Part shown: one piece after another, positions 1 to 64,000 of the stretch
Layout: every line of letters begins with the position of its first letter
Numbering within the stretch: position 1 is the stretch's first letter
Origin: Oscillospiraceae bacterium
GTDB lineage: Bacteria > Bacillota > Clostridia > Oscillospirales > CAG-272
Direction of reading: 5' to 3'
Assembly: GCA_015064285.1 (NCBI GenBank)
Contig: SVSN01000008.1
Span: forward strand, 9,498 to 73,497
Length of the DNA stretch: 64,000 nucleotides
Translations under genes and position numbers: made by a program
The notes under the pieces: generated by a model
The model's database searches: none
What the model saw: only the letters and a program-made list of their open reading frames with translations
What the model was told of the DNA's origin: nothing

Positions 1-508
1 TCAGTGACTGGTGTACGGCATCTGTGTTGGTGCCGTCTGTACGGACATAGACCAGCGAATAGGCAAAGGAGCCCACTGCCGATTCTGACAGCACAATGTC
101 GGTGATTCCAGCCGTGTCCGCCAGTCCGGTATTGTACTGTACGGCGTCTGCATCACTCATGTCCAGTGCACGGGTTTCCACCGCCATGGGCAGAACTTCA
201 CTGCACAGGGAATACAGGTTGTTGGAAATAAACCGTACCGCATCCTCGGCGCTTTTTACGGAATCCACCGGTTCAGGATCTATAGTAGGCTGGTCTGCAG
301 TATTGTTGTCTGCGCCGTTATCCGGATTGACATTGTTCTGATCGCCTGTCTGGCCATCCTGTCCATTGTTCTGCTGAGGCATTCCTGCTGCGGTTTCCGT
401 CTGGGAGGATGTGTCGTCAGCTGTATCTACTTCGGGTGTTCTGCCGCAGGCTGTCATAGAAAGCAGCATGAGCATCGCCATAATCGTACTGATTTTCCGT
501 TTCATCAT
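1..508 (-). CDS. putative secreted lipoprotein, N-terminal part (ORF continues past window start)
   Basis: The minus-strand frame appears open from ATG at 508/505 to position 1 (spot-checked over roughly 361-508). N-terminus MMKRKISTIMAMLMLLSMTACGR is a signal peptide with a lipobox Cys, and AGAGGA RBS lies just upstream. An Asn/Gln/Asp/Thr-rich linker follows. It is missing from the ORF track only because no stop lies inside the window. Confidence 0.55.
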   Translation of the reverse strand, partial: MMKRKISTIMAMLMLLSMTACGRTPEVDTADDTSSQTETAAGMPQQNNGQDGQTGDQNNVNPDNGADNNTADQPTIDPEPVDSVKSAEDAVRFISNNLYSLCSEVLPMAVETRALDMSDADAVQYNTGLADTAGITDIVLSESAVGSFAYSLVYVRTDGTNTDAVHQSL

Positions 509-687
509 ATTTTCCTCTTTTCTTCTGGGATATGCATAGTATGTCACAGAAGCACCGATCCTATACATAAGAATATCTTTCCGAAAAACAGAATGAAATC
601 CGCTCATACTCTTGCGGAATAGAGGATTTTGTGGTATGATATATATGGAAAAATTTTGCCGGATGGAAAAATGATACGAGGATACTT

Positions 688-1347
688 ATGATTACTTACG
701 AACAGATAAAAAATAATGAAAATATCCGTACCTATATCACCAAAGCAGACCAGGCGCTGGCTGCAATGGGATACACGGATCATTCTTTTGGCCATGTGGT
801 GAAGGTGGCGGAGGAAGCAGGATATATTCTGGAAACCCTGGGATACAGTGACAGACAGGTGGAGCTTGTCAAAATTGCCGGTCTCCTTCACGATATCGGC
901 AATCTGGTGAACCGGGTGGAACATTCCCAGAGCGGTGCTGTGATGGCGTTCCGGATTCTGGACAAGCTGGGAATGGAAGCGGAAGAAATTGCAGATGTGG
1001 TAACCGCCATCGGTAACCATGATGAAGGTACCGGCATTCCCACCGGACCCATTGCTGCCGCACTGTTTCTCGCTGACAAATCCGATGTGCGCCGGAGCCG
1101 CGTGAGAAACCGGGATATTCCTTCCTTTGATATTCACGACCGGGTAAACTATTCTGTTATCCATTCTGCCCTGAAGATCAACGAAGAGAAAACCGAAATC
1201 CGGCTGTCTCTGGAAATTGAGACCCAGTACAGCTCCGTGACCGAGTATTTTGAAATTTTCCTGGAACGGATGATTCTGTGCCGGAAAGCAGCGGAAAAAC
1301 TGGGGCTGCAGTTCCGCCTGGTGATCAACGATCAGATTCTGATGTGA
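688..1347 (+). CDS. HD-domain metal-dependent phosphohydrolase
   Basis: 219-aa ORF with a GAGGA RBS. HD-superfamily residues are present (FGHVVKV, LLHDIGN, GNHDEG, LADKSD). Confidence 0.85.
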   Translation: MITYEQIKNNENIRTYITKADQALAAMGYTDHSFGHVVKVAEEAGYILETLGYSDRQVELVKIAGLLHDIGNLVNRVEHSQSGAVMAFRILDKLGMEAEEIADVVTAIGNHDEGTGIPTGPIAAALFLADKSDVRRSRVRNRDIPSFDIHDRVNYSVIHSALKINEEKTEIRLSLEIETQYSSVTEYFEIFLERMILCRKAAEKLGLQFRLVINDQILM

Positions 1348-1758
1348 TTACAGGAACATGGAAACGGCGGCATATGTCACCATGGCGCAGATTACCGGCC
1401 GCAGGGAAGAAAGCACCTGACGAAGCAGGGGATGAGCACCATACCGGACGGAAATTTTTGCCAGAATGGCGACGATGCAGACCGATGGCAGAATACATCC
1501 TGCGGTTGCCGCCGCAGCTCCTGCCAGTCCAGCCGTCTGCCAACCCGTAAAGGATGCGGCATTCAGCGCGACCGGCCCCGGTGTCATTTCTGCAATGGCA
1601 CAGAGACCGGTAAAATCCGCGTCTGTCAGCCAGCCTGTGGCTATTACCGCTTCTTCCCGGATCAATGCAAGAGAGGCATATCCGCCGCCGAAGCTGCATG
1701 CTCCGATTTTCAGAAACCGCAGGAACAATTCTCCGCAGAGAAAGAGCAGTTTATGCAT
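1348..1758 (-). CDS. chromate transporter family protein (half-size ChrA, downstream member of pair)
   Basis: Internal start MHKLLFLCGELFLRFLKIGACSFGGGYASL matches the typical ChrA-family N-terminus. It overlaps the upstream paralogue by 8 nt. The longer track ORF (to 1839) would overlap the upstream gene extensively. Confidence 0.75.
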   Translation of the reverse strand: MHKLLFLCGELFLRFLKIGACSFGGGYASLALIREEAVIATGWLTDADFTGLCAIAEMTPGPVALNAASFTGWQTAGLAGAAAATAGCILPSVCIVAILAKISVRYGAHPLLRQVLSSLRPVICAMVTYAAVSMFL

Positions 1759-2305
1759 GTTTTTTTCCTCCGTAATACCGGATAACGGAAAAGATGGCGG
1801 CAGCTGCCAGAAACCAGATGCTCTGTACCCGGAATACAAGAAGCCCTGTCAGCGTAATGGTAAATACAACGCGGAAAAACAGAGTGTTCAGCTGTTTCCG
1901 ACAGAGAGAGACGGCAATTCCGGAAAGATACAATCCGAGGAGAATTCGTATGGCAGGCAGGAGAAACGTGATTGCACCACTGTTTCTGACCATTCCGTAC
2001 AGGGAACCCAGCAGACACATGATGCCGAAAGGCGGCAGTATGCAGCCGAGCATGGATACTGCAGCACCCGCAGTGCCGCGCAGTTTGTTACCCGCCAGTA
2101 AAGAAGCATTTACGGCAACAGCACCCGGTGCGCTCTGTGCCAGAGATGTAATATCCAGCATTTCCTCCTCACTCAGCCAACCAAGTCTGCGGACATATAT
2201 TTTTCCCATCATGGAAAGAATCACAAATCCTCCGCCGATGGTAGTGCCGGATAGAAGGAAAGACCGGCAGAAAAGCTGCCATAAAGTTACGTGTTGGGTC
2301 TGCAT
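1751..2305 (-). CDS. chromate transporter family protein (half-size ChrA, upstream member of pair)
   Basis: 184-aa polytopic membrane ORF. It carries the ChrA-like motif SGTTIGGGFVILSMM and is paired with a second half-size paralogue, as is usual for short-chain CHR transporters. Confidence 0.75.
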   Translation of the reverse strand: MQTQHVTLWQLFCRSFLLSGTTIGGGFVILSMMGKIYVRRLGWLSEEEMLDITSLAQSAPGAVAVNASLLAGNKLRGTAGAAVSMLGCILPPFGIMCLLGSLYGMVRNSGAITFLLPAIRILLGLYLSGIAVSLCRKQLNTLFFRVVFTITLTGLLVFRVQSIWFLAAAAIFSVIRYYGGKKHA

Positions 2306-2417
2306 GATCTGTACCTGCCTGTAAAATTGGTTCTGTTACAGTATAGCACAGGTAGAAAGATTTGTAAAATCATATGTTTTGATTAAAATTATATAGATTA
2401 ACTTATAGGAGAATACT

Positions 2418-3302
2418 ATGACACTGCGGCATATCCGCATATTTGAAGCGGTCTGCCAGACGGACTGTAACCTGACAAAAGCGGCGGCGCAGCTGCACAT
2501 GACACAGCCTGCCGTTTCACTCGCGGTCAGCGATCTGGAGAATTACTACGGCGTGAAGCTGTTTGAACGGATAAACAGGCGGCTGTATCTCAGCGAAGCC
2601 GGAAAACAGTTCCGTGTGTACGCCAAGGGGATTCTGATGACCTTTGACGATATGGAAAAAAGCATCCGCAACTGGGACGCTTTCGGCAGAATCCGCGTAG
2701 GCGCCAGCATTTCCATTGGTTCGGCTCTGATGCCGGATTTTGCAAAAACTTTTGCTGTGGAATGTCCGGAAACCGATTTGCAGGTACGTATAGACCGTTC
2801 AGACAGGCTGCAGGAAGCTCTCCTTGCCGGAGAACTGGACATGGCACTGATCGAAGGGATTGTACATGATGAGAACCTGCTGGCGGAAGAATTTATGGAA
2901 GATTCTCTGGCAGTGATTGCGTCGCCCGGGCTGCCGCTGCCGGAAGGTGTGCTTTCTCCGGAGATCTTTCTGGCCCAACGGTTTCTTCTTCGGGAAACGG
3001 GTAGCGGGACGAGAGAGATCTTTGCCGGGGTTCTGACCTCTGCCGGGTATGCCGTACCGGATCCGGCATGGGAAAGTCTGAGCACAGCTGCTCTGATTCA
3101 TGCAGCTGAAGCGGGATTGGGGATCGCGGTTGTCCCCCGGAGAATGGTCAGCGAAAAAGCAAATCTGCGGTTCCTGACTGTGGAAGGACTGACATTCCGC
3201 CGGAAATATCAGATTGTTTATCATAAGAATAAGTTCCTGACCTCTGCCGGAAAGCATTTTCTGGAAATCTGCAGACAGGCAGGAACAGAAAACCATAAGT
3301 AA
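2418..3302 (+). CDS. LysR-family transcriptional regulator
   Basis: N-terminal wHTH (LRHIRIFEAVCQTDCNLTKAAAQLHMTQPAVSLAVSDLE) followed by a LysR substrate-binding domain. It is divergent from the chromate-transporter pair. Confidence 0.9.
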   Translation: MTLRHIRIFEAVCQTDCNLTKAAAQLHMTQPAVSLAVSDLENYYGVKLFERINRRLYLSEAGKQFRVYAKGILMTFDDMEKSIRNWDAFGRIRVGASISIGSALMPDFAKTFAVECPETDLQVRIDRSDRLQEALLAGELDMALIEGIVHDENLLAEEFMEDSLAVIASPGLPLPEGVLSPEIFLAQRFLLRETGSGTREIFAGVLTSAGYAVPDPAWESLSTAALIHAAEAGLGIAVVPRRMVSEKANLRFLTVEGLTFRRKYQIVYHKNKFLTSAGKHFLEICRQAGTENHK

Positions 3303-3324
3303 TACGATCGAGAGGATTTTTGAT

Positions 3325-4239
3325 ATGCCTGAAACCAATTCCATCATCAAACGTGCCATCACCGATGACGGCAGTGCCCGTGTGTTTTTCATTGACAGTA
3401 CCGCCATTGTGCGCCGTTCCTGTGAGATCCACCATACTTCCAAAACCATGACTGCTGTGCTTGGCCGTACCCTTACAGCAGCTTCCCTGATGGGAACCCT
3501 GCTGAAGGATCGTGACAACTCTCTGACTCTGCAGCTGCGTGGTGACGGCCCTGCCGGGTATGTTGTCTGCGTCAGTGACTATATGGGCAACGTCCGTGGA
3601 TACGCAGAAAACCCCGATGCGGAACTGCCGCCCAACGATCTGGGAAAACTGGATGTCGGCGGTGCGGTAGGCCGTGGTACCATGTATGTCATCAAGGATC
3701 TGGGACTGAATGAACCCTATATCGGCGTATGCCCGCTGGTGTCCGGTGAAGTTGCAGAAGATGTAACTCAGTATTTTGCCACCAGTGAACAGACACCAAC
3801 CGTATGTGCACTTGGTGTGCGTGTGGGTCAGGACAATATGTGCTTTGCTGCCGGGGGATATTTGCTGCAGCTGATGCCCGGTGCAGAAGAAAGCGTGATC
3901 GACCGGCTGGAAACCAATATCAACATGATGGGTTCCGTGTCCAGGCTGATTGCAGACGGTGTGAGCGGGGATGAAATCATCGGTATGATCTTTTCCGGTA
4001 TCGAATATACCATGTTCGACGAGTTCGAAGCCGCTTACAAATGTACCTGCAACAGAGACAAATACAAGAATGCCCTTGTAACCCTGAACGAAAAAGATAT
4101 GAACGAGCTGGTGGAAGCGGGCGAACCCATCGAAACCAACTGCCGATTCTGCGGAAATAAGTTTGTGTTCGAGCTGGAGGAAATCCTGACCGCCAGAGCC
4201 GAACGGAAAGCGGAAAACGAAGAAGAAAACGAAGAATAA
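3325..4239 (+). CDS. hslO: redox-regulated chaperone Hsp33
   Basis: Hsp33 length and architecture, with the C-terminal zinc centre CTC...CRFC (KCTCNRDKY ... NCRFCGNKF). Confidence 0.9.
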   Translation: MPETNSIIKRAITDDGSARVFFIDSTAIVRRSCEIHHTSKTMTAVLGRTLTAASLMGTLLKDRDNSLTLQLRGDGPAGYVVCVSDYMGNVRGYAENPDAELPPNDLGKLDVGGAVGRGTMYVIKDLGLNEPYIGVCPLVSGEVAEDVTQYFATSEQTPTVCALGVRVGQDNMCFAAGGYLLQLMPGAEESVIDRLETNINMMGSVSRLIADGVSGDEIIGMIFSGIEYTMFDEFEAAYKCTCNRDKYKNALVTLNEKDMNELVEAGEPIETNCRFCGNKFVFELEEILTARAERKAENEEENEE

Positions 4240-4248
4240 GCAATAAAA

Positions 4249-4284
4249 CAAAGCCTGCAGGTTCAAAAACGACCCGCAGGCTTT
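4249..4284. terminator. bidirectional intrinsic terminator between hslO and the convergent lipoprotein gene
   Basis: Hairpin AAAGCCTGCAGG / CCCGCAGGCTTT, flanked by an A-run upstream and a T-rich run downstream. Confidence 0.7.
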
Positions 4285-4310
4285 CATTCTTAATTCATAA
4301 TTCTGAATTC

Positions 4311-7300
4311 TTAATTAGCATAAGCCGCCTGTCTGCGGAAGTATTCCAGCACACCGTCACGGATACCTTCAGCCGCCTGGGTGATCCCACGGCCGCTGAC
4401 CATCTGTTCATATTCTTCCACACAGGTGATGAATCCTACTTCAATCAGGGTCTGGGGGAACTTGGGACTGCGGCACATGGCCAGCATCTGGGAGGTGGTG
4501 TCTCTGAGAAACCGTCCTGTCCGGTTTGCCACACCAGCACCGACTGTGTCAGCCAGCAGCTTACCGGAATCTGCCCAGTACAGCGGCAGAACACCGCGGA
4601 TCCGTGTGATGTCGGAGGTATAACCCATGGAGTTCTGGTGAATGGAGATACACAGATCCGGTTCTTTTGCCTTCAGAATGTCCATCCGGGCATACAGATC
4701 CAGCGTTATGTCTTCCCGACGGGTCAGTTCCACATCGGCGCCCAACGCCAGAAGCAGCTTTTCCGCTTCCAGGGTGATGAGCAGATTCAGATCTTCTTCA
4801 TTCAGAACGGCGCTGTCTGTGTTCTGGGCACCGGCTGCCCCTCTGTCAGATCCGCCGTGTCCTGCATCCAGAATGATATGTATCCCTTCCAGCGGCTTTG
4901 CACTATCCAGATCCACTGCTATGGGATTGGTGCAGGTGATAACAATGTCGCCGTTTTCGTAATAAAGATCAAAACCGTAGAAATTCCGGTCGCTTTTGAG
5001 AGTCAGTTCGTACCGTACACGGTTTTTCTCTGGTGTACGGGTAATGCTGCAGTCACTGAAGAGAGGATTCTTCCCCACAGTAGCAGTTACTGCGCTGGCT
5101 GCATCTGCATTGTACAGGGTTACGATAAACTTACCGTCTTCTACCCGACCGTAATAGGGGAGATTGTCACCGCCGGTAGTCAGACGAAGTTCCGTGTGCT
5201 CTCCTTTGTCGGAAACCACAGCCTTTTGGATCTGTGCCTTTGCTGACAGATCCGCGGAATAGATTTCATCCACCCATTCTTCCGCAATGAAACCGCCCAT
5301 ACGCAGTTCATAGAAGCCGTTTTTCTGGGCTTTGACGTAATCCGTCATACCGGGAGACTGTACCGTGTAGTCGTTGTAGTAGGAGCTGGTTTCCGTGAAT
5401 TTCAGTTCGGCGTACCGTTCTTTCACTTTTACAGCCAGTTTTGCACCTTCTCCCATGGTACGGATCTGGGCGCTTTCTGCGGCTGCGGTTCCGTCTTTGT
5501 GCGTGACGGAAAAGGTTACGGTTCCGGCATTGTACAGCTGTCCGGGGGATGCTTTCGGCAGCGTAAAGGTACCGCCGTATGTGGCGCCTACATATCCGCC
5601 TGCATCTGTTGTGCGTGCCGGTGTTTCCGTGATGCCCAGTTCAATGGTTACGCCATCCAGTGTAGCGGTTACTTTGGAACCGTAGGGTGCTACACAGGAA
5701 ACCCACTGTTTGCTTTCAGCGGTCGTAATTTTCTGAGAAGGGAATACGGAAACCGCTTTTACGGTGTCCAGTATGGTAAGGCCGTCCCCCTGGGCTGTGG
5801 AGGTACCGCCGGTTTTGTACTGCAGGGTATAGGTGAAGGTTTCCTCTCCCTGAGTGAAAGTAAACTTGTTTTCGCCGTACTTCAGTTTTACCATCACGGA
5901 GAAGAAGCCGCTCTTGGTACGGCCGATTTTCTTTCCGTCCATATACAGCGGTAAGGAAGGATCGGAGATCCCGATAACATAGGTGGTATCGGCGGTCATC
6001 ACAGAACCGTCAGCCGGTGTGGAGATCTTTACTGGCTGACCATTGGAAACCACTTCAGAATAGATAATTTCGTTTTCATAAACGCGTTTCAGTTCCTCGG
6101 AAGCACCGTTGGTATTCTTGTTGATTTCATCGTAACCATAGAATACGCTGCCCTTGTAGGAAAGTTCACTGCGGGCAAAGGTGATCTGTTCGGTCATTTC
6201 CCCCTGGGGATCTGCCCAGTTGCCGTCTTCATACCGGTAGATGGCATGGGAAACATACAGATCCACGCCGGTATTTTCCAGAACGGTATTCCACCAGCGC
6301 ACCAGTACATCATAGGGGGCGGAGGTGGTGGTGAACTGCCAGTACAGCTGGGGGGAGAGATAATCTACAGTACCGGCTTCTACCCAGGCAAGCGCATCAC
6401 AGTAAAGGGCTTTGTAGCCTTCCAGTCCATTGGTGGCGGATCCGCCGTTTTTGCCGTCATCGTTCTGCCAGATCCCGAAAGGAGATACGCCAAAAACGCA
6501 TTCCGGATCAGTACTATGTACGGCATCGTATACCTGCGCAATCAGCTTGTTGATATTGTCTCTGCGCCATGCAGCCAGATCTTCAAATCCGGTGCCGTAT
6601 GCCGTAAATTCCGCCGCATCGTCAAAAACAGCAGGCTTTCCGTCTGCACCATTGGCAGGATAGGGATAGAAATAGTCGTCAAACACGATCCCGTCCACGT
6701 CATACCCGGCAACGATCTCCCTGACGCCGTCAGCTACCAGATCCCGTACTGCGGGAATCCCGGCGTTCAGGTACAGTTTGCCGTCTACATAGGGCACTGT
6801 CCAGTCGGGATTCTGTCTGGCAGGGCTGTTCTCCGGCAGCGTATTTACGTCCGTGGAAGCCATGGTTACCCGAAGGGGATTTACCCAGGCATGGACGAAA
6901 ATATTGTTTTTATGGGCTTCGTTTACGATATATTCCAGCGGGTCAAAACCCAGAGTTCCGTTTGTGGAGATAAAGGGAGATACGGGGAAGATATCGCTTT
7001 TGTAAAGCGCATCACAGGTGGGACGAACCTGGAAGAAAATGGTGTTGAGTCCGTTTTCCAGACAGGTGGCAATGATGGCGTCGATTTCAGCCTGCAGTGC
7101 GGCAGCATCCAGATCGGTGGCGGACGGATAGTCGATGTTGTACACAGAGGCGATCCAGACGCCTCTGACCTCCGAGCTGGGGTCGATGATATTGGTGGTG
7201 GTCATATTTTCCTCCGTAGGCTGCATGGGGACCAGGTTCAGTGAGATGGCCTGAACCCCGCAGGATGTCAGGATAATCATAATGGTAATCAGCAGCGGCA

Positions 7301-7328
7301 GAAGAGTGTTCCGGGGGGTAATGCGCAT
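4311..7328 (-). CDS. lipoprotein fusing a GH10-like (GHL10/YngK-type) domain to a C-terminal N-acetylmuramoyl-L-alanine amidase (Amidase_3)
   Basis: 1005 aa. Lipobox ILTSCG at the N-terminus. The GHL10-type N-terminal region begins EVRGVWIASVYNIDYPS. The C-terminal MurNAc-LAA motifs are IILDAGHGGSDRGAAG ... ISIHQNS ... EVGFI. Confidence 0.85.
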   Translation of the reverse strand: MRITPRNTLLPLLITIMIILTSCGVQAISLNLVPMQPTEENMTTTNIIDPSSEVRGVWIASVYNIDYPSATDLDAAALQAEIDAIIATCLENGLNTIFFQVRPTCDALYKSDIFPVSPFISTNGTLGFDPLEYIVNEAHKNNIFVHAWVNPLRVTMASTDVNTLPENSPARQNPDWTVPYVDGKLYLNAGIPAVRDLVADGVREIVAGYDVDGIVFDDYFYPYPANGADGKPAVFDDAAEFTAYGTGFEDLAAWRRDNINKLIAQVYDAVHSTDPECVFGVSPFGIWQNDDGKNGGSATNGLEGYKALYCDALAWVEAGTVDYLSPQLYWQFTTTSAPYDVLVRWWNTVLENTGVDLYVSHAIYRYEDGNWADPQGEMTEQITFARSELSYKGSVFYGYDEINKNTNGASEELKRVYENEIIYSEVVSNGQPVKISTPADGSVMTADTTYVIGISDPSLPLYMDGKKIGRTKSGFFSVMVKLKYGENKFTFTQGEETFTYTLQYKTGGTSTAQGDGLTILDTVKAVSVFPSQKITTAESKQWVSCVAPYGSKVTATLDGVTIELGITETPARTTDAGGYVGATYGGTFTLPKASPGQLYNAGTVTFSVTHKDGTAAAESAQIRTMGEGAKLAVKVKERYAELKFTETSSYYNDYTVQSPGMTDYVKAQKNGFYELRMGGFIAEEWVDEIYSADLSAKAQIQKAVVSDKGEHTELRLTTGGDNLPYYGRVEDGKFIVTLYNADAASAVTATVGKNPLFSDCSITRTPEKNRVRYELTLKSDRNFYGFDLYYENGDIVITCTNPIAVDLDSAKPLEGIHIILDAGHGGSDRGAAGAQNTDSAVLNEEDLNLLITLEAEKLLLALGADVELTRREDITLDLYARMDILKAKEPDLCISIHQNSMGYTSDITRIRGVLPLYWADSGKLLADTVGAGVANRTGRFLRDTTSQMLAMCRSPKFPQTLIEVGFITCVEEYEQMVSGRGITQAAEGIRDGVLEYFRRQAAYAN

Positions 7329-7588
7329 GAGCGTTTTCCTTTCCTGGCAGCATTCGACATTTTTCCTTATAATCTATATTGTACCATACTTCAAGCCGGG
7401 AAATCAACCCCTTTTTTTCAGAAATGGATTGGAAAGATACGGTAATGTAATCTAGGGGAAAGAGGCATTCCGGACTTCGGTTTTTCAGAACTACTGTATG
7501 TATACTGCTGAAAGAAAAGAACGGCTGCCGTACCGGTAACCGTTCCATTGTATTTCTGATTTCTTACTGTATACTTCTTACTTTATGG

Positions 7589-8374
7589 TTAATATTCATA
7601 CACTTCCGCCATAGTGGGCAGAGCCATATATTCCATAGGATCCACATCCTTGCCACCGATGTTCAGCATGAAGTGAAGATGTTCTTCGTCTTCACATTCG
7701 ATCAGTGCGGTATTGCCGGAGCAGGCGATCACCTGACCGGCGGATACGGAAACCCCTGCTCCGATTCCCTCCGGCAGTTCTTCAGCGATCCCCTGATAAA
7801 TGCTGACTGCATCGCCGCTGTGGATGATGGAAATGGTATAGCCCATCATGGGATCATACCAGACATTGCCGATTTTCCCGTCCGCAGCAGCCAGTACGGG
7901 AGAAGCCGGCGCACAGAGAATATCCACACCGGTGTGGGTACGGTAATCGTTCATAGTGGGAGAAAATACCGGAACGGTCACACTGTGCTCACGGAGAACA
8001 GTACCGTTTTTGATGGGGGAAAAGAAAGTTGGCAGAACATCTGTCAGAGCTACAGCGGCTGTTTCTTCAGCTTCTGCGGAGGTTTTCTTCTTTTCGGTTT
8101 CCGGAACGGAAGATTCTGATTCTTTGGTTTTGTCTTCTGTTTTATCAAAGATGCCGGTGTGTTCTTTTTCTGCATCCGGATGCTTGACAGGGGGGAGGGT
8201 TTCCGGTTTGGTGTTTTCTGTTTCCAGCGGTCGGCTGTCTGTTTCCGGCAGGGGGCTTGTCTCCTTTTTGGCAGCCTGGAAGGTCAGAACAGACAATACC
8301 ACTGCTGCCGTCAGCAGTACGGTAAGGGTCAGATACAGAATACGGTTTTGTTTTTTACTGGTAAGATTGGACAT
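7589..8374 (-). CDS. M23-family peptidoglycan endopeptidase, membrane-anchored
   Basis: Start chosen at MSNLTSKKQNRILYLTLTVLL (AAAGGAA RBS, TM anchor). A Glu/Thr/Lys-rich linker precedes an M23 domain with HTGVDI and HLHF motifs. Confidence 0.8.
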   Translation of the reverse strand: MSNLTSKKQNRILYLTLTVLLTAAVVLSVLTFQAAKKETSPLPETDSRPLETENTKPETLPPVKHPDAEKEHTGIFDKTEDKTKESESSVPETEKKKTSAEAEETAAVALTDVLPTFFSPIKNGTVLREHSVTVPVFSPTMNDYRTHTGVDILCAPASPVLAAADGKIGNVWYDPMMGYTISIIHSGDAVSIYQGIAEELPEGIGAGVSVSAGQVIACSGNTALIECEDEEHLHFMLNIGGKDVDPMEYMALPTMAEVYEY

Positions 8375-8610
8375 GGCAAATTCCTTTCGGCGTAATATTT
8401 TCGTTGTACGCAGATAGTTTTGCCCCGGCATGCTGTATTTTATTCGCGCCATGCGTTATTTTTTCGGTCTTTTCGCTGACTGCCCGTATACCCGGAAACA
8501 GATGGTGACAGCATCGGAAGATGTCGGGAAAATCAACAGAATCCCTTGCAAAAAACACATGCCTATGGTATACTGTGTGCAATCGAACCTGAATTTATGG
8601 AGGAATCGTT

Positions 8611-10518
8611 ATGGAATATACGCTGCGATACAAGCTGGCTGACGGTACCTGGAAAGATGGGTGCTGCCGGACACAGGAACTGGAAAACGGACTCTTTGCG
8701 GTTTATGCCGACACTGTGGCGGAGGCTGTGCTGGATCCGGATCTGGGAGCTTCCATCGCCATTGATGACAGTGACTGGGAACAGTTTATGTCGGATGACC
8801 GGTACAGTGAATTCTGGTGCCGTCCTGCATTCGGAACCAAAGGAATTGAAATTCCCGGTGAAGGACAGTATCTGCTGATCAAACTGAAAAACGGTCTGTG
8901 GCGGGTGTATGTACCGGTGGTTTCAGAAGACTATAAATGCATCATCCGCGGATCGGAAGAAGGTGCTGCGGCAGTACTGTTTTCCTGGTATGCCGGAAAA
9001 TGTGACTGCCGGGGACTGGCTTTTGTAACCGGAGAGGGAAAGGATCCCTACAAACTGACGGAAGACTGTGTAAAGGCAGCGTTGGCCATCCTGAACAACG
9101 GCTGCCGGCACCGCAGTGAACGCCGGTATCCCGAAGTGTTTGAGTACCTGGGATGGTGTTCCTGGGACGCCATGCCAGCGGATAATGTAAGTGAAGCCGG
9201 GGTTCTGCAGAAGTGTAAGGAATTCCGGGATAAGGAAATCCCCGTGCGCTGGGCAATTCTGGACGATATGTGGGCGCAGATCCGCCATTTTGATGAGAGT
9301 ACCTACGAAAACCGCGGCGAAATGTTCCGGGTGATGCACTCCTCCCATATGTCCGACTTTGAAGCATCCTATAAGCGGTTCCCGAACGGCCTGGCCCACT
9401 GTCTGAAAGCCATGCGGAAAGATTACGATATGATTCCTGCCATGTGGCACCCCACCACCGGGTACTGGATGGGCATTGAAAAAGGCAGTCCGGCAGACGA
9501 AAAGCTGGCCGGTACCACAATGGAAGCCATCGACGGCCGGATTCTCGGGGACTGGCACGAAGCCAAGTCCTTCCAGTACTTCAATACCTACCATCGGTTC
9601 TTCCGGGAATGCGGTGCGGAATTTGTAAAAGTGGATAACCAGAGTATGTACCGCCGGTTCTACAAGGGCATGGACACTGTGGGCAAGGTATGCAGAGAAT
9701 ATCACAGAGGCCTGGAAGCATCCGTGGGTCTGAATTTTGACGGTACCATGATCAACTGCATGGGCATGGCTTCCGAAGATATGTGGAACCGTTCTTCCTC
9801 TGCCATTTCCCGCTGCAGCGACGACTTCCAGCCGGAAAACCGTCCCTGGTTCACCAAGCACATTCTCCAGTGTACATACAACTGCCTGATTCAGGGACAG
9901 TTCTATTGGTGCGACTATGATATGTGGTGGACGGACGACAGCCAGGGACCGAAGAATTCTCTGCTTCGTGCCGTCAGCGGCGGACCAATCTATGTCAGCG
10001 ATAAGCTGGAACGGTCCCGGAAGGAAATTCTGGATCCGCTGGCTTTTGCGGACGGGAAAATCCTGCGCTGTGACCGACCCGGTATGCCTACACTGGACTG
10101 CCTGACCGTGGATCCCGAACAGAGCGGTGCACCTCTCAAGATCCAGAACAAATATGGCAGAAGCGGCTTTGTAGCGGCGTTCAATGTGTCGAAAGAAGAA
10201 TCTCCTGTCACCGGTACGGTGTCTCCCGCGGATGTGGAAGGTCTGGAAGGGGAAATCTTTGCCGCATACGAACATTTCACCGGCAGAGTAACCCTGCTCG
10301 GCAAGGACGACAGAATTGAAATCACGCTGAATAACCACGACGAATACTGCCTGTATGTGATTGTACCTTATGAAAACGGCTTTGCGCCTATTGGTCTGCT
10401 GGATAAGTTCATCTCTCCTGCCGGAATTGTGAACGAAGCGGGTGGAGAAGTGACTCTGTACGAAAGCGGCCGGTACGGGTATGTGAAGAACGGCGAATTT
10501 GTTATTGAGAACAGGTAA
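8611..10518 (+). CDS. GH36-related / raffinose-synthase (Sip1)-like glycoside hydrolase
   Basis: 635 aa. Motifs GWCSWDAM, FVKVDNQS and CSDDFQPE are characteristic of the alpha-galactosidase/raffinose-synthase clan. No signal peptide. Confidence 0.75.
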   Translation: MEYTLRYKLADGTWKDGCCRTQELENGLFAVYADTVAEAVLDPDLGASIAIDDSDWEQFMSDDRYSEFWCRPAFGTKGIEIPGEGQYLLIKLKNGLWRVYVPVVSEDYKCIIRGSEEGAAAVLFSWYAGKCDCRGLAFVTGEGKDPYKLTEDCVKAALAILNNGCRHRSERRYPEVFEYLGWCSWDAMPADNVSEAGVLQKCKEFRDKEIPVRWAILDDMWAQIRHFDESTYENRGEMFRVMHSSHMSDFEASYKRFPNGLAHCLKAMRKDYDMIPAMWHPTTGYWMGIEKGSPADEKLAGTTMEAIDGRILGDWHEAKSFQYFNTYHRFFRECGAEFVKVDNQSMYRRFYKGMDTVGKVCREYHRGLEASVGLNFDGTMINCMGMASEDMWNRSSSAISRCSDDFQPENRPWFTKHILQCTYNCLIQGQFYWCDYDMWWTDDSQGPKNSLLRAVSGGPIYVSDKLERSRKEILDPLAFADGKILRCDRPGMPTLDCLTVDPEQSGAPLKIQNKYGRSGFVAAFNVSKEESPVTGTVSPADVEGLEGEIFAAYEHFTGRVTLLGKDDRIEITLNNHDEYCLYVIVPYENGFAPIGLLDKFISPAGIVNEAGGEVTLYESGRYGYVKNGEFVIENR

Positions 10519-10520
10519 GT

Positions 10521-11234
10521 ATGGGATATAAATACGAACTGCATCTGCATACCAGTGAAGTCAGCCGGTGTGCGGAGTGCTCTGCAGCAAAGCAGGTAGA
10601 AGTCTACCGCAGGCTTGGTTATACAGGTATCTGCATCACCGATCATTTTTTCGGTGGTTCCAACAATATTCCCCCGGATATTTCCTGGGAGGAAAAAATC
10701 CACAGGCTGGCTTCCGGGTATGAAAACGCAAAAAAAGCAGCAGAAGGCACGGAACTGGATGTGTTTTTCGGCTGGGAGTATACCCTGGGCGGCGGATCGG
10801 ACTTTCTGATTCTGGGACTGGACAAGGACTGGCTTCTGCACTACCCGGATCAGATGACATGGAAGGCACAGGACTACTTCACAAGAGTCCGGGCGGACGG
10901 CGGGTACGTGATTCATGCACATCCCTTCCGCAGATACCCGTATCCGTGGATTGATACCATCAAGCTGATGCCGTGGCATATTGACGGTGTGGAGATCTGC
11001 AACGCCTCCAATGAGGATGACGAAAACGATATGGCGGTGCTGTACGCAAAGCACTACGGACTGCCCGTGTTTGCAGGTTCCGACAATCACGAAGGCGTGG
11101 TAACAAGATACGCCGGGATCGAAGCGGACAGACGGTACAATAATATCACTGAAATGCTGAAAGCGGCCTCCGGGCATCCGGAATGGCTTTTCTGCCGGAC
11201 ATACGAAGAACTGATCAGCGGAGTGAAAGAATAA
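10521..11234 (+). CDS. PHP-domain phosphoesterase, tandem paralogue 1
   Basis: MGYKYELHLHTSEVSRC (HxH), ITDHF, HAHPF and GSDNH metal-ligand motifs of the PHP family. It starts 3 nt after the GH36-like stop. Confidence 0.85.
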   Translation: MGYKYELHLHTSEVSRCAECSAAKQVEVYRRLGYTGICITDHFFGGSNNIPPDISWEEKIHRLASGYENAKKAAEGTELDVFFGWEYTLGGGSDFLILGLDKDWLLHYPDQMTWKAQDYFTRVRADGGYVIHAHPFRRYPYPWIDTIKLMPWHIDGVEICNASNEDDENDMAVLYAKHYGLPVFAGSDNHEGVVTRYAGIEADRRYNNITEMLKAASGHPEWLFCRTYEELISGVKE

Positions 11235-11244
11235 GGAGAATCTC

Positions 11245-11931
11245 ATGGGATACAAATACGAACTGCACCTGCATACATCGGAAGCAAGCAAATGCGGGGC
11301 AGCCACAGCGGCGGAACAGGTTGCGTTTTACAACTCTCTCGGTTATGCGGGCATCTGTATCACCAACCATTATTTCAGAGGAAATACGTCCATTCCCATG
11401 GATTTACCCTTTGAACAGCAGATCCGGTATTTTGTCCGGGCGTACGAACTGGCCAAAGAAGCGGCAGAAGGGACTGATCTGGATGTATTTCTGGGATGGG
11501 AGTATGCAGCCGGCGGCGGCGCGGAATTTCTGATCCTGGGTCTGGATACGGAATGGCTTCTGGCGCATCCGGATCAGATGCAATGGAAACCGGCAGAGTA
11601 TTTCACAAGAGTCAGAGAAGATGGTGGTTTTGTGATCCAGGCTCATCCCTACCGGCAGGCAAGCTATATAAATACCATTCATCTGATGCCCTGGCATGTT
11701 GACGGTGTGGAAGTCTGTAATGCCGGCAACAGTGATTTTGACAACGAAATGGCAAGGCATTATGCGGAAATGTATAAGCTGCCCATGTATGCCGGTTCCG
11801 ACAATCACAGCTGCAGCCCAAAACGGATGGCAGGCATCGAAGCGGACAGACGGTACGACAGCATCACCGAACTGCTGCGTGCGGCGGCAGAACATCCGGA
11901 GTGGATGTTCTATCACAGGGATCTGAAATAA
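11245..11931 (+). CDS. PHP-domain phosphoesterase, tandem paralogue 2
   Basis: Same architecture and motifs as paralogue 1 (MGYKYELHLHTSEASKC ... QAHPY ... GSDNH ... HPEWMF). Confidence 0.85.
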   Translation: MGYKYELHLHTSEASKCGAATAAEQVAFYNSLGYAGICITNHYFRGNTSIPMDLPFEQQIRYFVRAYELAKEAAEGTDLDVFLGWEYAAGGGAEFLILGLDTEWLLAHPDQMQWKPAEYFTRVREDGGFVIQAHPYRQASYINTIHLMPWHVDGVEVCNAGNSDFDNEMARHYAEMYKLPMYAGSDNHSCSPKRMAGIEADRRYDSITELLRAAAEHPEWMFYHRDLK

Positions 11932-11956
11932 AAGCCTGTCAGGAGAATGAAACAGT

Positions 11957-12670
11957 ATGGGATATAAATACGAGCTGCACGTGCATACTGCAGAGGTCAG
12001 CAGATGTTCTAACTGTCCGGCGGCCAAGCAGGTGGAGGTTTACAATGCGCTGGGCTATACCGGGATCTGCATTACCAACCATTTTTACGGCGGATACAAC
12101 TCCATCCCCATGCATAAACCGTTTGAGGAGCAGATCCGGTATTATGTGCGCGGCTACGAACTGGCAAAGGAAGCGGCGGAAGGCACGGGACTCGATGTAT
12201 TTCTGGGCTGGGAATACACCATCGGCGGCGGCACGGATTTCCTGATTCTGGGACTGGATACAGAATGGCTTCTGGCTCACCCGGATCAGATGCAGTGGAA
12301 AACAACAGAGTATTTTGACAGAGTCAGAGCCGATGGCGGCATGGTCATCCAGGCACACCCCTACCGGAAAGCCGGGTATATTGATACCATCCGTCTGATG
12401 CCATGGCACGTGGATGGTGTGGAAGTCTACAACGGCAGCAACCGGGATTTTGACAACGATATGGCGAAGCACTACGCCGAAATGTATAACCTGCCCATGT
12501 ATGCCGGGACGGACAACCACTGCGGCAAACAGCGGCTGGCGGGTATCGAAGCGGATAGACGGTATGACAGCATTACGGAAATGCTGAAGGCGGCGGCAGA
12601 ACATCCGGAATGGCTGTTCTGTTACCCCATGCCTGAGATTGACGTACATGTACCGAATGACGATGACTAA
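11957..12670 (+). CDS. PHP-domain phosphoesterase, tandem paralogue 3
   Basis: MGYKYELHVHTAEVSRC ... QAHPY ... GTDNH ... HPEWLF. Intact frame. Confidence 0.85.
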   Translation: MGYKYELHVHTAEVSRCSNCPAAKQVEVYNALGYTGICITNHFYGGYNSIPMHKPFEEQIRYYVRGYELAKEAAEGTGLDVFLGWEYTIGGGTDFLILGLDTEWLLAHPDQMQWKTTEYFDRVRADGGMVIQAHPYRKAGYIDTIRLMPWHVDGVEVYNGSNRDFDNDMAKHYAEMYNLPMYAGTDNHCGKQRLAGIEADRRYDSITEMLKAAAEHPEWLFCYPMPEIDVHVPNDDD

Positions 12671-12690
12671 TCATATATAAAGAGGATACT

Positions 12691-13383
12691 ATGGGATATA
12701 AATACGAAATGCATCTGCATACATCGGAAATCAGTTTGTGTGCCGGTGCAACTGCCGCAGAACAGGTGGAATTTTATCTCCAAAAAGGGTATGCGGGCAT
12801 CTGCGTGACCAATCACTTTATCAACGGTGTGACTCATGTACCCAAGGATATTCCGTGGGCAGACAGAGTTGCCGGATATTATCATGGTTACGAACTGGCG
12901 GCAGAAGCAGCAAAAGGCACCGGTATGGATGTGTTTTTTGCGTGGGAATACTCCATAGGCGGCGGTACGGACTTTCTGGTATATGGCCTGGGACCGGACT
13001 GGCTGCTGAAAAATGAAGAATCCCTGGATCTGCCTCCCAAGGCATATATGCAGTATGTCAGAGAAGCAGGCGCGCTGGTGGTTCATGCACATCCGTTCCG
13101 GGAAGCCGGATATATCGATATGATCCGCCTGCTGCCACGGGATGTGGACGGTGTGGAAATCTACAACGCCTGCCGGACGGATTTTGAAAACGCCATGGCA
13201 AAACAGTATGCGGGAAATTACGGTCTGTGGGCCAGTGCCGGATCCGATAACCATGTGGCAGGCAGGATCAGACAGCTGGCGGGTATCGAAGCACCTCGCC
13301 GGTATACCGATATGAAAGAGCTGCTGCTGGATACTGCTTCTCATCCGGAATGGCTTTTCTGCGAGCCGCATCCGGAACAGTAA
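12691..13383 (+). CDS. PHP-domain phosphoesterase, tandem paralogue 4 (most diverged)
   Basis: MGYKYEMHLHTSEISLC ... HAHPF ... GSDNH ... HPEWLF. Intact frame. Confidence 0.85.
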   Translation: MGYKYEMHLHTSEISLCAGATAAEQVEFYLQKGYAGICVTNHFINGVTHVPKDIPWADRVAGYYHGYELAAEAAKGTGMDVFFAWEYSIGGGTDFLVYGLGPDWLLKNEESLDLPPKAYMQYVREAGALVVHAHPFREAGYIDMIRLLPRDVDGVEIYNACRTDFENAMAKQYAGNYGLWASAGSDNHVAGRIRQLAGIEAPRRYTDMKELLLDTASHPEWLFCEPHPEQ

Positions 13384-13403
13384 AAGAATAAATCCATAAG
13401 AAA

Positions 13404-13455
13404 ACACCCTGTGTGATTCCGTTTTCCGGAGACACAGGGTGTATCTTTTTGTTTT
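13404..13455. terminator. bidirectional intrinsic terminator
   Basis: 11-bp perfect stem ACACCCTGTGT / ACACAGGGTGT followed by TCTTTTTGTTTT. It sits between convergent genes. Confidence 0.8.
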
Positions 13456-13459
13456 GGGT

Positions 13460-14956
13460 TTATTCGCCGGCTTCCAGCTTGGCGAAGTTGTCTACAATCT
13501 TCTGGATGGCGGTCTTCAGGGAATTTTCCTGCTTTTCATAGAAGGAAGCCAGGTCAGTATCGTTGGTGGATGCCTTGGTATAGATGTTGGTCTTTACATT
13601 ACCCAGCTGGTATACAGTGGAGCAGTCATAAGTGGTGGTGTCGAAGATGATGTCCACCATGCCGGCAGATTCTTCATCGCGGGAGTATTTGGACTTCAGA
13701 GTGATGTCATAGTATGCAGCCAGAACGGTCTTGGTGGATGCAGACTGCAGGGCTTCCAGAATGATGGAAGTACGTTCCACATCGGAAACAGACACGGGAA
13801 CGGACATACCGAAGAAGTTACCGTTGTTGCAGGAGTAGTATTGAGACTGCTTTTCATCAAACTTAGGCGCGGGCAGGATACCGAAGTTGGCTTCCATTTC
13901 ACGGAGTGCCTTAGCCCAGCTGATACATTCTACCCAGAACATGACCTGGTCAGCCGGGAACATAACTTCCTGTACACGGTGGTCAAGTGCCAGTCCTCTG
14001 GTGTTCTTTTTCATTTCGGCATCGTAATATACCCGTTCATCTCCATGAACGATACCCAGAATTTTTTCATAGGCATTGATGAAATTTTCATTGTAAAAAG
14101 TGAATGCCGGAACGTCATCTGCGTCTTTCTGGGTCAGCGTGTGACCGCAGCCGTTCAGCAGGAACATATAGAATACACCCCGCCAGGACATCATGCCGTA
14201 GTCGTCATTGTCGTCGAAGGTGCCGTCACCGTTGGTGTCATTACCGGAGATTACAGCCATTTCCCCCAGTTTATCCAGCGTCCATTTCCCGTCCAGCACC
14301 AGTTCGTAGGGATCTTCCAGATCATGATCCAGAAGGATGCCTTTGTTGAAGAACATACAGATGGTTTCATCGATATGTGTGGTCATGAAATCTCCTACGC
14401 AGACATACAGCTTGTTCAGAATGGAGAGCTGTTCCGATGCGTTGGAATCCCAATACGGTTTATCGAAATTCTGATAGGGCAGCGTGTAAAGATCCATCAG
14501 ATATCCGTTCTGGGCGTAGGAAAGGATATTGGAACCCTGCATAAGGGAAAGGTCGAAGGAGCCGTCTCCGGAAACAATGGCGGTTTTGATCTGGGGCGCA
14601 CCCTGTTCCGTTTCGGTGATTTTGATGTTCAGCCGGTCTTCCACAGCCAGATTTCGATTGAAAATGGCGGAAGGAACCGCTTCACCGGAGTCTTCATCGG
14701 CAGTTACGTGTACTGTGGTGAACCAGTCGTTGGATTCCGGATTGGAATTGAAGATTACATACTCAAACCCTTCAAAATCCGATTCGGGCAGATCATCGGA
14801 AACTTCGGTTTCAGTCTCCGTTTCGGTTTCGGTCTCGGTTTCCGTCATCTGAGCGGCGGTTTCAGCCGGATCCGGTTCGCTTTGTGCACAGGCGATGGCA
14901 GAGGCGGCTGTCATCAGAAGTGCAAGAAAAAGAGAAAACAGGCGTTTTGCTTTCAT
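13460..14956 (-). CDS. ABC-transporter extracellular solute-binding lipoprotein (orphan)
   Basis: Signal peptide plus lipobox (AIACAQS), then a (Thr-Glu)n linker and a ~450-aa SBP-like body. It is paralogous to the 30281-31819 product. No permease or ATPase gene is adjacent. Confidence 0.75.
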   Translation of the reverse strand: MKAKRLFSLFLALLMTAASAIACAQSEPDPAETAAQMTETETETETETETEVSDDLPESDFEGFEYVIFNSNPESNDWFTTVHVTADEDSGEAVPSAIFNRNLAVEDRLNIKITETEQGAPQIKTAIVSGDGSFDLSLMQGSNILSYAQNGYLMDLYTLPYQNFDKPYWDSNASEQLSILNKLYVCVGDFMTTHIDETICMFFNKGILLDHDLEDPYELVLDGKWTLDKLGEMAVISGNDTNGDGTFDDNDDYGMMSWRGVFYMFLLNGCGHTLTQKDADDVPAFTFYNENFINAYEKILGIVHGDERVYYDAEMKKNTRGLALDHRVQEVMFPADQVMFWVECISWAKALREMEANFGILPAPKFDEKQSQYYSCNNGNFFGMSVPVSVSDVERTSIILEALQSASTKTVLAAYYDITLKSKYSRDEESAGMVDIIFDTTTYDCSTVYQLGNVKTNIYTKASTNDTDLASFYEKQENSLKTAIQKIVDNFAKLEAGE

Positions 14957-15137
14957 GGTGCATCTCCTTTGATTGAATCATTTTCAAAAATGAATATACA
15001 GGTATACAGATTTATCATATCACAGATATCATAAAAAGTCAACAAAAAAATGTGTATTTCAGAAGGAATATCCAAATAAGATGACAATATTTTAAGAAAG
15101 TTAAAAATAAACTACAAAAATAGGTATTATAGCAGCC

Positions 15138-15167
15138 GTATAAACAACATGGTATACGGACATACTG
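15138..15167 (+). promoter_or_regulatory. possible forespore (sigma-G/F type) promoter of the spoVA genes
   Basis: GTATA-18 nt-CATACTG about 30 nt upstream of spoVAD. It resembles the sigma-G consensus (GnATA / CATAcTA). Motif match only. Confidence 0.35.
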
Positions 15168-15198
15168 ACAGCAGAAACGAAATCATACAGGAGACAGT

Positions 15199-16239
15199 AT
15201 GCAAATCAGACCAGCAAGGCCGGTGTATATCTACAGCTGGGGATCGGTTGTGGGGAAAAAAGAGCATGAAGGCCCTCTTGGCGAACTGTTTGACGGATAC
15301 GACAGCACAGATCTGTTCGGGACAGAAACTTTTGAAAAAGCGGAATCGGAAATGCAGAAACGTGCGCTGGGACTGGCGATGGCCAAAGGCGGATTTCTGC
15401 CGGAAGATATCGATTGCCTGCTGGCAGGAGATCTGGTGAACCAGTGTATTTCCTCCACATACGGATTATTATCCTATAAACTGCCGTATATCGGGCTGTT
15501 CGGTGCCTGCTCCACAGCGGCAGAGGGACTGATCCTGTCGGCTCTGCTGGCCGGCGCATACTGCAGAAGGTGTATCAATGTCACTTCCTCTCATTACTGT
15601 ACGGCGGAAAGACAGTTCCGGTTTCCTCTGGAATACGGCGGACAGAGACCTCCCACTGCCCAGTGGACAGTGACCGGATCCGGGGCGTTTGTCTGCACGG
15701 CGGAACCTGCCGATCTGCTCCGTCTGGATGGGCAATATGTACCGCAGATTACCGCAGTTCTCCCCGGGATTGCAGTGGACGGAGGGATCAACGATGCCAA
15801 CAATATGGGAGCAGCCATGGCACCGGCGGCGATGGATACACTGCTGCGGTATTTTGCCGAAAATAAAAGTCTGGAGGGGATCGACCTGATCCTGACGGGA
15901 GATCTGGGCAGGGAAGGCAGCGCCATTCTGGCGGATCTGATGTGGAGTCATGGGATGGATATCTCCTCAAGACTGGCAGACTGCGGAAAGATGATTTTTC
16001 GGCTGGACGACAGAAAAACGGATGTACACGCCGGCGGTTCCGGATGCGGCTGCAGTGCGGTGGTACTGGCGGCAGATATACTGGAAAACATCCGGCAGGG
16101 CCGGTTGGAGAAGGTATTGTTTGTGGGAACGGGAGCATTGATGAATGCCATGGCTCTGTACCAGGGACAGAGTATTCCTGGCATTGCACATCTGGTGGAA
16201 ATTACCCGCACGGAACTGCCGCAGGAGAAGGTGAGATGA
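15199..16239 (+). CDS. spoVAD: stage V sporulation protein AD
   Basis: 346 aa. Thiolase-like SpoVAD signature (VGKKEHEGPLGELFD ... GACSTAAEGL ... GGSGCGCSAVV). Confidence 0.9.
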   Translation: MQIRPARPVYIYSWGSVVGKKEHEGPLGELFDGYDSTDLFGTETFEKAESEMQKRALGLAMAKGGFLPEDIDCLLAGDLVNQCISSTYGLLSYKLPYIGLFGACSTAAEGLILSALLAGAYCRRCINVTSSHYCTAERQFRFPLEYGGQRPPTAQWTVTGSGAFVCTAEPADLLRLDGQYVPQITAVLPGIAVDGGINDANNMGAAMAPAAMDTLLRYFAENKSLEGIDLILTGDLGREGSAILADLMWSHGMDISSRLADCGKMIFRLDDRKTDVHAGGSGCGCSAVVLAADILENIRQGRLEKVLFVGTGALMNAMALYQGQSIPGIAHLVEITRTELPQEKVR

Positions 16240-16608
16240 ATGGAAATGTGGATAGAATATTTGAAAGCCTTTCTGGTGGGCGGTGCATTCTGTGCACTGG
16301 CGCAGCTTCTGATTGACAGAACCCGGATTACCCCGGCGCGGATTCTGGTGATGTATGTGGTCGCCGGTGTAGCGCTGGGGGCTGCGGGGCTTTACAAACC
16401 GCTGGTGGATTTTGCGGGAACAGGTGCTGCCACGCCGCTGACGGGATTCGGGTTTCTGATTTCGGAAGGCGTGAAAAAAGCCGTGGACAAAGACGGTTTC
16501 ATGGGAATATTTACCGGTGGGATCACAGCGGCGGCAGGCGGGATCACAGCGGCTGTGGTGTTTTCCCTGCTGGCAGCCTGTATTGTCAGGAGCAAACCGA
16601 AGCCATAA
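16240..16608 (+). CDS. spoVAE: stage V sporulation protein AE (SpoVAC/SpoVAEB family)
   Basis: 122-aa membrane protein starting immediately after the spoVAD stop. Gly/Ala-rich TM segments are typical of SpoVAEb. Confidence 0.8.
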   Translation: MEMWIEYLKAFLVGGAFCALAQLLIDRTRITPARILVMYVVAGVALGAAGLYKPLVDFAGTGAATPLTGFGFLISEGVKKAVDKDGFMGIFTGGITAAAGGITAAVVFSLLAACIVRSKPKP

Positions 16609-16622
16609 AAGGGGGAATCAGA

Positions 16623-16868
16623 ATGATTGCAGGAACCGGATACCGGTATAAAATTGAACTTGTGACAGCATCGGACGTAGCGGAGTTTCACAGGATCGCT
16701 GAGGAGTGCCCGGGAAAAGTGACTATCATCAGCGGTTCAGACGGCCGGAATCGGCTCAGCGCCACCAGTTTTCTCGGCGTCCATCTGGCCAGAGCCATGT
16801 GGAACGAAATCTATGTGGAAACTGACTTCGACTGTTACAGGGAATTTGAAAAGTTTATATGCGGATAA
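16623..16868 (+). CDS. small conserved hypothetical protein, possibly HPr-fold but lacking the catalytic His motif
   Basis: 81-aa ORF co-oriented with the spoVA genes. The segment RLSATSFLGVHLA weakly resembles the HPr AKSLLGVLSL region, and no GLHARPA site is present. The domain call is tentative. Confidence 0.45.
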   Translation: MIAGTGYRYKIELVTASDVAEFHRIAEECPGKVTIISGSDGRNRLSATSFLGVHLARAMWNEIYVETDFDCYREFEKFICG

Positions 16869-16921
16869 CAGGATATGGAGAAACGCAGTATATTATGCAG
16901 CACGATCTGTATCCAACAAAA

Positions 16922-16955
16922 AAATCACCTTGCCGGAACAGGGTGATTTCTTTAT
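16922..16955. terminator. intrinsic terminator between convergent genes
   Basis: Hairpin AATCACCTTG / CAGGGTGATT followed by a T-rich run. Confidence 0.5.
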
Positions 16956-16962
16956 GTGATTC

Positions 16963-17856
16963 TTACCTTTTACTTTTTTTGTGTGCCGGTGCAAGTTCGC
17001 TGACCAGTGCCGCACCCAGAATCAGTACCGCACCGATGATGCCGTGGATTCCCAGAGGTTCCCTGAGAAACAGAGCGGAGAGAAGAACGGCAAGAATGGG
17101 ATCCAGATAGCTGCCGATGGCAAGTGTGTGCGCCTGCAGATGGGGCATGGCAGCAAAATACAGGGAATAGGCAACACCTGTATGCACAATACCCAGTACA
17201 AGCAGCAGAAGAACAGAACGCAGATCCAGCGTAAGAGCACTGTAATCTACAGTGAAAAACGTGTATACCAGCATGATGACAGCGGAAATTCCCAGCTGCA
17301 GAACGGTTCTGTCTCCGGCAGAGAGGGCTTTCATGGTTTTGTTGCAGACCACCACACTGGTGTACAGTACTGCCGCTGCCAGACCCAGGATTACCCCTTT
17401 GAACTGACCGTCTCCGCCAAAACCGGATTCCGCCACGCCGGAAACAAACACCATGCCTGCCAGCGCTGCCAGGACACAGAATCCTTTCACCGGTGTCAGC
17501 CGTTCTTTCCAGATCAGAGGAGCCAGAAGAACCATAAATATGGGCGCCATATAGTAACAGAGGGTCGCTGTTGCCACCGTGGTGTACCGGTATGCTTCAA
17601 AGAGCAGAATCCAGTTGAACCCGAGAAATGCACTGGACAGGCATAACGGCAGTCCGTCCCGGCGAACCGCAGACCAGTCGATTTTCTGTTTCCGCAGAAG
17701 ATGCAGGATGCAGAGAAAAAGTGCTCCTACCGCGCCGCGTACAAGGGCAATGAGGCTGGAAGGAATTGTCAGAAAATGGGTGAAAATACCGATGGTGCCG
17801 AAAATAGCCATGGCGCCGAAGAACATCCCCCGTGCGCCGGAATTCTTTGTCTGCAT
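16963..17856 (-). CDS. EamA/DMT-family transporter
   Basis: 297 aa with ~10 predicted TM segments and the duplicated EamA-type organisation. Confidence 0.8.
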   Translation of the reverse strand: MQTKNSGARGMFFGAMAIFGTIGIFTHFLTIPSSLIALVRGAVGALFLCILHLLRKQKIDWSAVRRDGLPLCLSSAFLGFNWILLFEAYRYTTVATATLCYYMAPIFMVLLAPLIWKERLTPVKGFCVLAALAGMVFVSGVAESGFGGDGQFKGVILGLAAAVLYTSVVVCNKTMKALSAGDRTVLQLGISAVIMLVYTFFTVDYSALTLDLRSVLLLLVLGIVHTGVAYSLYFAAMPHLQAHTLAIGSYLDPILAVLLSALFLREPLGIHGIIGAVLILGAALVSELAPAHKKSKR

Positions 17857-17988
17857 AACTATACCTCACAGGTTGGAACTGCTGACAGTATACCACAGGA
17901 ACGGTAAAAATGCTACCATTTTCATGGAAAAATGTGCAAAAAAACAGCAGAAACCGTTTTGGGGATCCGATTCCTGCTGTTTTGGGAT

Positions 17989-20493
17989 TTACAGTACCTT
18001 GTATCCTTCTTTTTCCACGGTCTTCTTCAGCACCGCATCGGATACATCCTTGTTCAGCTTCACAACGGCGGTGCCGGTTTCGTGGCTGACAATGGCTTCT
18101 TCTACCTGCTTCAGGGCTTCCAGAGCCTTTTTCACTCTGGCTTCGCAGTGGCTGCACATCATGCCTTCAATTTTCATAGTCTTTTCCATATCAGTATTCT
18201 CCTTTTGGGATAAAATTTTTCTGTTTCGCAGGGGACGGTCATGGGCAGCGTCATGTACCTTCACCAGATTCAGCCGCAGGGCATTGGTGACCACACAGAA
18301 GCTGGACAGGCTCATGGCTGCTGCGCCGAACATGGGATTCATTTCCCAGCCCAGCATGGAGATAAACACCCCGGCCGCCAGCGGAATGCCGAGGCAGTTG
18401 TAGAAAAACGCCCAGAACAGGTTCTCTCGGATGTTTTTCAGTACCTTTCTGCTCAGACGGATGGCGGCGGATACATCAGTCAGACGGCTGTGCATCAGCA
18501 CCACATCGGCGGCGTCAATGGCCACATCCGTTCCCGCTCCGATGGCGATGCCCATATCGGCTCTGGTCAGGGCAGGGGCATCGTTGATGCCGTCACCGAC
18601 CATAATCACCTTACCGGACTTTTGCAGCCGGCGGATCACCGCTTCCTTTTCGTCCGGCAGAACGCCGGCAATGACTTCATCTACGCCCGCCTGCCTGCCG
18701 ATAGCTTCTGCGGTTTTCCGGTTGTCTCCGGTGAGCATGACGACCCGGATACCCATGTTCTGCAGCTGCCGGATGGCTTCCGGGCTGTCTTCCTTGATGG
18801 TGTCTGCTACGGCAATGATGCCAAGAAACCGATCCTGTCGGGCAAAGAACAGCGGTGTTTTTCCCTGGTCTGCCAGAGCTTCCGCCAGTGACAGCATATC
18901 TGACGGTACGGCGGTGTACTTTTCGATCAGTTCCCGATTGCCGCCCACAACGGTTTCACCATCCAGTATACCGGTCACACCGTTTCCGGGCAGTACGGTA
19001 AAATCAGCGGTTTGGGCAAGACCCAGTGCCCGTTCTTCGCTGCGGCGCAGGATGGCTTTGGCCAGCGGATGCTCGCTTTTGGCTTCCAGAGAGGCCGCCA
19101 GTGTCAGAAGCGTGTCTGCATCCATACCATCTGCCGGACAGATATCGGTGACAGCCGGTTCTCCTTTGGTGATGGTGCCGGTTTTGTCCAGTGCACAGAC
19201 GGCGGCTTTCCCGGTTTCTTCCAGCGATACGGCGGTTTTGAACAGGATTCCGTTTTTCGCGCCTACTCCGCTGCCCACCATAATGGCAACCGGTGTGGCA
19301 AGGCCCAGAGCACAGGGACAGCTGATTACCAGTACCGAAATACCCCTCGCCAGCGCAAAACCTGCCGTTTCCCCGGCAAGCAGCCATATCAGTGTGGTGA
19401 CGGCGGCAATGGTGATAACGGTGGGGACGAATATCCCTGAGACTTTGTCGGCGATTTTGGCAATGGGCGCTTTGGTGGCCGCCGCGTCACTGACCATGCG
19501 GATGATTTTGGCAATGGTGGTGTCCTCGCCTACATGGGTGGCTTCACAGCGGATAAACCCGGCCTGGTTGATGGAAGCGCCGTATACCGGATCTCCAACC
19601 GTTTTGTCAGCAGGAACGCTTTCGCCGGTCAGAGCGGATTCGTCTATAGCGGTACTGCCTTCCAGAATCACCCCGTCCACCGGAACCGCTTCTCCCGGAC
19701 GGACAACAAAGATCTCTCCTTTTCTTACTTCCTCCACGGGAACGGAAATTTCTTCTCCGTCCCGCAGTACAGTGGCCATACGGGGAGCCAGATCCATCAG
19801 ATTCCGCAGGGCGTCGGTGGTCTTCCCCTTGGAGCGGGCTTCCAGCATCTTCCCAACGGTAATCAGTGCCAGAATCATGGCGGCGGATTCAAAATACAGT
19901 CCATGCAGTTTATCCATGGCAAGCGCGGCGTCTCCCGCAAGCTGGGCGGCAGACATGGTATACAGTTCCCATGTACTGTAACCGAACGCCGCGGCGGATC
20001 CCATTGCCACCAGCGTGTCCATATTGGGCGCACCGTGGAGGATGCCCGCAAAACCGCTTATAAAGAATTTCTGGTTGATGACCATGACAATCCCGGCCAG
20101 AAGAAGCTGGGTCAGACCGATGGCAACCGGATTGGATGCCAGAAAGTCCGGCAGAGGCCAGTGCCACATGGTATGCCCCATGGCGACGTACATGAGAACG
20201 GCCAGAAACCCGAGAGAGGCGATCAGCCGCCGCTTCAGCCGGGGTGTTTCCGTATCGGCCAGCGGATCGGCAGGGGTATTTTTTTCACCGGCACTGTTTT
20301 TGAGTGCGGCACCATACCCCGCTTTTTCCACAGCTTTGATGATTTCGGCAGAGGAAGCCGTACCCTCCACGCCCATGGAGTGGGTCAGCAGATTTACGGA
20401 ACAGCCGGACACACCGGACACACCGGATACCGCTTTTTCCACCCGGGCACTGCAGGCCGCACAACTCATGCCGGTAACAGTATATTGTTCCAC
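17989..20493 (-). CDS. copA: copper-translocating P1B-type ATPase with N- and C-terminal HMA domains
   Basis: N-terminal GMSCAACSARVEKA, CPC (ISCPCALGLATP), DKTGT, GDGINDAP, and a second HMA domain at the C-terminus (GMMCSHCEARVKKA). Confidence 0.92.
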   Translation of the reverse strand: MEQYTVTGMSCAACSARVEKAVSGVSGVSGCSVNLLTHSMGVEGTASSAEIIKAVEKAGYGAALKNSAGEKNTPADPLADTETPRLKRRLIASLGFLAVLMYVAMGHTMWHWPLPDFLASNPVAIGLTQLLLAGIVMVINQKFFISGFAGILHGAPNMDTLVAMGSAAAFGYSTWELYTMSAAQLAGDAALAMDKLHGLYFESAAMILALITVGKMLEARSKGKTTDALRNLMDLAPRMATVLRDGEEISVPVEEVRKGEIFVVRPGEAVPVDGVILEGSTAIDESALTGESVPADKTVGDPVYGASINQAGFIRCEATHVGEDTTIAKIIRMVSDAAATKAPIAKIADKVSGIFVPTVITIAAVTTLIWLLAGETAGFALARGISVLVISCPCALGLATPVAIMVGSGVGAKNGILFKTAVSLEETGKAAVCALDKTGTITKGEPAVTDICPADGMDADTLLTLAASLEAKSEHPLAKAILRRSEERALGLAQTADFTVLPGNGVTGILDGETVVGGNRELIEKYTAVPSDMLSLAEALADQGKTPLFFARQDRFLGIIAVADTIKEDSPEAIRQLQNMGIRVVMLTGDNRKTAEAIGRQAGVDEVIAGVLPDEKEAVIRRLQKSGKVIMVGDGINDAPALTRADMGIAIGAGTDVAIDAADVVLMHSRLTDVSAAIRLSRKVLKNIRENLFWAFFYNCLGIPLAAGVFISMLGWEMNPMFGAAAMSLSSFCVVTNALRLNLVKVHDAAHDRPLRNRKILSQKENTDMEKTMKIEGMMCSHCEARVKKALEALKQVEEAIVSHETGTAVVKLNKDVSDAVLKKTVEKEGYKVL

Positions 20494-20523
20494 AGGATTT
20501 TCCTTTCTTCGTTTGGTTTGGCT

Positions 20524-20838
20524 TTATTTCATCAGCCGGGCGATGGTTTCCGCCAGCTCATCGGCGGTTTCTTCTTTCCCGGCGCGGATATCTTCCACCA
20601 CGCAGGTGCGGATGTGCTGGGTCAGCAGAACCTTGCCGAAGCCGTTCAGGGCAGCGGAAACTGCCGCCACCTGTGTCAGAATGTCCGGACAGTATGCATC
20701 CTTTTCGATCATTCCGCGGATGCCGCGAATCTGTCCTTCAATACGGCTCAGCCGGTTCATCAGAGCTTTGTATTCTTCCTCTGTGCGCTGCTTTGTCCTG
20801 CAGCAGCACGGGCAGATTTCTTCTTTCATAGTATCCAT
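20524..20838 (-). CDS. csoR: CsoR-family copper-sensing repressor
   Basis: Start MDTMKEE with a GAGGTG RBS. CsoR core LSRIEGQIRGIRGMIEKDAYCPDILTQ. It lies upstream of copA in the same orientation. Confidence 0.85.
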   Translation of the reverse strand: MDTMKEEICPCCCRTKQRTEEEYKALMNRLSRIEGQIRGIRGMIEKDAYCPDILTQVAAVSAALNGFGKVLLTQHIRTCVVEDIRAGKEETADELAETIARLMK

Positions 20839-20851
20839 CGATATCACCTCG

Positions 20852-20870
20852 TATACCCCCTGGGGGTATA
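20852..20870. promoter_or_regulatory. CsoR-type operator (perfect GC-tract palindrome)
   Basis: TATACCCCCTGGGGGTATA, a perfect inverted repeat of the TACCC..GGGTA type bound by CsoR repressors. It lies 4 nt downstream of the -10 element. Confidence 0.75.
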
Positions 20871-20873
20871 TAT

Positions 20874-20902
20874 AGGATAGCACAGAAATCATAGTTTGTC
20901 AA
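20874..20902 (-). promoter_or_regulatory. sigma-A promoter of the csoR-copA operon
   Basis: On the minus strand: TTGACA-17 nt-TATCCT. Confidence 0.6.
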
Positions 20903-21003
20903 TAGGAAATTGAAAAAAAGTCAGCTTTTTTAAAACAACCGTTCTCCTTTTACTGGCGTTTGGCGATCGGCTGCCGGATAATGCACATAAAAATAGTTTG
21001 TTA

Positions 21004-21045
21004 CAAAAAAACACAGACGCAGAAAAATTTTTCCGCATCTGTGTT
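21004..21045 (-). terminator. intrinsic terminator of cysK
   Basis: Long imperfect hairpin (ACACAGA.GC.GAAAAA / TTTTTC.GC.TCTGTGT) followed on the minus strand by T7. Confidence 0.65.
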
Positions 21046-21055
21046 CAGGTATATT

Positions 21056-21976
21056 TCAGTCAAACATCCCCGTGGAAAGATACCGGTCTCCCGCATCGGG
21101 CAGCAGTGCTACAATCACTTTCCCCCGGTTTTCTTCTCTGCGGGCAAGGACGGACGCCGCGTGGACAGCCGCACCGGAGGTGATTCCCGCAAGTACGCCT
21201 TCCTCTCTGACCAGTGCTCTCCCGGCGGCATATGCTTCCGCTGTGGTGACGGTCAGAATTTCGTCAAGGAGGCCGGTGTCCAGAATTTCCGGTACAAAGT
21301 TGGCGCCGATGCCCTGCAGACCGTGAGGCCCGGCTTTGCCGCCGGAGAGCAGGGGAGAGTCTGCCGGTTCCACGGCTACAATTTTGATATTGGGATTTTT
21401 TTCTTTCAGATACCGCCCCACGCCGGTGATGGTGCCGCCTGTGCCCACACCCGCTACGAAAATATCCACTTTCCCATCGGTGTCTTCCCAGATTTCCGGG
21501 CCGGTGGTACGGTAGTGAACGGCAGGATTGGCAGGATTGGTGAATTGTCCGGGGATGATGCTGTCCGGAATCTCCCGTGCCAACTCCTCCGCTTTGGCAA
21601 TGGAACCCGCCATACCCAGTTTCCCTTCGGTCAGCACCAGTTCCGCACCGTAAGCTGCAAGCAGCTGCCGCCGTTCCGCACTCATGGTATCCGGCATGGT
21701 CAGAATCACCCTGTACCCCCGTACCGCCGCAGCCAGTGCCAGCCCGATGCCGGTATTGCCGCTGGTAGGCTCAATGATAACGCTGCCGGGCTTCAGCAGT
21801 CCCGCTTCTTCCGCCGCTTCAATCATAGCAAGTCCCACCCGGTCTTTGGCGCTGCCTGCCGGATTGGCTCTTTCCAGCTTGGCCAGTACTGCGGCGGGCA
21901 GATCCCTGCCGTACCGGTTCAGATGCAGAAGGGGAGTATGGCCGATCAGTTCGGTGATGCTTTCGTAGATACGCAT
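21056..21976 (-). CDS. cysK: cysteine synthase A (O-acetylserine sulfhydrylase)
   Basis: Start [17 protein letters not shown] with a GAGGTG RBS. PLP-lysine motif GSAKDR and [10 protein letters not shown] loop. The track ORF's 45-aa N-terminal extension has no support. Confidence 0.92.
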
Positions 21977-21991
21977 GATGTACACCTCGTA

Positions 21992-22041
21992 TTTCCTATT
22001 GAAGATATAGGAATTATAGCACAGAATCCGGTTTCTGTCAA
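21992..22041 (-). promoter_or_regulatory. cysK promoter plus inverted repeat
   Basis: Minus strand: TTGACA-17 nt-TATAAT (22041-22013), abutted on its downstream side by the inverted repeat TTCCTAT-N8-ATAGGAA (21993-22014). Confidence 0.6.
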
Positions 22042-22122
22042 GTAAGGAGGCGGAATTTTTTTCACAAAATGTTACTGTGAAAACGAACATATTTTTGCTT
22101 TGTTCTTGCATTCACCGGAAAG

Positions 22123-22959
22123 ATGTGGTACACTGTAGGCACAAAATCCGATAAGGCGGTGCGGCAGATGTCTTTGTATACAATCGTGGATTATTTCGGT
22201 TATGATCTTTCTCCCCAAGAACGGATGAAGGCCATCCGGACAGCAGGGTTTGATGGGGTGATTCTGCTCTGGGCGGATTATTTTGACGCGGATTATAAGG
22301 AATTTCCCCGATATGCTGCAAGGGAAGGGCTGTTTGTGGAGAATACCCATGGCCCGTACAGGGGTGCGGAAGAAATCTGGAACGACAGCGCAGCCGGTGC
22401 GGACTACATGGAGCAGATTATGTCCTGTATCCGGGACTGCCGGGAATACGGAATCCCCACCATGGTGATGCACGCGGTCAACGGCATGATTCCTCTGCCG
22501 GAGGATGCTTCCCTGGGCGTGGAACGTTTCCGGCGGATCGATGATCTGGCAGAGCGGTGCGGTGTCAATGTGGCGGTGGAGAACCAGGGAAATCCCCTGT
22601 ATCTGGATCTGGTTTTTGATGCGGACAACCGGTTTTCGGATCGGATCGGGTTCTGTTTCGACAGCGGACACGAGAATTTTTATTCTCCGAACTGGCATCT
22701 GCTTTCCCATGCGTATGGAGAAAAGCTGATGGCACTCCATCTTCACGACAACAACGGAAAAGAGGACACCCATGTCCTGCCGTTTACGGAAGCACCGGAA
22801 GGATGGGGTGTGGACTGGACGGCGATCCGCCAGCAACTGCAGTCCATGCAGTACAAAGGAGCGGTGGCACTGGAAACGCTGAACAAAGGGTACGAGCAGA
22901 TCACAGACCCGGTGGAGTTTCTCAGACTGGCACTGGAACGGGCGAAAAGGATAATGTAA
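22123..22959 (+). CDS. sugar-phosphate isomerase/epimerase (xylose-isomerase-like TIM barrel)
   Basis: AP-endonuclease-2/TIM-barrel-type motifs (VMHA..., VAVENQG, CFDSGH, LHLHDN). The start is uncertain; an alternative ATG at 22168 gives MSLYTIVDYF. Confidence 0.75.
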   Translation: MWYTVGTKSDKAVRQMSLYTIVDYFGYDLSPQERMKAIRTAGFDGVILLWADYFDADYKEFPRYAAREGLFVENTHGPYRGAEEIWNDSAAGADYMEQIMSCIRDCREYGIPTMVMHAVNGMIPLPEDASLGVERFRRIDDLAERCGVNVAVENQGNPLYLDLVFDADNRFSDRIGFCFDSGHENFYSPNWHLLSHAYGEKLMALHLHDNNGKEDTHVLPFTEAPEGWGVDWTAIRQQLQSMQYKGAVALETLNKGYEQITDPVEFLRLALERAKRIM

Positions 22960-23006
22960 AACGAAAGCATCCGTGGCAGAAAAATCTCCGGCGGATGCTT
23001 CTTGAT

Positions 23007-23417
23007 TTATATAATAATCCCATCCAGATGGTCCACTTCGTGCTGGATGATCTGTGCTGTCCAGCCGGTGAAGGTTTTCATGCGGATCTGCATTTTTTCG
23101 TTCTGATACTGTACCTTAATGGTGCGCCAGCGTTTGGTTTTTCGGGTGCCTGTGAGGGAAAGACAGCCTTCTTCCGTTTCATAAGGCTTTTCCTTCTTCA
23201 GAATTACCGGGTTGTACATGACCATGTATTCCCCTTCGTTGTCAAAAGCAATAATCCGCTTCAGTTCACCGATCATGTTGGCGGCCATACCCACACAGCC
23301 GTCTTTGTGTGCTTTCAGTGTCTCCAGCAGATCCTCCGCGATACCAATGTCTTCCGGTGTAGCCGGTGCGGAAGGCTGGGCTAAGAGAATGATATCTTTA
23401 TTGATTTCGCGTATCAT
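23007..23417 (-). CDS. def: peptide deformylase
   Basis: All three Def motifs are present: GCVGMAANM, EGCLSL, HEVDHLDG. Confidence 0.9.
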   Translation of the reverse strand: MIREINKDIILLAQPSAPATPEDIGIAEDLLETLKAHKDGCVGMAANMIGELKRIIAFDNEGEYMVMYNPVILKKEKPYETEEGCLSLTGTRKTKRWRTIKVQYQNEKMQIRMKTFTGWTAQIIQHEVDHLDGIII

Positions 23418-23432
23418 AAAAGTAACCTCCGT

Positions 23433-23951
23433 TTATTTCTGACAGACAGTGCAATGCGCATACACAAGATCGTTTCCGTCTTTTTCGTCAAGGAGAACAA
23501 AGCCAAGAGAGGCGTACAGTGCCTGCGCCCGGTGGTTGTCCGTTTCCACCGCCAGTTTTACAGGCAGATCCGGGCAGACTTCGCGGAGTATCTGCAGTGC
23601 CAGCCGGGCGGCGGCGGTTCCATATCCTTTGTGCTGATGGTGTGCATCAATCATATACCCGAAGGAAACGCCGTCCCCTTCCGCCAGCCACGGGGAAAAC
23701 ACAATAAACCCGATCCGGGTTCCGTCCGTTCGGCAGATCACACAGGGAAGAAATTTCTCCGGCCACAGCCAGGCTCTGCCGATGGAAAAACCGGGCGGAT
23801 TCACAAAATCCCGCTGCTCAGGTGTCAGGATGAGTTCCTGGGAGGCGTACCAGAGATCCTCCTGATCGGAAATCGGGCGGATCAGAATATTGTCAAGTGT
23901 GCGCCTGTCTTCGGAAAGATCACGGATTCGCCGGGGAAGGGGTGGTGTCAT
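23433..23951 (-). CDS. GNAT-family N-acetyltransferase
   Basis: Acetyl-CoA motif QHKGYGTAAARLAL. The start ATG overlaps the upstream stop as ATGA (23948-23951), indicating translational coupling. Confidence 0.8.
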   Translation of the reverse strand: MTPPLPRRIRDLSEDRRTLDNILIRPISDQEDLWYASQELILTPEQRDFVNPPGFSIGRAWLWPEKFLPCVICRTDGTRIGFIVFSPWLAEGDGVSFGYMIDAHHQHKGYGTAAARLALQILREVCPDLPVKLAVETDNHRAQALYASLGFVLLDEKDGNDLVYAHCTVCQK

Positions 23952-25006
23952 AATACAGCCTCCGAATGGCAATATATGAAGCGATTCCGCAGAAAATCTG
24001 TGTAGTCACCACGGCAAAACAGTTTCTGGCTTGTGGGATTTCCGCATGTACGAACAATCTCACAGAAAGGTACAGAGGCACGGATATGTTGTGCGGGTGT
24101 ACTGTTTTCTGTATATCGCTGTAAAATAGTTTCTGCGTTGTCTGTGTAAAGATTACCAAGCCGCCAGTGAGGAGACGGAGTGGTGATGTTGGGGAACACG
24201 TCATAGTTGTGGTCTATGTAGAATACCGGTGTGTCCGTGACAATGTTTTCTGTATCCTGCGAATCGGCAAGAAGGGAATACCATTGTGCTTCTGTTCTGC
24301 CGAAAATCTCTGTTGGGTCTTCCGTCCCGAAATGCCTGCAGGTATACTGCATCAAAAGCGGTGGGATTTCAGCCAGATCTGCCGGAGTCAGCCACAGATC
24401 GTAGTTGTTTTCATTTGCACCGTCACAGGAGCCCTGATGCAGGAAAAAAGAGAATTCTTTTCCGACGGCGGTACACCGTGCTTCCAGACCCATGGAACGG
24501 ATTATGGAAACCAGATGGGGCAGTTCCGGAAGGGTTTCTCTGTTGACAAAGGTCTGGATCCGGGGGACAATACCGTTTTGCAGCAGGATATCGACAGCAG
24601 AGAGAATTTCCCGATAAGCACCTTTTCGACCGGTGTATCTGTCAGTCATTACTTCTCCGCCGAACAGGGTAAGCTGTACCGCCTGTACGCCGCGTTCTTT
24701 CAGCCAATCGACATACGAAGCATCCCTCACCAGCCGCCAAACGCTGACCAGCTCAAAATGCGGTGTTTTCCGGTCGGAAAGAGCGGTGGTCAGATTCCAC
24801 AGTTCCCGGTAATCCTCCGAAAAATCCGGTTCCCGGTACCAGTAGTCTATTTCCAGGGAATCCGTAAAGGGACGGAAAGCGGCGGCTGCATCGTGCAGGG
24901 CGGTGGTGGGCATACGTCCATTGGGTGTATGACCCAGCCAGCAGTGGCGGCACCGGTTCGGGCATCCGTGCATATCGAGACATACGGTAAGATGACGGAA
25001 ATGCAT
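23948..25006 (-). CDS. radical SAM enzyme of unknown specificity
   Basis: Start MHFRHLTV. CxxxCxxC cluster motif GCPNRCRHCWLG near the N-terminus. The longer track ORF (to 25093) would run into the tRNA-Val gene. Confidence 0.8.
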   Translation of the reverse strand: MHFRHLTVCLDMHGCPNRCRHCWLGHTPNGRMPTTALHDAAAAFRPFTDSLEIDYWYREPDFSEDYRELWNLTTALSDRKTPHFELVSVWRLVRDASYVDWLKERGVQAVQLTLFGGEVMTDRYTGRKGAYREILSAVDILLQNGIVPRIQTFVNRETLPELPHLVSIIRSMGLEARCTAVGKEFSFFLHQGSCDGANENNYDLWLTPADLAEIPPLLMQYTCRHFGTEDPTEIFGRTEAQWYSLLADSQDTENIVTDTPVFYIDHNYDVFPNITTPSPHWRLGNLYTDNAETILQRYTENSTPAQHIRASVPFCEIVRTCGNPTSQKLFCRGDYTDFLRNRFIYCHSEAVL

Positions 25007-25068
25007 TTGCGGCTCCTTTCTGTGGAATAACGGAAAAACAAAAAGGCAGCCATGATAATGACTGCCGC

Positions 25069-25142
25069 TGGAGACATGGGGACTCGAACCCAAGACCTCT
25101 CGGATGTGAACCGAACGCTCTAACCAGCTGAGCTATGCCTCC
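25069..25142 (-). tRNA. tRNA-Val (anticodon CAC)
   Basis: Manual fold: acceptor GGAGGCA/TGTCTCC, D-loop AGCTCAGCTGGTTAGAGC, anticodon loop TTCACAT, T-arm GGGTTCGAGTCCC. CCA is not encoded. Confidence 0.85.
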
Positions 25143-25293
25143 GTTCTTTGGAACAGTGTTATTATAGCACAATCCTTCTCTGTTTTCAAGAGGTTTCCGG
25201 GATTTTTTTGCATGAATTTTTTCACATACTTCCTTTCGAAAACAAAAAAAGACCCCGCCACTCGAAAAAGCAGCGGGAATCTTTGCAGAAAAC

Positions 25294-26445
25294 TCAGTCA
25301 GCAAACTTGATTTCAACTTCACGACCGCAGGCAGCGGACTTGTTGATACCGTCGATGATAGCCTGGTTGTACAGGATCTGAGAGGTGGGAACGGGTGCGG
25401 GACCATTGGTCTTGATGGCATCCAGGAAGGAGCGGATCTTCTTGTCGAACAGACCGGCGCCCTTGTTTTCCAGAATCGGAATCACGGTGTCGAATCTCTG
25501 ACCGGCGATGTCGTGGTACAGAGTCATTGCGCCGCCGACAGAACCGTTCCAGCAGTCGGTGGAGGGGATACGCAGAGCGCCTTCGGTACCGAAGATGATG
25601 GTATCACCGGGCGTGTTCACGTGCATAGCCCATGCAATTCTGAAGTCCAGAATGATGTCGCCTTCCAGACGGATGAAGGCAGCTGCAAAGTCGTCAACGG
25701 AGAAACGGGCAGCGTCAGCACCGTTGTACTTGGGGTTCTTGCCGAAGAAATCGGAAACATAACCGGAAACGGTCAGCGGCTTCGGATAACCGATGGCGTT
25801 CAGAACCATGTCGAGGGAGTAGCAGCCGATATCGCCCAGTGCACCGATACCACCGGTGGACTTTTCGATAAAGGTGGAACCCGGAATACCGCGACGACGG
25901 CCGCCGCCGGTCTGGATGTAGTAGATCTTGCCCAGAACGCCGGAGTCAACGATCTTCTTGATCATCTGCATATTGGCGTCGAAACGGGGCTGGAAACCTA
26001 CGGAGATGAATGCCTTGGATGCCTTTTCAGCAGCGCATACGGCTTCAGCTTCTTCCAGGGTTACGGTGAAGGGCTTTTCCAGCAGAACGGGGATGTCGTG
26101 TTCCATCGCATAGATAGCGGGAGCAGCGTGCTGGGTGTTGTAGGTACAGATGGAGATACCATCCAGATCGGGTTCGTTATCGATCAGTTCCTTGTGGCTG
26201 GGGTAGAAACGTACGCCCTTAACGCCATATCTTTCCATGAACTTTTCAGCCTTGCCGGGGATCAGGTCAGCGGCAGCAACGATTTCTACGTCGGGCTGGT
26301 TCTTGTAGCTCTGGATGTGGGATTCAGCGATCCAACCGGTACCGATAATCGCGATCTTGAACTTGTGGTCGGTATCGTAAACTTTTTCTTCTGTGGTAGC
26401 CTGCTTGAACTGGCTCAGAACTGCATCAGACATTGTGATGTCCAC
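25294..26445 (-). CDS. Gfo/Idh/MocA-family NAD(P)-dependent oxidoreductase
   Basis: N-terminal Rossmann motif KIAIIGTGWIAESH and an EKP motif (LLEKPF). Confidence 0.85.
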   Translation of the reverse strand: MDITMSDAVLSQFKQATTEEKVYDTDHKFKIAIIGTGWIAESHIQSYKNQPDVEIVAAADLIPGKAEKFMERYGVKGVRFYPSHKELIDNEPDLDGISICTYNTQHAAPAIYAMEHDIPVLLEKPFTVTLEEAEAVCAAEKASKAFISVGFQPRFDANMQMIKKIVDSGVLGKIYYIQTGGGRRRGIPGSTFIEKSTGGIGALGDIGCYSLDMVLNAIGYPKPLTVSGYVSDFFGKNPKYNGADAARFSVDDFAAAFIRLEGDIILDFRIAWAMHVNTPGDTIIFGTEGALRIPSTDCWNGSVGGAMTLYHDIAGQRFDTVIPILENKGAGLFDKKIRSFLDAIKTNGPAPVPTSQILYNQAIIDGINKSAACGREVEIKFAD

Positions 26446-26511
26446 CTTTCATTTTTTATTTTATTACCGGGACTGGCCGCCCGGCGTATTTACATATTTA
26501 GGGAATGAAAC

Positions 26512-27336
26512 TTACCAGCCAACGGACTTGAGGTTTTCTCTTGCCTTGGTGATGCATTCCATTCTGGTCAGACCCATAGAGGGTTCGTCCTGTTCCACAA
26601 CAACCCAGCCAGCACCTGCATCAACAGATGCGTCCAGGATTGCCTGCATATCCTGCATACCGGAACCGAAGGGACGGAATTCGAACGTGGATTCTTCTTC
26701 TTCCTTTTCTTCTTCTTCGATACCGATCAGGGCATACAGATGGGTGGGGAGCTTACCGCTCATGTAGAAGTCCTTCAGATGCACAACGGGAGCTCTGCCG
26801 GTGTACTTGCGTACGTATGCAGCGGGTTCTTCACCGCCCACATTTACCCAGCAGGTATCCAGTTCGGTCTGCAGATATGCGGCGGGAACACGGTTATACA
26901 GAATATCCAGACCGTACTCGCCGTCTACCTTCTTGAATTCAAAATCATGGTTGTGGTAAAGCAGGGTCAGGCCCATGTCAGCAGCCATCTTGCCGATCTT
27001 GGCAACCACTTCGATGGTTTCTTCAAACTTATCAGCACCGGGGCGGCGTTCTTCGGTTACATAGGGAACAACTACGAATTTGCAGCCGATTTCCTTATAG
27101 GCAGCCAGAGTGCCTTCGGTATCCTTAATCATATCGTCCAGCGGAACGTGAGCGGAAATGGGGGTCAGACCCAGTTCTTCACACCATGCCTTGATATCAG
27201 CAGGGGCGTTGCCGAACAGACCGGCGAATTCAACACCGGCATAGCCGATTTCCTTCACCTTGGTCAGAGCAGCTTTCATGTCTGCTTCTACGCTGTCGCG
27301 GATAGAATACAGCTGTACAGCTACCGGTAATGCCAT
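26512..27336 (-). CDS. sugar-phosphate isomerase/epimerase (xylose-isomerase-like TIM barrel)
   Basis: Start MALPVAVQLYSIRD with a GGAGGA RBS. TIM-barrel family features (YHNHDFEF, HLKD). Confidence 0.8.
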   Translation of the reverse strand: MALPVAVQLYSIRDSVEADMKAALTKVKEIGYAGVEFAGLFGNAPADIKAWCEELGLTPISAHVPLDDMIKDTEGTLAAYKEIGCKFVVVPYVTEERRPGADKFEETIEVVAKIGKMAADMGLTLLYHNHDFEFKKVDGEYGLDILYNRVPAAYLQTELDTCWVNVGGEEPAAYVRKYTGRAPVVHLKDFYMSGKLPTHLYALIGIEEEEKEEEESTFEFRPFGSGMQDMQAILDASVDAGAGWVVVEQDEPSMGLTRMECITKARENLKSVGW

Positions 27337-27684
27337 AATATATCCTCCAGGAAACAAAAATAGTCAAAAATCACAAAACCAAAGAATACCTTGGCCACCA
27401 AATTGGAATTGGTGTGTGCTTTTTTCTTATTATAACGTACTCGGATCATAAAATCAAGAGCTTTTCTACAGAAATTTTTGTTTTTCAGATATTATTTTGT
27501 GAAAATAGGCGCAATCGCCTGCAGGCAAATGAAAGAAAGCAGGGAGGCGTTTCTTTGGTGGAAAATAACAGATTTTATTATAAAACTTTTCACTATATGT
27601 GTTATGTACTGTACGTAATTTCCATAGGGATAGAGTCTCCAGTTTTCCATGAATACAAAAGGGAAAGATTGTGCTTTATAGCCA

Positions 27685-27713
27685 TTGACAAAAAAGGTTG
27701 AAATCTGTATAAT
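27685..27713 (+). promoter_or_regulatory. sigma-A promoter for the 27790 gene
   Basis: TTGACA-17 nt-TATAAT, about 75 nt upstream of the start codon. Confidence 0.6.
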
Positions 27714-27789
27714 TTTATGATAATAAGCGAAGTCTTTTTCATCGGACTTTGGATCACCCAAGAAACCGGGTTTCCCGGGGAAAGAGGTA

Positions 27790-28629
27790 ATGATGCAGAT
27801 CGGTGTATGCGTCCATCTGGATGCGATCGAAGGTATGGGGGAAAAGCTGGCGGCTATCCGTCAAAACGGCTTTACCACCTGTCAGCTGCTGGCATGGAAT
27901 CCGGAAGTATGGACGGAAGAAAATGCAGCTGTTCTGAAAAGTCTCCTGCAGGAATATGGCGTAACGCCTTCCGCTTTCTGGTGCGGCTGGATCGGCCCCA
28001 AGGTATGGAATTTCACCGAAGGTCCGAAGACACTGGGTCTGGTGCCGGAAGAATATCGGGCAGAACGGGTGAAGAACCTGTGCGACGGTGCGGATTTTGC
28101 CCATATTCTGGGTATCACCGACGTGATTACCCACATGGGGTTCATTCCGGAAGATCCGAACGATCCTGTGTTTGTTCCGTTCTGCGATGCGGTACGTACA
28201 GTTGCTGAACATATGCAGAAAAACGGACAGTGGCTTTTGTTTGAAACCGGGCAGGAAACGCCTGTCGCCATGCTGCGGTGCTTTGAAACCGTTGGTACGG
28301 ACAATCTGGGTGTGAACCTGGATACCGCAAACCTGATCCTGTACGGCAAGGCTAATCCGGTGGATGCACTGGATGTAATCGGGAAATATGTCCGCAATCT
28401 CCACGCCAAAGATGGTTTCTACCCCACAAACGGCATGAATCTGGGGCATGAAGCCCGTCTGGGTGATGGCAAAGTAGACTTTGAAGGACTGTTCGCAGGA
28501 CTGCACAAACTGGGTTACAATGGTCATGTGACCATCGAACGGGAAATCAGCGGTGAACAGCAGAATCTGGATATCCTGTACGCAAGAGAATATATGCAGG
28601 AAATCATCGACCGCGTATGCGTTGATTGA
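27790..28629 (+). CDS. sugar-phosphate isomerase/epimerase (xylose-isomerase-like TIM barrel)
   Basis: 279 aa. Family features ITHMGF, LLFETGQE, GVNLDTANL, LHAKD, IEREI. Confidence 0.8.
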   Translation: MMQIGVCVHLDAIEGMGEKLAAIRQNGFTTCQLLAWNPEVWTEENAAVLKSLLQEYGVTPSAFWCGWIGPKVWNFTEGPKTLGLVPEEYRAERVKNLCDGADFAHILGITDVITHMGFIPEDPNDPVFVPFCDAVRTVAEHMQKNGQWLLFETGQETPVAMLRCFETVGTDNLGVNLDTANLILYGKANPVDALDVIGKYVRNLHAKDGFYPTNGMNLGHEARLGDGKVDFEGLFAGLHKLGYNGHVTIEREISGEQQNLDILYAREYMQEIIDRVCVD

Positions 28630-28687
28630 GAAATAAAGAATAATATAAATAACATAATATAAATAACAATGTAAAAAAGAAAGGTGA

Positions 28688-30175
<1,488 letters not shown>

Positions 30176-30216
30176 AGTGTTTTTCCCGATCCACCATTGA
30201 CAGCAGAATAAAACAG

Positions 30217-30258
30217 AAGAACCGGAGGGATCCATTGCGGAATCTCTCCGGTTCTTTC
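30217..30258. terminator. bidirectional intrinsic terminator
   Basis: Hairpin GAAGAACCGGAG / CTCCGGTTCTTT with flanking A- and T-rich runs. It sits between convergent guaB and the SBP gene. Confidence 0.7.
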
Positions 30259-30280
30259 GTTGGTGTCAAAAATGGAGGAA

Positions 30281-31819
30281 TTACTGATTCTTCATATCTT
30301 CCAGAGCCTGAGCCCAGGAAGTTTCAGCTTTGGCGATATTGCTCTGGAAAGTAGAAGCAAAACTGCTGGGATCGCTCTTCATGGGATTGTAGATACACGC
30401 AGTGATAAGACCGCTGAAGTAGAGGTTGTATTCATCCAGGGTGTTTTTGGTCAGACCGGCCATAATCAGGTCGATGCACTGACCGGACATTTCGTCGCGG
30501 GAATACTTGGTCTTCATAGCAGTTTCCAGGAAGGCATCCATATATGTACGGTGTGCTTCGCCGCAGAGTGCTTCCAGGACAGCACCTACTGCTTCGATCT
30601 TGTTTTCTGCAGTGGATTTGGGAACACAGAGCACCGTACCGGATTCGTGTACACCAGCATAGTACATATCCTGTTTTTCATCCAGCTTGGGCATGGGGAT
30701 CAGACCGTATTCAGATTCCATTTCGCGCATGGAAGAGTCGGTGGCGGAGATCATTCGTGCGGCCAGGAACAGGCTGGCATCTTCCGTGAACAGTACAGCC
30801 TGGTCAGCAATGCTGCCTTTGCCGATGAAGGAACCGGCGTTTTCATTCATCAGAGCGTACACTTTTTCGATGGAGGTTACAGTACGTTCGTTGTTCATGG
30901 TGATGGTCAGTACTCCATCGGCATCCCGCTGGTACAGATCCATATTCAGGCTCATTGCCCATCCGGCCAGTTCCTCATACTGGTTTTCAGACCAGAGCAG
31001 ACCGTATGTATCGTTTTCATCTGCCATACCGTCACCGTTTACATCCTGATATGCACCGGCTATCAGGGTACTCAGATTGTCAATGGTGAAAGTGCCGTCC
31101 AGAACCATTTTATAAACTTCGTCGGCGTCTCCATACACATCGGTGTACATGGACTTGTTGAAAAACATGATGCAGGTCTGGGCCAGATTGGTCAGCAGCA
31201 TATCGCCTACAACGAAATGCATGGCTTTACCGTCAAGGGAGAGGGCCTTGTTGGCGAACTGCCACCACCAGGGAGATTCCCAGTTTACATAGGGAATGCT
31301 GGAGATGTCCCGCATGTAGGGGTTCATTCCCTGTCCGGCGGAGGTGTTGCCGGTTGCCAGGAAATAGTCAAATGTATCGTCGGAAGACATAACCACATTT
31401 TTATATACTGTAATGTCATTTTTCAGAGAGCCGCCCTCAGAGGCAGTCCACTGCAGATCCACATTCAGTCTGTCTGCAACGGAGTTGTTCCGTTCCCATA
31501 CCAGGTCAGAGACGATATCTCCTACATTGTCGGTACCGCAGACGTCATTGGTGATCCAGTAACCGCCGTTGGTGCCTTCTGCCATGGAAGCAACCCCACG
31601 GAACAGACAATTTATCGCCATGCCGCCGAAGTCAAGATCATCGGGCAGTGCGTCAAGATGATTGGCACGGACATCGGGAGCCGGTTCGGTTTCAACGGTG
31701 ATGTCATTCTGTGTTTCAACGGGTGTGGTTTCGCCGGAGGTACCTTCATCCTTGGAGCAGGCGGGCAGCACCATCAGCAGTGCCAGAAGAAGGGATGTCA
31801 GTTGAATACGTTTTTTCAT
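30281..31819 (-). CDS. ABC-transporter extracellular solute-binding lipoprotein (orphan, paralogue of 13460-14956)
   Basis: Start MKKRIQLTSLLLALLMVLPACSKDEG (lipobox). The SBP-like body shares blocks with the other SBP (e.g. LDGTFTIDNL vs LDGKWTLDKL). No adjacent permease gene. Confidence 0.75.
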   Translation of the reverse strand: MKKRIQLTSLLLALLMVLPACSKDEGTSGETTPVETQNDITVETEPAPDVRANHLDALPDDLDFGGMAINCLFRGVASMAEGTNGGYWITNDVCGTDNVGDIVSDLVWERNNSVADRLNVDLQWTASEGGSLKNDITVYKNVVMSSDDTFDYFLATGNTSAGQGMNPYMRDISSIPYVNWESPWWWQFANKALSLDGKAMHFVVGDMLLTNLAQTCIMFFNKSMYTDVYGDADEVYKMVLDGTFTIDNLSTLIAGAYQDVNGDGMADENDTYGLLWSENQYEELAGWAMSLNMDLYQRDADGVLTITMNNERTVTSIEKVYALMNENAGSFIGKGSIADQAVLFTEDASLFLAARMISATDSSMREMESEYGLIPMPKLDEKQDMYYAGVHESGTVLCVPKSTAENKIEAVGAVLEALCGEAHRTYMDAFLETAMKTKYSRDEMSGQCIDLIMAGLTKNTLDEYNLYFSGLITACIYNPMKSDPSSFASTFQSNIAKAETSWAQALEDMKNQ

Positions 31820-32007
31820 AGAAAACCCTTTCATAATGTAATTAAGTTGTATAATTTGCACTTGCATTATTATAACATAAATCGTTATTTTTGAAAATAT
31901 ATATCTTATCTAAAATTAAACGGAACATATTTGTATAATTCTGTAAATATTGAAGCGGATACAGGTTTATCCCGGAATTCCGGCTTGGGGACGGAAAGAG
32001 AAAATAC

Positions 32008-32061
32008 TTGACAATACAGGATATATATGATATAATTTAATTAACCAAAAAGTTAATTAAA
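32008..32061 (+). promoter_or_regulatory. promoter plus palindromic operator upstream of the ArsR/SdpR-like gene
   Basis: TTGACA-17 nt-TATAAT (32008-32036), immediately followed by TTTAATTAAC-N6-GTTAATTAAA (32036-32061). Confidence 0.6.
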
Positions 32062-32073
32062 AGAGGTGGTATT

Positions 32074-32421
32074 GTGGGGATTCAGAATACCATGAAAGCG
32101 CTGGCGGATCCTACCAGACGGGAGATTCTGGAAATGCTGAAGAAATCCCGGCTGTCGGCAGGGGAGATAGCGGGGCATTTTGCCATGTCTGCGCCTGCTG
32201 TTTCCAAACATCTGGGTATCCTTAAGGATGCGGAACTGATCCGGGACTGCAGAGAAGGAAAGTATATTTACTACGAACTGAATGTGTCGGTACTGGAAGA
32301 AGTGATGCTATGGATAGCAGAACTGAAAGGAGAAAAGGATGAAGAACGGATACCGGATACTGATCGTACTGATGCTGGTAATTCTGGTTGTGACCTGCAT
32401 ACTGCTGGTTCTGTCACCTGA
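32074..32421 (+). CDS. ArsR/SdpR-family transcriptional repressor
   Basis: GTG start with an AGAGGTGG RBS. wHTH ALADPTRREILEMLKK...LSAGEIAGHFAMSAPAVSKHLGILKDAELI. Confidence 0.8.
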   Translation: MGIQNTMKALADPTRREILEMLKKSRLSAGEIAGHFAMSAPAVSKHLGILKDAELIRDCREGKYIYYELNVSVLEEVMLWIAELKGEKDEERIPDTDRTDAGNSGCDLHTAGSVT

Positions 32422-32992
32422 CACGGTGCCGGTGCATTACAATCTGGCCGGGGAAATCGACCGGATGGGCAGCAAGTATGAATATCTGATTTTTCCGGTA
32501 CTGGCAATTCCGGTAGGCGGCTTTTTCGGCTGGATGGCAAAACGGTACCGGCATACCCCGGCAGATGAAAAAGCACTGGTGATCTCCGGTATCTGTGTCC
32601 TTTCGGTGATGGGATTTCTGGGGATTTACTTCCAGATAGCTGCAATCCTGTACGATCCGATGGCAGGGGGCGGCCTGCAGCTGAATGTGATGCGGCTGAC
32701 GGTGATGGCCATCGGTGCTATGCTGATGATTCTCGGAAATTTCATGCCCAAAGCAAGGCGGAACTCCTTCTACGGCCTGCGTACCGGATGGAGCCTGTCC
32801 AGTGACGAAGTATGGCAGAAAAGTCAGCGCTTTGCCGGACATACATCGGTACTCTGCGGTGTGATCATGGTACTGCTTGCCGCTTTTCTCGACGGTTTTC
32901 CCTGCCTGATCATGAGTACAGTACTGGTACTGCTGTGGATGATTGCCAGTGTGGTGATGTCATACCGATACTACAGAGAAAGTAAGAAGTAA
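32339..32992 (+). CDS. SdpI-family membrane protein (DUF1648 + SdpI)
   Basis: AAAGGAGAAAAGG RBS. The N-terminal TM plus VPVHYN motif (DUF1648) and NSFYGLRTGWSLSSDEVWQKSQRFAG are typical of SdpI immunity/signal proteins. Confidence 0.75.
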   Translation: MKNGYRILIVLMLVILVVTCILLVLSPDTVPVHYNLAGEIDRMGSKYEYLIFPVLAIPVGGFFGWMAKRYRHTPADEKALVISGICVLSVMGFLGIYFQIAAILYDPMAGGGLQLNVMRLTVMAIGAMLMILGNFMPKARRNSFYGLRTGWSLSSDEVWQKSQRFAGHTSVLCGVIMVLLAAFLDGFPCLIMSTVLVLLWMIASVVMSYRYYRESKK

Positions 32993-33024
32993 GAGGGAAG
33001 AAATAAGAAGTATTTTCATCAAAA

Positions 33025-33075
33025 AACGGCTTGCAATGAGGAAGTTTATCCCCATAGCAAGCCGTTCTTCTGTTT
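33025..33075. terminator. bidirectional intrinsic terminator
   Basis: 10-bp stem AACGGCTTGC / GCAAGCCGTT, with an A-run before and a T-rich run after. Confidence 0.65.
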
Positions 33076-33128
33076 CAGACGATTTCCTATTTCTTACATC
33101 TTAATTTGCGTGTCGCCGGAAGCCGTAC

Positions 33129-34442
33129 TCAATCAATAAAATCAAACTCAAATCCGGCGATGCGTACCGTGTCTCCTTCTTCACAGCCGGCGTCACGCAG
33201 CTTGTCGATGATGCCGCATTTTACCAGAGAATTTTCAAAATACAGCATGGATTCCCGGTCGTTGAAGTTGATCCGGTCGATCAGAGCATCTGCCCAGCGG
33301 CCTTCCACCACGAATACAGCGTCGTCTCCGCGGGAGATAGTTACATCTTCCGCACCTTCGTCGCTGATTTCCAGATCCTCGGGCGTGATCTCGGTTTCGT
33401 AGGTCAGTGTTGGCGGCAGGGTGCGCAGCTGGTCGGCAATGGCGTCCACCAGATCCTTCAGCCCCAGCTTTTTGGCGGCGGAGATGTAGTACAGTTCATA
33501 CCCCAGCTCGGCACAGCGCAGCTCCAGAGCGGATGCTTCTTCGGAAAGCTCGGGAATTTCGATGAATTCGTCCTCGGAATCCACCAGCAGATCTGCTTTG
33601 TTGGCAACCACAATTCTGGGTCTTGCGGCCAGCTCGGGAGAGAACTTTTCCAGTTCTGCGGCAATGGTTTCAAAGTCTTCCACGGCAGGACGGCCTTCGC
33701 TGCAGGAGATGTCTACCACCTGCACCAGCATCCGGCACCGTTCGATATGACGCAGGAAGTCGTGCCCCAGTCCCAGACCTTCGGAAGCGCCTTCGATCAG
33801 ACCGGGGATATCCGCCATGACAAAGCCGGATTCGCCGCCGGTGGAAACCACACCCAGAGAGGGTTCCAGTGTGGTGAAATGGTAATCCGCAATCTTGGGC
33901 TGTGCGGAGGAAAGAGCAGCCAGCAGGGAAGATTTCCCGGCGGAAGGAAGACCTGCCAGACCCACGTCCGCGATCATTTTCAGCTCCAGAATGACTTCTT
34001 TTTCCTCGCCGGGCAGCCCGGGCTTGGCAAAACGGGGAATCTGCCGGGTAGGGGTGGCAAAATGCTTGTTGCCCCAGCCGCCGCGGCCGCCGTGACAGAG
34101 CACGAATGGCTCATCCCCGGTCATGTCGTGGATAATCTTGCCGGATTCGGCTTCCCGGATCAGGGTTCCGCGGGGCACCTGAATGATCACATCCGCACCA
34201 TTCTTGCCGTGGTATTTGGAACCGGCTCCGTCACTGCCGTTTTCCGCCACGAATTTACGCTTGTACCGGAATGCCAGCAGGGTATTGGCACCTTCGTCGA
34301 TGGTGAAGACAATATTGCCTCCGTTGCCGCCGTCGCCGCCGTCAGGACCGCCCTTGGCAACATATTTTTCCCGCCGGAAGGAAACAACGCCGTTGCCCCC
34401 GTTGCCGGCTTTTGTATAAATTTTGATCTTGTCAATAAACAT
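33129..34442 (-). CDS. obg: GTPase Obg/CgtA
   Basis: Gly-rich Obg fold (GGNGGNG..., GGRGG), G1 motif GLPSAGKSSLL, and a C-terminal TGS-like/OCT domain. Confidence 0.95.
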   Translation of the reverse strand: MFIDKIKIYTKAGNGGNGVVSFRREKYVAKGGPDGGDGGNGGNIVFTIDEGANTLLAFRYKRKFVAENGSDGAGSKYHGKNGADVIIQVPRGTLIREAESGKIIHDMTGDEPFVLCHGGRGGWGNKHFATPTRQIPRFAKPGLPGEEKEVILELKMIADVGLAGLPSAGKSSLLAALSSAQPKIADYHFTTLEPSLGVVSTGGESGFVMADIPGLIEGASEGLGLGHDFLRHIERCRMLVQVVDISCSEGRPAVEDFETIAAELEKFSPELAARPRIVVANKADLLVDSEDEFIEIPELSEEASALELRCAELGYELYYISAAKKLGLKDLVDAIADQLRTLPPTLTYETEITPEDLEISDEGAEDVTISRGDDAVFVVEGRWADALIDRINFNDRESMLYFENSLVKCGIIDKLRDAGCEEGDTVRIAGFEFDFID

Positions 34443-34467
34443 TCGTCAGTCTCCTCGGCGGCCCGGC

Positions 34468-35016
34468 TCAGTTGTGGGGGCTCACCAGTTTATAATGATT
34501 GATTTTGTAGTTTTCGATGCAGTGGGTAATGATGTCCATGGCCTCTTCCCGGCTGCCGATTTCGTCTACAACAGTGTCCTTGTTTTCCAGCGTCTTGTAA
34601 ACGGAGAAGAAGTGACGCATTTCTTCGAAAACATGGGGCTGCAGGTCGTAGATGGTCTGGACGGTATTGTAATAAGGATCGGTGTAGGGGACGGCAATGA
34701 TCTTTTCGTCCAGTCTGCCGCCGTCGGTCATTTTGATAACGCCGATGGGATAGCACTGCACCAGTGTCAGCGGAACCAGAGGTTCGGAGCAGATCAGCAG
34801 TACATCCAGCGGGTCATCGTCGTCCGCATAGGTCAGCGGAATAAAGCCGTAGTTGGAGGGATAGTGGGTGGAGGTGTACAGAATCCGGTCCAGCTTCAGA
34901 AGGCCTGTAGACTTGTCCAGTTCATACTTGATCTTGCTGCCCTTGGTAATCTCAATAACAGCATAAAAAGATTCGGAAGTGATTTTTTCGGGATTGAAAT
35001 CGTGCCAGATATTCAA
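34468..35016 (-). CDS. ppa: inorganic pyrophosphatase (family I)
   Basis: 182 aa. Motifs YGFIPLTYADDDDPLDVLLI and DEKIIAV. Confidence 0.9.
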   Translation of the reverse strand: MNIWHDFNPEKITSESFYAVIEITKGSKIKYELDKSTGLLKLDRILYTSTHYPSNYGFIPLTYADDDDPLDVLLICSEPLVPLTLVQCYPIGVIKMTDGGRLDEKIIAVPYTDPYYNTVQTIYDLQPHVFEEMRHFFSVYKTLENKDTVVDEIGSREEAMDIITHCIENYKINHYKLVSPHN

Positions 35017-35055
35017 GAGGCGTACCTTGCCTTTCTTTCGGTTGGATGAGTTGGA

Positions 35056-36252
35056 TTATCGGTTGGACAGAATTTCCGCTGCCAGTTCGCCGAGAATCTT
35101 CACGCCCCGGTCGATGTCTTCATCGGAGGGCATGGAGTAGTTCAGACGGAAGGAGTCGGACTTGCCGTCAGGGTCACAGCAGAATGCGGCGCCGGTAACA
35201 ACGGCTACCTTGCGGGCAACGGCTTTCTTGACGAATGCGGAGGAATCCATGCCGTCCGGCAGGGTGCACCACAGGAACAGGCCGCCTTCGGGACGGGTGT
35301 ACTTGATTTCCTTCGGCATATACTTGTCCAGAGCTGCCAGCATTCGTTCGCACTTGCCGCGGTACAGATCCCGGATTCCCTGGATATGGGCATCCAGATC
35401 GCATTCGGTCATGAACTTGTGGCAGAGCATCTGGAAGAACAGGTTGGTGTGTACGTCTTCCACCTGCTTGGCTACGATAACCTTGGACATCAGTACAGAG
35501 TTGCCGCAGAGGAAACCGATACGCATCCCGGCTGAGAGAATCTTGGAGAAAGAGGAACAGTACAGTACCCGTCCGTCGGTATCAAAGGACTTGTATGTGG
35601 GAACGTCTTCTCCGGCGAAACGCAGTTCTCCATAGGGGTTATCTTCCAGAATGATCAGATTGTATTTCTGTGCAATGGCGTATACGGCCATCCGGTTTTC
35701 CAGAGAGGAGGTAATGCCGGTGGGGTTCTGGAAGGTGGGGATGACATACAGAAGCTTCGCACGCTTTTCGGTCTGCAGCAGGGCTTCCAGTGCTTCCGTG
35801 TCAATACCGTCAGCCTTCAGCGGTACGCCCAGGGTTCTGGCACCGTTGGAACGGAAACCGTTCAGAGCGCCGATAAAGCTGGGTTCTTCGCAGATCACAG
35901 CATCGCCTTCGTTGCACAGAGCCTTGCAGGCCAGTTCCAGACCCTGCTGACCGCCGGTGGTGATGATGGTGGTGTCGTCTTCGGTGCCGACACTGAATTT
36001 TTCCTTGATTCTGGCGGCAACGGCTTCTCTGAGCGGGACATAACCTTCGGTGATTCCGTACTGCAGAGCCTTGGCGGCATCGTTTGCAAAAATGTCAGCG
36101 GACAGACGGGCCATGTCGTCCACGGGGAAGGACAGGGGATTGGGGTTGCCGCCGGCGAAGCTGATGATGGTGGGGTCGGTCAGAGACTTGAAGATTTCCC
36201 GGATGGCGGAAGGCTTCATAACGGCAAGTTTATCGGAGAAAATGTATTCCAT
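35056..36252 (-). CDS. PLP-dependent aminotransferase, class I/II
   Basis: 398 aa. PLP-lysine motif SFSKILSAGMRIG. Confidence 0.85.
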   Translation of the reverse strand: MEYIFSDKLAVMKPSAIREIFKSLTDPTIISFAGGNPNPLSFPVDDMARLSADIFANDAAKALQYGITEGYVPLREAVAARIKEKFSVGTEDDTTIITTGGQQGLELACKALCNEGDAVICEEPSFIGALNGFRSNGARTLGVPLKADGIDTEALEALLQTEKRAKLLYVIPTFQNPTGITSSLENRMAVYAIAQKYNLIILEDNPYGELRFAGEDVPTYKSFDTDGRVLYCSSFSKILSAGMRIGFLCGNSVLMSKVIVAKQVEDVHTNLFFQMLCHKFMTECDLDAHIQGIRDLYRGKCERMLAALDKYMPKEIKYTRPEGGLFLWCTLPDGMDSSAFVKKAVARKVAVVTGAAFCCDPDGKSDSFRLNYSMPSDEDIDRGVKILGELAAEILSNR

Positions 36253-36529
36253 ATGTAAAGTTCCTTTCAGAGAGAGCGAAAATAATTCACATTATATTAT
36301 ACCACATTTCCGGTGGAATTACAAGAAAACCGGGAGATTTTTCCTTTGCCGTATATATAGAAAGAAGGAAAATTTATCTGTTCTACCCTGTGAAAACCCA
36401 CAAAAACCGAAGGAAAAACAGATTTTGCGGGAAAGCTCTTGCATATGCCCGTATTTTTTGGTATACTTATATATTATAGGCCGATTTTGTCCCCTTAAAC
36501 GGGGAAAGCTGAAAATACGGGAGAATCCT

Positions 36530-37282
36530 ATGGCAGACGTAAAAATCAGCGACCTGCTGAGAATGCAGCATACGCTGGCCGAAACCAAAGGCTGGCTGGG
36601 TGACCGTACCCCGGAGCATGCCCCCATGAGCATTCTCTGGTCCATTGACGAGCTGGGAGAAGCCATCGCCATCATCAAGAAAAAAGGCAGTCAGGCCATC
36701 ATGGACAATGAAAGTGTGCGTGAACACTTTGTGGAAGAAGTGGCGGATGTGTTCATGTATCTGTTCGACATGATGGAATCCTACGGGATCACGGCAGAGG
36801 AGTTTTCCGATGCTTATGTTGGTAAGTTCCGCCGGAATATGGGCAGAGACTGGGTGGAAAACGACGCCATGTATGAGAAAATTCCGGTACGCCGACTGAT
36901 TCTCTCTCTGGCTATGGTAGAATCTGCCCCGGAACAGGCCGCACGGATGGTGGAAGTACTGTCCAAAACCGATGTGAAACTGACGCTGATTGCCCATGCG
37001 GACACAGAACGGATCCGTGAACGGCTTATGCGCTGTGATATTTCCCCGGATGCTTTTGCCATGATTTCCGCTGATTTTCTGGCAGATACAGCGGCACTGA
37101 TGACAGCCGGACTGGCAGAGGATGCCCCCGATGCCGCTGCGGCGCTGGTGCTGGATCCGGAGGAAAAAATGGCGGCTGTACAGGCCGGGATCCGGACAAT
37201 TTCCTTCGCGGCGGACGGCCTGGGAACCGATTACACCTGCGGGGATCTGACCGAAGTGGCAAATATTCTTGCGGCAATGTGA
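36530..37282 (+). CDS. MazG-like nucleotide pyrophosphohydrolase domain protein with uncharacterised C-terminal half
   Basis: Start MADVKISDLL with a GGGAGAA RBS. EELGE/EE.D-type all-alpha NTP-PPase motif (IDELGEAIAI ... EEVADVFMYLFD). The upstream part of the 410-aa track ORF overlaps the aminotransferase gene and is rejected. Confidence 0.65.
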   Translation: MADVKISDLLRMQHTLAETKGWLGDRTPEHAPMSILWSIDELGEAIAIIKKKGSQAIMDNESVREHFVEEVADVFMYLFDMMESYGITAEEFSDAYVGKFRRNMGRDWVENDAMYEKIPVRRLILSLAMVESAPEQAARMVEVLSKTDVKLTLIAHADTERIRERLMRCDISPDAFAMISADFLADTAALMTAGLAEDAPDAAAALVLDPEEKMAAVQAGIRTISFAADGLGTDYTCGDLTEVANILAAM

Positions 37283-37413
37283 AGTCTGAGATACAGTGAA
37301 GGGAAGTGGTATCATGCGGTATACAGATTATACCGGAACCGACACTTTCAGAACAAATGATGATTACAGAATTTAATCAATACGGAAACAATACGAAAGG
37401 AATATAAAATCAT

Positions 37414-39201
37414 ATGGAATCCTTTACCAGAAACGACAAAAGAACCCATTACTGCGGCACACTGACCGCCGCAGACATCGGCAAAAAGGTATCTCTGCTG
37501 GGCTGGTGCCAGAGACAGAGAGACCTGGGCAGCCTGATCTTCATCGACCTGCGTGACCGTACCGGTATTGTACAGCTGGCCTTTGACGACACCACCGATC
37601 GTGAAATCTTCGACAAGGCATTCGGCGTCCGTTCCGAATATGTTCTGGCTGCACAGGGGACTGTCCGTTCCAGAGGCGAAGGTGCGATCAACAAGGACCT
37701 GCCTACCGGCGAAATCGAAATCTACGTGGAAAGCTTCAAGGTACTCTCCGCCGCACAGACTCCTCCCTTCGAAGTGTCCGACAATGCCAAGGTTGGCGAA
37801 GCCACTGCTCTGAAGCACCGTTATCTGGATCTGCGCCGTCCTTCCCTCCAGCGGAACATGATGATGCGCCATGAAATCGCAAAGGTTACCAGAGAATACT
37901 ACTACGAAAACGGCTTCATCGAAATCGAAACCCCCATGATGATCAAGCCCACCCCCGAAGGAGCAAGAGACTATATCGTTCCCTCCAGAATCCATCATGG
38001 TTCCTTCTACGCCCTGCCCCAGTCTCCCCAGATCTACAAGCAGCTGCTGATGCTGTCCGGCTTTGACCGGTATATCCAGCTGGCCCGCTGCTTCCGTGAC
38101 GAAGACCTGAGAGCAGACCGTCAGCCCGAATTTACCCAGATTGACCTGGAAATGTCCTTTGTTACCGAAGACGACATCATGGAAATGAACGAAGGCTATG
38201 TAGCCAGACTGTTCAAGGAAATCCTGGATGTGGAAATTCCTCTGCCTCTGCCCCGCCTGACCTTCCATGACGCTATGGAACGCTACGGTTCCGACAAGCC
38301 CGACACCCGTTTCGGCATGGAAATCCAGAATATTTCCGATCTCGTGGCAAACTGTGGCTTCAGCGTGTTCACCGGTGCTATCGAAGCCGGCGGTTCCGTT
38401 CGTGTCATCGTAGCCAAGGGCGGCGCTGCCAAGCTGACCCGTAAGGAAATCGACAAGCTGACCGAACATGCCCGCGGTATCGGCGCAAAGGGTCTGGCTT
38501 ATGTTCGCTGGGTTGACGAAGCGCCGAACTGCTCCTTTGCCAAGTTTATGGCAGAAGGCGAACTGGATGCTATTCTTGCCAGAATCGGGTGTGAAAAGGG
38601 TGACGTTGCCCTGATCGTTGCCGACAAGGATAAGGTAACTCTGCCTGTGCTGGGCGCTCTCCGTCTGCTGGTGGGCAAGCAGCTCGATATGATTCCCGCA
38701 GGCTACAACTTCCTGTGGATCACCGAATTCCCCTTCTTCGAATGGGACGAAGAAACCCAGACCTGGCTGGCTATGCACCATCCCTTCACCATGCCTCTGG
38801 ACGAATGCCTGGAATACATCGACACCGATCCCGGCAAGGTTCGTGCCAAGGCATACGACCTGGTGCTCAACGGTGTGGAAATTTCCTCCGGCTCCATCCG
38901 TATCACCGATGTGGAACTGCAGCAGAGAATGTTCCGCCGCCTGGGTCTGACACCCGAAGAAATCGACCGGAAGTTCGGCTTCCTGGTAGACGCATACCGT
39001 TACGGTGCTCCTCCGCACGGCGGTGCTGCACTGGGTCTGGACCGTCTGGCAATGATCATGTGCGGTGCCGACAGTCTGCGTGACGTTGTGGCTTTCCCCA
39101 AGATCCAGAACGCTTCCGAACTCATGTCCGCCTGCCCCGCTCCTGCCGATCCCAAGGCACTGGAAGAACTGGGTATTGCTGTAGTGGAAGAAGAAAAGTA
39201 A
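37414..39201 (+). CDS. aspS: aspartate--tRNA ligase
   Basis: 595 aa. Class II motifs FRDEDLRADRQPEFTQID and GGAALGLDRL. Confidence 0.95.
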   Translation: MESFTRNDKRTHYCGTLTAADIGKKVSLLGWCQRQRDLGSLIFIDLRDRTGIVQLAFDDTTDREIFDKAFGVRSEYVLAAQGTVRSRGEGAINKDLPTGEIEIYVESFKVLSAAQTPPFEVSDNAKVGEATALKHRYLDLRRPSLQRNMMMRHEIAKVTREYYYENGFIEIETPMMIKPTPEGARDYIVPSRIHHGSFYALPQSPQIYKQLLMLSGFDRYIQLARCFRDEDLRADRQPEFTQIDLEMSFVTEDDIMEMNEGYVARLFKEILDVEIPLPLPRLTFHDAMERYGSDKPDTRFGMEIQNISDLVANCGFSVFTGAIEAGGSVRVIVAKGGAAKLTRKEIDKLTEHARGIGAKGLAYVRWVDEAPNCSFAKFMAEGELDAILARIGCEKGDVALIVADKDKVTLPVLGALRLLVGKQLDMIPAGYNFLWITEFPFFEWDEETQTWLAMHHPFTMPLDECLEYIDTDPGKVRAKAYDLVLNGVEISSGSIRITDVELQQRMFRRLGLTPEEIDRKFGFLVDAYRYGAPPHGGAALGLDRLAMIMCGADSLRDVVAFPKIQNASELMSACPAPADPKALEELGIAVVEEEK

Positions 39202-39225
39202 GACCTGCTGTGTAAGCATAAGAAA

Positions 39226-39262
39226 AGAACAGTCTGTTTTGCGCAGGCTGTTCTTTGTGTTT
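39226..39262. terminator. bidirectional intrinsic terminator
   Basis: Hairpin AGAACAGTCTG / CAGGCTGTTCT followed by TTGTGTTT. Confidence 0.65.
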
Positions 39263-39275
39263 GGGCAGAATTATA

Positions 39276-41345
39276 TTACCGTTCGATCACCGCGCACCAG
39301 CTTTCGGTCAGAGCTGTTTTGTCCGCCATGGCCAGCCGGTCATTCAGGATAACGGTACGCAGATTGGCAAACAGTACCAGATCAGCCAGATCCATTGCGT
39401 ATCTTCCCGTGGTATCCGGAATCATACCGGACAGGCATTTGCTCCCCAGTTTTCCATCACTTTCCAGCATATCAAGCAGGGCTTCCCGTTCCGTTTCCGT
39501 CAGTGTGGGATCCAGAAACGCCATGGGGCTGCTCAGCGCTGCCGGTGACAGGGCGAATATCTCTCCCCGACGGTGATCCCGGAGCTGACTGAGAATATCA
39601 CTTTTGAAGGGGTCAAATGCGATGCCGTTTGCTGTGCAGTACCGTTCAAAAGCTGCGGTTATCTCGGATTCCGGGGCGTTCACATCCAGGCTGTTTTCCC
39701 GGATCACAGTCATGTAAATTTCCTGAGCATACCGTTCCAGTGTTTCTTCTGTTCCGTCCAGACAGGTATACCGTGACAGAAGCTCCAGACAGGCATTTTC
39801 ATCCTTCGGCAGATACCGTTCCAGTACCGGCAGGGGGCATACATCCGGCAGTAGATCCACAGCGCAGTCATACCGCAGATCCATCCACAGAGGTTCATCA
39901 CCACTTGCCGGTACCGGGATCCGGCTTTCCATACGGTACCGCAGATCCGGAGAGATGCCGTCCGCAAGTCCTCCCTGCTCCAGTATGATCGTCCATTCTT
40001 CGCCGGAAAGATCGGTTTGCACATAATATTTGCCTTCGTTGATGGTACAGCAGAGCGCCAGTGTATCTCCGCCGGACTGGCTGCGGACTTTTTCCGCTTT
40101 TCTGGAAAAAGAGAATTCCAGAGACCAGATCCCATCCAGATGCTCCATGGTAACCGGTACATCGTCACGAAGATTGTAGTATTCACGGATTACCGTTTCC
40201 AGATAAGGACTTGAAAAACGGATCATGGGATTGGTAAGCGGGGCAGTATCAAGAGATGAAAACAGGCAGAGATGAAGAAGAAAAACCATAAGCAGTGCGG
40301 AAGACAGCTGCAGACCGCCTTTTAAGGCAACAGGCTTTTCGTCAGTTATCAGATTCCGGTATCTGCGCAGCAGCAGTTCTTTGGTGCCGGATGCATAACT
40401 GAAAAGCTCACCGCGGATGATTCTGCCCTGTGTTTTCTGTTCGGCAATCGCCAGAATGGTCTGCATATACCGGCTGCAGCGGGCAGAACCGATAAAGGAA
40501 AGTACCATCCGGTCACAGCCGAGTTCACAGTCTTCGTACACCTGCCGCCGGACTTCTCCCGCAAAAGGGGCAGGAAAGTGTACCGAGGTGGCAATCAGCG
40601 CGAGAACCTTGAGGAAAAAGTCGTGTCTTTTGACATGACACAGTTCATGGAGGAAAATGTACTCCAGCTCATCCGATGCCATCCGGGACTGGGTATGAGA
40701 AATGTATACTGTGGGCGTGAAAAAACCGGATGTGCAGGGAGAGAGATGAATCCCCGGCTCCACTATACGGAGCTGCGGTTTTCTGTGAAGTTTCACCTGC
40801 AAGGCGGATAAGCGGAAAACTTCACAGAGTCTTTCGTCATGGCATACGGAAGAGCGGCTGGTGAGATAGCGGATGCTTTCGGCATAAGCACAGATTCTGT
40901 GTGTCAGATGAGCCAGAGCCAGTGTGATCCAGAGAAACAAAGAAAATGCAGTAATATAATTTAAGGCTGACCATAACTCTTTGGATATGTGAAGACCATC
41001 GGGCAATGCTGCCTTGGGAAGTTCACGGGGAAGCTGGGAAAGCCGAATGGTTCCGTCCTCGGCCGGAGTCAGTGAAGGGAGAAGTGCCTGGATTTCTGTT
41101 TCCGCAGGCAGAACGGAAATCACGCGGCTTCCGTCTGCAGCCAGTGTCATTTCAATCTGTGCGGGACAATGGGAACCGGACAGGGAAAGGGGCAGAAGCG
41201 GTAGAAGAAAAAGAACGCTCCACACCACGGAAGGCAGCCGTCGGCACCATTTTCGGCGCAGGACTGTCAACAGGGCGGAAGCGGCAGAAAAAAGCAGAAA
41301 AAGAGAGAGCAGCATAAAAAACAGAATCATGATCCGGTTTTCCAT
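39276..41345 (-). CDS. BlaR1/MecR1-like M56 peptidase-domain signal transducer with non-PBP C-terminal domain
   Basis: N-terminal TM region with the zinc motif HELCHVKRHD. The C-terminal ~350 aa show no SxxK/penicillin-binding motifs that I can see. Confidence 0.8.
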   Translation of the reverse strand: MENRIMILFFMLLSLFLLFSAASALLTVLRRKWCRRLPSVVWSVLFLLPLLPLSLSGSHCPAQIEMTLAADGSRVISVLPAETEIQALLPSLTPAEDGTIRLSQLPRELPKAALPDGLHISKELWSALNYITAFSLFLWITLALAHLTHRICAYAESIRYLTSRSSVCHDERLCEVFRLSALQVKLHRKPQLRIVEPGIHLSPCTSGFFTPTVYISHTQSRMASDELEYIFLHELCHVKRHDFFLKVLALIATSVHFPAPFAGEVRRQVYEDCELGCDRMVLSFIGSARCSRYMQTILAIAEQKTQGRIIRGELFSYASGTKELLLRRYRNLITDEKPVALKGGLQLSSALLMVFLLHLCLFSSLDTAPLTNPMIRFSSPYLETVIREYYNLRDDVPVTMEHLDGIWSLEFSFSRKAEKVRSQSGGDTLALCCTINEGKYYVQTDLSGEEWTIILEQGGLADGISPDLRYRMESRIPVPASGDEPLWMDLRYDCAVDLLPDVCPLPVLERYLPKDENACLELLSRYTCLDGTEETLERYAQEIYMTVIRENSLDVNAPESEITAAFERYCTANGIAFDPFKSDILSQLRDHRRGEIFALSPAALSSPMAFLDPTLTETEREALLDMLESDGKLGSKCLSGMIPDTTGRYAMDLADLVLFANLRTVILNDRLAMADKTALTESWCAVIER

Positions 41346-41370
41346 GCGTGCCCTCCCGTGTATGCTTTCA

Positions 41371-41772
41371 TTATTTCTTTTCAGCTTCAGCGATAACCTT
41401 CTTCAGTTCGGCGATGTCTTCGGCAGACAGGTCATCGGCTTCGATCAGATTGGAAATCAGACCCAGGCGATTGCCTACATAAACCCGTTCCACGAAATCA
41501 CCGGCAACAAAGCGGCGGTATTCGTCGGCATCGATCAGGGGCTTGTAGCAGTTGGCACGGCTCAGCTTTTCGGAACTGATAAAGCCTTTGTTCTGCAGTC
41601 TGGTGATCAGAGTCAGAACGGTAGTCAGCTTCAGACGGCAGAGAGCGGGGAAACGCTTCATGATCAGACCGGCAGAAACAAACTTTTCTCCTTCGGCGTT
41701 CAGTGCCCAGATTGCCTGCATAACTTCCAGTTCGCTTTCAGGCAGCTTGATAAAATCCTTATTATCAGACAT
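41371..41772 (-). CDS. BlaI/MecI/CopY-family transcriptional repressor
   Basis: 133-aa wHTH (ELEVMQAIWALN ... LTTVLTLITRLQNKGF). It is upstream of and co-oriented with the M56 gene. Confidence 0.85.
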   Translation of the reverse strand: MSDNKDFIKLPESELEVMQAIWALNAEGEKFVSAGLIMKRFPALCRLKLTTVLTLITRLQNKGFISSEKLSRANCYKPLIDADEYRRFVAGDFVERVYVGNRLGLISNLIEADDLSAEDIAELKKVIAEAEKK

Positions 41773-41864
41773 AAGAATCCTCCTTTTACACAGGAAAGAG
41801 ACAATTCTCTTCCGAAAATGTCCGGCAGATGACTGTTTGCCGGATATATATGGGTTATGCCTAT

Positions 41865-41893
41865 ATTATACCATGCATTTCTACACAAGTCAA
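41865..41893 (-). promoter_or_regulatory. sigma-A promoter of the blaI-blaR1-like operon
   Basis: Minus strand TTGACT-17 nt-TATAAT. Confidence 0.6.
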
Positions 41894-42140
41894 TGCCAAA
41901 TCTATAAATTTCTTAATGAAATCTTCATATGACTATAGTAAATTTGTCGTAAAATAAGAGATAACCAAAAGTAGAAGTTGGTGTGAAACCATTAAAATAC
42001 AGAATATCGAATATATTTCCGAATGGTTTTTGGGTGTATAAAGGCGGGAAATGGAAAAGGACATGGTCGCAATACCCTGAAAAACAGAATTGGAAAAGAG
42101 TTTTTTCTTCTTCAGCCAAGGAAAAACTACGAAAACACGC

Positions 42141-42169
42141 TTGACAAAAACATTACGGGGCGTTATAAT
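42141..42169 (+). promoter_or_regulatory. sigma-A promoter of the ileS leader
   Basis: Consensus TTGACA-17 nt-TATAAT. Confidence 0.75.
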
Positions 42170-42189
42170 AAAGATATAATACTATGTCA

Positions 42190-42441
42190 AAAGCGTTGAC
42201 GAAGAGAGTACCTGTTTTTCTTATCCGTAAAGCGAGCCGGCGGCGGTGCGAGTCCGGTGGGATGGTTAACAGAGAAAATCACTTCCGAGCTGCAGGGTGA
42301 ATGTCGTCCGGAATGCTTCCGTGGTCGGCTGTAGTCTGTGCCGGTTTTCCCGCCGTTATCTGGGAAGCATATGATGGTATGTAGTGGTGGTATAGCGGAG
42401 TTTTGCCTTCGTCCAGTGCGGACGTGGGCTTTTTTGTTTTT
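42190..42441 (+). promoter_or_regulatory. T-box leader (Ile specifier) with terminator
   Basis: Stem I elements GAAGAGAGTA and GGTGCGA. Candidate specifier AUC followed by A at 42278-42281. T-box-like GTGGTGGTATAGCGG (42383-42398). Terminator stem 42405-42429 plus T-run. Confidence 0.75.
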
Positions 42442-42474
42442 ATCACCTGTGTACAAAACAAAAAGGAGAAGAAA

Positions 42475-45400
42475 ATGTACAAGAAAGTTTCGACCAACAT
42501 GAACTTCGTGGACAGAGAAAGAGAAACACTGAAGTTCTGGCAGGAAAACAAGATTTTTGAAAAGCAGCTGTCCGAAAGCGAAGGCAGACCTACTTACACT
42601 TTCTACGACGGCCCCCCGACCGCCAACGGTAAGCCCCACATCGGTCACGTATTGACCCGTGTTATCAAGGACATGATTCCCCGCTACCAGTGGATGAAGG
42701 GTATGGACGTGCCCCGTAAAGCCGGCTGGGATACCCACGGTCTGCCTGTGGAAATCGAAGTAGAAAAGAAGCTGGGGCTGGACGGTAAGGAACAGATCGA
42801 ACAGTACGGTCTGGAACCTTTTATCAACGAATGTAAAGAATCCGTGTGGAAGTACAAGGGTATGTGGGAAGATTTCTCCGGTACCGTTGGTTTCTGGGCG
42901 GATATGGACAATCCCTATGTAACTTATGACAACAACTTTATCGAATCCGAATGGTGGGCGCTGAAGCAGATCTGGGACAAGGGCCTGCTGTACAAGGGCT
43001 TCAAGATCGTGCCCTACTGCCCCCGCTGCGGTACTCCTCTGTCCGCACAGGAAGTAGCCCAGGGGTATAAGACCGTCAAGGAACGCTCCGCCGTTGTCCG
43101 CTTCAAGGTTGTAGGCGAAGACGCATACTTCCTGGCATGGACCACCACGCCCTGGACACTGCCCTCCAATGTGGGGCTGTGCATGAACCCCGATGAAACC
43201 TACTGCAAGGTTGCCGCTGCCGACGGATATACCTATTACATGGCAGAAGCACTGCTGGATAAGGTGCTGGGCAAGCTGAAGACCGAAGATACGCCTGCAT
43301 ACACCGTGCTGGAAACCTACACCGGTAAGGAACTGGAATACAAGGAATACGAACCTCTCTTTGCCTGTGCCGGGGAAGCCGCTGCCAAGCAGAAGAAGAA
43401 GGGCCACTTTGTTACCTGTGACAACTATGTAACCATGAGCGACGGTACCGGTATCGTTCATATCGCTCCCGCATTCGGTGAAGACGACGCCAAGGTAGGC
43501 AGAAAGTATGACCTGCCCTTCGTACAGTTTGTGGACGGCGCCGGCAACATGACTGCCGAAACCGCTTATGCCGGTCTGTTTGTGAAGAAGGCTGACCCTG
43601 TGATCCTGGCTGATCTGGACAAGGAAGGCAAGCTGTTTGAAGCACCCAAGTTTGAACACGAATATCCTCACTGCTGGAGATGCGATACTCCTCTGATCTA
43701 TTACGCCAGAGAATCCTGGTACATCAAGATGACCGATGTCAGAGAAAATCTGGTGCGCAACAACAATACTGTAAACTGGATCCCCGAATCCATCGGTAAG
43801 GGCCGTTTCGGTGACTGGCTGGAAAATGTACAGGACTGGGCAATTTCCCGTAACCGTTACTGGGGTACTCCTCTGAATATCTGGGAATGCTCCTGCGGTC
43901 ACAGACACTCCATCGGTTCCATCGCCGAACTGAAGGAAATGTCCGAAAACTGCCCTGCGGATATCGAGCTGCATCGCCCTTACATCGACGCTGTTACCCT
44001 CAAGTGTCCCGAATGCGGCGGTGAAATGCACCGTGTACCGGAAGTAATCGACTGCTGGTTCGACTCCGGTTCCATGCCTTTCGCACAGCATCACTATCCT
44101 TTTGAAAACGAAGATCTGTTCAAGGCTCAGTTCCCGGCAGACTTCATTTCCGAAGCTGTTGACCAGACCCGCGGCTGGTTCTACTCCTTGATGGCTATCT
44201 CCACTCTGCTGTTCGACTGTTCTCCCTATAAGAACGTTATCGTTCTGGGACACGTACAGGATGAAAACGGCCAGAAGATGTCCAAGTCCAAGGGCAACGC
44301 TGTGGATCCCTTCGATGCACTGAACTCCTACGGCGCTGATGCGATCCGCTGGTATTTCTACACCAACTCCGCACCGTGGCTGCCCTCCCGTTTCAGCGGC
44401 AAGGCCGTTGTGGAAGGCCAGAGAAAGTTCCTGGGTACTCTGTGGAACACCTATGCATTCTATGTACTGTATGCGGATATCGACCAGTTCGATCCCACCA
44501 AGTATCATCTGGACGACTGTGCTCTGACCGTTATGGACAAGTACATTCTGTCTGTGCTGAACACCACTGTAGCCGAAGTAGACGATAATCTGGCAAACTA
44601 CCGGATTCCCGAAGCTGCCCGTGCGCTGAATACCTTTGTGGATGAACTGTCCAACTGGTATGTACGCCGCTGCCGTGAACGGTACTGGGTTCAGGGTATG
44701 CCGGAAGACAAGGTTGCCGCATACATGACTCTGTACACCGCCCTTGTAACCATCGCCAAGACTGCAGCTCCCATGATTCCTTTCATGGCCGACGATATCT
44801 ACCGCAATCTGGTATGCTCCGTGGACGCTTCCGCTCCCCAGTCTATTCACCTGTGCTCTTTCCCCGAAGTGGAAAAGAAATGGATCGATCCCGAACTGGA
44901 AGAAAATATGAAGTTCGTAGTGGATGTTGTGGTGATGGGCCGCGCAGCCCGTAACGGTTCCAACATGAAGACCCGTCAGCCTCTGGCTGCTATGTATATC
45001 AAGGCAGACCGGGAAGTACCGGAATACTACCGTGAAATCATTGCAGAAGAACTGAACGTGAAGACTGTGGAATTCGTGGACGATGTTTCCGCCTTCTCTT
45101 CCTACAGCTTCAAGCCTCAGCTGCGGACCATCGGTCCCAAGTACGGCAAGCTGCTGGGTAAGATCCGCGGCGCTCTGGCTCCCGAAGCCCTGGACGGCAA
45201 CAAGGCTATGGCCGAACTGAAGGAAACCGGTGCGCTCCACTTTGACTTTGACGGAGAAAAGGTGGAACTGACCGAAGCCGATCTGCTCATCGATGTACAG
45301 CAGAAGCCCGGTTACTTCTCCATGGCGGAAGGCACCACCACCATTGCTCTGGATACCAACCTGACCGACGAACTGATCGCAGAAGGATTTGTCCGTGAAG

Positions 45401-45633
45401 TGATCTCCAAGCTGCAGACCATGCGTAAGGAAGCAGATTTCGTGGTGACCGACCATATCCATGTGACCATTGGCGGCAGCGATGAACTGCAGAAGATTCT
45501 CACCGATGCACTGGATGAAATCTCTTCCGTGGTTCTGGCCGAATCCGTGACCTTCGGCACCGATGCTGACGGCTATACCAAGGAATGGGATATCAATGGT
45601 GAAAACGTAACCATGACCGTAAAGAAAGCATAA
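42475..45633 (+). CDS. ileS: isoleucine--tRNA ligase (long, type-2-like)
   Basis: Start MYKKVSTNMNF with an AAAGGAGAAG RBS. HIGH (PHIGHV) and KMSKS motifs. The track ORF's upstream extension lies inside the T-box leader. Confidence 0.95.
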   Translation: MYKKVSTNMNFVDRERETLKFWQENKIFEKQLSESEGRPTYTFYDGPPTANGKPHIGHVLTRVIKDMIPRYQWMKGMDVPRKAGWDTHGLPVEIEVEKKLGLDGKEQIEQYGLEPFINECKESVWKYKGMWEDFSGTVGFWADMDNPYVTYDNNFIESEWWALKQIWDKGLLYKGFKIVPYCPRCGTPLSAQEVAQGYKTVKERSAVVRFKVVGEDAYFLAWTTTPWTLPSNVGLCMNPDETYCKVAAADGYTYYMAEALLDKVLGKLKTEDTPAYTVLETYTGKELEYKEYEPLFACAGEAAAKQKKKGHFVTCDNYVTMSDGTGIVHIAPAFGEDDAKVGRKYDLPFVQFVDGAGNMTAETAYAGLFVKKADPVILADLDKEGKLFEAPKFEHEYPHCWRCDTPLIYYARESWYIKMTDVRENLVRNNNTVNWIPESIGKGRFGDWLENVQDWAISRNRYWGTPLNIWECSCGHRHSIGSIAELKEMSENCPADIELHRPYIDAVTLKCPECGGEMHRVPEVIDCWFDSGSMPFAQHHYPFENEDLFKAQFPADFISEAVDQTRGWFYSLMAISTLLFDCSPYKNVIVLGHVQDENGQKMSKSKGNAVDPFDALNSYGADAIRWYFYTNSAPWLPSRFSGKAVVEGQRKFLGTLWNTYAFYVLYADIDQFDPTKYHLDDCALTVMDKYILSVLNTTVAEVDDNLANYRIPEAARALNTFVDELSNWYVRRCRERYWVQGMPEDKVAAYMTLYTALVTIAKTAAPMIPFMADDIYRNLVCSVDASAPQSIHLCSFPEVEKKWIDPELEENMKFVVDVVVMGRAARNGSNMKTRQPLAAMYIKADREVPEYYREIIAEELNVKTVEFVDDVSAFSSYSFKPQLRTIGPKYGKLLGKIRGALAPEALDGNKAMAELKETGALHFDFDGEKVELTEADLLIDVQQKPGYFSMAEGTTTIALDTNLTDELIAEGFVREVISKLQTMRKEADFVVTDHIHVTIGGSDELQKILTDALDEISSVVLAESVTFGTDADGYTKEWDINGENVTMTVKKA

Positions 45634-45800
45634 ATAAACATTTATTCAGGTAAAAAAGGCTGTTTCCGGGCTTTTCCGGGGCGGCCTTTTCCCTGTATTG
45701 CAGCGTAAATATGCGCAAAATTGGCATCCTCGTGAAAAATATGCCCACAAGGCAGACAACAAGTTGTTGATTCTGCTATGTAAAAAAATGAATAAAGCTA

Positions 45801-45829
45801 TTGATTTAACGACTTTTTTTTGATATAAT
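45801..45829 (+). promoter_or_regulatory. sigma-A promoter of ptsH
   Basis: TTGATT-17 nt-TATAAT with a TGa extended -10. Confidence 0.55.
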
Positions 45830-45960
45830 AATACCGTAGTCTCAGAGGTGTTTACCATTGGGCGGAAGTGTTTCTTTTCGCACATGGGTAGTGAAGTTGG
45901 CCTCGGAAACAGTTTCATCAGAAATGGTGTCATTTATATCATCGTATAGGAGTGTAAACT

Positions 45961-46224
45961 ATGATTTCTCGTGATGTTACCATAAAGAATAACGTTGGTC
46001 TCCATGCCAGACCGGCTACTTTCTTTATTCAGAAGGCAAATTCCTACAAGAGCTCCATCTGGGTTGAAAAGGATGACCGCAGAGTGAATGCCAAGTCCCT
46101 GCTGGGCGTACTGTCCCTGGGTATCGTAAAGGGTATGACCATCACCCTGCTGGCTGACGGTACCGACGAAGCAGAAGCACTGGACGGACTGGCTGCTCTG
46201 ATCGACACCGGTTTTGCTGAATAA
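45961..46224 (+). CDS. ptsH: phosphocarrier protein HPr
   Basis: 87 aa. His-15 site GLHARPA and Ser-46 site NAKSLLGVLSLG. Confidence 0.92.
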   Translation: MISRDVTIKNNVGLHARPATFFIQKANSYKSSIWVEKDDRRVNAKSLLGVLSLGIVKGMTITLLADGTDEAEALDGLAALIDTGFAE

Positions 46225-46431
46225 GCAGAAACAGTCGATAAGTCTGTGAGAATCCACCTGTGATCTGTTTGTGCAGACAGGGTTTTGTTCTGTCGCAGGT
46301 AACTGAAATATTTGAAACGATGTGAGCGATGGTGGCCTATTCACCTTCGCTCAATTTGTTATAGGGGATTTTTCGCGGATTCCATAAAAATACTGTCCAT
46401 AGTGTATACTAAAGAAAAAGGAGGCGCACAT

Positions 46432-48327
46432 ATGAGTCAGAATCTGGAATATCTGCAGTCCAAGGCTGCTGCGCTGCCCCGTGTTCCCGGTGTATACATT
46501 ATGGAAAACGAAAACGGAACCGTGATCTATGTGGGAAAATCCCGTTCTTTGCGTGACAGAGTCAGTCAGTATTTTCATGGTTTCCATGACGGTAAAACCA
46601 GTAAAATGGCTGCAGCCGTCCGGGATTTCCGTTTTATCACCTGCGATACAGAGATGGAAGCACTGGCGTTGGAAAACAGCCTGATCAAGCAATACACGCC
46701 GAGATACAATATCAAGCTCAAGGATGCCAAAAGCTATCCCTATATCAAACTGTCGGTTCGTGACCGGTATCCCAGAATCACCATGTCCCGGAAACGGGTG
46801 CCGGACGGGTCACTGTACTTTGGCCCCTATTCCTCTACACAGACCGTGTATACCGTGATCGCTTCTCTGGAACGGACGCTGGGGATACCTTCCTGTAAGA
46901 AAAAATTCCCGGACGATATTGGCAAAAGCCGCCCCTGTGTATACAAACAAATCGGCCGTTGCATTGGTGTCTGCACCGGCGATGTATCTGAGGCGGAATA
47001 CCGGGAGCGGATCGATCAGGCGGCGCAGATTCTCCGGGGCGGTACCCGGGAAACCATTCAGACTCTGTCAGAGAAAATGTACAAATGTGCGGAAGAAATG
47101 CTGTTTGAAGAGGCGGCGCGGTGCAGAGATACCATCGAGGCTCTGCGTAAGCTCAGTGAGAAGCAGAAGGCGGTTGGTTCTCCCGATGTGGAATGCGACG
47201 TTATCGGTCTGTATATGAAACATTTCGGTGATGAAGCCTCCTTCCGTGACTGTGCTTCTGTATTTTATGTCCGAAGCGGCTATATTGCCGACAGTGAGCA
47301 TTTTCTGTTCGGCAATGAGGAAATTCTCCCGGAATGGGATGACGAAAACGAAATCGATTCGCCGCTGCTTGCATTTCTGGTCAGCCTGTACCAGAGCCGG
47401 GAATTCATCCCGAACGAAATCCTGCTGTCCTTTGAGCTGCCGGAAAACGATCTGTGGCTGCTGACCAATTATATCACCGACCGGGCAGGACATAAAGTGG
47501 TTATCCGTACTCCCAAGCGGGGCGGTTCCCGATATCTTTGTGAAATGGCTGTGTCGGATGCGAAAACCCATTCGGAAAATGCACGGAAGAGGGAAGCCGG
47601 AGAAGAAAAAATGCTGGTGCATCTGGCGTCCCTGCTGCAGCTGGAAGTGCTGCCCCAGCGGATTGAAGCCTACGATATTTCCAATCTGGGTACCGAGCAT
47701 ATTACCGCCGGCATGGTAACTGCCATCGACGGAAAACTGACCAAAAGCGATTACCGTACTTTCAAGATCAAAAGTCAGGCGGGACAGGATGACTATGGTG
47801 CCATGCGGGAAACTATCCTGCGGCGGCTGAATCACATCACAGGGGATCCGGAAGCGAAGGAAGCGCTGGAGTGCCTGCCGGATCTGATTCTGCTGGACGG
47901 GGGCGTGGGGCATGTGCATACCGTCAGAGAAGCCATGGCGGAAATGGGATTCGATATTCCCGTGTTTGGTATGGTGAAGGATGAGTTTCATAAGACCCGC
48001 ACCCTGACCGACGGTGAAAGCGAAATCAATATTGCAAGACAGATGGATGTGTTCCGCTTTATTTATGGACTGCAGGAGGAAGTACACCGGTACACTGTGG
48101 GCAGAATGATGAACGCCAAGCGGAAAACATTGAAAACATCAACATTGGAAAAAATCCATGGGATAGGTCCTGCCAAAGCGAAGCTGCTGATGGAACACAT
48201 GGGAACCCTGACCGCAATCAAAAAAGCGGATGTGGAAACCCTTGCGGCCATTCCCGGCATTTCCCGGACCGACGCCGAAGCTGTATATACCTATTACCGA
48301 CAGGGGAATACCCCGAAGAAAGGATAA
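46432..48327 (+). CDS. uvrC: excinuclease ABC subunit C
   Basis: Start MSQNLEYLQSKAA with an AAAGGAGG RBS. GIY-YIG motif (GVYIMENENGTVIYVGKS), UVR domain and C-terminal HhH. Confidence 0.93.
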   Translation: MSQNLEYLQSKAAALPRVPGVYIMENENGTVIYVGKSRSLRDRVSQYFHGFHDGKTSKMAAAVRDFRFITCDTEMEALALENSLIKQYTPRYNIKLKDAKSYPYIKLSVRDRYPRITMSRKRVPDGSLYFGPYSSTQTVYTVIASLERTLGIPSCKKKFPDDIGKSRPCVYKQIGRCIGVCTGDVSEAEYRERIDQAAQILRGGTRETIQTLSEKMYKCAEEMLFEEAARCRDTIEALRKLSEKQKAVGSPDVECDVIGLYMKHFGDEASFRDCASVFYVRSGYIADSEHFLFGNEEILPEWDDENEIDSPLLAFLVSLYQSREFIPNEILLSFELPENDLWLLTNYITDRAGHKVVIRTPKRGGSRYLCEMAVSDAKTHSENARKREAGEEKMLVHLASLLQLEVLPQRIEAYDISNLGTEHITAGMVTAIDGKLTKSDYRTFKIKSQAGQDDYGAMRETILRRLNHITGDPEAKEALECLPDLILLDGGVGHVHTVREAMAEMGFDIPVFGMVKDEFHKTRTLTDGESEINIARQMDVFRFIYGLQEEVHRYTVGRMMNAKRKTLKTSTLEKIHGIGPAKAKLLMEHMGTLTAIKKADVETLAAIPGISRTDAEAVYTYYRQGNTPKKG

Positions 48328-48330
48328 AAT

Positions 48331-48963
48331 ATGAGGATTATTACCGGAACTGCCAGAGGTACAAAACTGGTTACCCTGGAAGGAGAAGCTACCCGTCCTA
48401 CCATTGACAAAGTAAAGGAAGCCCTGTTTTCCATGATCCAGTTTGACATCGAAGGTCGGAATATCCTGGATCTGTTTGCCGGCAGCGGTCAGCTGGGGCT
48501 GGAAGCCCTGTCCAGAGGAGCAGCCAAAGCTACCTTTATCGATGAATCCCGTCAGGCTGTGGATGTGGTGATTGAGAATGCCAAGAAAACCCATCTGTTT
48601 GATAAATGCCGGATTTCCGCAAGCGGTGCTATCCCCTTTCTGAAGAGTGCTGCCGGTAAGGAGAGCTATGACATCGTATTCCTGGATCCGCCCTACGGTT
48701 CCGATCTGCTGGCCCAGGCGCTGAAGCAGCTGTCCGATGGGAAGGTGCTGGCACCCGGTGCGATTATTGTCTGTGAATGCGATACGGATATCGTCAGCCG
48801 CCGTTCCAAGGTGAAAAAGGATGACGAAGCTTCCGTGGAAAGAGTGCTGGAAGAAGTATTCGGCGGTGATGAAGAAACCATGGCAAAGTACAGCCTGCAG
48901 CGTACTGCAGTATATGGCCGTGCCCGTATCACCCTGCTGAATCTGGCTGATGAGGAAGAATGA
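48331..48963 (+). CDS. rsmD: 16S rRNA (guanine966-N2)-methyltransferase
   Basis: SAM motif DLFAGSGQLGLEALSRGA and the FLDPPY catalytic motif. Confidence 0.85.
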   Translation: MRIITGTARGTKLVTLEGEATRPTIDKVKEALFSMIQFDIEGRNILDLFAGSGQLGLEALSRGAAKATFIDESRQAVDVVIENAKKTHLFDKCRISASGAIPFLKSAAGKESYDIVFLDPPYGSDLLAQALKQLSDGKVLAPGAIIVCECDTDIVSRRSKVKKDDEASVERVLEEVFGGDEETMAKYSLQRTAVYGRARITLLNLADEEE

Positions 48964-49457
48964 CGATGGCTGAGGAACGGATTGCACTGGTTACCGGCAG
49001 TTATGACCCTATCACCGCCGGGCATATGTACCTGATCCGGATTGCTGCCGGTATGTTCGATAAAGTGTATGTGACCATCTGCGCCAATACGGAAAAGGCG
49101 GGAGGCGCTTTTCTGCCGGAAGATCGTGTGAAACTGGCGGAAGATGCGGTAAAACGCGCCGGTTTTGCCAATGTGGAAGTGATCCTGAACGGCGGACTGG
49201 TGTCGGATATTGCTCATGAAACCGGCGCAAAGTATCTGGTGCGGGGTGTTCGCAACGGCATGGATTTTGCCTATGAGTACGACCTTGCCGGTATCATGAA
49301 GCGGTTTGATTCTGCTCTGGAGACAATTTTTCTGCCCACGGCTCCCACGCTGGCCTGTATCAGTGCTACCTATGTGCGGGATCTGCTGAAGTATGATTGT
49401 CCGCTGGGAGATGCTGTTCCCAACGGAGAACTGACAAAGGCACTGTACCGGAAATAA
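48960..49457 (+). CDS. coaD: phosphopantetheine adenylyltransferase
   Basis: GSYDPITAGH nucleotidyltransferase motif. The start overlaps the rsmD stop as ATGA. Confidence 0.9.
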   Translation: MTMAEERIALVTGSYDPITAGHMYLIRIAAGMFDKVYVTICANTEKAGGAFLPEDRVKLAEDAVKRAGFANVEVILNGGLVSDIAHETGAKYLVRGVRNGMDFAYEYDLAGIMKRFDSALETIFLPTAPTLACISATYVRDLLKYDCPLGDAVPNGELTKALYRK

Positions 49458-49465
49458 AAGAACAG

Positions 49466-49515
49466 AAACGGTTTTCGCAGAAGACTTCAGGTCTTTGGAA
49501 AGCCGTTTTTATATT
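49466..49515 (+). terminator. intrinsic terminator after coaD
   Basis: Long hairpin AACGGTTTTC...GAAAGCCGTT with a nested GAAGAC/GTCTT stem, followed by TTTTTATATTT. Confidence 0.6.
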
Positions 49516-49701
49516 TCCTGTGAACAATTTTGGAAAAGATGTAAATTCTTTGGAAAAGAAGAAAGAATTCAAATTTTATATATTGAACTTATCTTTACAA
49601 TATTGTATAATACCAGTAACACTGTAGTAAAATGGAATTGCTTTATCCAGCGATTCAAATTTTTTTTGCTGAAGGATAGGAATTACCGGGGGATCTCCCC
49701 C

Positions 49702-51801
49702 ATGGAGGATAGAATGAAAACGACCCGTGAAGGGAAGAAAGAAAACTTTCTTCTGGCATGGATTCGGAGCAGTGTGATTCTGCAGATGCTGGATCGACTG
49801 TCGGGGAAGATTTACAGATCATTTTCCACAGGCTTTTTTGGTTGGCTGTTTACCGGATATGACCATGAGGATAAAAGTGTGCTGACTTCCCGGATTGCTG
49901 AGTGCCGGGTATGGCGGTGGCTTCGCAGTGTTTGCCGGTTTGTCAGCCGTCAGATTGAGGAGAGTATGATTCTTCATCTGTTCCGGCAGGGAATACGGGG
50001 TCTTCTGCGGTGCCGTATGCGTACATTTGGCTTCGGTATTATAGCATTCGGTATTTACACCGCAGCGTTTCAGCTGATTCAGGTTATGCTGCGGGAAGAT
50101 AATATTTCCATACCGGATCATCCGGAACTGCTCTTTGCTCTTGGTGTGATCTGTTTCGCTGTGCCGCTGTTGCTTTCCAAAGCCACATTCTGTGAATCGC
50201 TGTGTACCACCTTTTCCGGAAGTCGGATTCTGGAGGTTCTTGGCTGGGAAACAGACCAGGTGAAAGTTATCTGCACGGAAGAACCTCTGAACCGGATGGG
50301 TACTGCTTTTATTGTCGGAATTCTCTGTGGCCTTCTGACATTTTGGGTTGCTCCCTGGTGGATTATCGCATCGATTGTACTTCTGCTTGGCGCTTATCTG
50401 ATTCTGTGCAAACCGGAAATCGGTGTTCTGGCGTTGTTTTTCGGAATGCCTTTTCTGCCCACTATGGTACTGGCGGGCCTGGTTATCTATGTGTTTCTGT
50501 GTTTTTTCATAAAGCTGATCCGCGGAAAGCGTACCATTCACGCAGAACCTCTGGACATCATGACGGCTGCCTTTGCTGTGATACTTTTCTTGGGCGGTAC
50601 GATATCGCTCAGTCCCGGATCTCTGAAACCGGCGCTGCTGTTTGTGTGCCTGCTGATGGGGTATTTTGAAACTGTGTGGCTGCTCCGGGAACGGAAATGG
50701 CTGATCCGCTGTTCTGTTGCAGGTGTACTTTCTGCTACACTGACATCCCTGTACGGCATTTTCCAATACCTGACCGGCACTTCCCTGATGGCAGAAGCCT
50801 GGGTGGATTCCGAGATGTTTGCTTCTATCGGCGGCCGGGCTGTAGGAACGCTGGAGAATCCCAATATGTTCGGGGAATATCTGGTACTGATGATTCCGCT
50901 GGCTGTAGTGATGCTTGTGGGACATGGCGAAGGACTGCGACGGGTACAGGCGTTTCTTTGCCTGGGGATCATGGGCGTCTGTCTGATTCTGACATGGAGC
51001 CGTGGGGCGTGGCTGGGGCTTATTTTTGCTGCAGTGCTGTTCTTATTTATCTGGCATAAACGATCCATGTGGCTGGTGTTTGCGGGGATTGCAGCCATTC
51101 CGCTGCTGCCGTATGTGCTGCCGGAATCCATTATTCAAAGATTTACCAGTATCGGGAACTTATCCGATTCTTCGACGTCATACAGAGTGTACATCTGGCG
51201 TGCTGCCTGCGATATGATTCGTGATATGGGGATGACCGGTATCGGAATCGGTGAAGAAGCCTGGTTCCGGGTGTATCCCATGTATGCCTATCTGGGTGTG
51301 GAAGCAGCGCCCCATTCCCATAATCTGTTCCTGCAGATCTGGCTGGAAATGGGGATCTGTGGTCTGCTTGTGTTCATTGCCATTCTGTTTTTTCTGTGTC
51401 AGTCGTTATTTACGCTCTGCCGGGATCTCCGTGACTGCGGAAAGGTATCGTTGCTGGAACTGCGGGATCGGGAGAAGGGAAGTCTTTCAGGTTCTGATTT
51501 CAACCGGATGACCCGTCGTACCAGAACCCAGCTGCGGATTACCTGTGCGGCGCCACTGGCGGGCGTATTTGCGGTACTGGTACAGGGAATGACTGACTAT
51601 TCCTGGTACAATTACAGAGTATATCTGATGTTCTGGCTTATGGTAGGGCTGACTTCTGCATTTATCCGGAATGGCCGGAGCATGATGATGGAAGAGTCGG
51701 ACAATGCAGAATATCTGGCATCGCTGGATCTCCCATATCGGGCAGGCAGCCGCAGGAAGAAGAAAACTGCTGAACGAACGGAAGCAAAGGCAGAAGGATA
51801 A
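49702..51801 (+). CDS. O-antigen ligase/polymerase-family (Wzy_C) polytopic membrane protein
   Basis: Many TM segments and a Wzy_C-type loop (TWSRGAWLGL ... HSHNLFLQIWLEMG). The start is set at MEDRMKTT; the upstream part of the track ORF is AT-rich non-coding-looking sequence. Confidence 0.75.
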   Translation: MEDRMKTTREGKKENFLLAWIRSSVILQMLDRLSGKIYRSFSTGFFGWLFTGYDHEDKSVLTSRIAECRVWRWLRSVCRFVSRQIEESMILHLFRQGIRGLLRCRMRTFGFGIIAFGIYTAAFQLIQVMLREDNISIPDHPELLFALGVICFAVPLLLSKATFCESLCTTFSGSRILEVLGWETDQVKVICTEEPLNRMGTAFIVGILCGLLTFWVAPWWIIASIVLLLGAYLILCKPEIGVLALFFGMPFLPTMVLAGLVIYVFLCFFIKLIRGKRTIHAEPLDIMTAAFAVILFLGGTISLSPGSLKPALLFVCLLMGYFETVWLLRERKWLIRCSVAGVLSATLTSLYGIFQYLTGTSLMAEAWVDSEMFASIGGRAVGTLENPNMFGEYLVLMIPLAVVMLVGHGEGLRRVQAFLCLGIMGVCLILTWSRGAWLGLIFAAVLFLFIWHKRSMWLVFAGIAAIPLLPYVLPESIIQRFTSIGNLSDSSTSYRVYIWRAACDMIRDMGMTGIGIGEEAWFRVYPMYAYLGVEAAPHSHNLFLQIWLEMGICGLLVFIAILFFLCQSLFTLCRDLRDCGKVSLLELRDREKGSLSGSDFNRMTRRTRTQLRITCAAPLAGVFAVLVQGMTDYSWYNYRVYLMFWLMVGLTSAFIRNGRSMMMEESDNAEYLASLDLPYRAGSRRKKKTAERTEAKAEG

Positions 51802-51811
51802 AGGAGTAAAT

Positions 51812-52297
51812 ATGGAAAAGCGTAAAATACGCATCAATGCAATGGACTTTGTGATCGTGGCTGTGATCCTGGCAGCTGCGGCACTTCTGCTGTATGTGTT
51901 TTTATGGAGTGATGAAAGCGAAACTACGCAGAAAAAGACTGCCGAGATCACCTATGTGGTGGAGATTGTCGGTGTTGACGAACAGTTTCAGCATAATATC
52001 CAGGATGGGCAGCGAGTGGAAGATGCGGTTAAGCGAGGATATATCGGTACCGTAAAAGGAACCCCTGAAGTACGGGATATGCTGAAAGCAGAGTATGATA
52101 ACACTGCCGGAAAAGAAGTCTATAACCGGGTACCGGGGAAGTGCAATCTGTATATCACCATTACATCGGAAGCGGATGTATCTCCCAGAGGATATTCCGT
52201 CAACGGTGAGTTTGTGTATGTAGGAGCACAGCTCAGTCTGATGTTTCCGGATATGAAATGTGACGGATACTGTATCCGTCTGGATGCTGCAGAATAA
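51812..52297 (+). CDS. DUF4330-like membrane-anchored protein
   Basis: Start MEKRKIRINAMDFVIVAVILAAAALLLY with an AAAGGAG RBS. Single N-terminal TM, then a beta-rich domain. It is similar in layout to the 54359-54880 product. Confidence 0.65.
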   Translation: MEKRKIRINAMDFVIVAVILAAAALLLYVFLWSDESETTQKKTAEITYVVEIVGVDEQFQHNIQDGQRVEDAVKRGYIGTVKGTPEVRDMLKAEYDNTAGKEVYNRVPGKCNLYITITSEADVSPRGYSVNGEFVYVGAQLSLMFPDMKCDGYCIRLDAAE

Positions 52298-52344
52298 AAA
52301 AATGACTCCACTCGGATAAATCCGGTGTGAGCAGGAGGACGGTC

Positions 52345-53523
52345 ATGTATTATATTGATACCGTACAATTTGTATATTTGCTTGTGGGAATCCTGTGTGC
52401 ATTCCTGCTGGCGTATACATTGACACCACCTGTGAGGGTGCTTGCCTTTAAAATCGGTGCTATTGATGTACCGTTGGATGACAGACGGATGCATACCAAG
52501 CCGATTCCAAGAGTGGGTGGTCTGGCGATTTTTCTGGCTTTTACACTGACTACCATGCTGTTCTGTGAATTCAGCAGTACATTGGTGACAGTCTGGATCG
52601 GTGGTGCCGCTATCGTAATTCTGGGAATGCTGGATGATATTTTCCGTCTTCCTGCCTGGTCCAAGCTGATCGTGCAGCTTCTGGTAGCAGCGTTTGCCGT
52701 CTGGAATGGAATGACAATAGACCATATTAATCTGGGCGGTCATTATGTAATGCTGGGCGGATGGAGCATTCCTGTATCCATTCTGTGGATCGTAGGCCTG
52801 ACCAATGCGATTAATTTTATTGATGGTCTGGACGGACTTGCCTGTGGTATTTCCGCTATTTCTTCTGTATCCATGGTACTTGTGCTGCTGTTGTCCGGTG
52901 ATGTTACCAATGCGTTTATCACCGGGATCCTGGCAGCTTCCTGCATGGGATTTCTGCCGTTCAACGCCAACCCTGCACGGATTTTTATGGGAGATACCGG
53001 TGCGCTGTTCCTGGGATATGCTATGGCGGTTATGTCTGTACAGGGGGTGTTCAAACTCCATGCGGTTCTGGCATTCCTTGTGCCTGTGGCGATTTTTGCC
53101 CTGCCTCTGGGGGATACTGTGTTTGCTGTGCTGCGCCGTGTATGTGCCGGTAAGAGTCCCTTCGCAGCAGACAGAGGACATCTGCATCACAGACTTGTGG
53201 ATTTGGGCTTTACCCAGCGGGAATCTGTCAAGATTCTGTATGCGATCTGCGCTATGTTCGGGCTGATTGCTGTATTCTTTACGGATGCCATGTTTGCTGA
53301 AGGGCGTTTTATCAAAACTATCGGTATTGCAGTATTGGCAGTGATCATCTTTGTGATCAACTTTATTATTATGAAAAATCCCCGGTGCCGCCGTCATTCC
53401 GGTTTTTCTGACGACGAAATGACTGTGGCACAGTACCGCGCGGAACTGGAAGAACAGAAGAAAGATAAGCAAATCCGGAAAGCAGAGACGGAGAATATCG
53501 GGAAATCACATCCTGAATCCTGA
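52345..53523 (+). CDS. glycosyltransferase family 4 (MraY/WecA/TagO-like) undecaprenyl-phosphate sugar-phosphotransferase
   Basis: AGGAGG RBS 6 nt before the ATG. Motifs NAINFIDGLDGL and FMGDTGALFLG. Confidence 0.88.
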   Translation: MYYIDTVQFVYLLVGILCAFLLAYTLTPPVRVLAFKIGAIDVPLDDRRMHTKPIPRVGGLAIFLAFTLTTMLFCEFSSTLVTVWIGGAAIVILGMLDDIFRLPAWSKLIVQLLVAAFAVWNGMTIDHINLGGHYVMLGGWSIPVSILWIVGLTNAINFIDGLDGLACGISAISSVSMVLVLLLSGDVTNAFITGILAASCMGFLPFNANPARIFMGDTGALFLGYAMAVMSVQGVFKLHAVLAFLVPVAIFALPLGDTVFAVLRRVCAGKSPFAADRGHLHHRLVDLGFTQRESVKILYAICAMFGLIAVFFTDAMFAEGRFIKTIGIAVLAVIIFVINFIIMKNPRCRRHSGFSDDEMTVAQYRAELEEQKKDKQIRKAETENIGKSHPES

Positions 53524-53540
53524 GAAAGGCAGCAACCAGT

Positions 53541-54362
53541 ATGGCTAATGAGGGAAAACACAGAAGACCGGAATCATCCGGTTTCCGGATCTGGCCCGGG
53601 GTAACTTTGATTGCCATATGTGCCTTCCTGGTATTTCTGAGTGTATATCTCATCGCCTATAAAACCAATCTGATTCCGCTGCCGGAGTATGTTGAAGCAT
53701 TTCTGCAGAATAAAACGCAGACTGAAGAAACAGCAGAAAACAGAAATGACAGTATGGCTACTCTCATGCCGCAGCCGGAAACAGAAATACGGGAAATTTT
53801 CGACCCTGCGGCGGAAGATCCGGCTGGACTGCTGGAATCGCTCAATATCCCAAAGCAGTATTATCAGCGGATGCAGATTGTATATCAGCAGGATAACCTT
53901 CGCGAAGAAACGGTAGTGGAACTATATCGGAAAGACAGCTGCTGGAAACTGATAAAACAGCGAAGAAAAGACGATAAAATGCAGCTGTATCTGTGTGATG
54001 GAGAAAAACTTTACAGGGAGAATCCGTTTGTGCTGGCAGATACTGCAGTTACAGCTGCAGGCAGTTTCACACCGGAGAATATACTGGGGATACCCACACT
54101 GACAACACTGCGGGATTGGGAAGGGCTTATGGTATCACTTCTCGAAGATGCAAAGAATCTGCAGTTTTCCTGCCAAACGGAAGACGGTCTGCAGTATATG
54201 GGTGTGATCGCGTTGGATACAGGACTGTTAACGGAACTCAGAGTGCGGAAAGACGATACAGTAGTACTTACCATGTATACAGAGCGGTTTGATATGGCAC
54301 CTGCCGGGATTCAGCAAACTGACTTTTTTACCATACCAGAAAATGGAGGAAATGACCGGTGA
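53541..54362 (+). CDS. hypothetical membrane-anchored protein
   Basis: 273-aa ORF with a single N-terminal TM (VTLIAICAFLVFLSVYLIAY). I recognise no motif. It is co-oriented and tightly packed with its neighbours. Confidence 0.6.
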   Translation: MANEGKHRRPESSGFRIWPGVTLIAICAFLVFLSVYLIAYKTNLIPLPEYVEAFLQNKTQTEETAENRNDSMATLMPQPETEIREIFDPAAEDPAGLLESLNIPKQYYQRMQIVYQQDNLREETVVELYRKDSCWKLIKQRRKDDKMQLYLCDGEKLYRENPFVLADTAVTAAGSFTPENILGIPTLTTLRDWEGLMVSLLEDAKNLQFSCQTEDGLQYMGVIALDTGLLTELRVRKDDTVVLTMYTERFDMAPAGIQQTDFFTIPENGGNDR

Positions 54363-54880
54363 ATCAGGAAGGAAAAATGAAGAAGAAAAGACTTGGCGCG
54401 CTGGATATCTGTATCCTGATTGCAGTGCTGCTTTGTGTGCTGGGAGCAGCGGTACGCTTCGTTTTTAAAGAAGATTCTGTTCTGGCACAGAACACACCAT
54501 TGGATCTCTATACAGTATATTTTACAGTACAGGATATCCGTGAAACATCAGCCAGATATCTGTATGATGGTGCCGGATTCTATATTGAAGAAAGTGGTGA
54601 ATACTTCGGCAGGCTGGCTGGTACGCCGGGAACAACGCCGGCCTTAAAGACCTACACTGACCAGAACGGTAGATTTGTTGAAGTGTATAACAACACAGAT
54701 GATGACCGTGTTGCAAGAATCGATGTGGAGGGAGCCTTTATTGTTTCTGCTGTGATGGACGAGGATGGGTATCTGCTGCTCAATGGGAATACCTACATTG
54801 CTCCCAATAAAGAAGTGAAAATCCGCAGCAAAGAACTGCTTGTTAACATCCGTATCACATCTGTGGTAAAGGCTAACTGA
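54359..54880 (+). CDS. DUF4330-like membrane-anchored protein (second copy)
   Basis: GTG start 8 nt after GGAGGA, overlapping the upstream stop (alternative ATG at 54377). N-terminal TM LDICILIAVLLCVLGAAV. Confidence 0.6.
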   Translation: MNQEGKMKKKRLGALDICILIAVLLCVLGAAVRFVFKEDSVLAQNTPLDLYTVYFTVQDIRETSARYLYDGAGFYIEESGEYFGRLAGTPGTTPALKTYTDQNGRFVEVYNNTDDDRVARIDVEGAFIVSAVMDEDGYLLLNGNTYIAPNKEVKIRSKELLVNIRITSVVKAN

Positions 54881-54888
54881 GGTAAATT

Positions 54889-55119
54889 ATGCTTGGTATT
54901 TTCAAATCCGCTGCGGTAAAGGAACTGGAGCAGATCGCTTTTGAACTGCAGCAGAATCTGGAAAATAATTATAAAGATGCCGCACAGCAGGCACGAGTAC
55001 GGCTGGGAGAACGCACAGAAGTGCTCTGGCAGGAAGGAAAATTGAAGGAAAAGGAGTATCGTCGTTTTACTGTCCTTTATACGCAGTATTCTGCCAAAAT
55101 GACCGGATACCATCACTGA
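54889..55119 (+). CDS. small hypothetical protein
   Basis: 76-aa ORF predicted helical and charged. It is followed by a strong terminator. No recognisable motif. Confidence 0.45.
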   Translation: MLGIFKSAAVKELEQIAFELQQNLENNYKDAAQQARVRLGERTEVLWQEGKLKEKEYRRFTVLYTQYSAKMTGYHH

Positions 55120-55126
55120 AACATAA

Positions 55127-55150
55127 CCGGGGAGAATTCTCCGGTTTTTT
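55127..55150 (+). terminator. intrinsic terminator
   Basis: CCGGGGAGAATTCTCCGG hairpin followed by T6. Confidence 0.75.
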
Positions 55151-55218
55151 CTTTGTTAGTGAATAATCTCTTCCTGGCCGGAGAAAACTATGATATCCAT
55201 CCAGGGGAGGTTTTCATT

Positions 55219-55854
55219 GTGAGAATATGTGTTTTACTGGCATCTTCGATTCTGACAGCGGCACTGCTTCTGTCCTTTCTTCCGGTACGCGGGGAAGAAC
55301 AGATATATGATTCTGTCATTCGTCTGCACGTTCTTGCCGTTTCGGACAGTGAAGAAGATCAGCGTATCAAGCTGGCTGTACGGGACAGAGTGCTGTCAGA
55401 ACTGACACCGCTGCTGGAAACTGCCGATACGGTGGAAGAAGCCGGCGGAATTCTGAGAGATAACCTGAAACAGCTGGAAGTGCACACAAAAACGTGGATG
55501 CAGGAACAGGGGTATACAGATCCGGTACATTTCAGTTTTACACGGGAGAAATATCCGGTACGCCGGTATGATGACTTTTCTCTTCCGGCAGGTACTTATG
55601 ATTCCCTGCGTGTGATTCTGGGGGAAGGAGAAGGGAAGAATTGGTGGTGTGTACTGTTTCCCTCTGTGTGCAGCAGATTTGCAGTGAGGAATACGGAAGA
55701 GGTGTATCTGGAAGCCGGATTCACACCGGAACAGTACCGGCTGATTACCCACAGCGAGGAAGGAACATATCAAATCCGCTTTCGCCTGCTGGAAATCCTG
55801 ACAGAATTGTTCGATGAAATGCAGTCATGGTACCAAATGCCGGAAAACCGGTGA
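55219..55854 (+). CDS. spoIIR: stage II sporulation protein R
   Basis: GTG start 8 nt after GGGGAGG. SpoIIR hallmarks IRLHVLAVSDSEEDQRIKLAVRD and NWWCVLFPSVC. Confidence 0.85.
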   Translation: MRICVLLASSILTAALLLSFLPVRGEEQIYDSVIRLHVLAVSDSEEDQRIKLAVRDRVLSELTPLLETADTVEEAGGILRDNLKQLEVHTKTWMQEQGYTDPVHFSFTREKYPVRRYDDFSLPAGTYDSLRVILGEGEGKNWWCVLFPSVCSRFAVRNTEEVYLEAGFTPEQYRLITHSEEGTYQIRFRLLEILTELFDEMQSWYQMPENR

Positions 55855-55920
55855 AACGACGCTCGTGCTTTGTAATAGATGTCAAAAGTAAAAAAATCTG
55901 AAAAAAATTGAAAAAAAGTG

Positions 55921-55949
55921 TTGACAAAGGAGAGACGTTGTGATATAAT
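55921..55949 (+). promoter_or_regulatory. sigma-A promoter of the tRNA operon
   Basis: TTGACA-17 nt-TATAAT with a TGa extended -10. Confidence 0.7.
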
Positions 55950-56010
55950 ATCATCGTGCTCGAGAGCGAACATCAAAAAGACAAAGATTGTTCACAACTC
56001 GTTCAAAAAT

Positions 56011-56087
56011 GGCGGAATAGCTCAGCTGGCTAGAGCAATCGGTTCATACCCGATAGGTCGTGGGTTCAAGTCCAACTTCCGCTACCA
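56011..56087 (+). tRNA. tRNA-Met (CAU, elongator-like)
   Basis: GGCGGAATAGCTCAGCTGGCTAGAGC..., anticodon loop TTCATAC, T-arm GGGTTCAAGTCC, encoded CCA. A lysidine-modified tRNA-Ile2 cannot be fully excluded from sequence alone. Confidence 0.8.
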
Positions 56088-56132
56088 TGCATCTTATATG
56101 GTGCAGATATACACGAGATCAAGGGTTAAAAC

Positions 56133-56204
56133 GGCCCGTTGGTCAAGCGGTTAAGACACCGCCCTTTCACGGCGGTAACGGGAGTTCGATTCTCCCACGG
56201 GTCA
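56133..56204 (+). tRNA. tRNA-Glu (UUC), copy 1
   Basis: GGCCCGTTGGTCAAGCGGTTAAGACACCGCCCTTTCACGGCGG... Anticodon loop CTTTCAC, T-arm GGAGTTCGATTCTCC. Confidence 0.88.
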
Positions 56205-56230
56205 TCCGCTCCTTGAAATCGTGTAATCAT

Positions 56231-56302
56231 GGCCCGTTGGTCAAGCGGTTAAGACACCGCCCTTTCACGGCGGTAACGGGAGTTCGATTCTCCCACGGGT
56301 CA
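56231..56302 (+). tRNA. tRNA-Glu (UUC), copy 2 (identical)
   Basis: Identical 72-nt sequence, 26 nt downstream of copy 1. Confidence 0.88.
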
Positions 56303-56303
56303 T

Positions 56304-56332
56304 AAGCAGTGCAGAGATGTACTGCTTTTTCA
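56304..56332 (+). terminator. intrinsic terminator of the tRNA operon
   Basis: AAGCAGT-N10-ACTGCTT followed by TTTTCATTTTTC. Confidence 0.65.
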
Positions 56333-56368
56333 TTTTTCATCAAAAGCAGTGCAAACGAAAGAAGTGAA

Positions 56369-57322
56369 ATGATGACATCGACTGCAAAAACCGTATTTGA
56401 AAAATATGAAATCCGTAAGACAAAAGCACAGAAAACTGCGTTTATCGGATATGTCGAGTCTTTCGCAAAGGAGCTTGGCTACTCCTGTCATACGGAAAAG
56501 GGCTGGTTTGGCGCCGTAAACATCGTGGTCGGTGATCCTGAAAAAGCAAAAGTTGTGTATACCGCCCATTACGATACCTGTCCGGTTCTGCCTTTTCCGA
56601 ATTTTATTACACCACGGCATATCTGGATCTATCTGCTGTATCAGATCTTTGTTGTTACGGCAATCATGCTGCTGCCGATGGCGGCTGTGATCACTGCGGT
56701 AATATCTGCAGGCAGTTTATGGTTTCCGGAATCCGATTTGATGCCGCTGTTTGCTCTTCTGGCAGGATATGCTGTACTGCTTGGTGTGATGTTTCTGGTT
56801 CTGGCAGGGCCGGCTAACAAGCATACTGCTAATGACAATACATCCGGTGTGACAGTGCTTCTGGAAACGATGCAGATCATGCCGGAAGAACAAAAAAACG
56901 ATGCGGCCTATATTTTCTTTGATCTGGAAGAACAGGGCCTTTTCGGCTCCGGGGGATACGCATCAAAACACAAAAAAGATATGAAGAATAAGCTGCTTGT
57001 CAATTTCGACTGTGTTTCCGATGGCAATACCATGCTGCTGGTTTTACGGAAAGGAGCAGTATCCCGGAAGGAAATACTGGAAAAAGCTTTCCCGGCGGCA
57101 GCGGGAATACAGGTGGATATCGCTGAAAAAGGTGTGTTCTACCCATCTGATCAGGCAAATTTTCCCTGCGGTGTTGGGGTTGCAGCTCTGAAACGGACGA
57201 AACGCGGTGGGATTCTCTATATGGACAGAATTCATACCCGACATGATACCGTATATCAGGAAGAAAATATTGCTTACCTGGCGGAATCTGCAGTACGTCT
57301 GACGACTCTTCTGCATACATAA
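56369..57322 (+). CDS. M28-family metallopeptidase with internal TM segments
   Basis: Start MMTSTAKTVFEKYE, downstream of the tRNA terminator. M28 motifs HYDT, ANDNTSGVTVLLE, FFDLEEQGLFGS. Confidence 0.75.
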   Translation: MMTSTAKTVFEKYEIRKTKAQKTAFIGYVESFAKELGYSCHTEKGWFGAVNIVVGDPEKAKVVYTAHYDTCPVLPFPNFITPRHIWIYLLYQIFVVTAIMLLPMAAVITAVISAGSLWFPESDLMPLFALLAGYAVLLGVMFLVLAGPANKHTANDNTSGVTVLLETMQIMPEEQKNDAAYIFFDLEEQGLFGSGGYASKHKKDMKNKLLVNFDCVSDGNTMLLVLRKGAVSRKEILEKAFPAAAGIQVDIAEKGVFYPSDQANFPCGVGVAALKRTKRGGILYMDRIHTRHDTVYQEENIAYLAESAVRLTTLLHT

Positions 57323-57364
57323 GAAACAAAAACGGACCGAAGATGAATCGATCCGTTTTTTTGA

Positions 57365-57814
57365 TTACAGATATTCATGATACAGACTGCAGAGTCTTTC
57401 CTCATCCGCCTTACCGGTTCCCCATAAAATTACAGCACATTCTGTGATGCCGCACCGATTGTAAGCTTCCCAGCGATGATTCCCATCGGTCAGGACAAAA
57501 CCGGCAGCGGTGTATTCCACAATCAGCGGGGGCAGGTCGGCATGGCTTTGGATGGCTTCTGCCAGAGCAGATACACGCAGCTCAAAGGAGTTGGAATCCA
57601 CCTGCCATTTCATAGTTTCCTCCGGGCCGCAGCAGCGCGTAAACAGATTCAGAGGCATTGTGACAGGGCCTTTGAAGAAGCGCTTATCCAGTTTCAGACC
57701 ATCAGAGAAAGGCTTGTTGTGACCGTCTGAGCAGAGATAGGCGTGAATCCATTCTTCGATGTGTCCGGCATTGGCAAAGGCTTTTGCGGTGGTCAGTGTT
57801 CTGTCGTAAACCAT
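57365..57814 (-). CDS. ParB/Srx-fold (ParB-like nuclease N-terminal domain) protein
   Basis: Start MVYDRTLTT avoids overlap with the upstream gene. ParB-N-type motif LPPLIVEY..GFVLTDGNHRWEA. Confidence 0.6.
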   Translation of the reverse strand: MVYDRTLTTAKAFANAGHIEEWIHAYLCSDGHNKPFSDGLKLDKRFFKGPVTMPLNLFTRCCGPEETMKWQVDSNSFELRVSALAEAIQSHADLPPLIVEYTAAGFVLTDGNHRWEAYNRCGITECAVILWGTGKADEERLCSLYHEYL

Positions 57815-57825
57815 AGTGCCCTCCG

Positions 57826-58524
57826 TCAGCTGTGAACCGTCTGCAGTGCATGGATTTCTTCGTCTGTCAGATAACGCCACTGACCCGGTTCCAGGGATTC
57901 ATCCAGTTTCAGAGGGCCGAAACGGATCCGCTGCAGAGAAGTGATCTCGTTATCCACAGCGGCAAACATCCGCTTGATCTGATGGAATTTGCCTTCCACA
58001 ATGGTGATTTCTCCTTCAGTTGGCGCGTTCAGTTCTACTTGGGATGGCTGTGACGTAAAATCTCCCAGTTCCAGACCGGCTTCCATCCGCAGACGTGCTT
58101 CTTCGGAAAGGGGAAGGGCACAGGTGAAGCGGTATGTTTTTGCCACATGATGTTTTGGGGAAAGCCAGTTGTGTGCGCCCGGCCCATCATTGGTGATCAG
58201 CAGCAGTCCGGTGGTATCAATGTCCAGTCGTCCGCAGGGGAACATTCCAAGACGTACGCAGGCAGGCGGAACCAGATCCATGACTGTACGTCCTTTATCT
58301 TCAGTGGCACTGACATATCCTGCAGGTTTGTGCAGCATAATGTACTGATACTTGCTCCATATTACAGGTTTACCGTCACAGAGGACCTGTGCTGTTTCCG
58401 CAATGTGTTTGGACGGATCTTTGACAGGTGCACCATCCACCAGAATCCGTCCGCTGCGGATAGCTTTACCGGCTTCACTGCGGGAAAAAATCCCGGATTC
58501 GCTCAGATATTTATCAAGACGCAT
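57826..58524 (-). CDS. rRNA pseudouridine synthase (RsuA/RluB family)
   Basis: N-terminal S4 domain (MRLDKYLSESGIFSRSEA) and the catalytic motif GRLDIDTTGLLL. Confidence 0.88.
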   Translation of the reverse strand: MRLDKYLSESGIFSRSEAGKAIRSGRILVDGAPVKDPSKHIAETAQVLCDGKPVIWSKYQYIMLHKPAGYVSATEDKGRTVMDLVPPACVRLGMFPCGRLDIDTTGLLLITNDGPGAHNWLSPKHHVAKTYRFTCALPLSEEARLRMEAGLELGDFTSQPSQVELNAPTEGEITIVEGKFHQIKRMFAAVDNEITSLQRIRFGPLKLDESLEPGQWRYLTDEEIHALQTVHS

Positions 58525-58549
58525 AGAGAACCTCCGACATAGCGGCTTT

Positions 58550-58678
58550 TTACCCCGGAAAACCGGCTAAAAACATAGTCAGCAGCACAGAGCCCAGACA
58601 GAATAAAAAAATCAGACCACTCACAAAACCGATCCGGAAAGAATTCCAGAATTTCATAAAAAAATGGTAAGCCCGCAT
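58550..58678 (-). CDS. possible 42-aa hydrophobic peptide (below ORF-track cutoff)
   Basis: Minus strand GGAGGTG-N4-ATG. It encodes MRAYHFFMKFWNSFRIGFVSGLIFLFCLGSVLLTMFLAGFPG and lies just upstream of and co-oriented with the pseudouridine synthase gene. Confidence 0.3.
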   Translation of the reverse strand: MRAYHFFMKFWNSFRIGFVSGLIFLFCLGSVLLTMFLAGFPG

Positions 58679-58834
58679 ATGCACCTCCAGATGAATTTAC
58701 AGATTCAGTATGGAAGCAGGCGGGATTCTTTATACAGGATTCGTGCAGATAAAAAAACAGAATCGATACAATATAATTATAATGTATAAAGGTGTTTCTG
58801 TCAAGTGTGTGTAAAAGTGCAAAAATACACTGGA

Positions 58835-58871
58835 AAACAAAAGAAAAACCGTCTGGATATTATCCAAACGG
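58835..58871 (-). terminator. intrinsic terminator downstream of the tRNA-Gln fragment
   Basis: Minus strand CCGTTTGGAT-AAT-ATCCAGACGG followed by TTTTTCTTTTGTTTT. Confidence 0.7.
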
Positions 58872-58884
58872 CTCGCTTTTTTTA

Positions 58885-58930
58885 CAGCGGTATAGGGATT
58901 CGAACCCCAACATACAGAGTCAGAGTCTGC
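58885..58930 (-). pseudogene. 3' fragment of tRNA-Gln (CUG): anticodon arm, T-arm and 3' acceptor strand only
   Basis: Minus strand GCAGACTCTGACTCTGTATGTTGGGGTTCGAATCCCTATACCGCTG folds as an anticodon stem-loop (loop CTCTGAC), T-arm (TGGGG-TTCGAAT-CCCTA) and acceptor 3' strand. The upstream sequence gives no D-arm and no 5' acceptor strand (AGCGGTA is absent). Confidence 0.7.
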
Positions 58931-59241
58931 TACATATGTATAACCAAACAGCGTAAGTATCGATATAAAATGGATGTTACACCATATATAGTGAAAATTA
59001 AATGTGGCGTAACTATCAGTAGTATCGAAAGAAAATTGTTTTTGAATTTGTTAGAAACTTCGTTAGAAAAAACTGCAACAACAATTACCGTTATTTTTAT
59101 CAAAAATATTGCCTAAATATAATTCTTGAATAGATTTAGCGTCTTTATTATATCAGAAAAATATCTGTCTGTCAATCAACTTCTAAACAGTATTTTATCT
59201 AAGTAAATTAAATAAAGCACAATGATGTAAACATATAGTAA

Positions 59242-59580
59242 CTATATAGTTACATGATTGTGTTTTTCGTTTGTCATGTATGCGCCGTGCTTGCGGATGT
59301 TGGGAATAACATCGTGGGTGATCCAACGCTTGAACTGTCTGGCTTCCGGTTTGCGGCTTCCGAGGACGAGTGTATACAGGCCGGGTTCGTTGATGATTGT
59401 TACTTTCTGTTCGCCACCAAGGGTGCGGGTTAAAACCGCATCCTTTTCGTCGTCTTCAAGTCGAGCGGTTGCAGTGCGATTGTCTCTAATCACCAATGCC
59501 CTGCACACATCCACTGCAACAAACCACGGTTCGCCGTTTTTGACGATGGTTCTGATGGAACCTCATTTGAATTGATGGTC
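59242..59580 (-). pseudogene. Bro-N-domain antirepressor-like gene, disrupted at the N-terminus and lacking a C-terminal domain
   Basis: The in-frame segment GSIRTIVKNGEPWFVAVDVCRALVIRDN...FKRWITHDVIPNIRKHGAY is a Bro-N domain. A TGA stop sits immediately before GSIRT, the only upstream ATG (MTINSNE...) is in another frame, and the protein ends right after the Bro-N domain. Confidence 0.55.
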
Positions 59581-59787
59581 ATTCACGGGCTAAGTTTAAC
59601 ATAGCCCTAAAAACATTATTAGGGGTAGGTTAAACTACACCCTTTGTTGTTCGTTTCGGGATTTTTTATTCAGAGTGAAAAACACCACACATACCCCCTC
59701 TCTCAGATCCAACCGTCACCCAAAATGTAAACGTCCCCCCCCAATAAGCGGACACGCCCGCCCCCTGGGAATGTCCGCTTTCCTTTT

Positions 59788-60384
59788 TTATCTGTTTACC
59801 AATTTATAGAACGTAGTTCGTTTGAGTCCGGTTAACTCCATTGCTTTAACTGCGGTTATCTCCCCCTCTCTCCATTGCCGGATAACATCATCCCAATTAT
59901 CCGGATACTCTGCTTTGGGTCTGCCGAACGTTTTTCCTTTTGCCTTTGCTGCTGCGATCCCTTCGGACTGTCTTTGCTTGATAGTGACACGTTCTTGTTC
60001 TGCAATAGTCCCCAACACTTCTATAAGTATATTGTTCACCATATCAAACACCCATTCTTGTCCTTCTGGTAAGTCCATCATTGTTGTAGGGAGGTCAATA
60101 ACCTTCAACCTGATACCATTGTCCTTGAAGTATTGAAGTTCGGTGTGTATGTCATTCTTATTCCGGCTAAGTCGGTCTAAAGACTTTACTATCAGAGTAT
60201 CACCACTTCTCAGCATATTATTTTTCAACGCCTGGTACCCGGTACGTTCCAGATTCTTTCCAGATTCTTTATCGGCGATAATCTCCCGCTCATTTGCTCC
60301 AAGTGCAAGAAAAGCTGCAATCTGTCTATCTAAATTCTGTTCCCGGCTTGACACTCTTGCATAGTAGTATGTTCTTTTCTCCAT
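59788..60384 (-). CDS. small serine recombinase (resolvase/invertase type) with C-terminal HTH
   Basis: 198 aa. Catalytic motif YYYARVSSREQNLDRQ, and a C-terminal HTH (ITAVKAMELTGLKRTTFYKLV). Confidence 0.88.
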   Translation of the reverse strand: MEKRTYYYARVSSREQNLDRQIAAFLALGANEREIIADKESGKNLERTGYQALKNNMLRSGDTLIVKSLDRLSRNKNDIHTELQYFKDNGIRLKVIDLPTTMMDLPEGQEWVFDMVNNILIEVLGTIAEQERVTIKQRQSEGIAAAKAKGKTFGRPKAEYPDNWDDVIRQWREGEITAVKAMELTGLKRTTFYKLVNR

Positions 60385-60559
60385 TTCTTGTAATCCCTCT
60401 TTATCTGTTCGTAATTGTTATGATACTTTGCGGATATATCCGTTATGTACAAATGAACTTTAACGGACGGTTTTTTATGCTGTTTTCAACCATCCGTAAA
60501 GGTGTACTTTTGCGGATTGTATTGGGGTAAGGAAAGGGCGGGGGAAACCGCCCCAACCC

Positions 60560-60961
60560 TTATAATATCATCTCCGAAACAATCTCTTTGATTCTGTCGA
60601 AGTCCTCCGGGTAGTCTGACGTTGCTATGCATTTGTCAAGATCTCCAAACATCCGTTCAACCTCTTGCGCTTTTTCTGCTGTCTCTGAATCAGATTCTAC
60701 ATTTAACATCACTGCCTCCCGTAGCATAACCAGAGATACCAATTCTTCGGGAGTGGTTACATCTTTGACCTTTGGTATCATCTCTTCGGCCTCGTTGTAC
60801 ATTGCTGCCGCTGCACCCTGATAGTAGTGCATAGCCTGATAGATGGATGGGCAATCTTTTTCGCTCGCCTTCAGCACCAACAAGTCAAGCTCCATTCCTT
60901 CTGCCACACGGTCAAAGTAAACTGCCATTTTCAGTGATTCCATGAACTTTTTGATATCCAT
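60560..60961 (-). CDS. hypothetical acidic protein
   Basis: 133-aa ORF with a GGAGGA RBS, rich in Asp/Glu. No motif recognised. Confidence 0.6.
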   Translation of the reverse strand: MDIKKFMESLKMAVYFDRVAEGMELDLLVLKASEKDCPSIYQAMHYYQGAAAAMYNEAEEMIPKVKDVTTPEELVSLVMLREAVMLNVESDSETAEKAQEVERMFGDLDKCIATSDYPEDFDRIKEIVSEMIL

Positions 60962-60997
60962 TTTTAATTTTCCTCCATAATTTATGTTATATTTATG

Positions 60998-61189
60998 TTA
61001 TGCAATTTTTCCTTGTTTTCTGTCCTGCCGGATTCTGTACTGGACATAGCTTTCTATATATCTGCCCGCTCTGCGTTCCTCCTGCGCTCTGTGACGCTTT
61101 ACCGCCTGTATGATTTCATCAATCAGAAGCACCATTGCAGGGATCATAGGGAGAAGAACGAACGCAAGCCCAATTATTTCGTAAATCAT
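60998..61189 (-). CDS. small membrane protein
   Basis: 63-aa ORF with one N-terminal TM (IIGLAFVLLPMIPAMVLLI) and a basic tail. Confidence 0.45.
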   Translation of the reverse strand: MIYEIIGLAFVLLPMIPAMVLLIDEIIQAVKRHRAQEERRAGRYIESYVQYRIRQDRKQGKIA

Positions 61190-61235
61190 AACATTTAATC
61201 CCCGTCAAGCCGTTAGGTCAGCTATCCTTGTATTC

Positions 61236-62081
61236 TTAGTTTTGCTCTCCGAGAATGAAATCTACTGCTTTGCTCGCCTGAGAGCTTGCGCCCACAAGCA
61301 TCCTTGTGTCATTCTGTAACGCTCTTAACCATGACTGGATATATGCAGTATTGTTAATGAAGGTTTCCTGCGTTTCGATCCCCACATGATTCAGCAGTGC
61401 TGCTGCTCCGATCTCTGCGACCAGTTCTTCTTTGCTGTATTCTTGACTGCCGAATGCCGCGGTTCTATTTAAGCGGTTTAGTCTGGTACGGTGTCCGGTG
61501 CTGTGTACCATTTCGTGATAAAGTGTACTGTAGTATTCTTGGACGTGTGCATACTGTTCCAGAACAGGTACGACAATTTCATCACTCATGGGGCTGTAAT
61601 AGGCTTTATCACTCACAAAGTGATTTATTTTTATGCGCTCCCTCTCTGCATACTGTCGTTCAATGGCTTCGGCTTCTGCGATGGGATTATTGTGAATGGC
61701 TTCTGTGGTTTCCACCTGCGGAAGTCCGGTTATCTGTGACTCGTGGAATACAACGTACTGCCGAAGAAGCGGGATTGTCTTTTCAATTTCTTTGCCGTTT
61801 TCGTCTTTTTCTTTGGTGACAAGCGGACGCCAGAAGTAGATAACTGTGCCGTGACTACCCTTGATGATGTTACCGCCCATCTTTTTAGCCTCGGCAAATG
61901 TGAACCATCTTCCGGGCTTCTGAAGCAAAATCTGATTGAGAAGGCTGTACGGCTTACCTGTACCGCCTGAGATTGCCCCGCCATTAACACCCGTCCACGG
62001 CTTGCGCCACGGGATTATACCTTGTTCCAACTGTGCGATAATGCGATTGGTTATTGATTCGTAGATTTCGTTCTGTGTCAT
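61236..62081 (-). CDS. ArdC-like antirestriction protein (ssDNA-binding N-domain + zincin metalloprotease)
   Basis: N-terminal ArdC/DUF1738 motif IIAQLEQGIIPWRKPW, and the C-terminal HExxH motif YHEMVHSTGH. Confidence 0.85.
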   Translation of the reverse strand: MTQNEIYESITNRIIAQLEQGIIPWRKPWTGVNGGAISGGTGKPYSLLNQILLQKPGRWFTFAEAKKMGGNIIKGSHGTVIYFWRPLVTKEKDENGKEIEKTIPLLRQYVVFHESQITGLPQVETTEAIHNNPIAEAEAIERQYAERERIKINHFVSDKAYYSPMSDEIVVPVLEQYAHVQEYYSTLYHEMVHSTGHRTRLNRLNRTAAFGSQEYSKEELVAEIGAAALLNHVGIETQETFINNTAYIQSWLRALQNDTRMLVGASSQASKAVDFILGEQN

Positions 62082-62214
62082 TTGTCTATCCCTCTCTGTT
62101 ATGCTTGACAGTAGAGGGCGAATGTGCTATACTATATAGGTAATCGCCCTCTCTGTACGTGGTTGGTTACGTTGCCCCTGTGAGAACTGCCATTCTTGCA
62201 AGGGCTTTTTTCTT

Positions 62215-62490
62215 TTAGTTGATGCTGAACCGTCTGCTTGTTGTCTGTTTGGTATATGCCTTGTACACTTCCGGCAGTGCCTTTTTAAACGCAGTGCTGT
62301 CAAACCGCTGAGTCAGTGTTGTTGTCCACCTCACGATGTGGTTTCCAATGATCATTTCTTCGGTGTTGTCGGTGAGCATCTGATTTTTAATTTCGTCCTT
62401 GATCCCTTCGGCAACCTGTTCGGCTTCTGCGATCAGTTCCTCCAGACTTTTCAGTTCTTCGATTTTGGCAAGAATTTCGTTTTTGCTCAT
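62215..62490 (-). CDS. hypothetical protein (N-terminal coiled coil)
   Basis: 91-aa ORF, first gene of the minus-strand operon downstream of a consensus promoter. No motif recognised. Confidence 0.55.
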   Translation of the reverse strand: MSKNEILAKIEELKSLEELIAEAEQVAEGIKDEIKNQMLTDNTEEMIIGNHIVRWTTTLTQRFDSTAFKKALPEVYKAYTKQTTSRRFSIN

Positions 62491-62621
62491 TTTTTTCTTT
62501 TCCTTTTCTTTTATCTATTTATTTGGAGATAAAGTAGAGCCGGTTCCTAAGTCTGTTTCAGTTCTTGCACTCGCTCACATTCGTTTCCGGCAGTCAGCGG
62601 CTCTCTTTCTCTGTTGACATT

Positions 62622-62650
62622 ATTATATCACACTCTTGTCAGTATGTCAA
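62622..62650 (-). promoter_or_regulatory. sigma-A promoter driving the 62490-59788 minus-strand operon
   Basis: Minus strand TTGACA-17 nt-TATAAT (perfect consensus hexamers). Confidence 0.7.
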
Positions 62651-62656
62651 CAGAAT

Positions 62657-62673
62657 TCGTGACATCAATGTCA
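62657..62673. promoter_or_regulatory. operator-like palindrome, copy 1
   Basis: TCGTGACATCAATGTCA contains the perfect inverted repeat TGACAT-CA-ATGTCA. The same 15-mer recurs at 62716-62730. Confidence 0.6.
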
Positions 62674-62709
62674 ACAAAGTTGAAGCTTCTTTTTTGTTCA
62701 ATTTGTCTC

Positions 62710-62738
62710 TTGAGATCGTGACATCAATGTGATATAAT
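62710..62738 (+). promoter_or_regulatory. sigma-A promoter of the XRE gene with operator copy 2 in its spacer
   Basis: TTGAGA-17 nt-TATAAT with a TGa extended -10. The spacer is TCGTGACATCAATGTGA. Confidence 0.7.
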
Positions 62739-62776
62739 TTTTCTGCAACAACAACAAACATAAGAGAGGATTCAAC

Positions 62777-63028
62777 ATGATCAAATATGATAAGTTAATC
62801 AAACTAATTAATGACAGGGGGATAACCACATATAAAATGAAGGTTGAAAATATCATCTCCCAGGCCACATGGCAATCCGTGAAAAACGGCAGAGGCGGTC
62901 TTGACCACCGTAGCATTAATAAACTGTGCGCCTACCTCGGAGTTCAGCCAGGTGACCTCATGGAGTACATCCCCGATCCCGTAGAACCAGACCAGAACCC
63001 AGGAGAAGACGACAATCCACAGGGATGA
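62777..63028 (+). CDS. XRE/Cro-C1-family HTH transcriptional regulator
   Basis: 83 aa with an AGAGAGGA RBS. HTH_26-like (LIKLINDRGITTYKMKVENIISQATWQSVKNG...INKLCAYLGVQPGDLMEY). Confidence 0.8.
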   Translation: MIKYDKLIKLINDRGITTYKMKVENIISQATWQSVKNGRGGLDHRSINKLCAYLGVQPGDLMEYIPDPVEPDQNPGEDDNPQG

Positions 63029-63177
63029 TATGCATAAATATACTACAAATATCATATTTATGCAATTTATATTCATTTTTTGAAAAATTTTTAAAATAAC
63101 CATAAAAAAGTATCATTGAAATAGGCACTTTTTGACCCTGTTTTTTCCATAAAATCTTATTTTTATTTTAACGTATA

Positions 63178-63216
63178 AAAACCCGGTAATTCTCATCCGA
63201 ATGCCGGGTTTTCTCA
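63178..63216 (+). terminator. intrinsic terminator after the XRE gene
   Basis: AACCCGG-N17-CCGGGTT followed by TTCTC, with an A-run upstream. Confidence 0.55.
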
Positions 63217-63224
63217 TTTCCGTA

Positions 63225-63780
63225 GATCAATTTTAGGATTGATTTTTTAAACACGGTTTAGTAATAAGTAAATACCTAACGATTTTTCCCTCTGTAAAAA
63301 AGTCAAGATTTTCTAAGTTGGAGGGAATATATTTATACCCGAATGTGAAGTGATCAATTTCAGGATACAATTATTAAATAAGGTTTAGAATTAAGGAAAT
63401 ACCTAACGATTTCGGTTACATCCCAAAAACAAAAATTTCAAAGTTGAAGGGGAACGAAACTTACTCAACTACATTTCTTTAAATCCAGCAGTGAAGTCAG
63501 ATCAATTTTAGGATGAGATTATTAAACAAGGTTTAGAATTAAGGAAATACCTATCGATTTCAGACATACAGTAAAAATACAAAATTTTAAAGTTGGAGGG
63601 AATATACATCTCCACAAAAATTCCGTAAATCAATTTTGAGATAAATGTTTTTCTGGACAGATAAATTTCTGGATTGAATTATTTAACACGGTTTAGTATC
63701 AAGGAAACACCTAACGATTTCGGGTATACGGTAAAAATCTAAAATTTTAAAGTTGGAAGGAATATATTCCATCCGTCCAT
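63225..63780 (+). repeat. array of four degenerate tandem units (127/148/128/153 nt), candidate repeated ncRNA locus
   Basis: Units start at 63225, 63352, 63500 and 63628. They share ordered blocks ATCAATTTT.AGGAT, TTAAACA.GGTTTAG.A.TAAGGAAATACCTAACGATTTC and AAAGTTGGAGGGAATAT, each followed by a non-homologous 14-44-nt tail. No ORF of 60 aa or more is present. Confidence 0.85.
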
Positions 63781-63805
63781 GAGAGGTTTACCCCTCTCTT
63801 TTTTT
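63781..63805 (+). terminator. strong intrinsic terminator closing the repeat array
   Basis: GAGAGG-TTTACC-CCTCTC followed by T7. There is no A-run upstream, so it is plus-strand specific. Confidence 0.8.
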
Positions 63806-63848
63806 AGTCAAACTTTGCAAACATGAAAACAAAAAAGGAGCAAAAAAA

Positions 63849-64000
63849 ATGAAAATCAATGCAAAAAAACTCACAGAAGTTTACCCCACTGGCAACATCC
63901 CCCGCATTGCACCGGATGAACGATACTATCTGATTCCAGGTGCCAGTGATTACGCCATATCCGACTATGGCAGAGTATATAACTTTAGGCAAAATCGGCA
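63849..64000 (+). CDS. NUMOD4-motif (HNH homing-endonuclease-like) protein, N-terminal part only
   Basis: AAGGAG RBS 10 nt upstream of the ATG. MKINAKKLTEVYPTG...ERYYLIPGASDYAISDYGRVYNFRQNR matches the NUMOD4 pattern (x-W/Y-x-I-x-G-x-x-Y-x-I-S-x-x-G-R-V). The ORF is cut by the window end. Confidence 0.6.
   Translation, partial: MKINAKKLTEVYPTGNIPRIAPDERYYLIPGASDYAISDYGRVYNFRQNR

Follow-up and report, generated by a model that had tools for sequence, protein, structure and literature searches.

In the 64-kb stretch of DNA analysed here (the window), four head-to-tail non-coding units, each made up of a conserved core and a non-homologous tail, occupy positions 63223–63780 of the plus strand. 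This array sits in a ∼16-kb integrative mobile element, between a Cro-like XRE gene, the first of the element's rightward arm, and a replication-type operon specifying an I-HmuI-like protein, a DUF5659 protein and an XPD/DinG-like helicase. The features of the locus are as follows:

62777–63028, plus strand: gene for a Cro-like XRE/HTH_26 regulator of 83 aa (Pfam HTH_26, E-value 9.6e-12)
63029–63224, plus strand: AT-rich structured spacer (RNA fold −39.3 kcal/mol, z = −5.04)
63225–63351, plus strand: unit 1, with 5′ block GATCAATTTTAGGAT, central block (63255–63285), A-rich linker, 3′ block TAAGTTGGAGGGAATAT (63314–63330) and a tail ending in GTGAAGT
63352–63499, plus strand: unit 2, the most diverged, with central block (63382–63412), 3′ block AAAGTTGAAGGGGAAC (63440–63455) and a 44-nt tail ending in GTGAAGTCA
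63500–63627, plus strand: unit 3, the reference copy, with central block (63530–63560) and 3′ block TAAAGTTGGAGGGAATAT (63588–63605)
63628–63780, plus strand: unit 4, with central block (63690–63720), 3′ block TAAAGTTGGAAGGAATAT (63748–63765) and tail hairpin GGAAGGAATATATTCCATCC
63781–63805, plus strand: downstream intrinsic terminator between unit 4 and the gene, GAGAGG-TTTACC-CCTCTC (stem 63781–63798) followed by T7
63849–64000, plus strand, running off the window: gene for an I-HmuI-like (NUMOD4) protein of 342 aa (weak NUMOD4 match, E-value 0.003)

The mobile-element context proposed in an earlier note, which was made from the sequence letters alone, was confirmed, as were the two gene neighbours that it named, an XRE regulator and a NUMOD4/HNH-like gene. 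For the latter, whose NUMOD4 match was weak, the protein model (pLDDT 78) had as its best structural match I-HmuI, a DNA-binding nicking endonuclease (probability 0.96). An alignment of this 342-aa family, of which ∼41 clusters at 50 % identity were found in 1.8 billion proteins, lacks a conserved HNH histidine, and the I-HmuI-like protein is taken to be catalytically degenerate. Beyond position 64000, where the earlier note had suggested looking, the replication-type operon continues with the genes for the DUF5659 protein (62 aa) and the XPD/DinG-like helicase (584 aa, E-value 1e-12), followed in order by those for a small HTH protein (60 aa), a tape-measure-like protein of ∼2000 aa, Xis and a tyrosine integrase. 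Homologues of the helicase include fusions with NUMOD4 or with an NrS-1 primase-polymerase domain. The host of the element is a spore-forming Firmicute; the exact XRE protein was found on 23 or more contigs with the identical array downstream, and at nine loci fetched from 23 contigs the array was 100 % identical. A serine resolvase gene lies 3 kb from the array, and an identity as the res site of this enzyme was ruled out by position alone.

A repeat search of the window recovered a 109-nt core four times (starts 63223, 63350, 63498 and 63658), with 72–83 % identity to the reference copy. The spacings between cores are irregular (127/148/160), the units measure 127, 148, 128 and 153 nt, and TRF did not call the array because its copies are too diverged. 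Exactly four sites in the 64 kb matched a degenerate 31-nt pattern derived from the central block, compared with 0.00 expected. A MITE-like dispersed repeat was considered and rejected, as no copies exist elsewhere in the 64-kb window. Alignment of the units with MAFFT returned ordered blocks common to all four and tails without homology, and the architecture described in the earlier note, including its unit boundaries and the standing of unit 2 as the most diverged copy, was therefore upheld. So was the internal duplication in unit 4, which spans 32 nt; the 5′ block is present twice, first at 63628–63659 and again from 63660 (repeat-family copies at 63621 and 63653). The central block of the window units, GGAAATACCTAACGATTTC, is not a clean palindrome and does not recur in the 20 kb of element sequence read. 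The GC content of the array is 29 %, versus ∼45 % in the flanks, and A-tracts are present. No ORF is conserved in the array on either strand: units 1 and 3 contain minus-strand ORFs (45 and 41 aa) that units 2 and 4 lack, ORFs in the units of related elements use frames other than those of the window, and ATG-initiated ORFs in the units of one relative, L013, lack a ribosome-binding site and stop at differing points. The non-coding nature assigned to the region in the earlier note was thus confirmed.

Relatives that encode an I-HmuI-like protein 46–53 % identical to that of the window carry one to three units in the same place and orientation. Their end blocks, GTGAAGT..GATCAATTTT.. and ..GAGGGAT plus hairpin, are those of the window units; the central block differs, and in the relatives is an 11–13-bp palindrome, CGAAA[C/G]TTTCG. 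Units are found directly upstream of each array-bearing orthologue (three in L010, L013 and L017/L018, one in L016/L019, one diverged unit in L015 and one reduced unit in L014), and the GAGGG block of the last unit lies 80–123 nt from the start codon. Unit lengths are 130–199 nt in the relatives, with spacings of 195/149 in L010, 130/143 in L013 and 176/199 in L017. The end blocks are under strong constraint, as the window and L013 have GTGAAGTCAGATCAATTTT in identical form even though the adjacent proteins are only 53 % identical. L013 has an RHH protein in place of XRE, with the 5′ block still conserved; an identity of this block as the XRE operator was rejected on account of that conservation, and as it has only ATCAAT in common with the TCGTGACATCAATGT operator repeats. 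L166 and L168, in which unrelated HNH_3 proteins replace the 342-aa family, possess neither units nor palindromes, and L169 has no units upstream of the gene. The repeat is genuine and lineage-specific, and these data support a selected, repeated non-coding locus within a mobile element.

In L010, a relative of 85 % identity that contains a 65-nt insertion, tails T1, T2 and T4 are 96–100 % identical to those of the window and re-assorted among cores; the unit 2 tail, for example, is 100 % identical and stands behind a different core. Variable unit number and re-assorted cores and tails are as expected from unequal crossing-over in a DNA repeat. The duplication might even be near-neutral, with the gene-proximal unit alone functional as a promoter or leader and the others being products of slippage or unequal crossing-over, as could be argued from the single-unit relatives (L016/L019, L015 and L014), from the variation of unit number and order in close relatives, and from the unit 4 duplication and the L010 insertion. 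We consider this quite improbable, however, as at least three diverged lineages (window/L010, L013 and L017) have gained or retained multi-unit arrays, the blocks are kept in every copy while tails and linkers diverge, and the array is invariant across the nine loci.

The spacer upstream of the array holds an 11-bp hairpin (63031–63064) right after the XRE stop codon, as well as a long A/U hairpin. An intrinsic terminator (63195–63209 plus T-run; larger stem 63178–63211, T-run to 63216) ends 8 nt before unit 1. Both this terminator and that at 63781–63805 were found by a terminator scan, on the plus strand only, in agreement with the two plus-strand terminators that had been noted around the array. 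Units begin directly after a terminator in the window, L010, L013 and L019, an arrangement usual for insulated control regions. The terminator that separates repeats from gene occurs in the window and in L010 and is absent from L013 and L017, whilst L019/L016 have a hairpin homologous to it without the T-run.

The earlier note had further read the array as a separate plus-strand transcription unit, with −35/−10 pairs in units 1 and 4. Neither proposal held, as the pairs fail the criteria of our promoter scan, promoter-like matches in the region are at chance level (seven, versus 5.6 ± 2.2 by chance), and no convincing promoter was found in or before the window array. Scanning the units of the window and relatives, we found no full sigma-70-type promoter (−35/−10 with 16–18-nt spacing) above chance. 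A −10-like hexamer is located 0–3 nt before GAGGG in all unit families (TATAAT in L019, TATAAC in L013, TATATG in L017, TATTAG in L015 and TAAAGT in the window). In L013 and L019 a strong plus-strand 12/12 promoter with TG points into a leader, then the terminator, then the units, and no second promoter was seen ahead of the gene. A ∼326-nt leader found in relatives at the array position has a strong promoter and a folding z of −7.1, is absent from the window and matched no Rfam family; it is a better ncRNA candidate than the window array.

With regard to RNA structure, the earlier note had described modules with a small GAAAT/ATTTC hairpin and pairing of each tail with the conserved 3′ block. 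These hairpins exist, but in the window units they do not exceed shuffled sequences in stability (z −0.05 to −1.35). Single window units fold with z from +1.0 to −1.1 against shuffles (∼0 on both strands), and the whole array as RNA gave z = −0.14. RNAalifold returned −4.4 kcal/mol within the window units and, for 11 units from three unit families, −1.29 kcal/mol with three pairs; the covariation support on which the earlier note had staked its hairpins is essentially lacking. No Rfam 15 family matched the window region or its relatives, the best scores in and around the array being 12–27 bits (E-value > 0.7), far under gathering scores, which agrees with the earlier note, where the units could be assigned to no named class; no tRNA or tmRNA was found. 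A structured-ncRNA reading of the array is not supported.

The units might still act as plus-strand RNA, as a long leader or sRNA precursor whose unstructured modules bind protein or RNA polymerase, with possible roles in nut/put-like antitermination across 63781–63805, as a protein sponge or as an antitoxin-like partner of the downstream protein. In lambdoid phages nutR/putR and tR1 separate a cro-like gene from the replication genes, and by analogy the array would occupy the same position. The restriction of the bracketing terminators to the plus strand, the L013/L019 promoters aimed through leader and terminator into the units, and the invariant orientation to the gene also argue for an RNA role, as does the GAGGG-block hairpin, which is seen in 14 of the 16 units, with partner sequences that differ across families (mean z −1.44). 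In the central hairpin of L017 unit 2 (CGGGA/UUCCG), pairing is kept through changes that include a plus-strand G.U pair. Even so, we judge this alternative rather unlikely: units and array are no more structured than shuffles and have no conserved consensus fold, and a terminator stands immediately 5′ of unit 1 in every lineage, so that transcription into the units requires read-through. Moreover, the hairpins show little strand asymmetry (z −1.44 versus −1.11), the unit 4 central hairpin favours the minus strand, and the central palindrome occurs at scattered intergenic sites, as is typical of DNA operators. It strikes us as improbable that the array is transcribed and that its unstructured ∼130-nt modules function at the RNA level in concert with the I-HmuI-like protein and the XPD/DinG-like helicase; such a long-unit RNA–protein system would be without described counterpart, whether as a protein-bound antitoxin-like or sponge RNA or as a processive-antitermination array controlling element replication.

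The intergenic palindromes of the relatives stand beside direct TTTCGG repeats (L013, L014, L016/L019, L169 and L010), and in the L013, L014, L016/L019 and L169 lineages the palindrome is found within units as well as elsewhere between genes. Clusters of the direct repeat are located at 16260–16420 in L010 and 20060–20230 in L013, and large structured non-coding regions lie just 3′ of the helicase gene in L015 and L017. In the window, GATTTCGG is present in two of the four units, and the tie to the L010 TTTCGG cluster is therefore weak. Such motifs bear on the notion that the array is part of a replication origin or an auxiliary cis-replication region, in which each repeat would combine initiator-binding motifs with an AT-rich unwinding stretch and the I-HmuI-like protein would load the DinG-like helicase. 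The half-site motifs common to units and iteron-like TTTCGG clusters in related elements are consistent with this, as are the adjoining helicase module with its primase-polymerase-fused homologues, the low GC content and A-tracts, and the variable copy number. An origin function nonetheless seems unlikely to us, since the TTTCGG clusters (L010, L013) and the structured regions 3′ of the helicase gene (L015, L017) are better candidates, PICI/SaPI-type origins being situated just downstream of the helicase gene. In addition, the window units share little with the clusters, their spacing is irregular, a single unit is enough for L019 and for L015, and in L169 the gene is preceded by none.

Our preferred reading, which we put forward tentatively, is that the array is a tandemly duplicated cis-control module (protein-binding DNA or leader) of the replication-type operon, placed ahead of the genes for the I-HmuI-like protein, DUF5659 protein and XPD/DinG-like helicase in four copies here and one to three in relatives. 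The neighbouring I-HmuI-like and helicase genes fit a replication-type module. Also in favour of this reading are the constant position and orientation of the units, the constraint on their end blocks, the lack of RNA structure, the palindromes scattered between genes of the relatives and missing from L166 and L168, the terminator ahead of the first unit, the −10-like hexamer, and the variable number and re-assortment of units. Each unit is a composite oriented site, in which a ∼20-nt asymmetric 5′ block, (GTGAAGT..)GATCAATTTTAGGAT, and a central inverted repeat are followed by an A-tract linker and then the −10-like hexamer and GAGGGAT, the G-run of which makes up, with part of the tail, a short inverted repeat. 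The units would act mainly as DNA, as putative binding sites for a sequence-specific protein of the element, the likeliest candidate being the I-HmuI-like protein encoded just downstream. This binder may set or titrate expression of the operon in the fashion of an operator or iteron array, with repression, activation or origin function as conceivable outcomes, whilst the terminators on either side could provide insulation and attenuation of operon expression. Several observations count against such a control module: the window central block is neither cleanly palindromic nor repeated elsewhere in the element sequence read, the tie of the window units to the L010 TTTCGG cluster is weak, no unit holds a full sigma-70-type promoter, irregular units of 130–200 bp are unlike iterons or operators of 17–22 bp, the terminators are confined to the plus strand with the L013/L019 promoters aimed into the units, and the recurrent GAGGG hairpin would equally suit a single-stranded (RNA) role.

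We compared the array with phages and plasmids by blastn and obtained no match. By tblastn the 342-aa protein had only distant partial homing-endonuclease matches and the 584-aa protein none. The central-block pattern had no matches in viral contigs; a two-unit 5′-block pattern, the chance estimate for which is too low for AT-rich DNA, matched eight stretches in viral contigs and at least 120 in metagenomes, and an nhmmer unit profile found no unit among the matches listed. Protein-based scans returned L016 and no further locus from genomes, nothing from metagenomes, and distant domain matches or none from viral contigs; the element is absent from IMG/VR. Literature searches on DUF5659 and on NUMOD4 with helicase yielded nothing relevant. 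If the control-module reading is correct, the locus would serve an undescribed family of ∼16-kb integrative elements in gut Clostridia as its control or binding-site array, offering a testable DNA target for the 342-aa protein family and an example of unusually long composite 'iterons'; in these elements an XPD/DinG-like helicase is paired with a domesticated homing-endonuclease fold like that of I-HmuI. Taken as a whole, the earlier interpretation stands as to a real repeated mobile-element locus with terminators and a NUMOD4-like gene, but not as to structured RNA, guides, a ToxIN-like system or a transcription unit of its own. As a new structured or guide RNA class is unsupported, the importance of the locus is lower than that note had hoped.

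Turning to known systems, the RNA repeats of type III toxin-antitoxin loci are tandem, near-identical, ∼34–45 nt long and upstream of the toxin gene. Like ToxIN, CptIN and TenpIN, the window array presents tandem non-coding repeats, a terminator and a protein gene on a gut Clostridia-type mobile element. Unlike in those systems, the repeats are three to four times longer (127–199 nt) and diverged (72–83 %) rather than near-identical, the downstream fold is I-HmuI-like with no ToxN-type endoribonuclease, the terminator varies among relatives (present in L010, a hairpin without T-run in L019, missing in L013 and L017), and single-unit relatives exist. Pfam, PHROGs, PADLOC and NCBIfam gave only weak NUMOD4/homing-endonuclease matches and no ToxN, AbiQ, CptN or TenpN; PADLOC and NCBIfam contained no defence-system match, and an identity as a defence system was rejected. 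A guide-RNA array serving an RNA-guided nuclease, suggested earlier by the scaffold-plus-variable-tail pattern, could draw on the nuclease-derived fold and DinG-like helicase of the operon, such helicases accompanying type IV CRISPR and DdmDE. In contrast to CRISPR and guide arrays, however, the variable tails are conserved between relatives and lack targets, with no match of > 12 nt in the window or related elements; no Cas, TnpB/IscB, Tas or other RNA-guided effector is present among the element genes, and the HNH catalytic histidine is not conserved. We regard a toxin-antitoxin-like locus or guide-RNA array as very improbable.

In overall appearance the array is closer to a duplicated, protein-binding control region than to a novel class of structured or guide RNA. 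It shares with nutR/putR and tR1 the interval from a cro-like gene to replication genes, the terminators and the putative transcribed strand. The nut and put sites, however, occur once each and form defined stem-loops (boxB; two put stems), whereas the units lack a conserved fold and are located 3′ of two terminators; no N-like or Q-like protein was seen. In P1 incC/incA and F RepE, direct iterons at the origin are accompanied by inverted half-iterons at the rep promoter. The array resembles such iteron/operator arrays in its direct, predicted protein-binding repeats of variable copy number beside a replication-type operon, and in the relatives an inverted CGAAA-N-TTTCG upstream of the gene is similarly matched by direct TTTCGG clustered elsewhere. 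It differs in its irregular 127–199-bp units as opposed to phased iterons of 17–22 bp, and in a putative binder that is I-HmuI-like rather than a Rep_3/RepA-type initiator, the motif link being weak in the window. The crr of satellite phage P4, which lies 4.5 kb from ori, consists of two ∼120-bp direct repeats with alpha-protein binding octamers that are also present at ori. Unlike the array, crr is not directly upstream of the replication gene, its sequences and proteins are unrelated, and a replication role is putative here. Both nevertheless comprise direct repeats of ∼120–130 bp in a small integrative element, are associated with a helicase-containing replication protein, and contain short embedded motifs that recur at another non-coding locus.

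A repeat search of the window recovered a 109-nt core four times, at 63223, 63350, 63498 and 63658, with copies 72–83 % identical to the reference copy and spacings of 127, 148 and 160; the copies are too diverged for TRF, which overlooked the array. MAFFT alignment of the units gave common ordered blocks followed by tails that cannot be aligned, confirming the organization into four units with non-homologous tails described in the earlier note. A 31-nt 5′ block was present five times, twice within unit 4, in agreement with the internal duplication proposed there, and a degenerate pattern for the 31-nt central block had exactly four matches in the 64-kb window (0.00 expected). Both plus-strand intrinsic terminators said to bracket the array were also found. 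A tRNA search of the region returned none, an Rfam scan of the array region gave no match, and the array held no conserved ORF, minus-strand ORFs of 45 aa and 41 aa being confined to units 1 and 3.

Features of the window around the array
62600–62760, both strands: divergent promoter region (12/12 promoter on the minus strand, 62650–62622; 11/12 on the plus strand, 62710–62738) with two exact copies of TCGTGACATCAATGT, ~60 nt between them; probably serves the element as XRE operator and switch region
62777–63028, plus: XRE gene (HTH_26)
63029–63224: 196-nt spacer directly upstream of the array, with an 11-bp AT hairpin right behind the XRE stop (63031–63064), a long A/U-rich hairpin and the first terminator
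63178–63216, plus: intrinsic terminator
63225–63780: array
63781–63805, plus: intrinsic terminator
63782–63797 and 63875–63890: 16-nt direct repeat, 88 % identical (AGAGGTTTACCCCTCT and AGAAGTTTACCCCACT), joining the terminator loop region to codons 9–14 of the 342-aa gene; may be chance
63849 onwards, plus: gene for the I-HmuI-like 342-aa protein

The exact XRE protein was present on at least 23 public contigs, and the 820-nt intergenic region was 100 % identical to that of the window in each of the nine loci that were fetched. From these and from related loci the whole element could be pieced together; it begins at ~58.6 kb in the window, past a pseudouridine synthase gene and at a drop in GC, and is ~16–17 kb long. 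Its genes run in the order Bro-N, serine resolvase, two small ORFs, ArdC, a 91-aa ORF, the divergent promoter region, XRE, the array, the 342-aa protein, DUF5659 (62 aa), a 584-aa P-loop protein, a 60-aa HTH protein, a ~100-aa ORF, a ~2000-aa tape-measure-like protein, Xis (HTH_17) and tyrosine integrase. The element was not found in IMG/VR, the phage collection or the plasmid collection; the host encodes SpoIIR and is therefore an endospore-forming Firmicute. The ~2000-aa protein (fetched loci L001, 14992 onwards, and L010, 10302–16196) has an N-terminal phage tape-measure domain (PhageMin_Tail/TIGR01760), and capsid, portal and terminase genes are all absent from the element; the protein may serve in satellite-like tail hijacking or in transfer.

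The NUMOD4 match of the 342-aa protein was weak and its PHROG matches were to 'HNH endonuclease'; for its AlphaFold model (pLDDT 78.5), the best Foldseek match was the nicking homing endonuclease I-HmuI (probability 0.96, E 0.016). Because the expected catalytic HNH histidine position was not conserved in a seven-member alignment of the family, we think it more probable that the protein binds specific DNA sequences than that it is an active nuclease. An exhaustive profile search of 1.84 billion representatives placed 41 clusters (50 % identity) in this family at E < 1e-30. The 584-aa protein (model pLDDT 88) belongs to the XPD/DinG-type SF2 helicases, matching XPD and DinG (both at E 1e-12) as well as CasDinG and DdmD; its family comprises at least 144 clusters, some members being fused to NUMOD4 or to an NrS-1 primase–polymerase helix-bundle domain. 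Taken together, the two proteins look like a replication-type module. The helicase (L001 12310–14064; homologues P0009–P0128; loci L168 and L170) also marks a broader group of small integrative elements in which a tyrosine integrase and a serine resolvase occur together, an element type that appears undescribed so far; in L170 such an element interrupts a GGGtGRT-family gene, and in L168 a Toprim/DUF3991 protein and a Tn916-type Xis accompany the helicase.

Relatives of the array were sought on contigs carrying orthologues of the 342-aa protein.

Units in fetched loci, with identity of the 342-aa protein to that of the window
L010: 85 %; three units; window's cores and tails re-assorted, 65-nt GC-rich insertion
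L013: 53 %; three units; spacing 130/143
L017/L018: 47 %; three units; spacing 176/199
L016/L019: 48/53 %; one unit
L015: 46 %; one unit, diverged
L014: 49 %; one unit, reduced, without the 5′ block
L169: 36 %; no units; 144-nt gap ahead of the gene

Unit orientation was constant across loci, and the last GAGGG block lay 80–123 nt from the start codon. Unit families shared an extended 5′ block, (A)TGTGAAGT(CA)GATCAATTTT(A/G)(G/A)GAT, 19 nt of which match exactly in the window and L013. They also shared a GAAA..TTTC inverted repeat, small and central, as well as a linker rich in A, a −10-like hexamer 0–3 nt upstream of GAGGGAT and a short G-run/tail hairpin; the remainder varied from family to family. 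Conservation of these blocks beside proteins only ~50 % identical implies that they are under selection. The repeat is genuine, selected and specific to this lineage. Single units occur in several relatives; that the array is a neutral duplication of one functional control region is nevertheless quite improbable. Units were absent from L166/L167 and L168, where a related helicase accompanies an unrelated HNH_3 protein. The L010 insertion (5656–5725; 65–70 nt, TGTCCCCTCCGG...GTCGGCGGGGATAGT, inverted ends) coincides exactly with a unit junction, is not in the window's array and may be either a small hairpin element that was inserted or the scar of a recombination event.

The proposal that the array encodes a structured ncRNA was not upheld. 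Against dinucleotide shuffles, single window units showed no excess folding stability on either strand (z +1.0 to −1.1), nor did the whole array as RNA (z = −0.14); the spacer directly upstream gave z = −5.04. RNAalifold returned −4.4 kcal/mol with zero compensatory pairs for the four window units; for 11 units drawn from three families the result was three pairs at −1.3 kcal/mol. L013 units folded better (z −3.2 and −4.6), to the same degree on the two strands, since they centre on a DNA palindrome. The sole recurrent single-strand feature was a hairpin on the GAGGG block: the G-run was used in the MFE structure of 42 nt from this block in 14 of 16 units, across all families, with mean z of −1.44 (plus strand) and −1.11 (minus strand), and only −0.05 to −1.35 in the window's own units. 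A structured ncRNA thus fails its defining tests (folding energy against shuffles, consensus structure, Rfam). The suggested likeness to guide arrays and type III TA loci fared no better: both fail their defining tests, PADLOC and NCBIfam gave no defence or toxin assignment for neighbouring proteins, and either identity is very improbable.

Promoter-like sites in the array region were at chance level, and scans of the window and relatives found no promoter consistently placed in units; the −35/−10 pairs proposed for units 1 and 4 did not pass the criteria of the scan. A terminator lies just ahead of every array; in L013 and L016/L019 it ends a leader whose promoter is a perfect 12/12 match with TG. 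The window-type element has neither this promoter nor the leader, has three terminator-like hairpins between the XRE and 342-aa genes (post-array terminator included) and shows no promoter within 45 nt of the 342-aa start codon on its upstream side; its operon must therefore be expressed by either activator-dependent starts within units or read-through. An RNA-level role of the array, as leader, antitermination site or sponge, is rather unlikely. The promoter-driven leader of L016/L019, found in L166/L167 too, is a highly structured RNA of ~326–350 nt (L019 1663–2022; L016 ~70–430; L166 3340–3735; also L167) at the position of the window's array, between XRE gene and operon. Its ~326-nt stretch (MFE −105.9 kcal/mol, z = −7.13) is preceded by a sigma-70-type 12/12 promoter with TG and ends in a 19-bp terminator; conserved between elements with helicases ~54 % identical and with no Rfam match, it may be a structured leader or sRNA that has not been described before.

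Other evidence concerned DNA sites. The central block in L013 and L016/L019 is a palindrome, CGAAA[C/G]TTTCG. L013, L014, L016/L019 and L169 have this palindrome at further intergenic sites as well, where copies lie partly inside unit-like repeats (CTC.CCATTTTGTGAAC ... palindrome ... AA.GAGGGAT) and adjoin direct TTTCGG(G/T) repeats.

Intergenic clusters of TTTCGG(G/T) direct repeats and CGAAA-N-TTTCG palindromes
L010: 16260–16420
L013: 20060–20230
L014: 12430–12500
L019: 5440–5590
L169: 9900–10140

In L013 and in L010, a close relative of the window's element, the TTTCGG cluster separates the giant gene from xis/int; in L010, 5.6 % of the locus contains six of its 12 plus-strand TTTCGG copies. 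The palindromes were confined to elements encoding the 342-aa family (none in two elements with other HNH_3 proteins, L166 and L168). These clusters resemble iterons and could be the origin, the oriT or recombination arm sites in this element family. In the window lineage the central block GGAAATACCTAACGATTTC was found in the array only, and GATTTCGG in two units only; the link to these sites is weak in this lineage. That the array itself is an origin or crr-like replication site is unlikely. PICI/SaPI-type origins lie downstream of the helicase gene, and ~1.2-kb non-coding regions with long inverted repeats occur directly 3′ of it in L015 (8766–9994, including a near-perfect 61-bp palindrome at 9298–9358) and L017 (3688–4860); these are possible origins.

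We tentatively favour the reading that the array is a control module of the replication-type operon, acting in cis and duplicated in tandem with its orientation kept, whose units would serve mainly as protein-bound DNA, the I-HmuI-like protein probably being the binder. The arrangement in the element family, with inverted half-sites 5′ of the gene and direct copies grouped at other places, resembles the autoregulation of iteron plasmids. No equivalent feature was described in the resources searched; arrays of binding-site repeats beside replication genes are a known kind of feature, and the new aspects are the long composite unit and its protein partner.
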